Below are positions 1-64,000 of a stretch of 64,000 bases of DNA, piece after piece; position 1 is the first letter of the stretch, and each line of letters starts with the position of its first letter. The position numbers and the translations under genes are program-made. A model generated the notes under the pieces. That model saw only the letters and a list, made by a program, of their open reading frames with translations, did no database searches and was not told where the DNA came from. The stretch is from contig NW_003314330.1 of NCBI RefSeq assembly GCF_000143415.4, positions 960,089-1,024,088 of the forward strand. Direction: 5' to 3'. This DNA comes from Selaginella moellendorffii. Taxonomy: Eukaryota > Plantae > Lycopodiophyta.

Positions 1-506
1 AGATCTTTGATGCAATGCCGGAGCAAGACGTGGTTTCGTGGACGGCGCTTGTGGCTCTGTATTCGCACAAAGAGCAAAAGTTTGCAGACGCGTTCGAGCA
101 ATTTGGAAGAATTGGATTGGAAGGTGGCAGTCCTGACCTTGACTGCTTCACTTGCATCTTAAACGGAAGCAGTCACGCCGGCGATCCAGAGCTCGGCCGC
201 TCGTACTTTTGTTCCATGTCCGCTGACTTCGGTTTGCAACCAAACAAGCTGCACCACGGCTGCATGATCGATCTCTTGGCTCGCTCCGGACACCTTGGAG
301 CCGCGCAAGAACTTATCTCCACCATGCCGTTCCTTCCGGATGCTCACGACTGGACTTGTTTCATGACGGCTTGCAAGAAACACCGGGACCTCGATGCTGC
401 TGCGGGCGCTGCCCAACTAGCTCTCAAGAACGAAGCAAGGGACGCTGGGCCTTACGTGCTGCTCGCAAACATCTTCCGGGGAGATTCGAAGCCGACTGTC
501 GAGTGA
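1..506 (+). CDS. PLS-class PPR protein, C-terminal part with E domain (5' end outside window)
   Basis: MPEQDVVSWTAL, HHGCMIDLLARSGHL, MPFLPDAHDWTCFMTACKKH and GPYVLLANIF are PLS/E-domain PPR motifs. Confidence 0.85.
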   Translation, partial: IFDAMPEQDVVSWTALVALYSHKEQKFADAFEQFGRIGLEGGSPDLDCFTCILNGSSHAGDPELGRSYFCSMSADFGLQPNKLHHGCMIDLLARSGHLGAAQELISTMPFLPDAHDWTCFMTACKKHRDLDAAAGAAQLALKNEARDAGPYVLLANIFRGDSKPTVE

Positions 507-559
507 GCTCGATCTTTCCCATCTTCCAGAGCTTCATCGAGATGTTCTTCGCTAAACTT

Positions 560-755
560 GGTAGCTGTGGCGGGCCGGAAGCATGGTGCATGGAATTTGT
601 CAAACACCATCTTGCTTCTCAAAGGTGTTCATGGCAACCTGTTTCTCCTGACGGACCACTTCCAAGCATGCAGATCCTGGATTTCTACGGTACCAGCCGA
701 ATTCGCAGCGGGAGATCCATCTGCCCAGCACGATAGCACAAGCTATTCGTGCCTT
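560..755 (-). pseudogene. Degenerate duplicate of the 3' end of the UVR/SnoaL gene
   Basis: Aligns by eye with 3420-3660 (gaagcatggtgcatg...caccatcttg...accacttccaagca...cgcagcggga) with indels. Confidence 0.7.
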
Positions 756-1439
756 GCAGGATAACGAAATCTGTAGTGACTAATATCTTTTAAGGCACAC
801 GAAATCAGCTTGAGAAGGTGATGAAGATAAGAAAAATAAAATTCTTAAATGGTGCATGCTACGTTTTTTAGGGCCACGGCCATCTCGCAGCAGTTATCAA
901 AAGTCTTTGTTGCCGCGGCTTGAAGAATTGGTTAGTGGTGGGTGGCATCATCCACCACTCGGAGAAGAGATCAGTTGCTGCAATTCAAAAAAAAAAGAAA
1001 ATTTTCTTGATTTTACTATGTTTAATTTGTTAGCAATGGTAAGGCATCAAATAAGTTTGTCATAATCTCTTCTTTGGTTTTAGTGGTACTTTGTGGACTA
1101 AAAGAAAAGTGCTAGAGCTTATTTTGGTTTTCCTTTTGTGAGTTCTTCAGTGGTGGAGATGACATTAGCACAAAACTGCTTCGCTTTTATTTTTATTTAC
1201 TCTTTTTATGTTCTATATTCTTGTGATTAGTAGATTTTTGTCATTGAAACATTGGAAGATAGTTCTCTTACAAGGCACAAATAGCTTGTGATATGACGTC
1301 TACATGGGGAAATCCACCTCCACCTCCCAGTGCTTGGAGGCTGGTGCAACGTCCACGTGGCAAATTTGCCCTTGACAAATACTTATTTCTGGAAGATAAG
1401 TTTAGAAGTTGGCGGGGCTTCCTCTTTGCATACTTCGGA

Positions 1440-1750
1440 GCCTGTATATCAACGAGGAACTCGTTTCTCAATGTGGTGAGTGCCAGTGGGTGATGATCCG
1501 ATTTGGAGCTGGAAGTCCGCTATCGTTTGGAGTGTTGCCTCATCTCCGATCACGTAGTCTGGTATGCTACGTTGAGTTTAGTCCTGCATCACTCCTTGCC
1601 CAGACCCGTGATCGGTGTGTGTAGAAGCTGGTAGTCCCGTTGAAGATCTTCAATCTCCATCTTTTCGCAGAACTCCAGCAGTTTTCACCCAGTATCTGCG
1701 TCATAACGATCTTCTGACTGTCAAACAACTAGCCATGCGTGCTGTCGGTC
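1440..1750 (-). mobile_element. Remnant of a non-LTR (LINE/RTE-type) AP-endonuclease domain
   Basis: Minus-strand frames give KLLEFCEKM, LKIFNGT, SIPDYVIGD and SDHHPLALT in the order of APE motifs, separated by frameshifts. Confidence 0.55.
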
Positions 1751-1854
1751 CAGCCCTCCCATATGCCTGTATAAACTTAGTTCCAACACTTGCAAACTCA
1801 CAAGGAAGCAAGGTATAAAACTGTGCTTTCTACATTTCTCTACTCTACTTTTTT

Positions 1855-2655
1855 CTTCCTTTATCCAACCTATCCCCTGATTTGCGTCGCATTCCAAATC
1901 TGGTACTACGAAAAATGAGCTTTGTGCAATGGCCTGTCCACGAAACTTAGGCCTTTGCTCTTATCTTTCATCCTGATGCATTGTATACGTCTCTACTTCA
2001 AGGTTACTCGGCACCGATGCAGATTTACACACACCTTCCGACTAATCCAACTGATAATTCCACACGCAAGCCTCGCAGTTTCATTTCTCTCAACTCCTGC
2101 GTTTCAATGCTCTACACTTACATGATAACCAATTCCTCAGCAACTGGGTTCGTTATTTTATGAAGTGAAATTGCTCAGCGATGGCTTTAGAGGACTTATG
2201 CCGTTTCCATTCGACAGCAGCCTGGGTGGAGCGAAAGCAGCTCCGGACTACTTCAACAGGCATAATCAGGCTTCTCCAGAGCAATTTGTAACTACTTCCC
2301 TTCGAAGGTTCTCACTCTTCCGAAATCCCTGTCTCAGCTCCAAAGCGACACTTCCTGTGACTTTGTGGTGGAGCTAGTCTTGAACAGACCGGGCGTAGAG
2401 CATCGTGGAAACAATCAAACAAAATGAACAGTACGTGCTTGCCAGTTAACCTGAAAGAGTGTTTTATTGAAAGAGTCTCTGACAGGTCGTACCTAAACGC
2501 TTGTTCCTGGACAATGAGAGCTCACCTCGTCTCCACCGCGCGTTTTTTATTCCCTGGGCATGGCAAAGTAAGAACTCCTTCGGCACTTACAGGCTCCCCA
2601 TATGCAATGTGGTCGAGTAAACAATCAAAGCACAGGCGAATTAACGTGATTTTTA
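1855..2655 (+). pseudogene. Inverted, intron-containing duplicate of the 3' half of ALG9
   Basis: Reverse complement of about 57610-58465 (YPTYP, LLQGYSAPMQIY, GFRGLMPFPFD, CDFVVEL, HRAFFIPWAWQ). Introns and 3' UTR retained. Has indels and a TGG>TGA stop near 2425. Confidence 0.85.
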
Positions 2656-3149
2656 ACTTTCTATGATCTTATATTACCATCGAACGATGCAAAATCAAAT
2701 ATTGTGGCCCGACAAAGATCTGGCCGTGTGGAACTCACGACGGCAATTTGGAAGAACTCGATCACCTCCTTTCGCTAATGCCTCAGTCTCGTGGACTGCT
2801 TTGGATGAAATGCCGAGCTGGAACTGCATAGATTGCTTGCTTCTTAATCTTGCGACGAGACGAGAGTGAACGGGAAAAAGCTAGTGGACTTGCCTCCATG
2901 CTTCCAGTGGATCTCACTCCCAATGACCGGGACAGCGCGCGTCGCCACCTTCTCGCTCGCGGAGCTCCAGACTTTCGGATCCAGCACGCCCATCAAATTC
3001 CCCAAGGTAAAGTTCTCATTTTTCATGCTTGCCTCTTCTCGTCTAACGTCTATATTGCATCTGACTGCAAAGTTGTGTTCTTGAGCTCCGCAGGACAGAT
3101 CGCTAGTCCGGAGCTGCTCCAGAAGATGCTGGCGATGAGTTCGACTGCC

Positions 3150-3365
3150 TGATCTTTTGCTCCGTGTCTGCCAACTTTGGTTTGCAACCAAACAAGCTGC
3201 TTTGGCTCGCTCCAGAACAGCGCAGCGTTCCGGATGCTCATGCTCATGACGAAACGGCAAGACCTGGATGCTGCTGCAGCCGCTGCCCAACCAGCTCTCA
3301 AGAACGCGACAACCTTACGTGCCTGGATTCCAGTTCGATCTTCCCCATCTTCTAGAGCTGCGTCG
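3150..3365 (+). pseudogene. Degenerate duplicate of the PPR 3' end found at 210-530
   Basis: tttggtttgcaaccaaacaagctg and gctgcccaaccagctctcaagaacg match 228-440 with deletions. Confidence 0.7.
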
Positions 3366-3411
3366 AGTTTCTCGGAAAAAGAAGTTTTTGTAGATTTTCT
3401 TCGAAGAAAAT

Positions 3412-4133
3412 CTAGCTGTCGGGGGCTGGAGAAGCATGGTGCATGCAAATTTGCCACACACCATCTTGCCTCTCAAAGACGTTCGTTGCAACCTGTTTCC
3501 CCCAGCTCGTCCCCGACCGCACCACTTCCAAGCACGTAACATATCCCAAGTCTCCCCTCACACGGACTTCCACATGTTCCAGACGAATCCGCAGCGGGAA
3601 ATCCACCTCCGGTCCCAGCATCACTTCCCAGCTCGATATCACAAGCTCGTGGCCGGAGATTCGTCCGGCGCCAGGATGAACACAGTGTACGTTGTCGCCT
3701 TTCTTCCACATCTTGCGCATTGTTGCCAGGTCCCCTTGCTCAAAAGCTCTGTAGAAGCGAGCGTTGGCTTCGAGCACGCCGGTAACACCATCCTGTTGGA
3801 CGCCCCGCAGCCTGTCACGTACAATCGCGGCCTTGGCATAATCCTCGGACTGTATAGCTTGCTGCAGCTCCGCTTCTAGTGCGTGCTCGTCGTCTAGCAA
3901 CCAGTCTTTGCGCATTCCAGTAGTTGGGTCTTCTTTCGCGCATCTCACCATCACTCTCCTTTTGGAAACGGCACTGCACGTAACAAAAAGTTTGCATTTC
4001 TTGTCACTTCGTAGCAAAACAAAAAGACGAACCTTTGGAAATGGGAAGCCGGCTTAAAAGCACGGCACCTCCTGTCCGGGATGACTCTCGAGCACACCGG
4101 AAACATCACCGCCGCCATGGCTCTCCACTCCAT
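3412..4133 (-). CDS. Plastid-targeted UVR (UvrB/C) motif plus SnoaL/NTF2-like domain protein, 2 exons
   Basis: ELQQAIQSEDYAKAAIVRDRL (UVR); ANARFYRAFEQGDLATMRKMW...CVHPG...ATNVFER...WQICMHHAS (SnoaL_3). Transit-peptide-like first exon, intron about 4033-3976. Confidence 0.85.
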
Positions 4134-4192
4134 CACTGAATTGAAGCGCTAAAACCCTAGAGCTACTGTTGCTCTGGCTCCCGCAATCTTAT

Positions 4193-6093
4193 CTACTTCC
4201 TTGCCTTGGATTTTTTTAGTGCAGCTTCTCTATCAGCAGCCTGCTTCGCAATTCTCTCGGCCCTTTCCCTCCTCTCTTTTTTCTTCTTTTCTTCCTTGCT
4301 CATTTGCTGCACAAAAGAAATTCGTGAAGTCCACTCGAAAGGCGAAAGGAAAAAGCAATTTTCCTTACCTCCACGGGCTTCGCTTTCTCAACCGGCTTCG
4401 CAACGGCCGGCTTTGGAGGTTCTACTTTCGGCTTGGACAACGTCTTCACGTAGTTTTCGATCTTTTGTCTCGTGAGGTCTTGAATCTGCAAGACAGCATA
4501 GTTGAAGGGAAGTATAATCTCAAGGATAACTTACCGTGAGTTCTCGCCATTCGGCTGCCCAAGCTTCATCAGAAACCTCATTCACGATCTCGGCCTGCGC
4601 TTTGAGAAGCACGTCCCGTTCTTCTTTCTTCTTTGGATCTTTCAAGTCGTCTTCTGACCAGTCTGATTCTTTGAGTGGGTATTTGAGAGGCACCTTCCAG
4701 TCAGCAGGGCGTTGTGGCATTATCATGCTGTCAACTTCCGCTTCTACTGCTCTTCGAGCCTTGTAATAAGAAACATTTTTCACAACAGCAGGATCTTCCA
4801 GCGTTTCAACAGGATCTGTAGTGACTAAAACCTGCAAAGTCACAAGGAATCAGCTCGAGGAAACATAAAAAGAGAAAATAAGAATAAAAGGAAAGCAGAG
4901 ACCTGCTGCATCGATTCCCATCCAGGCTCTTGGTTCCCAACAGCCTTTTGTGCTAATCTGTTGCGTCTCCACTCCTGCATGTAATAGTAGCATTTCTCTT
5001 AGCACTGAACAACTCAGAAAAGCAGAACAGACCTCATAGTTCCACCACATTTCCTTCTTCATATCTTCATCCATTCGGTAACCCCCTTCTAGTTCCGGAC
5101 GCGTGAAAAGAAAGAACTCCGCAGTTGCGGGGTCTTCGCAGCTTTCTAAGATAGCCTGCATAGATCCAGCGCGAATATCATGGCAAGAACAAGCATCATT
5201 ACTTACTTCATTCGGAACGTTCAATTTCTTGTAAGCATTTAGTGCTTTTGTCGAGGAGTTTATAAGCTGCGTACATAATAAACTAAGTGTTTGTCAAAAT
5301 CAAGTATGCCTTACTTTATCGGCGTGAAAGCCAGGTCTCCAAGCATTTCCATTGCACTCGGTACACTTCATTACTCCCTGCAACCAGGCGAAACTTCAAA
5401 GTTAACAGAGTTGGAAAAGATAAATAGAACAAAGGAGAGATCTCATACTGTTCCAGAACAAGTCGTACAGTCTTTTGAAGGCAGAGTGTAGCCAACGTCC
5501 GCGCTAGCTGAGGTAGTTCTAAGTTGCGCACGTCCATCCACAACTGATTTGGCAGCACTTTCAGCTGTCGAGCTTTCTCCTCTAATGGTTAAAGAAGAAT
5601 TAAACAAGGAACCTCGCTATCTAGCAAAAAAAGGGAGAGAAAACGTACCCTTCCAACCCTGGATTCACGATAAGGTACTGGATTTTCCCGGTGCCTCTAC
5701 ATGACGTGCATCGAATCCCTTCCCAGCCATTACAAGTGTTGCATTCTCTATGGAGGCAAAAGAAGAAATGCAAACGGTTTAGAGCTCCGCGAGAACGAAC
5801 TTACTTTTTTCCGTAGAATTTCCTCATCACATCCAGCACAAGGCAGGCATTCCCAGCAACTGCACATCCCTGGGAGAGCCACGAAATAGATAAATGCGAG
5901 GCAATGCAATGCACAAAAAGCTCACCGCAACGCTCCACCCGGCCACATCCGTGACGAGCTTCGGCACGCCAAATCCCGACTCGGCGAATTCCTTGGCGCT
6001 GCAAGCGAAGTGGAAGGCCGTGAATGCGACGAGATCGGCCACCACGACGGCGCGCTTCACGACCGTCGCCATCGCCTGCTTGACGCCCTCCAT
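4193..6093 (-). CDS. EMB2737: EMB2737-like plastid protein with DnaJ-type CxxCxGxG zinc fingers, multi-exon
   Basis: GFGVPKL, CNTCNGWEGIRCTSCRGTG, PSKDCTTCSGT, KEMWWNYE, EDPAVVKNVSYYKARRAVEAEV and WSEDDLKDP match my recollection of Arabidopsis At5g53860. Confidence 0.8.
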
Positions 6094-6227
6094 TTCTCCC
6101 CTATCCGCATAAACCCTAAACCCACATTGGAATTTTTCTTTACCCTTTCTTTCACTCTCTTAAAGGGATTGTTTCCTTTAACTATTTCCTTTAAACATCC
6201 GCATGAAACAATAACTATATAGCGCTT

Positions 6228-7632
6228 TCAGTGTGTACAGTTCTTTGGAAGATTTCTTATAACGTTGTTCTTGAGCCCCAGCTTCGTTCTCATGGCCTCC
6301 AGTCTCACTGCTGGAAGGTGGCTCGTCTCTTTGCGACTGACGAACGATCGCTGGCTTTGTCGAGTTGCCAATCCCATGCTTCGATACCTGCGATAATGGA
6401 AGCTATGGAGAAGAGATTGTGTTTTTCCTAAAGAGTACCTTGAGACGAGAGCACGAACAGCGCTAGCACTGCCACCGGTGCTGCGATCTTCCACAGGCCT
6501 GGGCCTTTGCTTGTAGTAGCGATGAAACTCTCGAGAGCCAATCGTTTTGGTGGCCACGCCATCCTCCGAGGATTTGAGGACGAGCTCGTAGCCGCCAGTA
6601 GAGAGCGAAATAGGAGACTCGTCCTCTTGATCAACAGCCATGAGCTCTCCTCCACCTTCCTCGTAGCTGGAGAAATGCATCCAGGCTCAAAACCGAAACA
6701 CATGAAATACAAATCTTCCACAAACCTTCTGCTATAGTCGTAAAAGTCTTCGAGCTCTTCCTCGGCACCGCCATCGCCCTCACCGTAACGAAGCTTGCAG
6801 TGGCTCTTTGCGATCATGTGTTTCCTCACAGCCTCGAGGCTCTGGAATTGCTTCCCGCTTTCGTCGCAGTAGAGGCACATAAATCCTTTGGTGACCTGAC
6901 ATGAAGAACAAAGAACAATCAAAACAAAGTTTTGAGAACGTTGGTCTACCTTGGAACCGAGATAGCTCAGCAATCCCGTCGCGTCTTTCAAGTACTCGGC
7001 ATCCGGGATGAAAAATCCATGCACCCTGTGCATGTGTTCCACGCAGCCTTCCAGAGTTTGATCCGGCTCAGCGTCGCAGATGAAGCACTGTGCTGGATTC
7101 CAATCCGTGTCGGTGATGGCGGCAGTGGTGGCGGTGCCATTGTCTTCCTCATCCGTGAAAGACTGGATATCTACGTCGCCATCGTCCACTTCCTCCCACT
7201 CGTCCTCACTTTCCTCCTCTTTCTCCAAGCTCTTCTTACTTCCATCCATGGACGGAGATCGAGCAGGACGAACAACCGCAGTAGCGTCGCGACCATCGCC
7301 GGCTCTACTCAAATGGAGCTTGGATTTGAGGTGCTGCTCGTGCGCATTGACGGTGGAGTAGGACTTGTTGCAAGTAGCGCAAGTGTAAATCATCCGGGCT
7401 TCTTGGGTGTTCTTCTCAGCTGCCAGAAGCTCCAGCCGGAGATTGAAGAGCTTCTCGGAGACGCCGGGAATCCCAGCAACCTATCGGCAATCCAGAGAAA
7501 AGAATCACTCTCAAAACCCTCGACTTCGATCCATACCTTGCGCTTGAGATTGTGCCGGTGCCACTCCGATCGATAGTGCGCCCGCTGCTCCCCCTCATCC
7601 AAATCCGCGTTGCAGGCGTTGCAGCGATACAT
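6228..7632 (-). CDS. REIL: REI1-like (ZNF622) cytoplasmic 60S biogenesis zinc-finger protein
   Basis: CNACN...QRAHYRSEWHRHNLKRK, CATCNKSY...HLKSKLH, HGFFIPDAEYL, EAVRKHMIAKSHCKL, GSREFHRYYKQ. Confidence 0.92.
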
Positions 7633-7954
7633 GATCCCTCTCCTCCTCTCGATCGAGCGACGAAACCCTCGCGCGAAGAATGCGAAGAGAGAGTGAAATA
7701 AAAGAGGAGCTAGGGCTTGGGAATTGAGAGTTAGGGTTAATTTAGGGAGGGAGGGATTCTAGGAAGCGCCCGACAGGACACACCAGGTAAGCGCCACTCC
7801 ACCGATCTCGCGCTACTCGCTCGTCTCGGCTCCTCGTCCCAGCGATCGAGGCGCCGGCGCCGGCGCCGGCGAGCGCGCCATTCCAATCCGGCTGACGAGA
7901 TCTCCCACCATCGCTGGGGTTTTTGCAGGCTCGCGAAATTTTGGTAGTGAGGGG
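7633..7954. promoter_or_regulatory. Short divergent promoter region with telo-box-like motifs
   Basis: Head-to-head REIL and RRM genes are 322 bp apart; ttagggtt near 7731 and aaaccct near 7663. Confidence 0.5.
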
Positions 7955-9508
7955 ATGGAATCCGACCAGGGGAAGCTTTTCATAGGAGGCATTTCGTGGG
8001 AGACGACAGAGGAGCAGCTTAGAGACTACTTCCAGAGATACGGGGAGATTGCGGAGACGATGATCATGAAGGACAGGAACACTGGGCGAGCTCGAGGATT
8101 CGGCTTCGTTTCCTTTGCGGATCCATCGGCCGCGGACATGGCAGTCGCCGAGAAGCACACGATCAATGGCAGACTGGTAAGCTCACTCGCTCTCTCCTAG
8201 AACAAAATTTTTCTAGGACTTTGGGTTTTAGTCCCTGGTCGGGTCGGGTGAATGTCGTCGTTATAACTAGTGCTAGTTGTGTCTGTCCCTTTTTTTTTCG
8301 ACTCTACATAGGTGGAAGCAAAGAAAGCTGTGCCAAGAGATGAGCAGCAGACTATTCCTAGGAGCAGCATCAGTAGCGGTGGCCAGAGTCCAGGGGGTGG
8401 TCAGGGTAGGACAAAAAAGATTTTTGTGGGTGGCTTAGCGTCAACTGTCACAGAAGAGGAGTTTCGAGGATATTTTGAGCAATTTGGTACTATTTCAGAT
8501 GCAGTGGTCATGTATGATCACACCACGCAGCGGCCCAGGGGATTCGGCTTCATCACTTTCGACTCCGAGGACTCGGTCGAAGCGGTGCTCATGAAGTCGT
8601 TCCACGAGCTGAAAGACAAGATGGTTGAAGTGAAGCGGGCAGTTCCAAGGGACCAGTCCACCCCGAGCGTGAAGCCGATCAACACACTGGCCGGGATGGG
8701 AAGAGCTTACGGACAGGGATACCCGAGCCCGCAGATATACGGTGGCCGTCCGGATGGAAGATTTGGAGCAGTGCCTGCGAGAGGCGCTTATCCTTATCCC
8801 GCCGGTGGCTATCCAGGCTACGCAGGAGCGGGGTATATGATGAACGGGAGCTACGCAGGTGGATATCCAGGGGGCTACGCTACTGGTGCTGGATATGGCG
8901 GAGCAGCAGGCTATGGAAACGGCGGGGGAAGCAGTCCAGGATATGGAAACAACTTGAGTAGAAGCGCTTGGCCTGGAGCGGCCGGAGGCTATGGAAGCTC
9001 GCAGGGATACGGCGGTGGCGGTGGCGGATATGGAGCGGCGGGGATGTGGGGCTCGGCGACGCAAGCTCAAGGTGGCAGCGGCGGCTATGGTGGCTACTAC
9101 AGTAACGATAATGGCTACGGTTCTAGCGGGGCGGGTTACGGTGGTCGAGGCTATGGTAGCAGTCCTGGAGGGTATGGAAGCACAGGCACAGGGCCAGGGA
9201 GTGGGAGCTATGCGGCAGGGGGTGGTAGCTACAATGGTGGAGGATACGCGGATGGGTATGGAAGCGCGGGGTATGCTGATGGTGGTAACTGGGGTGGCGA
9301 TGGTGGCTACAGTGGTGGCGGTGGTGCCGGAGCCAATGGTAGCTATGACTTGAATGGTGGTAACGGTGGTGAGAATGGTGAAGGTGGCGGGTACGGTGGT
9401 GGGAATGGTAGCACCGGCTATGGTGGCGCTGCGAACCGGCAGTCGTCCCAGAGAGGAGGCGCGGATACTCGCTTCCGTCCTTACCCGGCGACGAGTGACC
9501 GCAGCTAG
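7955..9508 (+). CDS. hnRNP A/B-like RNA-binding protein (2 RRM plus Gly/Tyr-rich tail), 2 exons
   Basis: KLFIGGISW, RGFGFVSF, KIFVGGL and RGFGFITF RNP motifs; intron about 8177-8311; C-terminal RFRPY. Confidence 0.93.
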
Positions 9509-9629
9509 AGAGTGTAGCTAACCTTGGTTTTGTGTAATTTGAGTGTATTGTCGCAGGGCTGCTTTAAAACTAAATAATCTTTTGGAAATCTTTAGTTTCT
9601 ACTTTTATTATCAAAGTAAAAGCTTAGTG

Positions 9630-10145
9630 CTAGATTATACAAGAGTTACGAGTGTAAAACACCAAGTAATAAGTTCCAAGACCTCTGGCACTTAAAATCC
9701 CTATGCTCGATGCAAAGCTGCCAGTTCCACTTATCATTGGAAAAGTAAACATTGATCCAGTTGCAGCTCTTGGGCCAGCAATTCTGAAGGTTCCTGTAAT
9801 TGAACTGTAATTAAGCCTGAAGAAATCATTCAGGAAGTAAGCCCCGTTTTTATAAGATTTCCATAACCACAGGAGAGTTAAATTGTGGGGTAGCAGTGAG
9901 CCTATCTCTAAAAGAAGAGGCATAACCAGCAACCACCACCAAGAACAGCTCCACCCTTAACTTGAGAGGAATTTGTTGGATATCTGACTATTTGCAAATA
10001 AAAAGTAACATTTTGCCTTGCTGAACATGTAGATGCCTGCACTCACTAATAAATATTTTGTTAAAACGAAGCTTCTAGTAATTACCAGAATAGAGGGAGT
10101 GAAAACAGTAAGCAAAACTGAAATGATGAAGATTAGAGATGACAT
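9630..10145 (-). pseudogene. Frameshifted dirigent-like secreted protein gene
   Basis: Signal peptide MSSLIFIISVLLTVF, GT-AG intron, then NVTFYLQ, FRDRLTATPQFNSPVV and FPMISGTGSFASSIG in successive frames. These resemble dirigent motifs. Confidence 0.5.
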
Positions 10146-10425
10146 ATTTCTAAAGTTTTTATTTAAATCTACATAACTTAACTAAATGATTCGATCTGAT
10201 TAGTTTGACTAAAGGTAGAATACTAGTCACTATTATTTTTAATCTTCCAGTTATTTTTAATCTTCCGAACAGTTTGTTAATAGAAAGCCTAAAGTCTAAA
10301 CTATGAAAACTCGCACAAAAATTGATATTTTCCTGTATTGCAATATTCTCGCCCTTCTAAAATGTATGCCTTTAGAACATTTTTCATTGTATAGTTTCCG
10401 TAATGACCTAGAGGTTGCTTGAATC

Positions 10426-12406
10426 TCAAAATATATCATGTGCAAAAAACGTAGGGGTATCAGAGGGCATCTGTTAGATTTTAAAAAGTTAGGACACCAG
10501 AGAGAAACACCATCGAACTTTTTACTTACCTTCTTATCACTTTGTAAGTTGCACTTGAGAGATTGTTCCTCATTTGGATCTAAATCCAAAACATCAAGAA
10601 CGTAACTGTAAGGGTTCAGCTGAACCTGACTGGAATCTACACATCCAGATCCAGCAACGAATGAAACCATCAAACCTATGCCACTTCCTTCTTCGTACCT
10701 TGTTGTTCCTCGGCTTTGATTTGCGAGGTGTTGAGATTTTCCTCCGGAACGAGTGAAGTAGCAGAAGCTCCAGTAGCCAGATAAGACTCTGCAATTCGCT
10801 GCTGGACATTTGCAAGGTGAAACTCAGCAAGCTTCCGCTGAAGAGCTGCTGCAAGTTCTTCTTCGCCTAACGCTCTCGAGATCGCTTGATCTTGCAGATG
10901 GTACTTCAAAGCTGCACGGAAAATCAATCACCGAGAGCGATATCAAACCAAGATTTTTGAAATACCGGTGCTTTGCTGGTGTCGATTGCGATCGAAGTTC
11001 CGGCTTTGCAAAGGCTTCGCGTCTGGATCCGCTTTTCTGCAAAGAAGACCGACAGACACATTTTATACCCCACCACCTTTCGTGAAAAGAAAACGAGAGA
11101 AAAAAGCTTACTTCTCGTTGCCATGTCTGCCTTTCTCTTTGTACGGCTTCACTAGAACACGGGCTCCACATATGTAGTGCGGGTTTCCCTCCGCCAGGAT
11201 TGTCCGTACGGTCTCCGAGTACGTAAAGGTGACGAAGCCAAACATTCTCTTTTGCTGGTAAGGAATCCTCACGTCTTGTACGGGCCCGAAAGAACTGAGC
11301 AATGAAAAGAAAAGAATCATGAATAAAACAATGATGCGATTTTCTTCTCAATCACATACCTGAAGTGTGTAGTAACATCCTCCTCGGAGAAGCCACTCTC
11401 CGCTGGAAAAGTTAGATAGATTTGCCTGGAGCTGGGATTCGCAGCGATCGCGCTCGAGTCTTGTCCATATGCCATAAACTTGTGAGCGTCCTCGGCAAGA
11501 ACAACAGCGTGCTGACCATGAGGCCTGGAAAGATATCAAACACAAAGAGATGAAAGCTTTGATGATTGAGATCGACGAGTTCTCTTGGTATATATACCTG
11601 TCGAGGAGAGTTACTGTAGCTCGCAGCTTGATGAGGAGCTTGGTGAGGCTGTGCCCAGCTTTCCCATGCCTCTGGCTCTCGGTCAAGTATCCATCAGCCT
11701 GCAAGGACTTCCCAAACTTCTCGTGGTAGAGCTGGGGCAGCGACGCGATCGACACGGGCGTTCTCCTCCCGGTGAGAAGCTCACGCAGCTCGGCTTCCAA
11801 TCCAGCCAGAGAATCCACCATCGATGATCCTGTGAGATCGCTGGAAGAACTGGCGGGAGGAGGATTGCTGGCATTGCTGCCACCACTGCTAGTGCTGCTG
11901 TTGCTGATTTTCTCCAGCGATTCATCGCCGGATGATACGTGAAGGAACCGGCACGCGCTACCGTGCTTGCAGTATCCTCTCGCGAAATAGAGGCATGGCT
12001 TCCACGAGGGAGACGAAGGTGACGTGGCATTGACCGCGGCGACGTGGTCAGCGCGCGTCAACTTCTCGAGGTAGCTCGGCCTCTCCCATATGTCGCTCAA
12101 ATCCTGTACCGGGGACTGGCTTCCAAGACCAAGAACTTGCGATCCCTCGGCACCGAGACATGGGATCGAATCGATCGCGAGCGCCTGATCGTCAGCGCTG
12201 CCACCGCCGCTTGAGATCAATCCCAGCTCCTGCTTGGCTCTGGCGACGAATGCCTCCACCACCGAATCGGAGCTGCGAGCCAGCTCAAGCATCTCTTTCT
12301 CGCTAATGTCTTGCAGCAGCAAGTAGCCCATGATCTTGAGCACGTTTGCCGAGTCGAGGCATTGGACGCGCGTGTAGACCGCGCGGCGGGCCTCCTCCAC
12401 ATCCAT
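10426..12406 (-). CDS. CCCH zinc finger plus OST-HTH/LOTUS plus RRM protein (AtC3H18/C3H53-like), multi-exon
   Basis: [85 protein letters not shown]. Confidence 0.9.
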
Positions 12407-12790
12407 CGCGACTGGGGTCGATCAACAAGCGAGAAAGAAGATCCGAGAAAGAAGATCCGAGAAAGCTCAAGAAAAACTTAGCGTTACCTGATGATCGATC
12501 GCTGGAAGAAGACAAATGGAGGCAGGGTCATTCTAGCGAGGACAAAGATCGCCGAGCAAGATTGGAAGGCGCCCCATTCGCGCGATTCACACCATCGCGG
12601 CGAGCATTCTCTCTCTCAGTGAAACCTCAGCTCACTCCAGCGGCGCCGCCCCACCCATCGGTTTCAGCGGCGCCACCACGCCCCGGCGGCGCAACCAAAA
12701 TTAGGCTCTGACTGTCGGCTGCATGTCCGCCGTCGATTGCTCCATCCAACGGCGCTAATCTCAGCGGCGGAGAATATCCGCGTGCCCTGC

Positions 12791-12856
12791 CCAACACGTG
12801 GCGCGATGCGTGGCTAACTAGAATCCCGCCGCGTGGCAATCCAACACGTGGCGCGA
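12791..12856. promoter_or_regulatory. G-box/ABRE cluster: direct repeat ccaacacgtggcgcga x2 plus two further cgtggc
   Basis: Seen directly at 12791-12806 and 12841-12856, between the divergent C3H and PPR genes. Confidence 0.5.
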
Positions 12857-12897
12857 GCTTTCACGAGCCGTACCACTGTCCTGTCCGCTACCTAATT

Positions 12898-14676
12898 ATG
12901 GACGGGCATTTAGGCCGCACGGCTGTCGTGGTGGAGAACAAGAAGATCGACCTGTACGGACGGCGTGGCAGCGTGAGAGAGGCGAGGGAGATTTTCGACG
13001 CCATAGCTGACAAGAATGCCTACTCGTGGGTGTTGATGCTCTGCGCCTATTCGCGCAATGGGCTCGTCCGGGAGGCCAAGCTCGTCTTCGATGGAATGCC
13101 CGAGCACACCATCGTCTCGCGCAACGCCATGCTCGTCGCCTTCGCCCAGAACGGATTCGTGGACGACGCGCAGCGCCTGTTTGATTCCATGCCCTGGCGC
13201 GACATTGTGTCGTGGAATTCGCTCCTCGCGGCGTATGCCAAGCTGGGGCAAATCCACACGGCGGAGCTTCTCTTTCGATTGATGCCGGACAGGAATCTCG
13301 TCACCTGGAACTCTCTCTTATCAGCTTTTGCGAAAGGTGGCAATGCTCTGGAGGCCAGGAGGATGTTTTCCGCCATGCCACAGTGGGATCTTTTCTCCTG
13401 GAACTCGCTTCTTGCAGCAGTTGCCCAACTTGGGCATATAGAATCAGTGAAAACAATTTTTGATCGAATGCCTGAGCGTGATGGGGTGTCGTGGAATTCC
13501 GTTTTGAATCTTTTTTGTCAAACCGGATATATCCACCATGCTGAAACACTGTTCGAAAAAATGCCGCAGCATAATCTTGTCAGCTGGACCTTGATGCTTG
13601 TAGCCAATGCCCAATTGGGGCATTTGCGAAAAACAAAGAGTCTGTGGTTAAAGATGCCGCAAAGAGATCTGGTTTCCTGGACGACCATGATCAACGCATG
13701 TGTCGCGCACGGCGATTTTGCTGAGGCCAAGCGACTGTTTGACGACATGCCGCAGAGGGATTCGGTATCGCAGACTGCCATGGTTGCAGCTTATGCCCAA
13801 TGCGGGCATCTTGATCTTGCGACGCGATTGTTACAGGATATGCCTCGGCACAATCTTCTGTGTTGGAACGCAATCCTCGCGGCGACCGCTGCTGAAGGCC
13901 GGATAAGTAGAGCAAGCCAGATCTTTGAGGAAATGCCCGAGCAAGACATCGTTTCTTGGAGCACCATGCTTTCGGCATATGCCCAGAACGGTCTCTTGGA
14001 CGAAGCCAAGCAAACTTTTGGACTGATGCCTCAGCACAACTCCACGTCTTCGACAGCCATGCTTGCGTCGTATGCGCAGCACAAGCAGCTGCGAGAGTCC
14101 AAGGTTTTGTTCGACAACATGCTGGAACGCGACGTGGTTTCGTGGACTGCGATGCTCGCAGCGTATGCTCACAATGGTCACGTCAGGCATTCCGAAAGGC
14201 TGTTTGAGTCGCTTCCCGAACGGGACACCATCTGCTGGAGCGCTATGCTTGCCGCTCTTGTTCAAAACGGGCTCTACTTGGAAGCTTTTGTTGTTTTTGA
14301 CGAGATGAAGATGGCGGGATCAATTGACAAGGTGTGTTTTGTATCGATCCTCATTGCTTGCAGCCAGGGAGGGAAGGTTTCCACTGCAAAATCGCTCTTC
14401 GTGTCGATGAGTCTTGATTTTGGGTTTCAACCGAGCAAGCAGCACTATTGCTGCATGATCGATGTCTTTGGGCGAGCCGGGCATTTGGAAAATGCGCAAG
14501 ATCTTGTAGCTAACATGCCATATGTACCAGATTCGATTCAGTGGAGGTGCTTGTTTGGAGCAAGCCGAAGTAACAATGATGCTCAACATGGAGCTTCGGT
14601 TGCTAGGGAAATAATCGGACTAGAAAAAGAACATTCTGCTTCATATAAGCTATTTGCCAACTTGATAAGGTTGTAA
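12898..14676 (+). CDS. PLS-class PPR protein with E domain, single exon (cassette unit 1)
   Basis: 592-aa ORF with tandem ~31-aa repeats (FDxMPxxDxVSWxxML), HYCCMIDVFGRAGHL and an E motif. Confidence 0.92.
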   Translation: MDGHLGRTAVVVENKKIDLYGRRGSVREAREIFDAIADKNAYSWVLMLCAYSRNGLVREAKLVFDGMPEHTIVSRNAMLVAFAQNGFVDDAQRLFDSMPWRDIVSWNSLLAAYAKLGQIHTAELLFRLMPDRNLVTWNSLLSAFAKGGNALEARRMFSAMPQWDLFSWNSLLAAVAQLGHIESVKTIFDRMPERDGVSWNSVLNLFCQTGYIHHAETLFEKMPQHNLVSWTLMLVANAQLGHLRKTKSLWLKMPQRDLVSWTTMINACVAHGDFAEAKRLFDDMPQRDSVSQTAMVAAYAQCGHLDLATRLLQDMPRHNLLCWNAILAATAAEGRISRASQIFEEMPEQDIVSWSTMLSAYAQNGLLDEAKQTFGLMPQHNSTSSTAMLASYAQHKQLRESKVLFDNMLERDVVSWTAMLAAYAHNGHVRHSERLFESLPERDTICWSAMLAALVQNGLYLEAFVVFDEMKMAGSIDKVCFVSILIACSQGGKVSTAKSLFVSMSLDFGFQPSKQHYCCMIDVFGRAGHLENAQDLVANMPYVPDSIQWRCLFGASRSNNDAQHGASVAREIIGLEKEHSASYKLFANLIRL

Positions 14677-14872
14677 TTTTTTTTATTTATCCGTCATTTA
14701 GGCCCTTTAGTTTGAATAAACTGTAAATCTATACCTTTAGTTTTAACATAACTAACCGCTATTCTTACCTTTAATCTGGGATACTTACAAAATGTATGGC
14801 GAGATTACCAATAAAATGTAGTGAATTTAACAATGTTCTGTGTTTTCTGAAACAGGTTATTTGGAAAATATT

Positions 14873-16057
14873 ATGGCTGGTGTGAGAGCAATGGTGGATT
14901 TGGGTATAGATCATGTACCAAATGAATATTTGACATCCATATGCAAAGGCATAACCATCAAAGCTCCAAACAACCTCCCAATTATTGACTTAAGTGGCAT
15001 AGATAGTGATGATTTGAAAAGAAAATCAGCAGCTGAAGCAATTCATCTAGCATGCCAGAAATGGGGTTTTTTCCAGGTAAATAATCTCTTCTGAAATGCT
15101 TTGCAAATTGTTCTAGTCAGGTCATCGGCCATGGGATATCTAACGAGCTTATGCAAGACATCATCAAAATGGTCCATTACTTCTTTAACTTGCCTGCCAA
15201 GGAAAGGATGGTTTACTACTCAACAGATATCTACAAGAGCTTTAGATTCTCCACAGGATCCATAGCAAGTGCAAAGAAGAAGTTTTGGAGCGACTATTTG
15301 TTCCAGCACTGTCAGCCAGCACTTCACGAGGATGATGTACCAGAAAATATTCCAAATTACAGGTACAAACTTTCCTTTAACAGATCTTCTTCTTTTTTTC
15401 TTCTGTTTTAACACTATATATTCATTATAACAAAGGAAAATTACAAGCAATTACGCCAAGGCTGTGGACGAACTTGCCAGAAAACTATTGCGAATTATTG
15501 CTCAAAACCTTGGTCTAGGTTGGCAGATCCTGGAGAAACACTTGGATCCTCCCAAGCAAACCATGAAGATGACATATTATCCACAGTGTCCATACCCTGA
15601 TCAAGCAATTGGCATAGGTTGCCATGCTGATCCAGGAACCATAACGGTATTACAACAAGAACTTGGAGTTGAGGGCCTTGAGGTTAACTACAATGGCCAA
15701 TGGATTCCTGTGAAGCCAGTTGAAGGCGCATTAGTCATTAATGTAGCAGACATGCTCCAGGTGAAATAATTTGATGACATTTTCTATGAGCTCTTAGTTT
15801 CCCTCTTACAGATACTAAGCAACAATAAATATAAGAGTGCGGAGCATCGAGTTCTAGTGAACACTAAGAGGCCACGAGTTTCAATTGCTTCATTTTATGG
15901 TCCTACAGATGATAAACATATTGCCCCACTGGAGGAGTTGCTAGGTGACAATCCTCCCATGTTCAAAGCATGCTTGTTCAGAGAGTACATGGACAGCTTC
16001 TACAAGAACCACCTTGGGACGCGAAACATTGAGACACTCAGAATCCTAAACAACTGA
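14873..16057 (+). CDS. 2-oxoglutarate/Fe(II) dioxygenase, DMR6/DLO-like, 4 exons, intact (unit 1)
   Basis: PIIDLSG, ACQKWGFFQV, WSDYLFQHCQP, YYPQCP, HADPG (HxD), EHRV (H), RVSIASF (RxS). Confidence 0.88.
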
Positions 16058-16349
16058 TTATAGGAAACATATTGTCATGATAATACATTAATCCGATCCT
16101 AATATCATTAATACTACTAAGGCTGGCATGACTGTGGCATTCCATCTGAAAGCTGTTTTACAACAGAGTTCGTGCAGTTTATATACTATATTCTTTCACG
16201 GGACTCTTGTTTGCATGTTGCTGTCCAAGAAGGCTGCATGCTCAAAGCCAAAGCAAAGGCTGCACAACATTTCCCGTCTACACAAGGAGTTTCTTCTCCT
16301 CTTGGTAGCAGTCGATTATAGCAAGGGAGAGAAGTTTCAGAGCTGTGCA

Positions 16350-17032
16350 ATGGCTGCATTGTTGAGATCCTTCGTTGTTCTCCTGGTATACAGATTAGCT
16401 CATTACTCCACTCCATTGATGTTTCTTCGGTCCATTCCCAGTAATGAATTTTGTTGTTTTCTCGTAGCTTGTCGTCGTCGCGGTGGAAGCGCGCTCCTGG
16501 TCTCCGCTCTACGGCACCAACGCGGGTGTGGGATTCAACGACACGAGTTCTTCCTCGGCGATCAAAACGCTCACCGGAATCCGCGTACACTACGGCTGGG
16601 TGATCGACGGCATCCAGGGACAATACACCACCGGCAGCTCTTCAACCTGGATGCCTAACCACGGCACAACCACGCAATTCACAGAGGTCAGTCGCCCAAA
16701 AGAACCAAAATGAGCGTTTCTAATTTCAATCATTCCATTCCATGACGCAGATCCAACTCGCCTATCCGTCGGAGAGGTTCGTGCGCGCCACTGGCAAGTA
16801 CGGGCCGTACAGCAGCGAGAAGAACCAGGGTGTCACGGTGACGGAGCTGTCGTTCGTCACGTACAACAACATCACCGGCACGAGCGTCACGTACGGCCCG
16901 TACGGCGGGCATGAGATGAGCAGCCAGACGAGCTTCCAGACGGCGGACGCGAGCGAGATCGTGGGCTTGTATGGATTCACCTCGGACTACATGCGCGGAA
17001 TTGGTTTCGCGCTCGAGCCTGCCAAGAACTAG
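16350..17032 (+). CDS. Secreted jacalin-related lectin, 3 exons (unit 1)
   Basis: Spliced N-terminus MAALLRSFVVLLLVVVAVEA is signal-peptide-like. GIRVHYGWVIDGIQ, LSFVTY, YGPYGG and IVGLYG...YMRGIG are jacalin beta-prism motifs. Confidence 0.8.
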
Positions 17033-17362
17033 AAACTTGGATATAGATGATTAATCATCATACCATGAATCTATCTATCTACCAACCATTGCTAATTTAC
17101 AGTTGAACTTGAGAATGTAGCCACTGTTTCAATAGTCTTGCGCCAATTACGCGTAGATGCGATAAATCCTCCTGAGCGAGGAGCACTTTGAGCTTGGAGC
17201 TGCAGAGCTCATAAAGTCAATGGAAGGCAAAAAAAGTCCAAGAAAGCCTCTATTACCTTTATTGACCTTGACAAATTGAGTTGAGTTGTCCGTTAATATT
17301 GTTACTACTGTTTATTACTTAATCTTTTAAGGTAACTTCCAGATATCAGTATGTATCAGATG

Positions 17363-17858
17363 TCAATATGGTTTCTGGCCTATATAATTTCCTGGCGGAT
17401 CATAGTTGCAACTAACAAGATAAGAATTCATACCATTGCACTGGACATAAGCGCATCCGACTCGAACAGAGCGTGTAGTGTCCACAGACCTTCCCCGCCG
17501 CGCAAGTGTTTGACGCATAGTTGTAGTCGACTTGCTCGTTCACCCAGGCAGCCACAGCGTCAGTGGCGGGAGGAGCAGGCAAGCCGGGACTTCCCCACCA
17601 CTGCCACAGATTCTCTCCATATCTCCCACCCGAGTGGATCAGCGCGCAGTTCTTTTGATCCCGGAGAGTTGCCGCCCAGCTTGATGCAAACGCGGGCACT
17701 GTATCGTCCCAAACCAACCCCGAGACATTCACAGCCGGCCGAGCTGCGTTGTGCGCGTCGACAAGATCACTCTGCTGGCTTGCTTGAAGAACAACCAAAG
17801 CATCACAAGAGACGATCGCCAGAGTTGCAAAGAGGAGAGGAGAGCAAGGAGATTTCAT
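17363..17858 (-). pseudogene. PR-1 (CAP domain) pseudogene (unit 1)
   Basis: Relative to 42823-43335 it lacks 17 nt (gttcttccacacaacct), which removes QVVWKN and shifts the frame. Confidence 0.88.
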
Positions 17859-18789
17859 GTTGCTGGGGCGATGTTCACAATCAAGAGCAAACTCCTACGG
17901 TTATATGCAAAGTCGTTGTTCTGATCGAGTTTTTCCACTTGTGGCGCCGACTTAGCGCTTGCGATTGTACACGATTTTTTGCTGTGACGGTGACCCATGA
18001 TTCGAGTACGTTTTAGTTTGGTGCTCCATGACTTTAGCCGCCTCTTTTTCTTCCACTGCTCGAGGAGCTTCTCTTCCGGACACCCTCTGGATACAAATTC
18101 ATGGATCTTTCTTTGGCAGTTTCCTCAAGCAACTTGAATCATCCACATGAATCCATTACCAACACTTCAGTGTTTGCGTGAACTAACTGTATCCCACACA
18201 AAGGATTCTATTTTGTATTCAAGGTGGTGGTGATGGTCTTTATCTTGGGATTAAAGACTGCAAAATAAGCATACAAACCATGACAGACAGCAGTTGGTCC
18301 TTGTCAGCGATTTAAACAGCGAAGCAAACATTCCAGGCTCAGTAATCTAGTCTAATCCTCGAAACCAAAGAAAAAAAACCCGTGCAATCGCAAATCTCTC
18401 ACTTGCACATGTTCCATCCACCCCCAAGATTTTTGACACATTTTATTACACTGGTTGGTGTGCCAACATCGCCAACTTTGAGAGATTTTAAGACACCCCA
18501 AAAGAGCAAATCATTCTATCGTCTCTTTTGAATTCATCTTCACTTGAGTGAATCTGAGAGAGAGGAAAGAGAAAAGTTACAGAATTGAAAGAAAATCTTA
18601 TATAACACACCGGTGGGTAATCCTGTCTTCTACTCCTAAAAAATCTCCTTGTTTCCTAGTGGGGCTCGATCTGTACAGCTTTGTTTTTGTTCTTCCATCG
18701 TCACTCTCAAACTTTTCTCAAATCTCTTCCAGTGTGAAGCTTCACAAAACGAAAAAAAGAAGAATTACATTAGAGCCATCAATCCTAAA

Positions 18790-19525
18790 TGCGGCACCCC
18801 CGTCCCCGCTGTCCACGTCATACGCCGCGTTGGTAGCCTCCCCCATGTCCAGGGGTTCGATTCCCGGCGCCGACGCCCTCGGGAGGAGGTCGCGGGGTCG
18901 ATTCCAGTGGGCGCGCCGGGATGGTCGAGTGGAGGACCCCGAGAGGAGTGAAGCTCTTCTTGATCACCCCGAGGAGACCGATCGGCTGCGCCACAGGCGA
19001 TCGCGATCGGCGTGCACGCCGCGGTGGTGGAAATCGTCGTTCCGGGCCCGGGAGGGAACAAATTCGTCTCCACGGCGCCGTTGTGGCTGGATTTTCTTCC
19101 TCTTGCGCAGCCCAAAGAAGGAGGAGATCCAGGAGAGCTTGCCGCCGCCGCCGCTGTGGTGATGGGGATTCCTGGCGCCGCGATGATCCCTGTAAACGTG
19201 ATGAGCCACGGGCGTGGCGGATGCCGATACCAGGGGACTGTGATAGGACCCGGCGGCATTTGCCTTGCAGTTCCGCGTGGAGAAGAATCCATCCGCTGGA
19301 AACCCTCCTTCCCCCCCATTTCTTGAATCGGGAGCGGCAAATCGAGCAAATGTTGGTGCTGGAGCTCCGCCGCGGCGGGTGCTGCTGCTGCCACTGCGAG
19401 AGAGGAATTCGGTGGCTGCTGGAAGAATCGCCCGAGAGAGAGAGCCGGAGGAGGCGATCCCGGAGGCACAAGTGACCGGCTGCCTCTTGCTGGGATGAAC
19501 CAAGCACACGCCTGGATCCATCGCC
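18790..19525 (-). pseudogene. Deleted and frameshifted copy of the DUF740/OCTOPUS-like gene (unit 1)
   Basis: Matches 48933-50246 and its 3' flank, with several large deletions. Confidence 0.85.
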
Positions 19526-19719
19526 AAATCGATCTAGTAGCAGCTCGCGTTGGGAGGATACCACCGCAAAAATCCCGTCGACATGGCCCGCCCGCGTTGT
19601 CGGTGAGTGAATTGGGTGTGATCGATCTTGTTGCCAATCTTTGTCTCGGATCCAAATGGACAGCCATGGAGCGCACTTTTGGATGGCGCCACCACGAAGC
19701 TCGAGCCAAGCAGCGGACG

Positions 19720-20185
19720 TGAAGGAGAAGTCACCGTTCCGGTGTCAAGCCGCGTGTCTTGCAGTGGATGTATATCTGCATCCTGGCTAACCAAAGCCCA
19801 AGAACGTCAACTTTCCGTTTCAAGTTGGAATTTTTGGTGACCATCCGACGGTTGCAGAGGTACTCTTGTAACTTCGCTAATTTTCCGTTCACAGGAAAGG
19901 GGGACATCATTGCTTTGGGAACTGATGGCCTTTTTGACAATCTCTTCAACGACGACATAACCGAAGTTCTTAAAAATTCTCTTGGGTCCGACCAAGTCAA
20001 CTTGAAGGTGAACTCTCGCTGTTGACGAATCTCAAGATCACCAGGCAGCTGCAGCAGACCGTGTAGCTGGGGCTCAGGCCGAGCGTTTGGACAGCCCGTT
20101 TGCCAGGGCGGCTGCAAAGGCGAGAATGAATTGGAGCGGTGGAAAGCTAGATGATACCACGGCAGTTGTGGCGTTTGTGACGTGA
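19720..20185 (+). pseudogene. 3' fragment of a PTC7-type PP2C phosphatase
   Basis: GDIIALGTDGLFDNLFNDDI, SPFARAAAKA and GGKLDDTTAVVAFV-stop. Confidence 0.75.
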
Positions 20186-20214
20186 TATTAAGGGTAAACT
20201 TTTCAACCAGTTTT

Positions 20215-20415
20215 TGTGGAGGCCAGTGGAGCAGGGCAAGAAGGCATAATTTGGCTCACACCACTCCTCCTTGCAGCTTTCCTGAGCCTCAACACGGACG
20301 GAAATCCCACTTTGTCAACTGATGATTTGGTACTGATGAGCTGAGCAGCTGCCGCTGCCAATGAAGCATGCAAGCAGCATAAAGATTGGCAAGATGTAGC
20401 CTCTCATTCTCATGA
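20215..20415 (-). pseudogene. 5' fragment of an NCL (Na+/Ca2+ exchanger-like) gene
   Basis: Paralogue of 44770-44971; signal-like start followed by EEWCEPNYAFLPCSTG. Confidence 0.55.
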
Positions 20416-20699
20416 TCAAAAGGTCACCCCCTGGTTGATGGAAAAGTATGCATCAATTGTGTAAGATAAAGGGGAATTATTCTTTCATATGTTCTTTATT
20501 GATATATAATTAGAAGTATTATTAATAATGACTTTGAATAACATTTTCAACACTAATATCCAAAATGACAGGTCTAAGTTACTCCTAAAGCCTAAGTTAA
20601 CACTTTGCCAAAATATTGAGTTATGAATAAAAGTAACTATAAAGTTTATGAATGATTTGTTCTTTATATCAAATCATCACTATTGTATATTCAAATTGA

Positions 20700-21420
20700 G
20701 CCTATCTATCACGAAAAGGAGTTAGTTTTTTTTTTATTAAAGTATAGTGATGAGTGAGTTGAGTAATACAAAACTCTTTGTAATAAAAAATCCTCGATGC
20801 AGCATTAGGTCTGGCATTACAAGTGGCTGCAATTATTGCACAAAAAAACAGGTTTTTCACAACATTAAATGCCATGACATTCAAGACAATGAACTTTGAT
20901 ATCACATCATCTAAGTTTATGTTTCTTGCATCATCAAGTATTTCCCCAATGTTGCCATCTCACATTCACTTTCAACCAATAAATGATCCTGCATAGCTTA
21001 TGAAGTATTTATAGGCTGAGATTGATTAACATTTTCTATACAAGCTCCAAAAGCAGATGCCCCATCAAAATGCTGACTCTCTGTAAATTTGTTGTAAAAA
21101 GTAAAGACAAAAGCACATTTGTGATTTACTCCACAAACATTCAGTAAATTTGATTCTGAATATGAAGAGGAATGTTTGAAGCACTACATGTTTCAATATC
21201 ATGCCCAAGAATTTTAGCAAAATGTGTTAACCATCATACATTTTTCCATAATAATTACATTTCCAATGCCCAAGTCTTTTGCCAGAAGCATAAGGAGTGA
21301 GCTTGGCAATATAGGACTATGCCTAATCAAGCACCATTGTTCAATTGTGCCAGAATTGCTCTATGAAATCACTAGAATCGTAATTTCTATTTTAGGGCAA
21401 AAATTACAGTTCATGTGAAG
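20700..21420 (-). mobile_element. Decayed hAT-like DNA transposase remnant
   Basis: AT-rich. Minus strand gives HWKCNYYGK...THFAKILGHDIETC (degenerate BED finger) and ISKFIVLNVMAFNVVKNLFF (hAT N-terminal FNVV motif). Confidence 0.5.
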
Positions 21421-21599
21421 CCTCAGTGAGCTGCTCCATACTCAATCTAAAGTGGGGCCGACCAACTGGAGAGTGTCACCTTGGAGAGCTTGGTACGCAC
21501 GCAGCTCCTATAGCCCTCTGTAAGGAACCAACTCTCTGAGGTGTCATAGGCTAAAGGATCCCCAAAAGCATAACCGAAATAACAAAGAGTTTATCGGAT

Positions 21600-21880
21600 G
21601 GAACCGAGTCTGAGATCGAGTCCAAGACCGACTCTGAGACCAAGTTCGAGATAGAGTCCGGGATCAAGTCTGAGGCTGACTCGGAGACCGAGTTCGAGGC
21701 CGAGCTTGAGACTGAGTTCGAGACAGAGTTCGAGATCGGGTCCGAGACTGAGTCCGAGGTCGAGTCCGAAGTTGAGTCTGAGATCAGGTCCGAGATCAAG
21801 TCCGAGATCGAGTCCGAGACCGAGTTCAAAGTTAGGTCCGAGATCAAGTCCAAAATCGAGTCCGAGACCGAGTCCGAGTA
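21600..21880 (+). repeat. Degenerate hexamer array (gagtcc/gagacc/gagatc) in the outer LTR; counterpart at 29485-29745
   Basis: Seen directly. Confidence 0.85.
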
Positions 21881-24800
21881 CTAATATAGGTTAAGGGGTG
21901 AAAGCCCAAAGCGTGCGTCTCCCAGGGAGGGGGGCTGCAAGGGGTTCCAAAAATATAGTAGGGATAGTGAGGTCCAGGAACCAGTCTTGAAGGAACTCTC
22001 TAGTGGTGCTTCTAAACTGACTTGAGGTTGAGACTAGGGCCAAGGGGCCTTGGGTAGGAGTGAGCATGGACTCGGGTGGTGCCGGAGGGGCCACCCAAGT
22101 GTTCAAGAGCAACTCCCACTTCTGAAAGGAAAACCAACCACTTGAGTACCTTGTGGCTCATTGGTCCTCGCCCTTCCTAGGGGCTTGGGCCTTCCCTTCG
22201 GGATGGAGGGGGGGGGGTAGAGGTACCCATATTGGTCTGTTATGCCACGGTGTTTCGCCCCGGTGTCCTGAAGCAAGTGTTGCACCTAAGGCTTGGGATT
22301 TAGAGGGTTCTATAATCAAATCTTGTTGTAAGGGATATTAGGAACCTGGAGGCTTGTGTGCTTGGCTGCTTGTGCTTGCGGGGAGTGTAGCTGAAAGTCC
22401 AATTTAACCCGGGGAGGGGGATTGGGAGAGATTTGGGAATCCGTGGATGGATGGCTAATGCTCCGTTGCTCGTGTAATGAGTAATTGAAACCAAGTAGGA
22501 CCAAGTAGGAGTTGGTACAATAGACGGGAACCTTGGTGAGGGAACTTAGCAAAAACCAAGGCAGTGTTGGTCAGATAGATGAGGTAAGTTGGCAAATTGA
22601 AAAGGAAAAATTTGAGGCTTACAATTTGGTATCGAAACCTTTTCCTCAGTTCTAGCGAAGGATAGAAGCGGATTGCTGGGAGATGGCAAAGGCAGAGTAG
22701 AAACGAACTAAGGCGGAGATAGAACCTCCTCTAGAGCTGGAGCCTCCGGTCGAACAAGAGGTTATGGATGAGGAATCCTTGCATGAGGAGAACTCTAGTG
22801 AGGAAACTTCCAAACAGAAGTCTGGTGGTGAGGTTCGGTCGTCCAAGGCTCGATTGAACATTCTAGAAGGACAATTGGCACAAACCAGTGCCTTGTTGGA
22901 GACTCTCGTATGCAAGCTAAAGTGTGATGAGAAGCAGAAGAAAAGGCAAAAGACTGCGGAGGCTGGTAGCACAAAAGGTGTAGACCCTTTGGCAGGGATT
23001 GAGGCAAAACCAAACAAGGTCGAACAGACCGAAGTGAAATCAGTCCCTCAGGCAGTTCCCAAGTACAAACCAAAGCCCCCACCAATTTTCAAGGGAGTGA
23101 ATGACTATAAGGTGGTGGAGGATTGGTTTTACAATATGGAGGACTATTTCCGAGTGTTTCGGTTACCGAGCTCGGAGAAGTTCCCATGTGTAAAACCATA
23201 CTTAACAAATAATGCCAAGTCTTGGTGGAGAACGACAGAGGCCAACAAAAGATCGGTGGCCACTTGGGAAATGATGAAGGTGAGGATTCATGTGACTTAC
23301 GTTCTTCCAAATCCTACTTTGCATCTAAAAGATGAGCTGAGTAGGTTGAAGCAAACCAGAACCATTCAGGAGTATGTGAATTGGTTTATGGCAAAGAGGA
23401 TACTTGTTACGGATATAGGGGATATGGATACGTTCCATGCCTTCATATCAGACTTGCAAACCTAGGCTCGCAGTGAGGTGATACGTTGGAACCCAACCAA
23501 CTACAAGGAAGCGTTGGATGCAACCGTCAAGGTGTATTTCATCAATAACCTGTGAAAGGGGAACACGATGGGGTCGGGGTCCACGTTTAGCAAAGGGGCC
23601 AAACCAAGGGGAACATATAGCAAAGGGAAATTCAAGAAGAGTTTCTCTAAGAATGAGTCCTCAGGGTTCCAAAAAGGCAAATCCGGTGGTCAGCGAGCAA
23701 GTACGTGGGGGAGTTAAGCAAAAAGAGATAAACCCATGGATAAAAAGGTCCAGTCAGTTAGCAGTGTGGGAAACAACATATACTACAACTGCGGTGAAGC
23801 AGGACACTTTTTGAGGGAATGTCTCTACTCGAAGAAGGCCAGAGCCAATATGGCCATTAAGTCGGGTGAAATCCAAATTGAGGTATGTGATCCAGTCCCT
23901 AGCTCAAAGTTACTCATTACACGAGCAACTTTGGTAGAGAGTCGTTCACGACATCTACTATCCCTCTGAGGGAAGCTCGGAGGTAGCTTTGTTAAGATCC
24001 TTATTGACACGAGTGCTTCGGATAATTTTGTGGCTACAGACATAGTCTGGCAAGCCGGACTAACAGTGCAGCGGTTGGGCGAACCAAGGACTATAGAGTT
24101 TGTTCAAGGTAGCCAAAGCACCGATGAGGTACTTCAACAAGCAAGAGTCGAAGTAGGGACATGGAAAGTAGACATGGATTTCACCATGTTGAACATGGCG
24201 GGATTTAACGTGATCTTCGGGATGGATTGGTTCAATCGATTCATGGTAGCCCTACATGGATAAAGTAGGAACCTTGTGGTATTAGCGAATGCCCAAGGAA
24301 GAAGATCCAGGGTGGAGGCTCAGGATCTAAAGGTAGAGCAATGCAAGGTCAAAGATTCTTGCCTAAACCTGGTGTTCACGAGAGGACAAATCATTAAAGG
24401 AACCAAGGTAGCATTTTTGTGCTTACTCTCAATGAAGAGTGACAAAAAGACGGGAACAGAAGAAATACCTTTAATGATCCAGCGGGTGTTAAACCAATTC
24501 CAGGATACCATGCCGGAGGAGCTACCGGCGGGGTTGCCCCCTGCACGACCGATAGAACATAAGATTGAGCTAGTCGAGGGTGTTGAGGTGGTGGTTCGTC
24601 CCATCGTTTGAACAAAAAAGAACTCGAGGAGCTCAAGCGCCAACTAAAGGAGTTGGTGGACAAAAGGTATGTTAGGTTGAGCAAGTCGCTATATGGGGCA
24701 TCGATGTTATTTGTGAAAAAGAAAGATAGATCTATGCGTATGCGCATAGACTACTGGTTGCTCAACAAGTATACAAAGAAGAACAAGTACCCTTTGCCAA

Positions 24801-26316
24801 GGATTGAGGACCTATTCGATAAGTTGGGAAAGGCAAAATACTTCTCGAGGATTGACCTAAGGTCAGGATACTTCCAGATCAGGGTAGCAGAGGAAGATGT
24901 CGAGAAGACAACCTGTCAAACAAGGTAAGGAAGATTTGAGTTTTTGGTGATGCCTTTTGGGCTATGCAATGCGCCGGCAACATTTTTGGCATTGATGAAC
25001 CACATCTTTGTACCTTATCTGGATTATTTTGTGGTTGTCTATATTGACGACATCTTAATCTATAGCGAAACGCTAGAGGAGCATGCTAAACACTTAACGA
25101 AGGTGTTTGAGAAACTAAGGGAACACCAACTGTATGCTAAAGAGAGCAAATGTGACTTTGCTCAACAAGAGGTAAAGTTTCTCGGGCAAGGACGGGCTCA
25201 AAGTGAACCCTGAAAAGGTCCAAGCGATTCAGGATTGGGAGCGACCATCAAATGTACATGAGTTAAGGGCATTCTTGGGACTATGCAACTACTATCGAAA
25301 GTTTATCAAACACTATTTCAGAGTAGCCCTACTTTTAACGGACCAAACAGGAAAAGGGAAGATGGTATGGACAGCGGAATGCGAGGTGGCATTTGTCCAC
25401 CTCAAAGAGAAGTTGAAGAAGGCTCCCATGTTGGCGTTACCAGACTTTGGTAAGGACTTTGAGATAGAAATAGATACTTCAGACTTTGCGTTGGGCGCAG
25501 TTTTGAAGCAAGACAATCATCCAGTGGTGTTCTTTTCGAAGAAGTTGGACAAGGCTTAACGGAAGTAGCCTACCCACAAGAAGGAATTGTTTGCAGTGGT
25601 CAAGGCACTCAAGGAGTGGCGACACTACCTTGGGAGACACTTCAAGGTTTACACAGACAATGTGGCAACGAAACACTTCTTGTCACAGCCCGACATGAGA
25701 GGGAAACAAGGTCGGTAGGCTAATGCTTTGGTTGAGTTTGATTGCGAGATTTTGTACAAGCCTGAGAAGAGCAACATCGTGGCAGATGCGCTAAGTCGAA
25801 AAGCGAGCTTGAAGTTGGCGATATCCAGCCTGACAGCAACCTTTTGGGATGATGTGCGGACAACATATGAGAACGATGGTCTAGCACAAGAAGATTGCTG
25901 AGGAATCTGGAGGCACGGGAAACTCACCAGAGAGGTGAGCTGCCAATAGAAGAGAAAACGGGCTATGTAGAACACAATGGACTCATTTATTACAAGTAAA
26001 CGAGGGTGTATGTTCCAAAAGGGGAACTAAGGAAGGTAACCTTAGAAGAGTGTCATAACGAACCTCTTGCGAGACACGGTAGAGTGCCTAAGACAATGGG
26101 CTTACTCAAGAGGAAGTACCACTAGCCAGATATGGCTAAAGACGTCCAAGACTATGTAAAGACATACCCAACATGTTAGTAGGTCAAAGCCGTGACTAAG
26201 CCTAGTGGGGGCTTGTTACAAAGCATCCCAATTCCAGATCTTCCGTGGAAATGTCTTACGATGGACTTCATCACAGGGCTCCCCCCAAGCGAGGGGTTCG
26301 ATGTGATATTCGTGGT

Positions 26317-27893
26317 TGTAGTGCACCTGAATTTGGAGCCGAACTCCAAGCCCGTTGCGCTATGAAATGAGGGTCCAGTACAATCCCACGAGCACCAACT
26401 CCCCGTATCCAGCACCTGCACTCAAAATGGTGTCAGACGGAGTCTGGCACGATTTTGGCATATCGGTGGCCTAACGCGAGAAGGAGGGTACTCCACCGAC
26501 TAGAGCAACGGAGCCAAACTAATGTCTCAGATGGTCGGACATGCATTCCAACCACTATCCCTACTATACATTTGGAACCCCCCATAACCCCCCTGTAAGC
26601 TCCTGAGTTTGGACTTCCCGGGAGGTCACCCAGCCCAGTACTATTCAAACCCAAGGACGCTTAACCCCAAATATCCCAAGACCCTTAACCGATTGGAAAA
26701 GGGGGTGCACTCTTATTCATGGGCCCTTTCCCTCTATATTTGAACCCCATGGACCGTCTCTCAAGTCGTTCCCTTTGGTTGCTTACAATCCACCACGCTT
26801 CCCTGCAAGTTCACGCCTCGTGAACGGAAGCTGAGAGCCGCAACTCTCTCGAGAGCCTCGCTCTCTTGACACCCTACCCCTCGGGTCGAGCCCAGCGGGA
26901 GCAAACTGGACCAGCCAGATATCAATCAACATGTGGTGCGATTCCCCTAGCCAACCAACAGAGTCGGACCTGAGACCGCTCCGATACCAAATGTAAGCTC
27001 CTGAGTTTGGACTTCCCAGAGTCGGACCTGAGACCGCTCCCATGTGGTGCGATTCCCCTAGCCAACCAACAGAGTCGGACCTGAGACCGCTCCGATACCA
27101 AATGTAAGCTCCTGAGTTTGGACTTCCCAGGAGGTCACCCAGCCTAGTACTATTCAAACCCAAGGACGCTTAACCCCAAATATCCCAAGACCCTTAACCG
27201 ATTGGAAAAGGGGATGCACTCTTATTCATGGGCCCTTTCCCTCTATATTTGAACCCCATGGACCGTCTCTCAAGTCGTTCCCTTTAGTTGCTTACACCCC
27301 CCCCCCCCCCCCCTTGAGGAACACACGCTTTGGGCTTTCACCCCAAGCCTCCCTTAGTACCAGGAGTTAGTCTCTAGGACAAGCTCGAAACTTACTAAAT
27401 ATGGAATGTCCTTAGATTGCGAATTTGGACACGGGATGAACACCATTGTGTTCAGGCCGATCTCTACATTCCGTAGATATACCAAATGAGCTGATCTAGA
27501 CACTTTCTATAAATAGCATTTGGGACCGAAATGAGACCAACACAAAGGGCGTGATAGCGAGGGTGTTTGGCAGACACGGTAAGCTATCATCCAGCGATAT
27601 TGAAGGACTAGTCTCAATATGCGAGGGTTCTTGTCACTAGCAAGTGCAAGACAAAACGAGACGGGAACTCCTTACCGGGCTAAGTATGCTTAGCTAATAA
27701 CACGTAGGAATTCTGTCCTTATGCTCGTCCGGTCTAAGTACACTCGAAATGCCCAGTTAACTCCACTAGCACAAGAGGGGCTACTAAAGGGATCCAACTG
27801 TACCAATCTCCTGCCATCATGGCAGTAAGGAAAGAGTGTCCATAAGGACCTATCGACAAGTATCTTTCGATACCCGAAGTCACATTCGCGACA
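26317..27893 (-). mobile_element. Solo LTR of a related family inserted in the integrase (about 870 bp once the Cassandra is removed)
   Basis: TG...CA ends and TSD GTGGT splitting IFV|VVDRFSK. Carries the reverse complement of the shared LTR motif ggggtgaaagcccaaagcg...ggttccaaa.tatagtaggga. Confidence 0.85.
26594..27296 (-). mobile_element. Cassandra TRIM (5S rRNA-derived LTRs) with duplicated PBS/partial LTR
   Basis: LTRs 26594-26787 and 27103-27296. Reverse complement contains gttaagcgtccttgggtttgaatagtactgggctgggtgacctcccgggaagtcc (5S A/IE/C boxes). PBS tggtatcggagc. Inserted in a poly-C tract. Confidence 0.92.
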
Positions 27894-29137
27894 GTGGTGG
27901 TGGACCGATTTTCGAAAATGGCACATTTCATACCCATCACAACGGAAATGGATACGGAAAGTGTGGCGAAACTGTTCTTCAAACAAGTGGTTCGAGTGTG
28001 GGGAAGGCCAAAAGAGATTATCTCAGATCGAGATAAGATCTTCACCAGTAGGTTCTGGTAAACTCTCCTAGAATAATATCGCACCAAGTTGAAATTCAAC
28101 ACAGCCTATCACCCACAGACAGGTATTGGGTATTAAGTCAAGTTTGATGGCACTAACACTTCTTGATAGATGGACAAACAGAAAGGGTGAATAGGTAGCT
28201 GGAGGATTATTTGCGATGCTATGTCTCGAAAGACCAGACTGATTGGGTAAGTCATCTGGGACTTGTGGAAATGTGTTATAATAACTCACCACATTCGAGT
28301 ATCGGGGTGAGTCCATGGGAAGTCATCAATGGGTGAGCTATTAAAGGTTCTGTGGAACTCGGCGTGGCTGAGTATCATGGAGAGTTACTTGCAGTGGAGG
28401 CATTCATGGCGGAAAGACTCAACATTTGGAATCTAGTGAGGGACTCCTTGGAACGGGCTCAACAAAAGCAAACCAAGTACGCGAACCAGAAGCACTGGGA
28501 TGTAGAGTTCCAAGCTGGGGAGAGGGTGTGGCTGAACACCAAGAACCTCAAGCTACCAAGTGGGATCAGCCGGAAGTTGACCCAAAGGTAAAAATGCATA
28601 TATTTCTGTAAATGAATCGATCTTGAGTTCCTTAAGCAGATCCGTGGGGCATTATGAGATTGAGGCACAAATCGGTAAAGTGGCTTAGAGAGATGGGGAA
28701 GATGCACCTAGTGTTCCACATGAACTTACTTAAGCCGTATTTTGAGGATCTGCTTCGCAAGGACCAAGTAAGACCTTTACCTGAGGTTATCTAAGGGGAA
28801 GAGGAATACAAAGTCAAGGCCATCCTCAATGCGCGCAAGAGCAAGCGACAAAGACGCGAGGTGAGAGAGTTCCATGTGAAGTGGAAAGGATTTCCACATT
28901 GCGAAGCAACATGGGAACCGAAAGAGAACCTAGCGAACGCACAAGATTTAGTGGAGGAATTTCTGCAAGGTAGAACTCTATGTACTTATGCAAAGTTCAT
29001 TTAAAGTATCAATTTGTGAAGTTGCAATGGCATATGTTGTGACCCGAAGGCGTGCCGAAGGTAAGCTAATTAGCATGGGTTAGCTAGGTCGACCAAGCAT
29101 AAAGAATTATGCCTAACTCCCCATGGGGATGTCAAAT

Positions 29138-29340
29138 CCGTATACATATTCTACGGAAGTTGGGTTTGAGTCCCAACCCCCTAGTAAAGCAAGGCTGGGT
29201 TTAAGTCCCAACCCCATACTAGGGCGTGGTGGGGTGAGGGGTATAGGGACATCTATATTCTGTTGTCATGGGCTCTTGGCCGGGGAGGCTAACTTAGGCA
29301 CACCGCTAAGTGGGGGGATGCCTCCGGAGACATGGTCAAC
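29138..29340 (+). ncRNA. Putative conserved cis-acting structured RNA between pol and PPT of the outer element
   Basis: Hairpin series homologous to 35296-35482 and 35563-35667 with compensatory changes. Confidence 0.55.
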
Positions 29341-30271
29341 AAATCGTAGGATAAAAAGAGACGTTTGATGAGGGCACCGAACTTCTTCTATGGGTGGTGG
29401 AGTTGTAAAGAACCAACTCCCCAAGGTGTCGTAGGCTAAAGGATCCCCGAAAGCATGACCGAAATGACAAAAAGTTCATCGGACGGGACCGAGTCTGAGA
29501 TCGAGTCCAAGACTGACTCTGAGACCGAGTTCGAGATAGAGTCTAGAATTGAGTCTGAGGCCAACTCGAAGACCAAGTTCAAGGCCGAGTTTGAGACCGA
29601 GTTCAAGACAGAGTCCGAGATCCAAGATCGGGTCCGAGACCGAGTCCGAGGTCGAGTCCGAAGTTGAGTTCGAGATCGGGTCCGAGATCGGGTCCGAGAT
29701 CGAGTCGAAAGTTAAGTTCGAGATCAAGTCCAAAATCGAGTCCGGGTGGGATTCTCGCAGCTCGGGGAGCTCCGCAAGGCGGAGCGTCTCTTTCGATCCA
29801 TCCCGGAGAGGAATGTGGTTTCTTGGAACACGATGATCGCCACTTTATTTTTGGAACCCCTTGCAGCCCCCCTCCCTGGGAGACGCACGCTTTGGGCTTT
29901 CACCCCTTAACCTATATTAGTACTCGGACTCGGTCTTAGTAGGGATAGTGAGGTCTAGGAACCAGTCTTGAAGGAATTCTCTAGTGGTGCTTCCAAACTG
30001 ACTTGAGATTGAGACAGAGGCCAAGGGGCATTGGGTGGGAGTGAGCATGGACTCGAGTGGTGCCGGAGGGGCCACCTAAGGAAGTGTTCAAGAGCAACTC
30101 CCACTCCCGAAAGGGAAACCAATTGCGATGCTCCTGGCTCGTGTGGAATGGTGCCCCACTTGAGTACCTTATGGCTTATTGGCATTCCTTTCGGGATGGA
30201 AGTGGGGGGGTAGAGGTACTTATACCGGGCTGTTAGGCCACAATGTTTTGCCCTAGTGTCCTGAAACAAGT

Positions 30272-30866
30272 TGTAAGCTCCTGAGTTTGGACTTCCCGGG
30301 AGGTCACCCAGCCCAGTACTATTCAAACCTAAGGACGCTTAACCCCAAGTATCCCAAGACCCTTAACTGATTGGAAAAGGGGGTGCACTCTTGTTCATGG
30401 GCCCTTTCCCTCTATATTTGAACCCTAACGGATCGTCTCTCAAGTCATTCCCTTTGGTTGCTTACAATCCACCACGCTTCCCTGCAAGTTCACGCCCTCG
30501 TGAACGGAAGCTGAGAGCCGCAGCTCTCCCGAGAGCCCCGCTCTCTTGACACGCTACCCCTCGGGTCGAACCCAATGGGAGCAAACTGGACCAGCCAGAT
30601 GTCAATCAACGTGTGGTGTGATTCCCTTAGCCAACCAATAGAGTCGGACCCGAGACCCCTCTAATACCAAATGTAAGCTCCTGAGTTTGGACTTCCCGGG
30701 AGGTCACCCAGCCCAGTACTATTCAAACCCAAGGACGCTTAACCCCAAGTATCCTAAGACCCTTAACCGATTGGAAAAGGGGGTGCACTCTTGTTCATGG
30801 GCCCTTTCCCTTTATATTTGAACCCTAACGGATCGTCTCTCAAGTCGTTCCCTTTGGTTGCTTACA
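30272..30866 (-). mobile_element. Cassandra TRIM, canonical LTR-internal-LTR, inserted in the outer 3' LTR
   Basis: LTRs 30272-30466 and 30672-30866 with 5S segment; TSD CAAGT. Confidence 0.93.
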
Positions 30867-31454
30867 CAAGTGTTGCACCTAAGGCTTGGGATTTAGAGGG
30901 TCCCATGATCAAGTCTTGTTGTACCAAGGGATATTAGGAATCTGGAGGCTTGGTGTGCTTGGCTGCTTGTGCTTGCGGGGAGTGTAGCTGAACCTTAAAT
31001 CCAATCTAACCCGGGGAGGGGGATTGGGAGAGATTTGGGAATCCATAGATGGATGGCTAACGCTTTGTTGCTTGTGCAATGAGTAGTTGAAACCAAGTAG
31101 GACCAAGTAGGAGCTGGTATAATAAACAGGAACCTTGGCAAAGGAACTTAGCAAAAACCAAGGCAGTGTTGGTCGAATAGACGAGGTAAATGTGAGACAC
31201 AAAATCCCTAAGCCCCAAAGTGGAGCTGGAACGGTGCCATGTGGTGGTGGCCGAAGCGAAAACCAAACAAGCGTAACACGTTTGGACCAAAAAGCTCCAA
31301 CTTGAAAAGGTCGAAAGTGGGAGTGGAATTCCTAACGAAGTGCTCGAGGAGCGAGCACGAAGTGAGCAATAAGCGAGGCTCCAAAAAGGGACCCAAAAGG
31401 ACCAACACATGACACAAGGAAGTGTCCAAAATGGACCCGAGTTGGGGTCTGAAG

Positions 31455-31750
31455 TGGAGTCCGAGATGGAGTCCAAGGTGGAGTTCGAGATGGAGTCCGA
31501 GATGGAGTCCGAAATGGACCCGAGATGGAGTCCGAGATGGAGTCTGAGATGGACTCGAGATGGAGTCCGAGATGGAGTCCGAGATGGAGTCTAAGATGGA
31601 CCCGAGATGGAGTCCGAGATGGACCCGAGATGGACCCGAGATGGAGTCCGAGATGGAACCGAGACCGAGGCAGAGACCGAGACCGAGTCCGAGTCCGAAA
31701 CCGGGACCGAGACCGAGTCCGAGTCCAAGTTCGAGCCCAAGTCCGAGTCC
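31455..31750 (+). repeat. 12-mer array gagatggagtcc/gagatggacccc in the inner LTR; counterpart at about 37055-37405
   Basis: Seen directly; copy number differs between the two LTRs. Confidence 0.85.
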
Positions 31751-34700
31751 GAATACTAATACAGGCAATTGGGTGAAAGCCCAAAGCGATCGTCCCCCAG
31801 GGGGCGGGGGGGGGTTGCGGGGGGTTCCAAAAGTATAGTAGGGAGAGTGTGGGGGTTGGAGCCCAGTGGAGCCAGTTTGGCCAAGAAAGGCTAGTTTGGC
31901 CCAGGAAAGGCCATACCCAGTGTTGGGTGATGAACTGACCATTGGGAAGTCCAAGACTAGAATGAATATGGACTGACAAGCAGGGTAGCTTAGTGAAGTG
32001 TTCAAGAGCCGGCTCTAGTTTCCCCGGGAGATCGACTGGCTGATACTCCCAGTCCAAGTGTGGGTGGCACTACCTACTTGGATACCAAGCGTGGCTCAAT
32101 GGAACCTTGCTCTAAGCCCATGGCTAGAGCATCCAAAGGCGGAAGGCAGGGAGAGTACCCATGAGGCCTGTGTAGGGCCACGGTGTTCCGGAATGTTGTC
32201 CCAAAGGCCTAGACTGTGGAGAGGAAGAGGAGTAGTCCTCTGGTGTAGTGACCAAGGATACAGTCGAGTGGTGAGGAAGTCCCAGAGGACCGTGGGACTT
32301 AGTGGTCAGGCCTGTGGGCCTTGATCCAATGGCAGTGTTGGCAAACATGGCCATGGGCAGAAAGCGACTTAGTGAAGACCGGAAAAGGGATATTGGGGAA
32401 GGTTATTCCTCTTGTTTGTGGGCATCCTAAGGATGCTAAGGAGTGGATCTGGAATGATCACTCATGGACGGATGGCCCAATCTTTGAGAGACAGGATGAT
32501 GGTGTAGGTGGTGTCAGACCATCGGTGGGACCAAGTGAATGGGCATGGCCTTAGCGTAACGGGCTGATGTGTTGGTGGTACTTTGGGGTGTCGATCATGG
32601 GACCGGACACGTGGAGCACTGGGACCAAGTGCAAAGGTTGAGTGGCATGGATGCCATTCTCGAGGCTAGCAAGCCCCAAGTCCTGAGTGGGACTTATGGA
32701 GGTTATGAATGAGACTCCTCCAAGTGGTCGGAGGTGTGGTTAAGTGACTAAAGTAGAGAGGAAAAATTTAGTCACTTACAACTTGGTATCGGAACTATTC
32801 CTTAGTCCAACTCTTATTAGTGGCCAAGTATATCACCGCTTGTATTGGAATCGGAAGGTCCTAGATATGGACCTATCCTTGAGGAGTAGCATGTCAAAAG
32901 GACATGGCTCTCCACTCAAGTTCATGCATGAACTTGTGCACGGTATGGTGGATGGAAAAGGGCCAGTAAGGGAACGACTTTGGGATCTTGGGAACAGTAT
33001 AAGGGTTTCCTCAGAAAGCTGAGGATGTGATCCAAATGAGCATTTGACGCAGCAAACGAGCTAATGTAGTTGTGGTAAACAACTATAGTTGGGATCACAG
33101 GAAAGATGCAGACTCCAAAACAATAAAGGAGTCACAAGATTACCCTTATATGGTTGAGGCTGGTACTCATAAATTTGAGACCGGAATTGTTGACCGTGGG
33201 AGGTCAAATACAGAAGAGGACACCAGTCCTTGAAATGGTAGCCGGGGCTACCTCTAATAAATGTTGGAACAACCCAAGGAGTTGGGGGTGTACTTAAAGA
33301 TGAGTTGCTATTCTCATCACATGGACAAGTAGTCCTAAGGGGCAAAGGTTAGCCCCAAGAAAATCATCAAGTGTCAGAGTAACACTTGCAAAAATTGTCC
33401 TTGTGAGTAGGACATGAATACAAGGAGTTGTATTCCAGTGAGTTGGCACCTCTAAGACTGAGACCTCGCAGATTGTTGGATTAGCAAAGTCCAAAATGCT
33501 GGATGACTCAAGCAGAGTCAGGGAATGGTCCTAAAGGATTGGTTGGAGCATTTGGATAAGGTGTATGGTGCCCCATGAGGTATGGGGAGGATCATAAGAT
33601 CCAAGTATGAGAACAGTAAGTATCTCATTGATGGCAGAATGTGCCATACTAAAGTTGTGGGAAAGATGTTCCCAGAAGAAAGCAACTTTGGCCCAGAGTT
33701 GGGTGCAAACATTATGGTGCGATGCTAACGGATAGTTAGCATGAGGAACAACTATATTGATCTTGGCAAAGACCTAGACACTAATAAGTAGTGTCATAAG
33801 GGTAGGCTCATAGGGCCGATGGTGTGGAGACACTAAATGTGCCAAGGTGTGATACCTTGAGGTTATGATGGTAGGTTCATAAGAACCCCTTGCCAAGGGA
33901 ATCCTAACGGAAGCGGGAATGGCATGGCCTAAGCTGGAAGGCATGCGGTTGGAGTGTGGTGACCCAGATAATGATGGAGGTGTGGAAGCACCAAACAATG
34001 AGTCGTAGGACTTGACAACTATGGGGCAACTAAGCAAGAGGTGCAAGATAATTGGTTAAATGGGTAGAAGGTAGCTACTCAAGACTTCTTAATGGCATAA
34101 GGAAATTACATGTACCCTTACGGGGGATAAATTGCTTATGTTGCGATATAGCAAATCAATATCATAAACAGGAATGCTCATTGTCAGGAGGCCATCATTG
34201 GGACACCCAAGCACTCTAGAACACCAGGAGGTGGTGTTTCGTGTCGCAAGGGCAATAAATAAGGCCCAAGGGACTAAGTCCCTAGCGAATGATGGATAGT
34301 AGGTGCTATCCAAATGTCCAAGGTTGTGGAGATAGAAGAAGACTGTCTACCCGAATTGGACAAAGCCAAAAATGGAATTTTGGCAAGGCTAGTGATGGGT
34401 ATGTAAAGGCCCATAAGCAGCAACGTTAATCCCGATGTGTGGGATTATAAAGTGAGCATGCCCAAGATTGAGGAACCACTCCCTAGGCTATCAGGTAGGT
34501 TCATCCCTAAGAATACTTGTTAAGGCATAGTAAAATGTGCAAAGCTATCCTCCTAGTCTGGAGGAGAATAACCAAAGGAAACATATGGGGCCAAAAGGCA
34601 AGTAGTATTGGGATGGAACTAAACCATAGAAATCGAAAGGCATATCCAATGGTGGTTATGCAAGTTGGGAGTGGAGAATCAAGAGGGTGCTCGAGGATGT

Positions 34701-35295
34701 TGTTACTTGCAACCATATGGAAAGTCTAAAATATGGAATTGTCCATGTTAGACTATATGGCAACTATAAAGCTTGCGAAAAGGGAGGCCTTAGCAAGCTA
34801 AGGGACAGAGTTCCTTCAAGGTTCCCAAAGACGATTCTAGGTAGTTTAGTACCTAGGAAGGCCAAGTGTAAATGGTTCATAAAACGCGCGAAATCAGAGT
34901 GGCGCAGCAGAAGCGTGGTCTTGAAGCTTGCCATGAGGCAAGGCTCTCAAGGTTAGGGAAGTAGTTCCCGAGTGTTCAAAAAGAGGGCTTTGAACGAAAG
35001 TTGATAGTCAAGGACTTTCACGCTTATGCATGAACCATGTTACGATAGCCGGATGACTTGCCAAGCGAGATTAGCAAGTCGGGGGAACAAATACCCTAGT
35101 TGAAAGTGATAACTTCAAAAAGGGTGGGCCATGGGGCCAAGCATGGAGGAGTCCATGCATGATCACAGACTTGTCAAGTGAGAGGACTTGGCAGTGTGGA
35201 GGAACTAGGTTCCTAAGCTATGATCTGTAGCACGCTTTAAGTATAAGTTGGTGCACTGGCGTGATGAGTCACGCTAGGCATCCTGGGTAATGCCA

Positions 35296-35667
35296 TCCGT
35301 AGATGCATATACGGAGGTTGGGTTCGAGTCCCGACCCTCTAATGCTGGGGTTCGAGTCCCAAATCACTAGGGCGTAGTGATGGTTTGGAATATGAGGACA
35401 CTCATATTTCGGTGGTCATGGACTCTCAGTGAGGAGACTGGCTTGGGCACACCGCCAAGCGGGGGATGCTCCGGAGTCGTGATACACAGTTAAATTGCTT
35501 AGTGTGGCTTGGCATATCTAACTTGAACACTTTGGTGCGAGTGGCACCAAGGACGTGGTGAATGAGATGGGGACACCCAGTCTCAGTTGCTATGGACCCT
35601 TGGCCGGAAGGGCTAGCTTGAGCACACCGCCAAGTGTGGGGGATGCCCCCGGGGTCATGGTCAACAA
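35296..35667 (+). ncRNA. Putative structured RNA module, one full and one partial copy, in the LARD interior
   Basis: Twin ggg-TTCGAGT-ccc T-loop hairpins, GACA-loop hairpin, and a junction with cttgg/ccaag stem and possible pseudoknot. Confidence 0.55.
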
Positions 35668-37405
35668 GTTAAAGGTTTGGGAGACCTAGTACCTATTGGC
35701 AAACCTGTTAAGGTATTAAGATTAGATCACTAGGTGATCGTATGGCTAAACAAGGACGAAATCCTTTTGAGGTTAAGGAACAAGGTTCCTAGGTCAAAAC
35801 GTTGATTTAAACTATTGATAATGGTGTGGCTTGGTCAAGAAGGACACCTAAGGGAATTGAACTACGACGATACAATGATATTATGAGTTCAAAAAAGTAG
35901 TCTCTAGAAAGGACCTATGGGAGGGTCACAATGTTGGGCCGTGGAAGGGGCCCATAGCAGAAGTTGCTACCCTTTGGACTTGGCAAAGTGGAATTTTGCC
36001 ATGGAACCAAAAGAATACCTCAAGGAGGGAGGTAGTGATCCTTTGTTGCTTGATGCAACAATCAATGGATAGGAGCAAAAGACTAGTGGCCAAGTTTGGG
36101 CCATGGAATTTAATGGGAGGAATCCAAATGGCAAAGTTAGCCAAGGAACACTAATGTGTTTGATACTAACGGATTGCGGGAAAGGAAGTGGACTTCCAAG
36201 GTTAGATTCCTAAGTGCTCCAATTTAGCAAAGTAAAAGCTTCAAGTGAGGAGCAGCAAAGTAGCCAAAGGATAGGGCTGTGGACAGCCCTGACACAAATG
36301 ATAATAATTGGAACATAGTGCCAAGGGTGGCACAAAATAAAAAAGAGGATGATGGTGCCCTCAAGTAGAGAACTTCCTAGGATAGGGAAGTGGACTTGCA
36401 CAATATGTGCAATGCAAAGTGTCAGAGACACCTAGGAAATTGACTTCAAGAAGTCAAAAGTAAACGTTCCAAAGTGCAAAGGTTATGTCGATAGAATCTG
36501 AGACTACTCGAGAATGAGTAGTGGAATTGAGTTAGAGAAGGTGTCTCTAACAAGTTTAGCGAGAACTGAACCAATAAAAGGGAGCAAACCACCCCAGGTG
36601 GCCGAATGAGTCTCTATGTTGGAGAGACTATGCCCCTTAGAGGATAGACAAGGCATGGTGAGCCTTTGGTGTCAAACCATAGACAAATATTGGCTGGGTG
36701 CCAAGGATGGAACTGGTAATACATGCGGGTGTTACTTTATAAGAGGGTTTACCATTCGATGAGGACATCGAACTTCGTCTATGGGTGGTGGAGTTGTGAG
36801 ACACAAAATCCCTAAGCCCCAAAGTGGAGCTGGAAGGGTGCCATGTGGTGGTGGCTGAAGCGAAAACCAAACGAGCGTAACACGTTTGGACCAAAAAACT
36901 CCGACTTGAAAAGGTCGAGAGTGGGAGTGGAATTCCTAACGAAGTGCTCGAGGAACGAGCACGAAGTGAGCAATAAGCGAGGCTCCAAAAAAGGACCCAA
37001 AAGGACCAACACATGACACGAGGAAGTGTCCAAAATGGACCCGAGTTGGGGTCTGAAGTGGAGTCCGAGATGGAGTCCAAGGTGGAGTCCGAGATGGAGT
37101 CCGAGATGGACCCGAGATGGAGTCCGAGATGGACCCAAGATGGAGTCCGAGATGGACCCGAGATGGACCCGAGATGGAGTCCGAGATGGAGTCCAAGATG
37201 AAGTCCGAGATGGACCCGAGATGGAGTCTGAGATGGACCCGAGATGGAGTTTGAGATGAACCCGAGATGGACCTGAGATGGAGTCCGAGATGGAGTCCAA
37301 GATGGACCCGAGATGGAGTCCAAGATGGAGTCCGAGATGGAACCGAGACCGAGGCCAAGACCGAGACCGAGATCGAGTCCGAGTCCGAAATCGGGACCGA
37401 GACCG

Positions 37406-37505
37406 NNNNNNNNNNNNNNNNNNNNNNNNNNNNNNNNNNNNNNNNNNNNNNNNNNNNNNNNNNNNNNNNNNNNNNNNNNNNNNNNNNNNNNNNNNNNNNN
37501 NNNNN
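37406..37505. other. Assembly gap (100 N)
   Basis: Run of n inside the repeat array of the inner 3' LTR. Confidence 0.99.
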
Positions 37506-39277
37506 TTTTTTTTGGGGGGGGGGGGGGGGCTGCAGGGGGTTCCAAAAGTGTTAGTAGGGAGAGTGTGGGGGTTGGAGTCCTAGTGGAGCCAGTTTAGCCA
37601 GGAAAGGCCAGTTTGGCCCAGGAAGGCCATACCTAGTGTTAGGTGATGAACTAACCACTGGGAAGTCCAAGACTAGAGTGAATACAGACCAACAAGCAAG
37701 GTAGCTTAGTGAAGTGTTCAAGAGCCGGCTCTAGTTCCCCTGGGAGATTGACTGGCCGATACTCCCAGTCCAAGTGTGGGTGGCACTACCTACTTGGATA
37801 CCAGGCGTGGCTCAATGGAACCTTGCTCTAAGCCCATGGCTAGAGCACCCAAAGGCGGAAGGCGGGGAGAGTACCCATGAGGCCCGCATAGGGCCACGGT
37901 GTTCCGGAATGTTGTCCCAAAGGCCCAGACTGTGGAGAGGAAGAGGAGTAGTCCTCTGGTGTAGTGACCAAGGATACAGTCGAGTGGTGAGGAAGTCCCA
38001 GAGGACCGTGGGACTTAGTGGTCAGGCCTGTGGGCCTCGATCCAGTGGCAGTGTTGGCGAACACGGCCATGGGTAGAAAGGGACTTAATGAAGACTGGAA
38101 AAGGGATATTGGGGAAGGCTATTCCCTTTGTCTGTGGGCATCCTAAGGATGCTAAGGAGTGGATCTTGAATGATCACTCATGGACGGATGGCCTAGTCTT
38201 TGAGAGACGGGACTGTGGTGTAGGTGGTGTCAGACCACCGATGGGACCAAGGTGAATGGGCATGGCCTTAGCGTAATGAGCTGATGTGTCGGTGGTACTT
38301 TCGGGTGTCGATCATGGGACCGGACATGTGGAGCACTGGGACCAACTGCAAATGTTGAATGGCATGGATGCCATTCTCGAGGCTAGCAAGCCCCAAGTCC
38401 TGAGTGGGACTTATGGAGGTTGTGAATAAGACTCCTCCAAGTGGTCAGAGGTGTGGTTAAGTGGCTAAAGTAGAGAGGAAAAATTTAGTCGCTTACAGTA
38501 AATTGGCAAATTGGAAAGGAAACATTTGAGGCTTACACCCTCTTGGTCGGATTCGATGAAGGCTTGCTGGGCTGGGCATTTGTGGATGGATGGATCGCTC
38601 CATAGCAGTAGGAGAACCAGCAAAGCAGTGGAGATGTAGTGGCGATGGCAATAGCCGCAGCAGCATTAGAAATCTAGCCCCACGAGTGCAATTGCCATTG
38701 GAATCACCGAACGGATTGGGATTCCAGCTGAACGTGGTCGAGACCAACAATGCTAGATCTGCACCGACTCACCTTGGATTCTAGAAATCTAGCAGCGTAG
38801 CGGCAATGCACCTGGCGCCATCAATCGATCTCCTCTGCGGGCAAATATCTGATAAGTAGTGGAATATTTTGGTTCCCATGAATCTAGGCCATCTATCAGC
38901 GAGTGTGCCTCTTAATCGTGTCACTTGGAAACAAGCCCAGCTTAGAAGACACACAATTTTTTCTAGTTACGTGTTTGTCATCTCAAGACACTTAAAAGAG
39001 GATTACAAGGACGACGAAAGCCAATATAATATACACTACACCCCTTTTTGTCCAACTATGTACCTCACATACACACATGCTTTGTAAGTACATTTTTTAG
39101 AAGCTTTTCATTGGCATCGAAGGGGCCTCCTCATATACATTGTCCTCAAAATATGTTAAGGGAAGAAAAAAAACGAAGAAGAACACTAATAGTAAGAGAC
39201 CTGGTGTAAGCAAAAAGATGGATGCCCCCCTCCCTCCCCCTAAGTAGTGTTGTTGTTACATCGTCAATGTAGCGACA

Positions 39278-40208
39278 GTTTGACCACATGCCGCAGAGGG
39301 ATTCGGTATCACAGACCGCCATGGTTGCAGATTATGCCCAATGCGGGCATCTTGAACTTGCGACGCGATTGTTACAGGAGATGCCTCGGCACAATCTTCT
39401 GTGTTGGAATGCAATCCTCTTGGCGACCGCTGCCGAGGTCCGGATAAGCAGAGAAAGTCAGATCTTTGAGGAAATGCCCGAGTAAGACATCGTTTCTTGG
39501 AGCACGTTGCTTTTGGCATATGCCCAGAACGGTCTCTTGGACGAAGCCAAGCAAACTTTTGGACTGATGCCTCAGCACAACTCCACGTCTTCGACAGCCA
39601 TGCTTGCGTCGTATGCGCAGCACAAGCAGCTGCGAGAGTCCAAGGTTTTTTTCGACGACATGCTGGAACGCGACGTGGTTTCGTGGACTGCGATGCTTGC
39701 AGCGTATGCTCACAATGGTCACGTCAGGCATTCCGAAAGGCTGTTTGAGTCGCTTCCCGAACGGGACACCATCTGCTGGAGCGCTATGCTTGCCGCTCTT
39801 GTTCAAAACGGGCTCTACTTGGAAGCTTTTGTTGTTTTTGACGAGATCAAGATGGCGGGATCAATTGACAAGGTGTGTTTTGTATCGATCTTGCTTGCAG
39901 CCAGGGAGGGAAGGTTTCCACTGCAAAATCGCTCTTCGTCTCGATGAGTCTTGGTTTTGGGTTTCAACCGAGCAAGCAGCACTATTGCTGCACGATTCTT
40001 TGGGCAAGCCGGGCATTTGGAAAATGCGCAAGACCTTGTGGCTAACATGCCATATGTACCAGATTCGATTCAGTGGAGGTGCTTGTTTGGAGCAAGCCGA
40101 AGTAACAATGATGCTCAACATGGAGCTTCGGTTGCTAGGGAAATAATCGGACTAGATAAAGAACATTCTGCTTCATATGAGCTTTTTGCCAACTTGATAA
40201 GGTTGTAG
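39278..40208 (+). pseudogene. 5'-truncated PPR duplicate (unit 2)
   Basis: Near-identical to 13737-14676, with a CAA>TAA stop near 39483 and frameshifting deletions. Confidence 0.9.
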
Positions 40209-40372
40209 ATTTTTTATTTATCCGTCATTTAGGCCCTTTAGTTTAAATAAATTGTAAATCTATAACTTTTACATTTTATTGGTAATCTCGCCATACATTT
40301 TGTAAGTACCCCAAGAATAGGTGAATATAACAATGTTCTGTGTTTTCTGAAACAGATTATTTGAAAAATATT

Positions 40373-41545
40373 ATGGCTGGTGTGAGAGCAATGGTGGATT
40401 TGGGTATAGATCATGTACCAAATGAATATTTGACATCCATATGCAAAGGCATAACCATCAAAGCTCCAAACAACCTCCCAATTATTGACTTAAGTGGCAT
40501 AGATAGTGATGATTTGAAAAGAAAATCAGCAGCTGAAGAAATTCATCTAGCATGCCAGAAATGGGGTTTTTTCCAGGTAAACAATCTCTTCTGAAATACT
40601 TTGCAAATTGTTCTAGTCAGGTCATCGGCCATGGGATATCTAACGAGCTTATGCAAGACATCATCAAAATGGTCCATTACTTCTTTAACTTGCCTGCCAA
40701 GGAAAGGATGGTTTACTACTCAACAGATATCTACAAGAGCTTTAGATTCTCCACAGGATCCATAGCAAGTGCAAGTAAAAAGTTTTGGAGCGACTATTTG
40801 TTCCAGCACTGTCAGCCAGCAGTTCACGAGGATGATCTACCAGAAAGTATTCCAAATTACAGGTACAAACTTTCCTTTAACAGATTTTTTTTTTCTCTCT
40901 GTTTTAACACTATATATTAACTATAACAAAGGAAAATTACAAGCAATTACGCCAAGGCTGTGGACGAACTTGCCAGAAAACTGCTGCGAATTATTGCTCA
41001 AAACCTTGGTCTAGGTTGGCAGATCCTGGAGAAACACTTGGATCCTCCCAAGCAAACCATGAAGATGACATATTATCCACAGTGACCATGCCCTGATCAA
41101 GCAATTGGCATAGGTTGCCATGCTGATCCAGGAACCATAACGGTATTACAACAAGAACTTGGAGTTGAGGGCCTTGAGGTTAACTACAATGGCCAATGGA
41201 TTCCTGTGAAGCCAGTTGAAGGCGCATTAGTCATTAATGTAGCAGACATGCTCCAGGTGAAATAATTTGATGACATTTTCTATGAGCTCTTAGTTTCCCT
41301 CTTACAGATACTAAGCAACAATAAATATAAGAGTGCGAGTTCTAGTGAACACTAAGAGGCCACGAGTTTCAATTGCTTCATTTTATGGTCCTACAGGTGA
41401 TAAACATATTGCCCCACTGGAGGAGTTGCTAGGTGACAATCCTCCCATGTTCAAAGCATGCTTGTTCAGAGAGTACATGGACAACTTCTACAAGAACCAC
41501 CTTGGGACGCGAAACATTGAGAAGCTCAGAATCCTAAACAACTGA
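40373..41545 (+). pseudogene. 2-ODD pseudogene (unit 2)
   Basis: TGT>TGA at 41083-41085. An 8-nt deletion near 41336 removes the distal Fe-binding His (EHRV). Confidence 0.9.
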
Positions 41546-41836
41546 TGATAGGAAATATATTGTCATGATAATACATTAATCCGATCCTATTATGATTAAT
41601 ACTACTAAGGCTGACATGACTGTGGCATTCCATCTGAAAGCTGTCTTACAACAGAGTTCGTGCAGTTCATATATCATATTCCTTCACGGGACTCTTGTTT
41701 GCATGTTTCTGTCCAAGAAGGCTGCATGATCAAATACAAAGCAAAGGCTGCACAACATTTCCCGTCTACACAAGGAGTTTCTTCTTCTCTTGGTAGCAGT
41801 CGATTATAGCAAGGGAGAGAGTTTCAGAGCTGTGCA

Positions 41837-42519
41837 ATGGGTGCATTGTTGAGATCCTTCGTTGTTCTCCTGGTATACAGATTAGCTCATTACTCCACTC
41901 CATTGATGTTTCTTCGATCCATTCCCAGTGATGAATTTTGTTATTTTCTCGTAGCTTGTCGTCGTCGCGGTGGAAGCGCGCTCCTGGTCTCCGCTCTACG
42001 GCACCAACGCGGGTGTGGGATTCAACGACACGAGTTCTTCCTCGGCGATCAAAACGCTCACCGGAATCCGCGTACGCTATGGCTGGGTGATCGACGGCAT
42101 CCAGGGACAATACACCACCGGCAGCTCTTCAACCTGGATGCCTAACCACGGCACAACCACGCAATTCACAGAGGTCAGTCGCCCAAAAGAACCAAAATGA
42201 GCGTTTCTAGTTTCAATCATTCCATTCCATGACGCAGATCCAAGTCGCCTATCCGTCCGAGAGGTTCGTGCGCGCCACCGGCAAGTACGGGCCGTACAGA
42301 AGCGAGAAGAACCAGGGGGTCACGGTGACGGAGCTGTCGTTCGTCACGTACAACAACATCACCGGCAAGAGCGTCACGTACGGCCCCTACGGCGGGCATG
42401 GGATGAGCGGCCAGACGAGCTTCCAGACGGCGGACGCGAGCGAGATCGTGGGCTTGTATGGATTCACCTCGGACTACATGCGCGGGATTGGTTTCGCGCT
42501 CGAGCGTACCAAGAACTAG
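41837..42519 (+). CDS. Secreted jacalin-related lectin, intact (unit 2)
   Basis: Same 3-exon structure as unit 1, open frame. Confidence 0.8.
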
Positions 42520-42822
42520 AAACTTGGCATCATGCCATGAATCTATCTATCTACTTACAATTGTTGATTTATAGTTGAATTTGAGAATGTAACCTCTGTT
42601 TCATCAGTCTTAATAAATACTCCACTTTGATAAAAAAAAGTCAATGGAAGTCAAATAAAGGTGGAAATGAAATTGTTCGCCGGTACACTCCCCCCCCCTG
42701 GATTGATGGACTTACCATGAGAAAGTCTTTATTGACCTTCACAAATTGAGTTTGAGTTGAGTGTAATATTGTTATGAATTGAATATTTACTAATTCTTTC
42801 AGATATCAGTGCATAAACCATG

Positions 42823-43335
42823 TCAATATGGTTTCTGGCCTATATAATTTCCTGGTGGATCATAGTTGCAACTAACAAGGTAAGAATTCATACCATTGCA
42901 CTGGACATAAGCGCATCCAACTCGAACAGAGTTCTTCCACACAACCTGCGTGTAGTGTCCACAGACCTTCTCTGCCGCGCAAGTGTTTGACGCATAGTTG
43001 TAGTCGACTCGCTCGTTCACCCAGGCAGCCACAGCGTCAGTGGCGGGAGGAGCAGGCAAGCCGGGACTTCCCCACCACTTCCACAAATTCTCGCCATATT
43101 TCCCACCCGAGTGGATCAGCGCGCAGTTCTTTTGATCCCGGAGAGTTGCCGCCCAGCTTGATGCAAACGCGGCCACTGTATCGTTCCAAACCAACCCCGA
43201 GACATTCACAGCCGACCGAGCTGCGTTGTGCGCGTCGACAAGATCACTCTGCTGGCTTGCTTGAAGAACAACCAAAGCATCACAAGAGAAGATCGCCAGA
43301 GTTGCAAAGAGGAGAGGAGAGCAAGGAGATTTCAT
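42823..43335 (-). CDS. PR1: PR-1 / CAP-domain secreted protein, intact (unit 2)
   Basis: Signal peptide, [38 protein letters not shown]. Confidence 0.93.
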   Translation of the reverse strand: MKSPCSPLLFATLAIFSCDALVVLQASQQSDLVDAHNAARSAVNVSGLVWNDTVAAFASSWAATLRDQKNCALIHSGGKYGENLWKWWGSPGLPAPPATDAVAAWVNERVDYNYASNTCAAEKVCGHYTQVVWKNSVRVGCAYVQCNGMNSYLVSCNYDPPGNYIGQKPY

Positions 43336-43764
43336 GTTGCTGGGGCGATGTTCACAATCAAGAGCAAACTCCTACGTTTATATGCAAGGTCGTTGTTCTG
43401 ATCGAGTTTTTCCACTTGTGGCGCCGACTTAGCGCTTGCGATTGTATACGATTTTTTGCTGCGACGGTGACCCATGAATCGAGTACGTTTTAGTTTGGTG
43501 CTCCATGACTTTAGCCGCCTCTTTTCCTTCCACTGCTCGAGGAGCTTCTCTTCTGGACACCCTCTGGATACAAATTCATGGATGGCAGTTTCCTCAAGCA
43601 ACTTGAATCATCCACATGAATCCATTACCAACACTTTAGTGTTTGCGTGAACTAACTGTATCCCAAAAAATCTCACAAAGGATTCTATTTTGTATTCAAG
43701 GTGGTAGTGATGGTCTTTGATCGAATTCTTGGTTTTTTTTTTTTTAGCTTCTCTCAATTTTCCA

Positions 43765-43940
43765 GGATCGCAAGCTTTGGAGCATGGGGTGGCTCCAGCG
43801 ATCCGAGTTCTCCGACCTCAAGGAGCGGAATTCGGGGCCCAAATGCCGGGCGTTCAAGGGGCAGGGGAAGATCCAGTGCCCCAGTTGTGATGGATCGTCC
43901 ATGAGCAGCAGCAAGGAGCTCCAGATCATAGATGTGTGAT
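43765..43940 (+). pseudogene. Last-exon fragment of a DnaJ-type zinc-finger protein
   Basis: After a tttccag acceptor: PKCRAFKGQGKIQCPSCDG...stop. Confidence 0.4.
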
Positions 43941-44257
43941 TGATAGTGTGTTGATAGTGTGCCCAAAATCTAGCCTGGCGCCAGCGCCGCATTCGTATCT
44001 GTGGTGCTTTTAGCGGACATCAGACAAATCTTCTTGCGGCTGGTTCTTATGATTGAACCATAGCTGTACAATGAGAGGTATCTCCACCTAATAGAGAGCT
44101 CTTGGCTTGGTCAATTAAAACTTGGATCTCTGTTTTAGTAGGAGACTCGGCCAGCCAAAGAAGCATGTTGTCCAAAGACGTTTTGTCTTAGCGTCCTAAA
44201 GACATCCATTTCTACTCTGGACCCATCGGCTCGTTGTAAATCCCTACATATCGCTTG

Positions 44258-44708
44258 AAGGAGAAGTCACCGTTCCGGTGTCAAGCCGCGTGTCTTGCAG
44301 TGAATGTATATCTGCATCCTGGGTAACCAAAGCCCAAGAACGTCAACTTTCTGTTTCAAGTTGGAACTTTTGGTGACCATCCGACGGTTGCAGAGGTACT
44401 CTTGCTTTTCCCTTAACTTCGCTAATTTTTGGAATTCAAGATCATTGTTTTGGGAACTGATGGCCTTTTTCACAATCTCTTCAACGACGACATAATCGAA
44501 GTTCTTAAAACATCTCTTTGGGTCCGACCAAGTCAACTTGAAGGTGAACTCTCGCTGTTGTCGCCAGGCAGCTGCAGCAGACCGTGTAGCTGGGGCGCAG
44601 GCCGAGCGTTTGGACAGCCCGTTTGCCAGGGCGGCTGCAAAGGCGAGAATGAATTGGAGCGGTGGAAAACTAGATGATACCACGGCACTTGTGGCGTTTG
44701 TGACGTGA
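44258..44708 (+). pseudogene. PTC7-type PP2C 3' fragment (unit 2)
   Basis: Paralogous to 19720-20185; IIVLGTDGLF, GGKLDDTT. Confidence 0.7.
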
Positions 44709-44769
44709 TATTTGAGTAAGCTCTTCAAGCAGTTTTTGCGGAGGCCAGTGTAAATTGCTCAGGCCGTTG

Positions 44770-44971
44770 ATTTTTGCGGAGGCCAGTGGAGCAGGGCAAG
44801 AAGCCATAATTTGGCTCACACCACTCCTCCTTGGCAGCTTTCCTGAGCCTCAACACGGACGGAAATCCCGCCTTGTCGACCGATGATCCGCTACTGACGA
44901 GCGGCCGCCGCTGCCAAGGAAAAGCATGCGAGCAGCACAAAGATCGGCAAGATGTAGCCTCTCGCCCTCAT
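44770..44971 (-). pseudogene. NCL (Na+/Ca2+ exchanger-like) 5' fragment (unit 2)
   Basis: MRARGYILPIFVLLACFSLAAAAAR signal peptide, frameshift, then EEWCEPNYGFLPCSTG, resembling the NCL CEQTYGFxPC motif. Confidence 0.6.
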
Positions 44972-45187
44972 GATCGAAGGGTAACCCCCTGGTCGATGGA
45001 AAAGGTATCCCTGTGGCGCGGAGCTCTAGATCTGCGCCGACTCACCTCGGGTTCTAGAAATCTATAGCGGCAATGCACCCGGCGCCATTGATCGATCGAA
45101 TCTGATAAGTAGTGGAATATTCTGGTTCCCGTGAATCTAGGGATAGCGCGTTCAGCGAGTGTGTCGGTGAGCTCTCTCTCTCTCTCT

Positions 45188-46081
45188 TCAAAATGGTCCA
45201 TTACTTCTTTAACTTGCCTGCCAAGGAAAGGATGGGGTACTACTCAACAGATATCTACAAGAGCTTTAGATTCTCCACAGAATCCATAGCAAGTGCAAAG
45301 AAAAAGTTTTGGAGCGACTATTTGTTCCAGCACTGTCAGCCAGCAGTTCACGAGGATGATGTACCAGAAAGTGTTCCAAATTACAGCTACAAACTTTCCT
45401 TTCACAGATCTTTTTATTTTACTTTTTTCTGTTTTAACACTATATATTCATTATAACAAAGGAAAATTACAAGCAATTACGCCAAGGCTGTGGACGAACT
45501 TGCCAGAAAACTATTGCGAATTATTGCTCAAAACCTTGGTCTAGATTGGCAGATCCTGGAGAAACACTTGGATCCTCCCAAGCAAACCATGAAGATGACA
45601 TATTATCCAGTGTCCATGCCCTGATCAAGTAATTGGTATAGGTTGTCATGCTGATCCAGGAACCATAACGGTGTTACAACAAGAACTTGGAGTTGAGGGC
45701 CTTGAGATTAACTACAATGGCCAATGGATTCCTGTGAAGCCAGTTGAAGGTGCATTAGTCATTAATGTAGCAGACATGCTCCAGGTGAAATAATTTTATG
45801 ACATTTTCTATGAGCTCTTAGTTTCCCTCTTACAGATACTAAGCAACAATAAATATAAGAGTGCGGAGCATCGAGTTCTAGTGAACACTATGAGGCCACG
45901 AGTTTCAATTGCTTCATTTTATGGTCCTACAGATGATAAACATATTGCCCCACTGGAGGAGTTGCTAGGTGACAATCCTCCCGTGTTCAAAGCATGCTTG
46001 TTCAGAGAGTACATGGACAACTTCTACAAGAACCACCTTGGGACGCGAAACATTGAGAAGCTCAGAATCTTAAACAACTGA
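45188..46081 (+). pseudogene. 5'-truncated 2-ODD pseudogene (unit 3)
   Basis: Begins mid exon 2. Donor gt>ct near 45387 and a 2-nt deletion near 45609. Confidence 0.9.
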
Positions 46082-46349
46082 TGATAGGAAACATATTGTC
46101 ATGATAATACATTAATCCGATCCTAATATGATTAATATGACTGTCTGAAAGCTGTCTTACGACAGAGTTCGTGCGGTTTATTTACCACATTCCTTCATGG
46201 GGCTCTTGTTTGCATGTTGCTGTCCAAGAAGGCTGCACAAGAAAAGCCAAAGTTCTAAGGCTGCACAACTCTTCTGTCTATAAAAGGAGTTTCTTCTTCT
46301 CTTGGTAGCGATCGATTATAGCAAGGGAGAGAAGTTTCAGAGTTGTCCA

Positions 46350-47008
46350 ATGGCTGCATTGTTGAGATCCTTTGTTGTTCTCCTGGTATACATATTAGCT
46401 CATTTTTCCAATGATGTTTCTGTGATGAATTCTTTTGTTTTGTCGTAGCTTGTCGTCGTCACGGTGGAAGCGCGCTCCTGGTCTCCGCTCTACGGCACCA
46501 ACGCGGGAGTGGGATTCAACGACACGAGTTCTTCCTCGGCGATCAAAACTCTCACCGCAATCCGCGTACACTACGGCTGGGTGATCGACGGCATCCAGGG
46601 ACAATACGCCACCGGCAGCTCTTCAACCTGGATGGCTAACCACGGCACAACCACGCAATTCACAGAGGTCAGTCGCCCAAAAGAACCAAAATGAGCAGTT
46701 TTCTCTTCTCCTAATCATTCCATTCCATGACGCAGATCCAAGTCGCCTATCCGTCCGAGAGGTTCGTGCGCGCCACCGGCAAGTACGGGCCGTACAGCAG
46801 CGAGAAGAACCAGGGGGTCACGGTGACGGAGCTGTCGTTCGTCACGTACAACAACATCACCGGCAAGAGCGTCACGTACGGCCCGTACGGCGGGCATGAG
46901 ACGAGCGGCCAGACGAGCTTCCAGACGGCGGCCGCGAGCGAGATCGTGGGCTTGTATGGATTCACCTCGGACTACATGCGCGGGATTGGTTTTGCGCTCG
47001 AGCCTTAG
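46350..47008 (+). CDS. Secreted jacalin-related lectin, intact, 3 aa shorter (unit 3)
   Basis: Same exon structure; ends FALEP-stop. Confidence 0.8.
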
Positions 47009-47401
47009 AAACTTGGATATAGATGATTAATCATTGAATCTATCTATCTACCTACTGTTGTTGATTTACAGTTGAATTTGAGAATGTAACCTCTGTTTGC
47101 GCCGATGACGCTGGTAGGTGTAATAATAATAAAGTCAATGGAAGTCAAATACAGGTGGAAATGAGATTGTTTGCCGGTACACTCTGGGAATTCACTCGCC
47201 AGAGCACCAATACACCACTTCGAGTCCAAAAGCCCATTCGTTCAATCCAGAGAGGATTATGACTGGATCAATATACCCCCCCCCCTCCCGGATTGGTGGA
47301 CTTACCACGAGAAAGTCTTTATTGACCTTGACAAATTGAGTGTAATATTGTTATGAATTGAATAATTACTAATTCTTTCAGATATCAGTGAATAAACCAT
47401 G

Positions 47402-47914
47402 TCAATATGGTTTCTGGCCTATATAATTTCCTGGTGGATCATAATTGCAACTAACAAGGTAAGCATTCATACCATTGCACTGGACATAAGCGCATCCGAC
47501 TCGAACAGAGTTCTTCCACACAACCTGCGTGTAGTGTCCACAGACCTTCCCTGCCGCGCAAGTGTTTGACGCATAGTTGTAGTCGGCTCGCTCGTTCACC
47601 CAGGCAGCCACAGCGTCAGTGGCGGGAGGAGCAGGCAAGCCGGGACTTCCCCACCACTTCCACAGATTCTCGCCATATCTCCCACCCGAGTGGATCAGCG
47701 CGCAGTTCTTTTGATCCCGGAGAGTTGCCGCCCAGCTTGATGCAAACGCGGCCACTGTATCGCTCCAAACCAGCCCCGAGACATTCACAGCCGACCGAGC
47801 TGCGTTGTGCGCGTCGACAAGATCACTCTGCTGGCTTGCTTGAAGAACAACCAAAGCATCACAAAAGAAGATCGCCAGAGTTGCAAAGAGGAGAGGAGAG
47901 CAAGGAGATTTCAT
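47402..47914 (-). CDS. PR1: PR-1 / CAP-domain secreted protein, intact (unit 3)
   Basis: 170-aa ORF with all CAP motifs. Confidence 0.93.
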
Positions 47915-48932
47915 GTTGCTGGGGCGATGTTCACAATCAAGAGCAAACTCCTACGTTTATATGCAAAGTCGTTGTTCTGATCGAGTTTTTCCACTTGTGG
48001 CGCCGACTTAGCGCTTGCGATTGTATACGATTTTTTGCTGCGACGGTGACCCATGAATCGAGTACGTTTTAGTTTGGTGCTCCATGACTTTAGCCGCCTC
48101 TTTTTCTTCCACTGCTCGAGGAGCTTCTCTTCTGGACACCCTCTGGATACAAATTCATGGATCTTTCTTTGGCAGTTTCCTCAAGCAACTTGAATCCTCC
48201 ACATGAATCCATTACCAACACTTCAGTGTTTGCGTGAACTAACTGTATCCCACACAAAGGATTCTATTTTGTATTCAAGGCGGTGGTGATGGTCTTTATC
48301 TTGGGATTAAAGACTGCAAAGTAAGCATACAAACCATGACAGACAGCAGTTGGTCCTTGTCAGCGATTTAAACAGCGAAGCAAACATTCCAGGCTTAGTA
48401 ATCTAGTCTAATCCTCGAAACCAAAGAAAAGTAAAACAAAAGAAAAAAAATCCGTGCAATCGCAAATCTCTCACTTGCACATGTTCATCCACCCCAAAGG
48501 TTTTTGACACATTATATTACACTGGTTGGTGTGCCAACATCGCCAACTTTGAGAGATTTTAAGACACCCCAAAAGAGCAAATCACTCCATCGTCTCTTTT
48601 GAATCCATCTTCACTTGAGTGAATCCCAGAGAGAGGAAAGAGAGAAATTACAGAATTGAGAGAAAATTTTATATAACACACCGGTGGGTAGTCTTGTCTT
48701 CTACTCCCAAAAAATCTCCTTGTTCCCTAGTGGGCCTCAATCTGTACAGCTTTGTTTTTGTTCTTCCATCGTCACTCTCAAACTTTTCTCAAATCTCTTC
48801 CAGTGTGTAGCTTCACAAAACGAAAAAAAGAAGAATTACATTAGAGCCATCAATCCTAAATGCAAAGTAAGCCTCGACACGATCGATCCAAGCCACTGTT
48901 TGATCCGATCTCGCATAGTTTTTGCGTTAATC

Positions 48933-50246
48933 TCAGCGCCCCTGCTTGCTACCACCCCTGCTCTTGTTAAAAGTCCTCAGCGGAGTTAGATAGAATCCCC
49001 AATCACTGTGACCGTTACCACTACCATGGGCCGTCGGATTCGCCAGCACGGACGACGGGGATTCACTCCGTATCATCCGGCGCCACCCGCCCGTGCTCCG
49101 GCTCCTCTGCAGCACGGTCGGGCTGGCACACGTGGCGGCCGTGCACTTGCGGTCGATGTCCATCAAGGACGCCACGCTGGACCTCGGCCCCGCCACGTAC
49201 GCGGCACCCCCGTCCCCGCTGTCCTCCACGTCATATGCCGCGTTGGTAATCACCTTGGTCGCCTCCCTCATGTCCAGCGCGATGAGCGAGGCCACCCGGG
49301 GTTCGATTCCCGGCGCCGACGCCCTCGGGGGCTCCAAGGAGGAGGTCGCAGGGTCGATTCCAGTGGGCGCGCTGGAATGATCGGCTGGAGGATCCCCGAG
49401 AGGAGTGAAGCTCTTCTTGATCACGCGCCCCGAGGAGACCGATCGGCTGCGCCACAGGCGATCGCGATCGGCGTGCGCGCCGCGGTGGTGGAAATCGTCG
49501 TTCCAGGCCTCGGGAGGGAAGAAATTCGTCTCCACGGCGCCGTTGTGGCTGGACTTCTTCTTCCTCTTGCGCAGCCCAAAGAGGGAGGAGATCCAGGAGA
49601 GCTTGCCGCCGCCGCCGCTGTGGTGATGGGGATTCCTGGCGCCGCGATGATCCCTGTCAACGTGATGAGCCACGGGCGTGGCGGATGCCGATACCAGGGG
49701 ACTGTGATAGGATCCAGCGGCATTCTTGCAGTTCCGAGCGGAGGAGAATCCATCCGCTGGAAACCCTCCTTCCCCCCCATTTCTTGAATCGGGAGCGGCG
49801 AATCGCGCAAACGCTGGATCCTTGGTGCTGGAGCTCCGCCGCGGCGGGTGCTGCTGCTGCCACTGCGAGAGAGATTTGGACCTGGGAAGACACGATGGAA
49901 CGCTCTGCTCTACCTCTTCGTCGTCGTCCTCGTCTCCATCCCCCTCTTTCTCTTCTATTCGAGCCACTGCCTCCTCGCTATCGCTCTCCATGAGCGAGAA
50001 GATCGTGCCGAGCTTACCGACGACGCTGCCGCTGCCGCATTTGCCATTGCCGTTGCTGTCGTCGGTCTTGGAGCACGAGGAGGAATCGAAGGAGCTCCTG
50101 GAGGAGGAGGAATTCGGGAGGAGCGTGTGGCTGCTGGAAGAATCGCCCGAGAGAGAGAGCCGGACGAGGCGATCCCGGAGGCACAAGTGACAAACCCCCA
50201 CCGGTTGCCTCTTGCTGGGATGAACCAAGCACACCCCTGGATCCAT
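48933..50246 (-). CDS. DUF740 / OCTOPUS-like protein, single exon
   Basis: CLVHPSKRQPVGVCHLCLRDRLVRL N-terminal motif, EPPRAS, RSRS boxes and C-terminal FYLTPLR. Confidence 0.75.
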   Translation of the reverse strand: MDPGVCLVHPSKRQPVGVCHLCLRDRLVRLSLSGDSSSSHTLLPNSSSSRSSFDSSSCSKTDDSNGNGKCGSGSVVGKLGTIFSLMESDSEEAVARIEEKEGDGDEDDDEEVEQSVPSCLPRSKSLSQWQQQHPPRRSSSTKDPAFARFAAPDSRNGGEGGFPADGFSSARNCKNAAGSYHSPLVSASATPVAHHVDRDHRGARNPHHHSGGGGKLSWISSLFGLRKRKKKSSHNGAVETNFFPPEAWNDDFHHRGAHADRDRLWRSRSVSSGRVIKKSFTPLGDPPADHSSAPTGIDPATSSLEPPRASAPGIEPRVASLIALDMREATKVITNAAYDVEDSGDGGAAYVAGPRSSVASLMDIDRKCTAATCASPTVLQRSRSTGGWRRMIRSESPSSVLANPTAHGSGNGHSDWGFYLTPLRTFNKSRGGSKQGR

Positions 50247-51808
50247 CGCCAAATCGATCTAGTAGCAGCGAGCGCGAGAGGGAGAGAAGAAGAAGAAGAA
50301 TCGATCGATTGCTCCTGGAAATCCCGGCCAATTCGCGCAAGAACACGCCGCTAGGCTAGATCGTGGCGGTCAAGGCGAGTGAAATCCTCCAGAGAAAAAA
50401 ATGGAGCCATCCATCTTCACTAGCGTCTAAACCCTAAGCCAGCCGTTTTACACGCAATTAATCCTAAGCTGCGCCCATTTAATTAACCGCGCGTGGATAT
50501 TCGCTGCCGCCAGCATCCATTCAATGCCAGATATTCGCTCCCGGGAGAAATCTGGGCCGTTGGGCCGCGAGTTTTAATTGCCCCTCCTTTATACCTTGGC
50601 TGGGCGATGTGTAAATCTCTTAAAAATTCGCTATTCTTCCGCCTGGCAGCGCTGCGCTGTTGTGGCGACTGTTTGAATGGATCTCCGCGAATTTCTTTTT
50701 GTCTGTTGATCCCGAATCGTCACTCGCCACTGGCGTTGATTGGTCGCTGTTGCTTTCAGCGGGAAAAATGCTACTACCATCTTCGTCTTCCTTGCTGAGA
50801 GATTTGCAAAGACGAGAGAGTGAGCGAGTGGCGGTCGAAGTCAGCTTAATAACAAAGTGAGTGGTGTGGACGAGCCAAAGTGATGATCGATCCAGAAAAA
50901 CCAGCGGAGCGAGAGTGTAAATACCCTTGTGATTGATTGATCGATCCATTCATCGGTCGCTTCCCTGCTGTGCCGCTGCTACGCCTGTCGTCCTCTTAGC
51001 AAGATCACGAGCGATCACCACCTGTAAGCATGCCGTGCATAAAAACAACGGAGGAATTCTTTCTCCTGCTTTTCTGTTTGTACCTGTTCTCGATCCAGCG
51101 CTGCAGTGACATCACGGACCAGCTGCAGCGAAACTGTCCATGGGTCTCCTCAAAATGCCTCTTGTTTGGATGCGCTCGCTTGTTTTCTTCTTTGCGGCTG
51201 ATAAGTCAAGCAAAAAGATTAGTCAATGCGGAGAAAAGGAGCAGCGATGCTTACTTGAATATCATAAGTGGATTGGAGTCGGAGTGGTCCCGTAAAGGCC
51301 ATCGTCACAGATGACAATCGCAGAAGAAATCCTTTTCCCCGCTCTCACTTCTCCCCTGCCGAAATCAAATCGAGCTCCCAAACCATGGAATCGTTTTCAT
51401 GTGAGCGCAGCAGCTCCAGCACGTGAAAATCTTCAAGCGCTCCTGTCTGCGAGTGTGCAGTACCCTTTCCTATACGTACCCAAATTCATGAACTAGAGAT
51501 CCAAAAACAAATGCCAAGCGAGAGAGGTACTATACCGATGCGCAGAGAGAGAGAGCTAGAAATTTATTTCCCTGTGTTGGGTGTGGTCGCCTGCAAATGC
51601 CCTGTCCCTCGAGACGAGCACCTTTGGCAACCGCAATTTTCTGCCTACGCAACAACTGCCTTGAGTCGCATTTACAGGCCATACCGCAAAGCTTGACGCC
51701 TTTTGTTTCTCTCACCAGGTATATCACTGTAAAGATACAAGAGAGAGGAAGGACCGTCAGCAAAGCTTGGTTGCTTTACTGAGAAACTTACGGAGATCTG
51801 GCGCTCCT

Positions 51809-52393
51809 TCATTCGATTTGGATCTCTTCGGGACCGCCATCGTCCTTGTCCGTGATCGTCTCCAGCTTCTCGTCAGCCTGGAGCTTCGCTGCCGCGGCAG
51901 TCTTTTCGATCCAGCCTTTGAGAGGCTCCTCGTTTAAGTCGAGGCGGAGCATTCCCGCAAAGACGCCACCGAGGAAAGCGATCGGTTCCTGTTAGATAAA
52001 ACAAGCAGGCTTTCTTTCTCAGACAGTTTTATATAACCAAAGCGTCGTACCTTGAGAGCTTCCTTCACAATTGGGTCCTCTCTGGGATCGAAAAATGCCG
52101 CTACTTTGGTGGCTGGCCTTCTGCTTTGGAGAGCGAATTTTGGAGTACGACAAAGATCGTGCTGGAATACTGGGAAAACTGCCTGGAACGTAGCAAAATC
52201 TTAGCATGAGATAGGAGAAAACCACCAGACAAATCTAAATACCTTGTTCATGAAGCAGCTGGAAGAAGATAGGAGAGCCATTACGATACCTGTCTACCAC
52301 AACACAAATATTTCGAGATTTAGATCAATTTTGCTAGAGAAAAACCATGTACATCGATCGGGCAATGCCAAAGCAAGCAAATCTCTGCCGCAT
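51809..52393 (-). CDS. UPF0426 family small chloroplast protein, 4 exons
   Basis: Spliced product contains FFDPREDPIVKEALK|EPIAFLGGVFAGMLRLDLNEEPLKGWI...EIQIE. Not present in the ORF track because the exons are short. Confidence 0.85.
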
Positions 52394-52630
52394 TGGCTGG
52401 AAATCACACGCCCGATCGAGGCGGAGCTGCTATCGCTTCAATGGAACGAGCTAATCGGCACGAAATCTCGCCGGATAGCCAGAGAAGAAGCGTCAATCGA
52501 TCACATACCTGGTTAAACCCTAGTCGCGAGAAAGAATATCCACTCTCCTCTACTGGGAAGTTTTAATGCGTCTCTAGGGTTAGGGTTTATAGGGAGGAGA
52601 GAATTACGGCCTGGAGAGGGCCGTCCTTGG

Positions 52631-54582
52631 ATGGGGCAAGCTGGCGACGGTGAGAGAAGCTGTGATCGCCTGCTCCAATCTGGATGCTGGCGTGACGGTG
52701 TGGGATTTGGCGTCGGGCGTGCCGCTGTCGCACCTCCGATCGTGCGCGGCGCCGCGCAATGCCTTGGCGTGTGTTGGACATCATTTCCTGGCGGCATCGC
52801 AGATCCACAAGACTGCTAACAATGCCGGCGGCGCGATCTTCTTCTGGACCTGGCACAAGGTGAGTGAGAGCAGGAATCGATCGATTTCTTCTTGCCAAAA
52901 TCTCGAATTTGATCGGCCGTTTCATTCATTTTCTTTTCCTCTGCGTAGAACCAAGTGGCTTTCAAGAGCTATCCCGTGGAGCCGATCGAGCCCCTAGCTT
53001 GCACTGCCGATGGAGTTTACTTGGCGGGAGGAGGATCGTCGGGAAGAATTTATCTCTGGGAGGTGAGACTTCTCTTAACTTCGTGATTCACCCCATGACA
53101 CGGGATTCTGGCAAAGGTCTCGAGTGGAAGATTGCTGCGAGTGTGGGCCGGGCACTACAAAGCCGTCAAGTGTCTCGTCTTCTCCGACGATGATTCGCTA
53201 CTCATCTCTGGTGCCGAGGATGGACTTGTCAATGTCTATCCTCTCGTGAGGTAAGTTTGCTCCGATCGATCGAGCTTTTCTCCTTGAAGCTTTCTTCTCA
53301 TGCTTTCCGGCTTCCTTCCAGGGCCCTGGACAGCATCGAAGAAGCCGGGGAGACCCAGGTACCTTACATGCACAAATGGTCGGATCACACACTTCCAGTC
53401 ACTGGATTGCTGGCCGGCTCTGGTGGTTCTAGCGCGATCATCGTCTCGTGCTCACTAGACCACACCTGCAAGGTACGTTTCTTTAGCTCTTCGCAGCAGC
53501 GTGTTAGTTTTTCCAGCTTACCGCGAGAGTTTGTATAGATATGGAGCTTGGCTCTCGGAGCTCTACTCCGGTCGATACTCTTCCCCACTCCCATCAATGC
53601 TGTTGCACTTGATCCAGGGGAGTACGCGCTCTACGCCGGTGGAGTCGATGGCAGGATTTTTATCACGGCTCTAAACTTCGGTGTTCCATCGGGGTCTGGC
53701 TTGCATTCCGCGGATGGGCTACTCGGTGCTGACGGGATCGGCCACAGGTTGTGTGCTTTCTAAAGTTTTGTTGTTCCAATCCACCCGTCCGACTGCTTTT
53801 GACTAATCTGGAGTTGTTCTTGATAGAGCAGCCGTGCTATTACTGCTCTAGCATTTAGCATGGATGGGGTGTCGCTCGTCTCTGGCTCCGAGGACTGCAC
53901 TGTCCGGTTGTGGGACACCGTGAGCCGCCAGGTTCTTCGGACGTTTTCTCACAGCAAAGGTGACCGACCAAAGTTTCTTTTTGTCTCTCCCAACGCAAAA
54001 GTTGCTTTGCTTTGCTGGTTTCTTGCAGGTCCTGTGAGCAGCCTTTTGGTGATACCACGGCCCTCGTCCCTGCTCAGCTCTACAGATCAGCAAGGCCGTC
54101 AAATCAACCGTCGCTTACCAACGCTTCCAGTGGTTCCGTTGAGCAAGTACGTAACAGTCGAGTCAGTGGCACAAGACTTCAAGCCTTGGGAAGGCCCCCC
54201 GGTTGTCCTTCCGTTAACTTATCCTGCTGATGACGAGGATGCCGAGGGTTACTCTCACAGTATGGTCGCCATGGGAAGACAAATAAGAGAACTAGAGGTA
54301 AGAAAGGGTTTTTTGCCTGGATGAGAGACCATTGACGGGTTTTGATGACAGCAACAAGGCTCCACGGCAGCGATGCAAATGGAGCTGGAGAGATTGCGAT
54401 CGGAGCTCCGGCGGGCTCTAAACAATGGCCAGCAGTGGCAGCAATTGCACCAAGAACTTTACTGTTTCTGCGTGGACGAATTGATGGGTGGGAACCGGGA
54501 CAGGGAAGACGACGACGGAGAGAACAAGGAAAGAACCAAGGGAAGAGCCAGCAAGGTGGGGGACAAGATGCGTGACAAGTAA
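52631..54582 (+). CDS. RID3: WD40 protein RID3/WDR18/Ipi3-like, multi-exon; start codon ambiguous
   Basis: AVIACSN...TVWDL, KSYPVEPI, GRIYLWEV, HYKAVKCL, HTLPVTG, CSLDHTCK and a C-terminal coiled coil QQWQQLHQELY. Confidence 0.85.
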
Positions 54583-54601
54583 GCACAGATTTTGAGGAGG
54601 T

Positions 54602-57136
54602 TTAGGAGGTAGTGGATCGGGTGAGAGACGCTGCTCGATTAGAAGTTGTCAATTTTTGCACAGCCTATTATAACCAGACTTTGCGTTAGAGGACGAAAAA
54701 CTGAGTTGATAATATATATATACGTACTTGCATCGCAGCTAAGCGTCTTGCCACGCGCTTCTCTTCGTGCTCGCAGCAGCTGACGCGCTCATTGTCGATC
54801 ACAACATCGGCGCGTATGAAACCGTCCACCTCAGTGCACTGGATCTCGAGAGCAAGTCTTTGCTCTCTACACAAGGTCTCGAGCTGCTTGACTGGATGGA
54901 GCATCACGTTTTCCGGAGTGGCGATTGGTTCTAAGAGCCTTTCATACACCTGAAGATGAGAGAGGTTATAAGAAAGTATACTCCAATCAATACGACTTAC
55001 CTTCCAAACAATATCTGGTTCGTACTCGGAGTCGATAAAAATTGAAGCTGCCAGTGTTTGAATCACGTCTCCAAGCAGCTGAAACAGAGAATAAGCAGAC
55101 AGGATAATTGGAGAACTTGGCTTACTTTTGGTGAGTTTAGTCTGGAAATGCCGAAAGTCGAGCATGCTTTCCCCCTTGCATGCTCTTCGACAAGTGATTC
55201 TGCGAACTCGGCAATTTGAGGGACGAAGTGGACCTTCTGAAGATAAACGTGGAAGCCGTGACGAATACTAATGCAGGAGTAGTGCTCCTTGTTGATCGTT
55301 GCCTGCTTTATGGTGTTGTGGCGACCGGCCGACTGGTCCGGGAATGATCTGACCAAGTGCCGTGTCACGAGGTAGTCCAGCACTGCATCGCCGAGAAACT
55401 CTAGACGCCTGAAAGTGAAGTTGTCGTCATGAAAGCTCAGAGCAACTCGCAAGACCTGCTTGTTCCTGAACTGATAGCCGAGTTTCTCTTGTAGTTCCTT
55501 CAAATCATCATCTGTTAATGATCCGCAGCCTGTGACTTCGAATCTGTGATGATCTTCGGCCTCAGGAGGAAACCGGACTGGTATCTGGAGCCAGTTCGCT
55601 GCTGCCATAGCGGCAGCAAGTTCCCCTTCCAGCACGCATGCCCCCAGAACGGCTTCTACTACGTCCGCCAGCGTCTTCGTCGAGAGCAGTTGTTCCGGAA
55701 TCTTTGCCGCTGCTGGTATCATGCCCGGAGATATCCACTTCAGCGGCGAAAACATCTCCGCAAATACATACCGGTACAGATTCCGAGCTAGTGCCAAACT
55801 GGAAAGCGTGCTGTTGCAAACTATATTGTACAGCTCCAGGCCAAGCTCTTCACTGCCCATCGAAGGCATCGTCGCGTAGACATACGTTCCAGCGACGATC
55901 TTCAGCACGCTGTCTCCTAACAGTTCTAGTGGCTCGTAAGATACATTGAAACAGCATGCTCTGGATGTCAAAGCCTCCAACAGCTAAAACCACGTTTCAG
56001 TCCTCCAGATAACAAACTTGCTACGAATTGTACCTTCAAAGCTGAGACCGGGACGTCCATTGCATCACGCAGTTCTGCGGCTAGCAGTGCCATCTCAAGC
56101 CTGTACATAACAGAAGGAAGCCGAAGAGCGCCTCTATGCAAGCTTCCCGGTAGTAAAGTTTTCGAAAGTACGCACTCCCTTCTTGAAAAGGTGACGGCTC
56201 TTAGCTTTTTCGTTAGTGTAGCACCTGGAAAGAAGAAACTCAGATCAAATGGTGATAGATAATTAGAGTTTCATACCATTGTGTTTCGTGAGATAGCTCA
56301 GTGCCCGGTGCGCCCTCACAGCAACAACTTCGTTCGAGTGTTTCGATAGAACGACGCACGATTTTCCAGAGCAAAGGATCAAGCTGTCAATCGCGATCTT
56401 CTCGTTCGAGGCCTGTGCTTCGGAAGCGATCATCGAGTCAGCGTAATGCAAACCGGAAGAAGTTGCAGCAGCCATCAAGTTCCAATCCACGACCAGCTTA
56501 AACTCCTCTCTCCTCCATCGCCAAGTCTCTAGCAGTGGAACGGCATAGTAAAGCTTTGGACCCTCTCGGTACTCCGATAGCCTCGCGTCTTGGGAGCGGC
56601 CCAGGACGAGATCGAAAAGCCATTTGGTAAATTCTTTGATCTTCACCACCTGGAATGAAAAGAGATCCAAGTAAGAAACTTCACACAAAGAGAGAGTATA
56701 CTGTATAGTATACCTCGTCCGAGGAAACCAGCACTTCTCCAATCTCCTCTAGATGGGCACGGACTATGGAGTTTTCTTGGAGGAACAATTCCACTACCAT
56801 CGCTGCCACGGCTGGATCGACTCTGGTGGGTAGAAGGATTCCAAACTCCGTGGCGTGCCGTTGCAATGGATCCTTGCCTTCCATCACAAGCTCATAGCGT
56901 ATGGCCACGGCATGGAACAAGATCCTGTCCGACGAATGGTCGACCCTTGGACTTGCCTGGACGACACCAGGAATGCCGCGCTCGTAGTGCCGTGGCGATG
57001 CAGTGAGCGGCGATTTGCCATCGCTAGGCGGCACAAGGGGATATTTCTTCTTGCCTGAATCTGGAGCAGCATTGCAATGGGAGACTTCCCCCAATGCCGT
57101 GACAAGATCGTCGATCTTCTCCTCCATGGCCTTCAT
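54602..57136 (-). CDS. Atypical Dicer-like protein: platform, reduced PAZ, connector, RNase IIIa, RNase IIIb (E>Q), one dsRBD, no helicase; at least 7 exons, about 730 aa
   Basis: KDPLQRHATEFGILL, LPGSLHRGALRLPSVMYRLE, EPLELLGDSVL, KTLADVVEA, RLEFLGDAVLD, KLLGDVIQT, HPVKQLETLC. All GT-AG junctions splice in frame. Confidence 0.88.
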
Positions 57137-57639
57137 CGCTCGCAGGAACGCGAATTTCCAGCTCCGATCGACTCGGAGAGCGAGAGAAAACCAGAAACCT
57201 CGAACAACAGGAGAAGATCCACCGATTCACCTCAGATACCTTCGGCGCTTGCAATCGCCGCCAAGGACGAGACTTTAGAGCTTGGATCGGCTCCGAGAGG
57301 GAAGGAAAGCTGGGCCAGCAACGCGATCGACCTCAAATCTTGCAGCGAGCTCCATGGAGGGAAAAACAATGGTGAAGAACAACCTAGTGATCCAACGGCT
57401 GGGATTTGCCGCGAGGTTTCATTAAACTCATATCCAAAATTTGTTTCTGTAGAGACGATCTTTGGCTGCCACTCAAGCCTCTAGATTTAAATACTATGGG
57501 AGAGAAACAAAGCTTCCATCTCGAATCTAGAACAAAGCATCTCTGCAAATAAAAAATATTCTTAGAAAGAACTTTGGCGATGGTAATATAAGATCATAGA
57601 AAGTGAAAAATCACGTTAATTCGCCTATGGTTTGTTTGT

Positions 57640-59786
57640 TTACTCGACCACATTGCGTATGAGTAGCCTGTAAGTGCCGAAGGAGTTCTTACTTTGCCAT
57701 GCCCAGGGAATAAAAAACGCGCGGTGGAGACGAGGTGAGCTCTCATTGTCCAGGAACAAGCGTTTAGCCACGACCTGTTAGAAAAATACTCTTAGAGAAT
57801 CTGGCAAGCGTAAACAAGCACGTACAGTCCATTTGGTTTGATTGTTTCCACGATACTCTACGCCCGGTCTGTCTAAGACTAGCTCCACCACAAAGTCACA
57901 GGAAGCGTCGCTTTGGAGCTGAGACAGGGATTTCGGAAGAGTGAGAACCTTCGAAAGAAAATAAGTAACGAGATGAGATCTAACTTACAAATTGCTTTGG
58001 AGAAGCGTTGTTATGCCTGTTGAAGTAGTCCGGAGCTGCTTTCGTTCCACCCAGGCTGCTATCGAATGGAAACGGCATAAGTCCTCTAAAGCCATCGTCG
58101 AGCCATCTCACTTGGTACTTGGCTGACGGCAGAAAGAACGAGGATGGGAAACGGTGCCACTCACTGCCAATGCAAACTGCATTGAAACGCAGGAGTTAAG
58201 AGAATTGAAACTGCGAGGCTTGCCTGTGGAATTCTCGGTTGGATTAGTTGGAAGGTGTTTGTAAATCTGCATCGGTGCCGAGTAACCTTGAAGTAAAGAC
58301 GTTGTTCGACTATACGATGCCACCAGGATGAAAGATAAGAGCAAAGGCCTCAATTTCGTGAACAGACCATGCACGAAGCTCATTTTTCGTGGTACCAGAC
58401 CTGGAATCCGCTCGATGCTAGCTGCCGCAGCTACGCAAACGAGGGGATAGGTTGGATAGAGGAACCTGAAAAGAAAAAAAGCTGAGTGAACTAAGATAGA
58501 GAGCATAGTTTTGATACCTTTCTTCTTTGTGAGGTTGCAAGGACATGAATCCAAACCACAAATACAAAGGTGAGATTACCAGTAGGAGATGCTTGTCGGT
58601 ACTTCGTCGCACGAAAAGCAGCAAAACAGGTAGCCCGAACGCCAACAACAACGCAAGATTGAAATTGTTGAGCCCATTCCGAAGATAAAACAAGGGTCCC
58701 TCCACACCGTATAAAATGCTGTCGCCACCTCCCACGACATTGTAGGTGACGAGGTTGAGAATAGAAAGCTTCCACTGACCGTAAAATAATCGATCACATA
58801 GTGCTGACAGCGCCTGTATAGACAATCAAGTTGAGTTTCCAGGAGAATATCCACCAATTTATAAGAGACAAGAGGAACTTACGATGAGAACGACTGAGGA
58901 TTTAACACCGGCCATGAAAACCTTGACGGAGCTACCATTCGCCAAAGAGTACACTACCACGGGAAGAACCGCAAGGCCCGAGAATGGCCAGCCAACAAGG
59001 ACCCCCAAGGCAGCCACGGCCACGGCAGCTTCAAACTTATCGGCAAGCACAGCCGCTGATGCAAGGCTGATAGCGTACATTGAAAAGGTGCTCGGCAGAA
59101 AAGCTGAGAAAGGAGAAAAAAAACAAGAAAAGTGAGTGAGAACAGCCTGAGAATTTTTCCTTACTTGTGCTGGCTGTGTAGCAACCACTGGCAAAGCAGA
59201 GTAAAACCAAAGTGTATGATGCCATCCTTTTTCCAAACCTTTCGGACACGGCTGCCACAAGAGCTCCATCGACGGCCGCAGACACCAAGGCGAATGCCAG
59301 TTTAATCAGATAGAAAACTTTCACCTGGAAAAGGAAGATAAACACTTAAGAGCATTTCAATCAAAAGAGAAACTTTCCTACCTTTGCGAGAATGTAAGAA
59401 GCTGGAGCTCCAATAACGGCATGAATCAGGATGTAAAGATACGATCGAAGAGCAAACTCCGAGCTAGTCCAGAGAAACGAAACTCCAATTATTTTAGCGA
59501 GAGAACAGACACTCTCTAAAGCTCTCACTCACCTGTACTCCCAAGTTTGAAATCCCGATCCATAGAGAAGAAAATGCAGCGGCTCCCAGTAATTGAAAAC
59601 CTCGTCGCAGTCGTGTACGATGTTGGAGCTCGCGCTGAAGTAGCGAGTGATGAAGAGCGCGGCGAAAGCCGCAGCAAATCCGACATTCTTACTGACCTCC
59701 GGAAGATCCTTCTTCTTGGCATCCTCTTCTTCGCTGTTAATCTCTGCCGAGGAGCGATCGCGCCTCCGCTGCCGGAGCTCAGCCAT
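57640..59786 (-). CDS. ALG9: ALG9 alpha-1,2-mannosyltransferase, multi-exon
   Basis: DCDEVFNYWEPLHFLLYGSGFQTWEY, AFLPSTFSMY, GWPFSG, LYGVEGPLFY, PHKEERFLYP, CIGSEWHRFPSSF. Confidence 0.95.
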
Positions 59787-59900
59787 GAACCCTAGATAAA
59801 TCACAAAACCCTAGAATGAATATTCTGCAAATCTTTTCAAGCAAAACATTTGAATTTCGAATATTCTTTGGGAATCACTCAAGAACCCTAAAACAGAGCT

Positions 59901-60509
59901 CTATTTCCACATCTTGAATATCTTGGGCGGATTTTTGGTGATCGAAGTGACGCCATCATAGCCTGAAACGAGAAATTCAAGGAATGAATCGAAGAGAATT
60001 CAAGGATTGAACCCACCAAGCGCTGGATCCATGTTTCGATTCTTGAGCTCCCGATATGTCTGGGCGATGGAGCAGCAGAGGCACCAGCATTCAGTGCAAA
60101 TATCGTTGCATGGTTCTGGCGGGAGGCCGAATTTGTTACGGAGTTTACCGCGATAGAGGCAACTGTAGAGGCATCCCAATCCGGCCATGCTGTGGAGCAA
60201 GCAAAACACTGTCCCTCCGGTACAGCACGCTGCGATGAGATCGATCGATCGGTAAATTCACGCAATCTTGTCATCGATTCTATCCAGGAATCGAAAGAAC
60301 TTACAAGTGTTTCCTTGATCCAAGACATTGATGTTTCTTCCCACCACAACGCAGGGGCAGAGGCACGCACAGCAGTCTACATTCGATCGAATCGCAAGAG
60401 CAAAAAAAATGTGATTGATCCGATCGATGGAAGAAAAAAATCTCTGTTGCTACTCACATGAATTAAAATCTTCAAAGCATCCACACAGACCAGTCGTCCA
60501 TTTTCCCAT
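59901..60509 (-). CDS. PLAC8 / PCR / CNR family Cys-rich membrane protein, 4 exons
   Basis: MGKWTTGLCGCFED, CLCPCV, YRGKLRNKFGL, CWCLCCSIAQTYRELKNR. Confidence 0.88.
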
Positions 60510-61120
60510 CTTTGTCCCTTCTTCTTTGGGAGTTCTTTCATTGTTTCTTGGCTAAGGTATTTAAATGGACCTTCTCTTCCGCGTTGCAAGGCTTGAGGTA
60601 ATCTCTAGGGCAATTATCGATAGGGCTCTCTTGGCGATGGCGATACGCCGGCGCCAAGGCGCTGTGGACGCGGCGCCCGCATTCCTTGTCGCAGTCCGCC
60701 ATGGCGCTGTCGATGCCGCCGGATTTGAGCCCCAGCTTGCCATGGCGCTATCGATGCCGCCGCATTTGAGCTCCAGGTAAGAGAACCCGACATCCTTCTT
60801 TTCTTGTTTTGGTTTTCTTTCTTTTGTTGCAGCAAATGCCAAGTGAAAGATAAGTATATAAATTGAAACGACAAGATACAATCACGGTATGTAAGTTGTC
60901 TAGAACAAACGACGCGAGCATTCATGGTTTTCTCCGCAGATTTATGCGTAAAATCACGCTAGTATCCACAACTTCGTCCGTGCTACTGACGAGTTGCTGA
61001 GAGATAGAATAGATGCAAGAGAACACTGTTTATAGAAGTATATTTTTCTATCAGCTATTGACTGGTTGCTGCTGCCAGAAGAATCTCATAAACGCTTCGA
61101 GACGAGCGGGTGCTGCCTAC

Positions 61121-62275
61121 CTAGAGATGGAGCTGTTTTAGATTTGGCTCCAGCGAGAACCATTTGTGAGCGCTGTTGGATCGCAGCGACACTTGCTCGC
61201 AGCGTGGAAGCCACATCCAAGAGTTGCGAGGAATGCAATAGACGGCTGCCTGAGGGGAGGTGAGACATGAGAAACAGATCAAGTCCTGCTGCGCGGTGCT
61301 GCTTATCTGGTCGTAGTTGTGGAAACAGGTTGATACGAACTTTGCACAAATCTCACCAGGCATGGTGTCCACCTCCGTCCATCGCTTCTGGTTGTTGCCA
61401 AGCTTCCAGATTCTCATCTTCTTGGTGATCCCGTGCTGCCCGTGTCCGCCGACCAAGTGAAGCACTCCTCGCTCACTCGCTACCGGGATGCAGTAAGTCA
61501 GTGACTCGGGAAGCGGTGCCTCTGACTTGGTCCATTTGCTCTGCTCCAGGTTGAGAGAGAACAGGAGCGGAGGATCGGAGCTAGTTGTGAAGTGGATTGT
61601 CTCTTCGCCGCAGCAGGCTGTCTCGGATCTGAAGTTGAAGGCCATTCCTGGAGCTTGGATCCTCCTCCACGATCCAGCAGCCGAGTCAAACACCTCCGTC
61701 ACTCGCTCACAGCTGCTCAGGTCGTCCATGACTCGGGATCCAGCAACGACGACTTTGAAGGTGTTGGAAGTGGAGCTTTTGGTGGTGAGAAGGGTGATGA
61801 CGGCTGCTCTGGCCATGTTGGAGGTCTTGAGCGGTGGGAGATCCCTCCAAGAGCTGAGCAGCGGGTTACAAACAATGAAGTGGCCGGGATGGATGGTCTT
61901 GAAGCACAGGAGTCCTCCAGACGAGGCGGCTATGTCCGTGGTATAGGGAGGCAGGAAGGAGAGGGAAATGGCGAACCACTTGTTGCTGGATCGATCGAAA
62001 GCTCTCAGCACTCTGGCAGTGCTATAGCTGTGACACTTGAACATGAGGATCCAGGGGAGCCTGGACGAGGGCGATGCTACTCGAGACTGCAGCCCTGCAA
62101 AGTTTAGAGACGTGAGAGCCTTGTTCCACTCCTTGGAGACGCATCGCAGCCGGAGCAAGCTCTTGATTGGGAGGCACGCGAAGATCCGGAGGAGCAAATC
62201 GTGTGGGAGGCTACTCCATATCCGAGGGTCGAAGTGAGTGATCCTCCTCCAGCGATCGCTACTGCTGCTACTCAT
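61121..62275 (-). CDS. F-box / kelch-like repeat protein, single exon
   Basis: DPRIWSSLPHDLLLRIFACLPIKSLLRLRCVSKEW F-box; SSGGLLC, VCNPL, KFVSTCFHNY. Confidence 0.9.
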   Translation of the reverse strand: MSSSSSDRWRRITHFDPRIWSSLPHDLLLRIFACLPIKSLLRLRCVSKEWNKALTSLNFAGLQSRVASPSSRLPWILMFKCHSYSTARVLRAFDRSSNKWFAISLSFLPPYTTDIAASSGGLLCFKTIHPGHFIVCNPLLSSWRDLPPLKTSNMARAAVITLLTTKSSTSNTFKVVVAGSRVMDDLSSCERVTEVFDSAAGSWRRIQAPGMAFNFRSETACCGEETIHFTTSSDPPLLFSLNLEQSKWTKSEAPLPESLTYCIPVASERGVLHLVGGHGQHGITKKMRIWKLGNNQKRWTEVDTMPGEICAKFVSTCFHNYDQISSTAQQDLICFSCLTSPQAAVYCIPRNSWMWLPRCEQVSLRSNSAHKWFSLEPNLKQLHL

Positions 62276-62674
62276 TTTCACCCGTTTCCTTCTCACGAGC
62301 TCTCCGACTATATCTACATCAAGAACGACGTGAGATCCACGTAACGAAGAAGGAAAAATTCTCTTGCGCTTACTCGTTCCAAGCTTCGCTGGAATCTTCG
62401 ATTGTTAACGATATTCCCCGGAAGGCGCGTCTTTGACTCTTGACTGGTCTAAGTCAAGTGATCCACTTTTAGGGCTATCTAAAATTGAATGACAACCGTT
62501 AGATGATAGCATATCCGATGGTTTAGTTATCGCTAGGATTTTCAAGGCGCTCAGCGATCTCTTCTCCAGCGAGGAATGGCCGGCGCCCGTCGGGCACAAG
62601 CAGGACGCCAATGAGGAGTTTCTTGCTGGGAAGGTACATTGCTCGTCGCGGTTGGTGTGACGAGGAGGATCTGA

Positions 62675-63608
62675 ATGGAGTTCTGTGCGTGCGTGAGAGC
62701 TAGCGAAGAAGTGGCGGCTATGTTTCCATGAGGAGCTCTAGTAAAGATCAAGAAGCCTTTACTCACTGCCATCGTCATCAACGAGCGCTTCATCCAGCCA
62801 TCGCTCGTGGTTGCTTTTCCCGACGATGTCAGCTTCATTGTTGGCATGCTCTTGATCCAGCAGCAGCAGCAGCGCGACACTAGTGTCTTGTCCAACATCT
62901 CTTCCCAGGTTCTTCTCTACATCGGGATGGTGGACACGCCGATTCAAGGGGCGAATGCAGCCCTGGACGGGGATAAGTTTCACGTCAAGAGTCTCTTCCG
63001 AAAGGCCAGTGCTTTGAAGGCCATTGGAGAGTATACTCAAGCCGTGGAGTGCTTCGAGCTGGCTTTGTCACGGTGAGAGGAGGACCCTGTTGCTCTTAGC
63101 AATGCAAGGGATCGATGCTGCTCTGGCTGAGTGCCGGTTCTTCCAGGAGCAGAGCGAGACAGGGGGGCCATACGACATCACCAGTTCTTCTCCGGTGGCT
63201 TGAAGCCACAGTTGGCGCCATGCTGACTTTGTCGGTCCTGTGGAGATCAAAGCTAGCAAGCGTGGACGTGGTGGTTTCTTCCTGAAATAAGACATGAAGA
63301 TGGGCCAGGTTCTCGTTGTGAGCAATCCAATTGCGATGCTCTACTTCACAGGCATAGAAGATGTAAAGGTAGAGGTCGTGAGAGCTTGCATGGGATCATC
63401 CAAGGCACTGGTACAGCTCAACTCACTCGCAGACTGTCTTGACAAAGTGCCAGAGATCCCAGATATGGATATGTCAAAGCCCAACGTCTCACATACCAGC
63501 CTAGTCCCTCTTGCCCTGGCTTTCCCAATACATCCTCCAAGAGAAACCAAAATGACCGAATGCTCGACCAATCTTCCAAAGGATCAATCTGATGCAGCTT
63601 CTCATTAG
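62675..63608 (+). pseudogene. TPR plus SET-domain methyltransferase pseudogene
   Basis: KSLFRKASALKAIGEYTQAVECF (TPR), EQSETG.YD, DFVGPVEIK...RGRGGF, GQVLVVSNPIA (SET N-terminus). Several stops and frameshifts. Confidence 0.6.
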
Positions 63609-64000
63609 GCCAGTGGACTTCTGGGCTTCAAGTCTCTGGCTGCTTAGATGAAAGTTTGTTTACTTAACATCTCTCTTGGAAAGGTTTGGGTGGCACAAAC
63701 GGTTGAAGACTTGAGTGTTGAAGAAGAGTTCATGTGGTCTTACTTCTACACTACTACCTTGCTCCACTACTATCAAGAGAGAAATGTAAGTAATTAAAGA
63801 TAATGACTTGAAAAATAATTTATAATAATTTAAATATAAAAAGAAAGGGCTCATGAATGGTTAAAGGTTTTCTTTTTGAGATCAAATACATGAAGAGATT
63901 TTATTTTGGGATTTACACATATATAATGTCATTTTAAGAATGATTTGGCTAGAACTAATGGTGTATACCCTTTTCCTTTTAAGATAAAAAACGTTCATCA

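What the first reader, a model, noticed from the sequence alone, without database searches (positions are those of the whole stretch)
54602..57136. Intact helicase-less, Drosha-like 'mini-Dicer' with a catalytically substituted RNase IIIb: candidate dsRNA nickase or decoy
Seen: seven exons splice in frame to about 730 aa with no stops. ALG9 ends only about 500 bp upstream, so there is no room for a DExD/H helicase. The PAZ region is much shortened and lacks the usual Y..YY pocket motif. RNase IIIa keeps all four acidic residues (ELLGD, DVVE). RNase IIIb reads EFLGD...GDVIQT, with codon CAA at 55058-55060 where Dicers have GDIVES. Known: this Glu corresponds to E. coli RNase III E117 and human DICER1 E1813, where substitution blocks cleavage but keeps binding, and RIIIb cuts the 5' arm. 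The platform and connector motifs recall plant DCL1. Inference: a DCL1-derived paralogue converged on a Drosha-like layout and may nick one strand, compete with DCL1, or serve an undescribed small-RNA pathway.
Basis: partly seen in the sequence, partly recalled or inferred. Interest (0 to 1): 0.88.

Follow-up and report, generated by a model that had tools for sequence, protein, structure and literature searches.

The report
PAZ-less minimal Dicer-like gene (mDCL)

Summary
A seven-exon minus-strand gene (57136-54602) encodes 735 aa. RNA-seq confirms all six introns. The transcript starts between the upstream Alg9-like gene and the ATG, so there is no helicase. RNase IIIa keeps E349/D353/D436/E439. 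RNase IIIb reads E524/D528/D619/Q622, with codon CAA at 55060-55058.

This is not a recent DCL1 offshoot. It sits with 100/100 support in the land-plant mDCL clade (P. patens mDCL; Marchantia MpMDCL, also called "MpDCL1b"), next to Diphasiastrum, liverwort, fern, Ginkgo and probable moss orthologues.

In about 16 mDCL lineages RNase IIIa is always EDDE. The last RNase IIIb glutamate is never Glu in the 13 lineages where it can be read (Q, K, P or H), and other IIIb acidic residues are often lost too. The half-dead catalytic centre is therefore ancient and family-wide.

Two features are specific to this copy:
- About 70-80 aa of the PAZ core are deleted; every other member keeps them.
- The public gene model is only a 219-aa fragment, and a published DCL survey listed no homologue for S. 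moellendorffii, the probable source.

Most likely mechanism (inferred): a one-strand dsRNA cutter or a partner of a canonical DCL. Present-day constraint looks weak (pN/pS about 0.9, from few sites). Note s1-351398 (another piece of this genome) may describe the other allele.

The parts
54602..57136 (-). Coding span of the mDCL-type gene: 7 exons (57136-56714, 56649-56277, 56224-56034, 55983-55126, 55078-55001, 54949-54728, 54664-54602), 735 aa
   Evidence: Spliced translation without stops. All six introns are confirmed by RNA-seq joints.
57137..57404 (-). 5' UTR / transcript start zone. RNA contig reaches 57241, one fragment ends at 57404, and depth is zero at 57322-57472.
   Evidence: depth table, pieces, loose ends. 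No joint leads to any upstream exon, so there are no helicase exons.
56428..56959 (-). N-terminal mDCL-specific region (residues about 60-215, interrupted by intron 1). It aligns to the platform-like region of orthologues.
   Evidence: Alignment with Diphasiastrum, liverwort and fern mDCLs. The family model aligns over its whole length to the DCL3 core.
56151..56427 (-). PAZ remnant (residues 216-290, interrupted by intron 2). About 70-80 aa of the PAZ core, including the aromatic/QP(L/F)L 3'-end pocket motif, are deleted.
   Evidence: No Pfam PAZ hit here. Orthologues score PAZ at or near threshold. Alignment gaps. No PAZ exon in 52-62 kb. Exon 2 is confirmed by RNA contigs.
55969..56150 (-). 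Dicer-type connector helix (RGALRLPSVMYRLEMALLAAELRD; residues 291-334, interrupted by intron 3)
   Evidence: Most conserved segment of the family: 64-66% pairwise identity (alignment).
55585..55968 (-). RNase IIIa domain with a complete acidic tetrad: E349 (55926-55924), D353 (55914-55912), D436 (55665-55663), E439 (55656-55654)
   Evidence: Pfam PF00636. EDDE in this and every mDCL lineage whose IIIa motifs are covered by the alignment.
55001..55488 (-). RNase IIIb domain (residues 495-641, exon 4 end plus exon 5, interrupted by intron 4): E524, D528, D619 (55069-55067), Q622
   Evidence: Pfam PF00636 second stretch. Motif table. Gap-free alignment to Dicer RNase IIIb motifs.
55058..55060 (-). 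Codon CAA = Gln622, at the position of E. coli RNase III E117 and the fourth acidic residue of RNase IIIb
   Evidence: No variant listed in RNA reads or contigs.
54728..54949 (-). C-terminal dsRBD-like domain (exon 6, residues 642-715). Not recognised by Pfam.
   Evidence: Homologous region of Diphasiastrum mDCL is modelled with high confidence as alpha-beta-beta-beta-alpha. 46-49% identity across the family.
54421..54601 (-). 3' UTR (at least to 54421). It overlaps, antisense, the last coding exon of the convergent WD40-repeat gene (stop at about 54580).
   Evidence: Spliced RNA contig X1 record 2 starts at 54421. Neighbour's reading frame.

Best explanation
The gene is the orthologue, in a probable Selaginella moellendorffii genome, of the land-plant MINIMAL DICER-LIKE clade (P. 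patens mDCL; Marchantia Mp6g09830, called MpMDCL or 'MpDCL1b').

Shown: it encodes a Dicer core without helicase or DUF283. The order is a platform-like N-terminus, a PAZ remnant, the connector helix, RNase IIIa, RNase IIIb and a C-terminal dsRBD-like domain. RNase IIIa has a complete catalytic tetrad. RNase IIIb has lost the fourth acidic residue, and this loss is shared by every clade member in which the position can be read.

Inferred: RNase IIIb serves as the structural and RNA-binding partner of the intramolecular RNase III pseudo-dimer, while only RNase IIIa cuts. The protein would then cleave one strand of a dsRNA per binding event. By analogy with human Dicer (own knowledge), that is the strand corresponding to the 3' arm. 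It would work beside, or on the products of, a canonical DCL rather than dicing alone. In P. patens the family member is needed for 23-nt heterochromatic siRNAs and depends on DCL3.

This copy has additionally lost the PAZ 3'-end pocket. Its cut, if any, cannot be measured from a PAZ-anchored 3' end and would have to be positioned by the dsRBD, the platform or a partner.

Confidence in identity is about 0.95. Confidence in the one-strand-cutter mechanism is about 0.5.
For: Identity:
- Careful ML tree puts the gene in a 100/100 clade with Diphasiastrum O6H91_06G085000, Marchantia, Riccia, Ceratopteris KP509_13G041700 and Ginkgo.
- The quick tree gives 100 SH-aLRT with four further probable-moss loci inside the clade.
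- The Diphasiastrum and Ceratopteris genes carry the locus numbers that the literature lists as MpDCL1b homologues.
- MpMDCL is reported as most similar to P. patens mDCL.

Architecture:
- Pfam scans.
- AF2 family model with a confident RNase III pair and dsRBD.
- Best PDB match is Arabidopsis DCL3 7VG2 over about 800 columns, E 2e-30.

Asymmetry of the two centres:
- RNase IIIa is EDDE in about 16 lineages.
- The RNase IIIb fourth residue is Q in 9, K in 1, P in 2 and H in 1, and never E.
- The RNase IIIb first Glu is independently lost in ferns, Calypogeia, R. sorocarpa and two metagenome loci.
- All canonical Dicers and DCLs whose motif aligned in the same table are EDDE/EDDE.

Biochemistry of the substitution: E117Q or E117A in bacterial RNase III blocks Mg-dependent cleavage but not binding (PMC6121014).

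Expression and splicing.

Function in relatives: P. patens 23-nt siRNAs; Marchantia mutant.
Against: - No biochemical data exist for any mDCL in what I could read.
- The P. patens sequence itself could not be fetched, so the link between the dead RNase IIIb and the 23-nt phenotype is inference.
- S. meliloti E125Q keeps some cleavage with Mn2+, so Gln need not be absolutely dead.
- Marchantia knock-outs change few small RNAs under standard conditions, which fits a regulator as well as a nuclease.
- In this species the gene looks weakly constrained: 17 nonsynonymous against 6 synonymous polymorphisms, pN/pS 0.89. It is the most derived family member, keeping 99 of 123 family-invariant columns.
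- Expression is low and the PAZ core is gone.
Confidence: 0.55

Rival explanations
1. Non-catalytic regulator or decoy. The protein binds dsRNA, or a canonical DCL or its cofactors, without cutting. It tunes other small-RNA pathways, as proposed for MpDCL1b acting on MpDCL1a-dependent miRNAs under salt stress.
For: - RNase IIIb is catalytically degenerate across the family.
- This copy also lacks the PAZ pocket.
- Marchantia mutants show minimal small-RNA changes in standard conditions but an altered miRNA response to salt.
- E117Q-type mutants still bind dsRNA.
Against: If catalysis were dispensable, RNase IIIa should drift as RNase IIIb has. Instead its four acidic residues are invariant in about 16 lineages spanning liverworts to Ginkgo. 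P. patens mDCL is required for a specific siRNA size class, which suggests processing.
Confidence: 0.2
2. A gene in early decay in this lineage. It is still transcribed and open, but no longer under effective selection after losing its PAZ core.
For: - pN/pS is 0.89. Omega of 0.3 or lower is rejected at p about 0.013.
- It has the largest number of changes at family-invariant positions (20 changed plus 4 gapped of 123).
- Low RNA depth.
- The PAZ deletion is unique among members.
Against: - The 735-codon frame is intact across seven exons with all splice sites used.
- The second allele differs only by substitutions and an in-frame 12-nt insertion.
- The RNase IIIa tetrad and 80% of family-invariant residues are kept.
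- The polymorphism ratio is not significantly different from the two neighbouring genes: 6:6 combined; Fisher p 0.38 against the Alg9-like gene alone.
Confidence: 0.15
3. One reading: a DCL1-derived paralogue, new to science, that converged on a Drosha-like layout.
For: [quoted passage not shown] The mDCL clade is excluded from DCL3+DCL2+DCL4 (99/99) and sits in an unresolved three-way split with DCL1, so a very deep common origin with DCL1 is possible. Earlier papers also placed mDCL near DCL1.
Against: - The clade is already described.
- It has orthologues across land plants in a species-tree-like order.
- It is not nested within the DCL1 clade, which has its own, different, short derivatives in lycophytes (P0045, P0071).
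- The fold match is far better to DCL3, DCL4 and Dicer than to Drosha.
Confidence: 0.07
4. A fully competent two-strand Dicer. Gln622, or Mn2+ or a neighbouring residue, still supports RNase IIIb catalysis.
For: S. meliloti RNase III E125Q retains some cleavage with Mn2+. E524, D528 and D619 are kept in this copy.
Against: Several relatives have lost two to four of the RNase IIIb acidic residues (ADVP, SNAQ, SNSH), so the family evidently does not need this site. E117Q is inactive with Mg2+.
Confidence: 0.08

Closest known systems
MINIMAL DICER-LIKE (mDCL) of Physcomitrium patens (Coruh et al. 2015, as cited in PMC10721683 and PMC5144951)
   Same: Helicase-less and DUF283-less DCL with two RNase III domains. 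The window gene falls in the clade whose Marchantia member is reported as most similar to it.
   Different: P. patens mDCL is described as having a PAZ domain; this copy has lost the PAZ core. The moss sequence could not be retrieved, so its RNase IIIb residues were not checked. Its role in 23-nt siRNA accumulation is untested here.
Marchantia polymorpha Mp6g09830 (MpMDCL in PMC13738684; 'MpDCL1b' in PMC11799827) and listed homologues Dicom.06G085000 and Ceric.13G041700
   Same: Same 100/100 clade. Same domain order. Same RNase IIIa EDDE, and Q at the RNase IIIb fourth residue in Marchantia and Diphasiastrum. About 44-49% identity over the RNase III region.
   Different: Those proteins are 805-906 aa with a Pfam-detectable PAZ. 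This one is 735 aa without it. The published survey searched S. moellendorffii but listed no homologue there.
Arabidopsis DCL3 (PDB 7VG2/7VG3) and DCL1 (7ELD)
   Same: These are the best sequence matches among solved structures: 133 and 128 bits. DCL3 is also the best fold match of the family model, over platform, PAZ, connector, RNase IIIa/b and dsRBD.
   Different: Canonical DCLs have helicase, DUF283, PAZ and two complete catalytic centres. The tree excludes mDCL from the DCL3/2/4 group (99/99).
Drosha and Giardia Dicer (helicase-less class 2/3 RNase III enzymes)
   Same: No helicase; two RNase III domains forming an intramolecular dimer. Drosha also ends in a dsRBD.
   Different: Both cut both strands using two complete sites. 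Fold similarity is much weaker (E 1e-12 and 4e-10, against 2e-30 for DCL3). There is no phylogenetic affinity.
E. coli RNase III E117Q/A and human DICER1 RNase IIIb hotspot mutants (E1813; own knowledge for the human numbering)
   Same: Same position of the catalytic motif (GD..E changed to GD..Q). Bacterial E117Q binds but does not cleave with Mg2+.
   Different: Those are laboratory or disease mutants. Here the substitution is the wild-type state, conserved over the age of land plants.
Short DCL1-clade derivatives of lycophytes (S. moellendorffii XP_002989272, 608 aa; Diphasiastrum O6H91_12G015000)
   Same: Also helicase-less. The Selaginella one also has Q at the RNase IIIb fourth residue (EDNE/EDDQ).
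   Different: A different gene on other scaffolds. It lies in the DCL1 clade (100/98), carries canonical dsRBDs and is only about 33% identical to the window's exon 4.

Membership tests
mDCL / 'MpDCL1b' clade of land-plant Dicer-like proteins | Phylogenetic placement with the named members | tested here: met
   100/100 clade with Diphasiastrum, Marchantia, Riccia, Ceratopteris and Ginkgo members. 100 SH-aLRT with four further loci.
mDCL / 'MpDCL1b' clade of land-plant Dicer-like proteins | No helicase and no DUF283 (Dicer dimerisation) domain | tested here: met
   No Pfam hit in exons 1-3. The transcript starts between the GT22 gene and the ATG, with no upstream joints.
mDCL / 'MpDCL1b' clade of land-plant Dicer-like proteins | PAZ domain present (the literature defines the class as PAZ plus two RNase III domains) | tested here: not met
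   No PAZ hit. The core motif is deleted relative to all orthologues. No hidden exon.
mDCL / 'MpDCL1b' clade of land-plant Dicer-like proteins | Two adjacent RNase III domains | tested here: met
   PF00636, two stretches, 1.1e-29.
mDCL / 'MpDCL1b' clade of land-plant Dicer-like proteins | Role in 23-nt heterochromatic siRNA accumulation (P. patens) or salt-responsive miRNA control (Marchantia) | not testable with these tools
   Needs mutants and small-RNA sequencing.
Canonical Dicer / DCL1-4 | DExD/H helicase, DUF283, PAZ and two complete RNase III catalytic centres | tested here: not met
   Helicase, DUF283 and PAZ are absent. RNase IIIb is EDDQ.
DCL1 clade | Nested within the DCL1 branch of the plant DCL tree | tested here: inconclusive
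   mDCL and DCL1 are separate, well-supported clades in an unresolved three-way split. A sister relation is neither supported nor rejected, and no AU test was run.
Drosha | Two active RNase III sites and closest structural and sequence affinity to Drosha | tested here: not met
   RNase IIIb lacks the fourth acidic residue. Foldseek E is 1e-12 for Drosha against 2e-30 for DCL3.
RTL (RNASE THREE-LIKE) proteins | RNase III plus dsRBD proteins without a Dicer platform or connector; grouping with RTL1-3 | tested here: inconclusive
   No RTL sequence was included in the trees. The gene does have a Dicer-type connector and N-terminal region shared with mDCLs. The best 150 of 3785 hits that I labelled were Dicer-type. 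The family model aligns over its full length to Dicer cores.

The most novel reading that the evidence does not exclude
mDCLs are natural 'half-site' Dicers. For the whole history of land plants they have kept RNase IIIa active and RNase IIIb as a dead scaffold, so they cut only one strand of a dsRNA. Such a strand-specific cut, made alongside DCL3, could be what generates the separate 23-nt siRNA class that depends on mDCL in moss. The copy in this window would be the most reduced form known: a PAZ-less nickase positioned by its dsRBD or by a partner.
Probability: 0.35. Interest if true: 0.75.

Novelty: new variant of a known kind. Interest (0 to 1): 0.5.

Why it matters
The mDCL/DCL1b class has been known since 2015 and has mutant phenotypes in moss and liverwort, but no mechanism.

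The comparison made here suggests a simple, testable one. In every lineage sampled the RNase IIIa centre is intact, while the RNase IIIb centre lacks its last glutamate and is often degraded further. These proteins may therefore be one-strand cutters rather than true dicers. I found no mention of this in the three accessible papers on the family. The original 2015 paper could not be read, so priority is uncertain.

For this genome, the work replaces a 219-aa fragment annotation with an RNA-supported 735-aa model. It adds a lycophyte member that a published survey missed. It also shows a natural PAZ-less variant, which could tell whether end-anchoring matters for the family's function.

Tried and rejected
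- Three word-index homologue searches did not return P. patens mDCL or any other Selaginella orthologue. The tool also missed known family members, so these blanks mean little.
- Coruh et al. 2015 is not held in the library. The supplements of the Plant J paper are not held either.
A cleaner alignment worked.
- Pfam on exons 1-3 and exon 6 gave nothing useful. The dsRBD was seen only in the structure model of the Diphasiastrum orthologue. The PAZ region of that model is low-confidence, so it was not used.
- The polymorphism test cannot separate this gene from its neighbours: 17:6 against 6:6 combined; Fisher p 0.38 against the Alg9-like gene alone.
- Considered and rejected:
  - a Drosha relative;
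  - an RTL-type enzyme;
  - a recent DCL1 paralogue;
  - a mis-spliced or mis-assembled PAZ;
  - a base-call error at the Q codon (and the family-wide pattern).
- I could not identify the organisms behind the Logan contig L001 or the metagenome loci. 'Probable mosses' rests on their tree position and on my recollection of what the JGI sample series are.
Full report
**1. What is in the sequence**

On the minus strand, seven exons join in frame: 57136-56714, 56649-56277, 56224-56034, 55983-55126, 55078-55001, 54949-54728 and 54664-54602. They give 2208 nt, which is 735 codons plus TAA.

I laid two raw RNA-seq runs and two sets of RNA contigs on 54000-58500.
- Each of the six introns is supported by split reads and/or spliced contigs, in two to four of the four runs, at exactly these borders. 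All are GT..AG on the gene's strand.
- Reads are strand-consistent with a minus-strand RNA.
- Depth is about 1-12, against 16-29 for the upstream gene.
- Coverage drops to zero at 57322-57472. An RNA contig reaches 57241 and one fragment ends at 57404. No joint leads further upstream.

The upstream gene is an Alg9-like GT22 mannosyltransferase (PF03901). Its stop lies about 503 nt before the ATG. So the transcript has no helicase exons.

Pfam finds two Ribonuclease_3 domains in exon 4 and nothing else.

**2. The catalytic residues**

RNase IIIa reads E349, D353, D436, E439. RNase IIIb reads E524, D528, D619, Q622, with codon CAA at 55060-55058.

Exon 5 aligns without gaps to the second RNase IIIb motif of fly Dcr-1, mouse and human Dicer and Arabidopsis DCL1. 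The Gln lies opposite their Glu.

No RNA variant is listed at that codon.

**3. What the gene is**

An exhaustive HMMER search with exon 4 found one identical public protein of only 219 aa. That model starts inside RNase IIIa and reads into intron 4, so it is a truncated gene model.

The next-best hits are a small set of 600-900-aa proteins at 37-48% identity:
- Diphasiastrum complanatum O6H91_06G085000
- Riccia fluitans
- Ceratopteris richardii KP509_13G041700
- Ginkgo Gb_37867
- unnamed Logan proteins

Further members came from Marchantia polymorpha and M. paleacea, Calypogeia and Riccia sorocarpa.

A careful ML tree of the RNase III region puts the window gene in a 100/100 clade with these. 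The clade is:
- separate from a DCL1 clade (100/98);
- excluded from DCL3+DCL2+DCL4 (99/99).

The three groups form an unresolved split at the base of plant DCLs.

The literature already knows this clade:
- P. patens MINIMAL DICER-LIKE lacks helicase and DUF283 and is needed for 23-nt heterochromatic siRNAs.
- Marchantia Mp6g09830 is named MpMDCL or MpDCL1b.
- The listed homologues include Dicom.06G085000 and Ceric.13G041700, the same loci as in my clade.

That survey searched S. moellendorffii but lists no homologue for it. An earlier paper mentions only a truncated, RNase III-only S. moellendorffii sequence next to mDCL.

The source genome is probably S. moellendorffii. The grounds are:
- the identical 219-aa public fragment (P0001);
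- the nearest relative being a lycophyte;
- the very short introns;
- other scan notes on this genome mentioning MTPSL genes and 'probable lycophyte'.

**4. The substitution is family-wide**

I tabulated the eight catalytic positions in all retrieved sequences. I then extended the table with:
- a Logan genomic contig, L001;
- full-length alignments;
- plant contigs recovered from metagenomes.

The metagenome contigs form a 99% subclade inside the mDCL clade. They are probably mosses.

Results:
- RNase IIIa is EDDE in every lineage whose IIIa motifs are covered. One incomplete contig, L031, aligns poorly there.
- The RNase IIIb fourth residue is never Glu.

| Residue at RNase IIIb position 4 | Lineages |
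|---|---|
| Q | window, Diphasiastrum, L001, Marchantia, Calypogeia, R. fluitans, L025, L032, L053 |
| K | R. sorocarpa |
| P | two ferns |
| H | L062 |

- The first RNase IIIb Glu is also lost in ferns (A or S), Calypogeia and a related fragment (V), R. sorocarpa (G), and L053 and L062 (S).
- L053 and L062 have lost all four residues (SNAQ, SNSH).
- Every canonical Dicer or DCL whose motif aligned in the same table is EDDE/EDDE.
- RNase IIIb as a whole remains about as conserved as RNase IIIa: 45% against 48% mean pairwise identity.

This is the pattern of a domain kept for structure and binding but not for catalysis, next to a domain kept for catalysis.

**5. What is special about this copy**

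Compared with all other members, about 70-80 residues of the PAZ core are missing. The missing stretch includes the aromatic/QP(L/F)L segment.
- Orthologues score PAZ in Pfam at or near threshold, and the metagenome loci keep the motif.
- tblastn with the Diphasiastrum protein finds no PAZ-like exon anywhere in 52-62 kb.
- Exon 2 is confirmed by independent RNA contigs.

The copy is the most derived member: 99 of 123 columns invariant in the other six are kept, 20 are changed and 4 are gapped.

Among the variants seen in RNA, 17 are nonsynonymous and 6 synonymous.
- pN/pS is 0.89. Omega of 0.3 or lower is rejected at p = 0.013.
- The two neighbouring genes give 6:6, and the difference is not significant.
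- The alternative allele carries an in-frame 12-nt insertion in the C-terminal tail and no frame-breaking change.

**6. Structure**

An AlphaFold2 model of the Diphasiastrum orthologue, built with the family alignment, has a mean pLDDT of 64. The RNase III pair is confident, the C-terminal alpha-beta3-alpha dsRBD is confident, and the PAZ is poorly defined.

The model matches solved structures over its whole length:

| Structure | Foldseek E-value |
|---|---|
| Arabidopsis DCL3 core (7VG2) | 2e-30 |
| DCL4 | 4e-27 |
| Mammalian Dicer, dicing state | 3e-25 |
| Drosha | 1e-12 |
| Giardia Dicer | 4e-10 |

By sequence, DCL3 (133 bits) and DCL1 (128 bits) are the nearest solved chains.

**7. Mechanism**

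Shown:
- a Dicer core without helicase, DUF283 or PAZ pocket;
- one complete and one incomplete catalytic centre;
- transcription and correct splicing.

From established knowledge:
- Each RNase III domain of the intramolecular dimer cuts one strand.
- The fourth acidic residue (E. coli E117) is required for Mg-dependent cleavage but not for binding (PMC6121014).
- In human Dicer, RNase IIIb cuts the 5' arm (own knowledge).

Inferred:
- The protein cuts at most one strand per binding event, and acts with or after a canonical DCL.
- The strict conservation of RNase IIIa against the drift of RNase IIIb argues that catalysis by RNase IIIa is what selection maintains. This favours a one-strand nuclease over a pure decoy.
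- The link to 23-nt siRNAs in moss is attractive but untested, because I could not obtain the moss sequence.
- In this lineage, PAZ loss, low expression and weak apparent constraint leave room for a changed role or for early decay.

**8. Verdict**

The finding is real and well observed, but the gene belongs to a known family and the 'substitution' is that family's ancestral state.

What is new here:
- the RNA-supported full-length model of a member that is missing from, or truncated in, public annotation and surveys;
- its unique loss of the PAZ core;
- the clade-wide catalytic asymmetry, which none of the three accessible papers on the family mentions, and which gives a direct biochemical hypothesis for the family.

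Noticed in passing
window 54421-54664: The mDCL transcript's 3' UTR (a spliced RNA contig reaches 54421) overlaps, antisense, the last coding exon and 3' end of the convergent WD40-repeat gene (stop at about 54580). Reads of both orientations are present there. This is a natural antisense pair at the end of a Dicer-like gene.
   Followed up: partly
window 55063-55722: The only public protein identical to this locus (P0001, 219 aa) starts at Met417 inside RNase IIIa and runs into intron 4. The public gene model is therefore a fragment of the 735-aa gene.
   Followed up: yes
not in the window: proteins P0045 (S. moellendorffii XP_002989272, 608 aa) and P0071 (Diphasiastrum, 510/609 aa): A second, different helicase-less DCL in lycophytes. 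It belongs to the DCL1 clade and carries canonical dsRBDs. The Selaginella copy has substitutions in both centres (EDNE / EDDQ). Scan note s1-351398 may refer to this gene, or to the other allele of the window's gene.
   Followed up: partly
window 58177-58223: The Alg9-like GT22 gene has a GC..AG intron (read as CT..GC on the plus strand), supported by about 19 reads in each raw run and by contigs.
   Followed up: no
window 54619 and 56223-56277: Allelic variation within the gene. There is an in-frame 12-nt insertion allele behind 54619 in the C-terminal tail (one contig, six reads). There is also a variant at the exon 2/3 junction that changes the split codon 266. Many heterozygous SNPs occur across the region.
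   Followed up: partly
window 57275-57355: If transcripts start upstream of 57355 (one fragment ends at 57404), the 5' UTR holds a 26-codon upstream ORF beginning at ATG 57355-57353.
   Followed up: no
loci L053/L054 and L062/L063 (metagenome contigs): mDCL-type genes, probably from mosses, with an intact PAZ and RNase IIIa but all four RNase IIIb acidic residues replaced (SNAQ, SNSH). These are the extreme of the family's catalytic asymmetry.
   Followed up: partly
(protein searches): After the mDCL clade itself, full-length liverwort and Diphasiastrum mDCLs score best against DCL2 and DCL3 proteins of seed plants rather than DCL1. The RNase III tree nevertheless excludes mDCL from the DCL3/2/4 group. 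The N-terminal/PAZ half may therefore carry a different signal.
   Followed up: no
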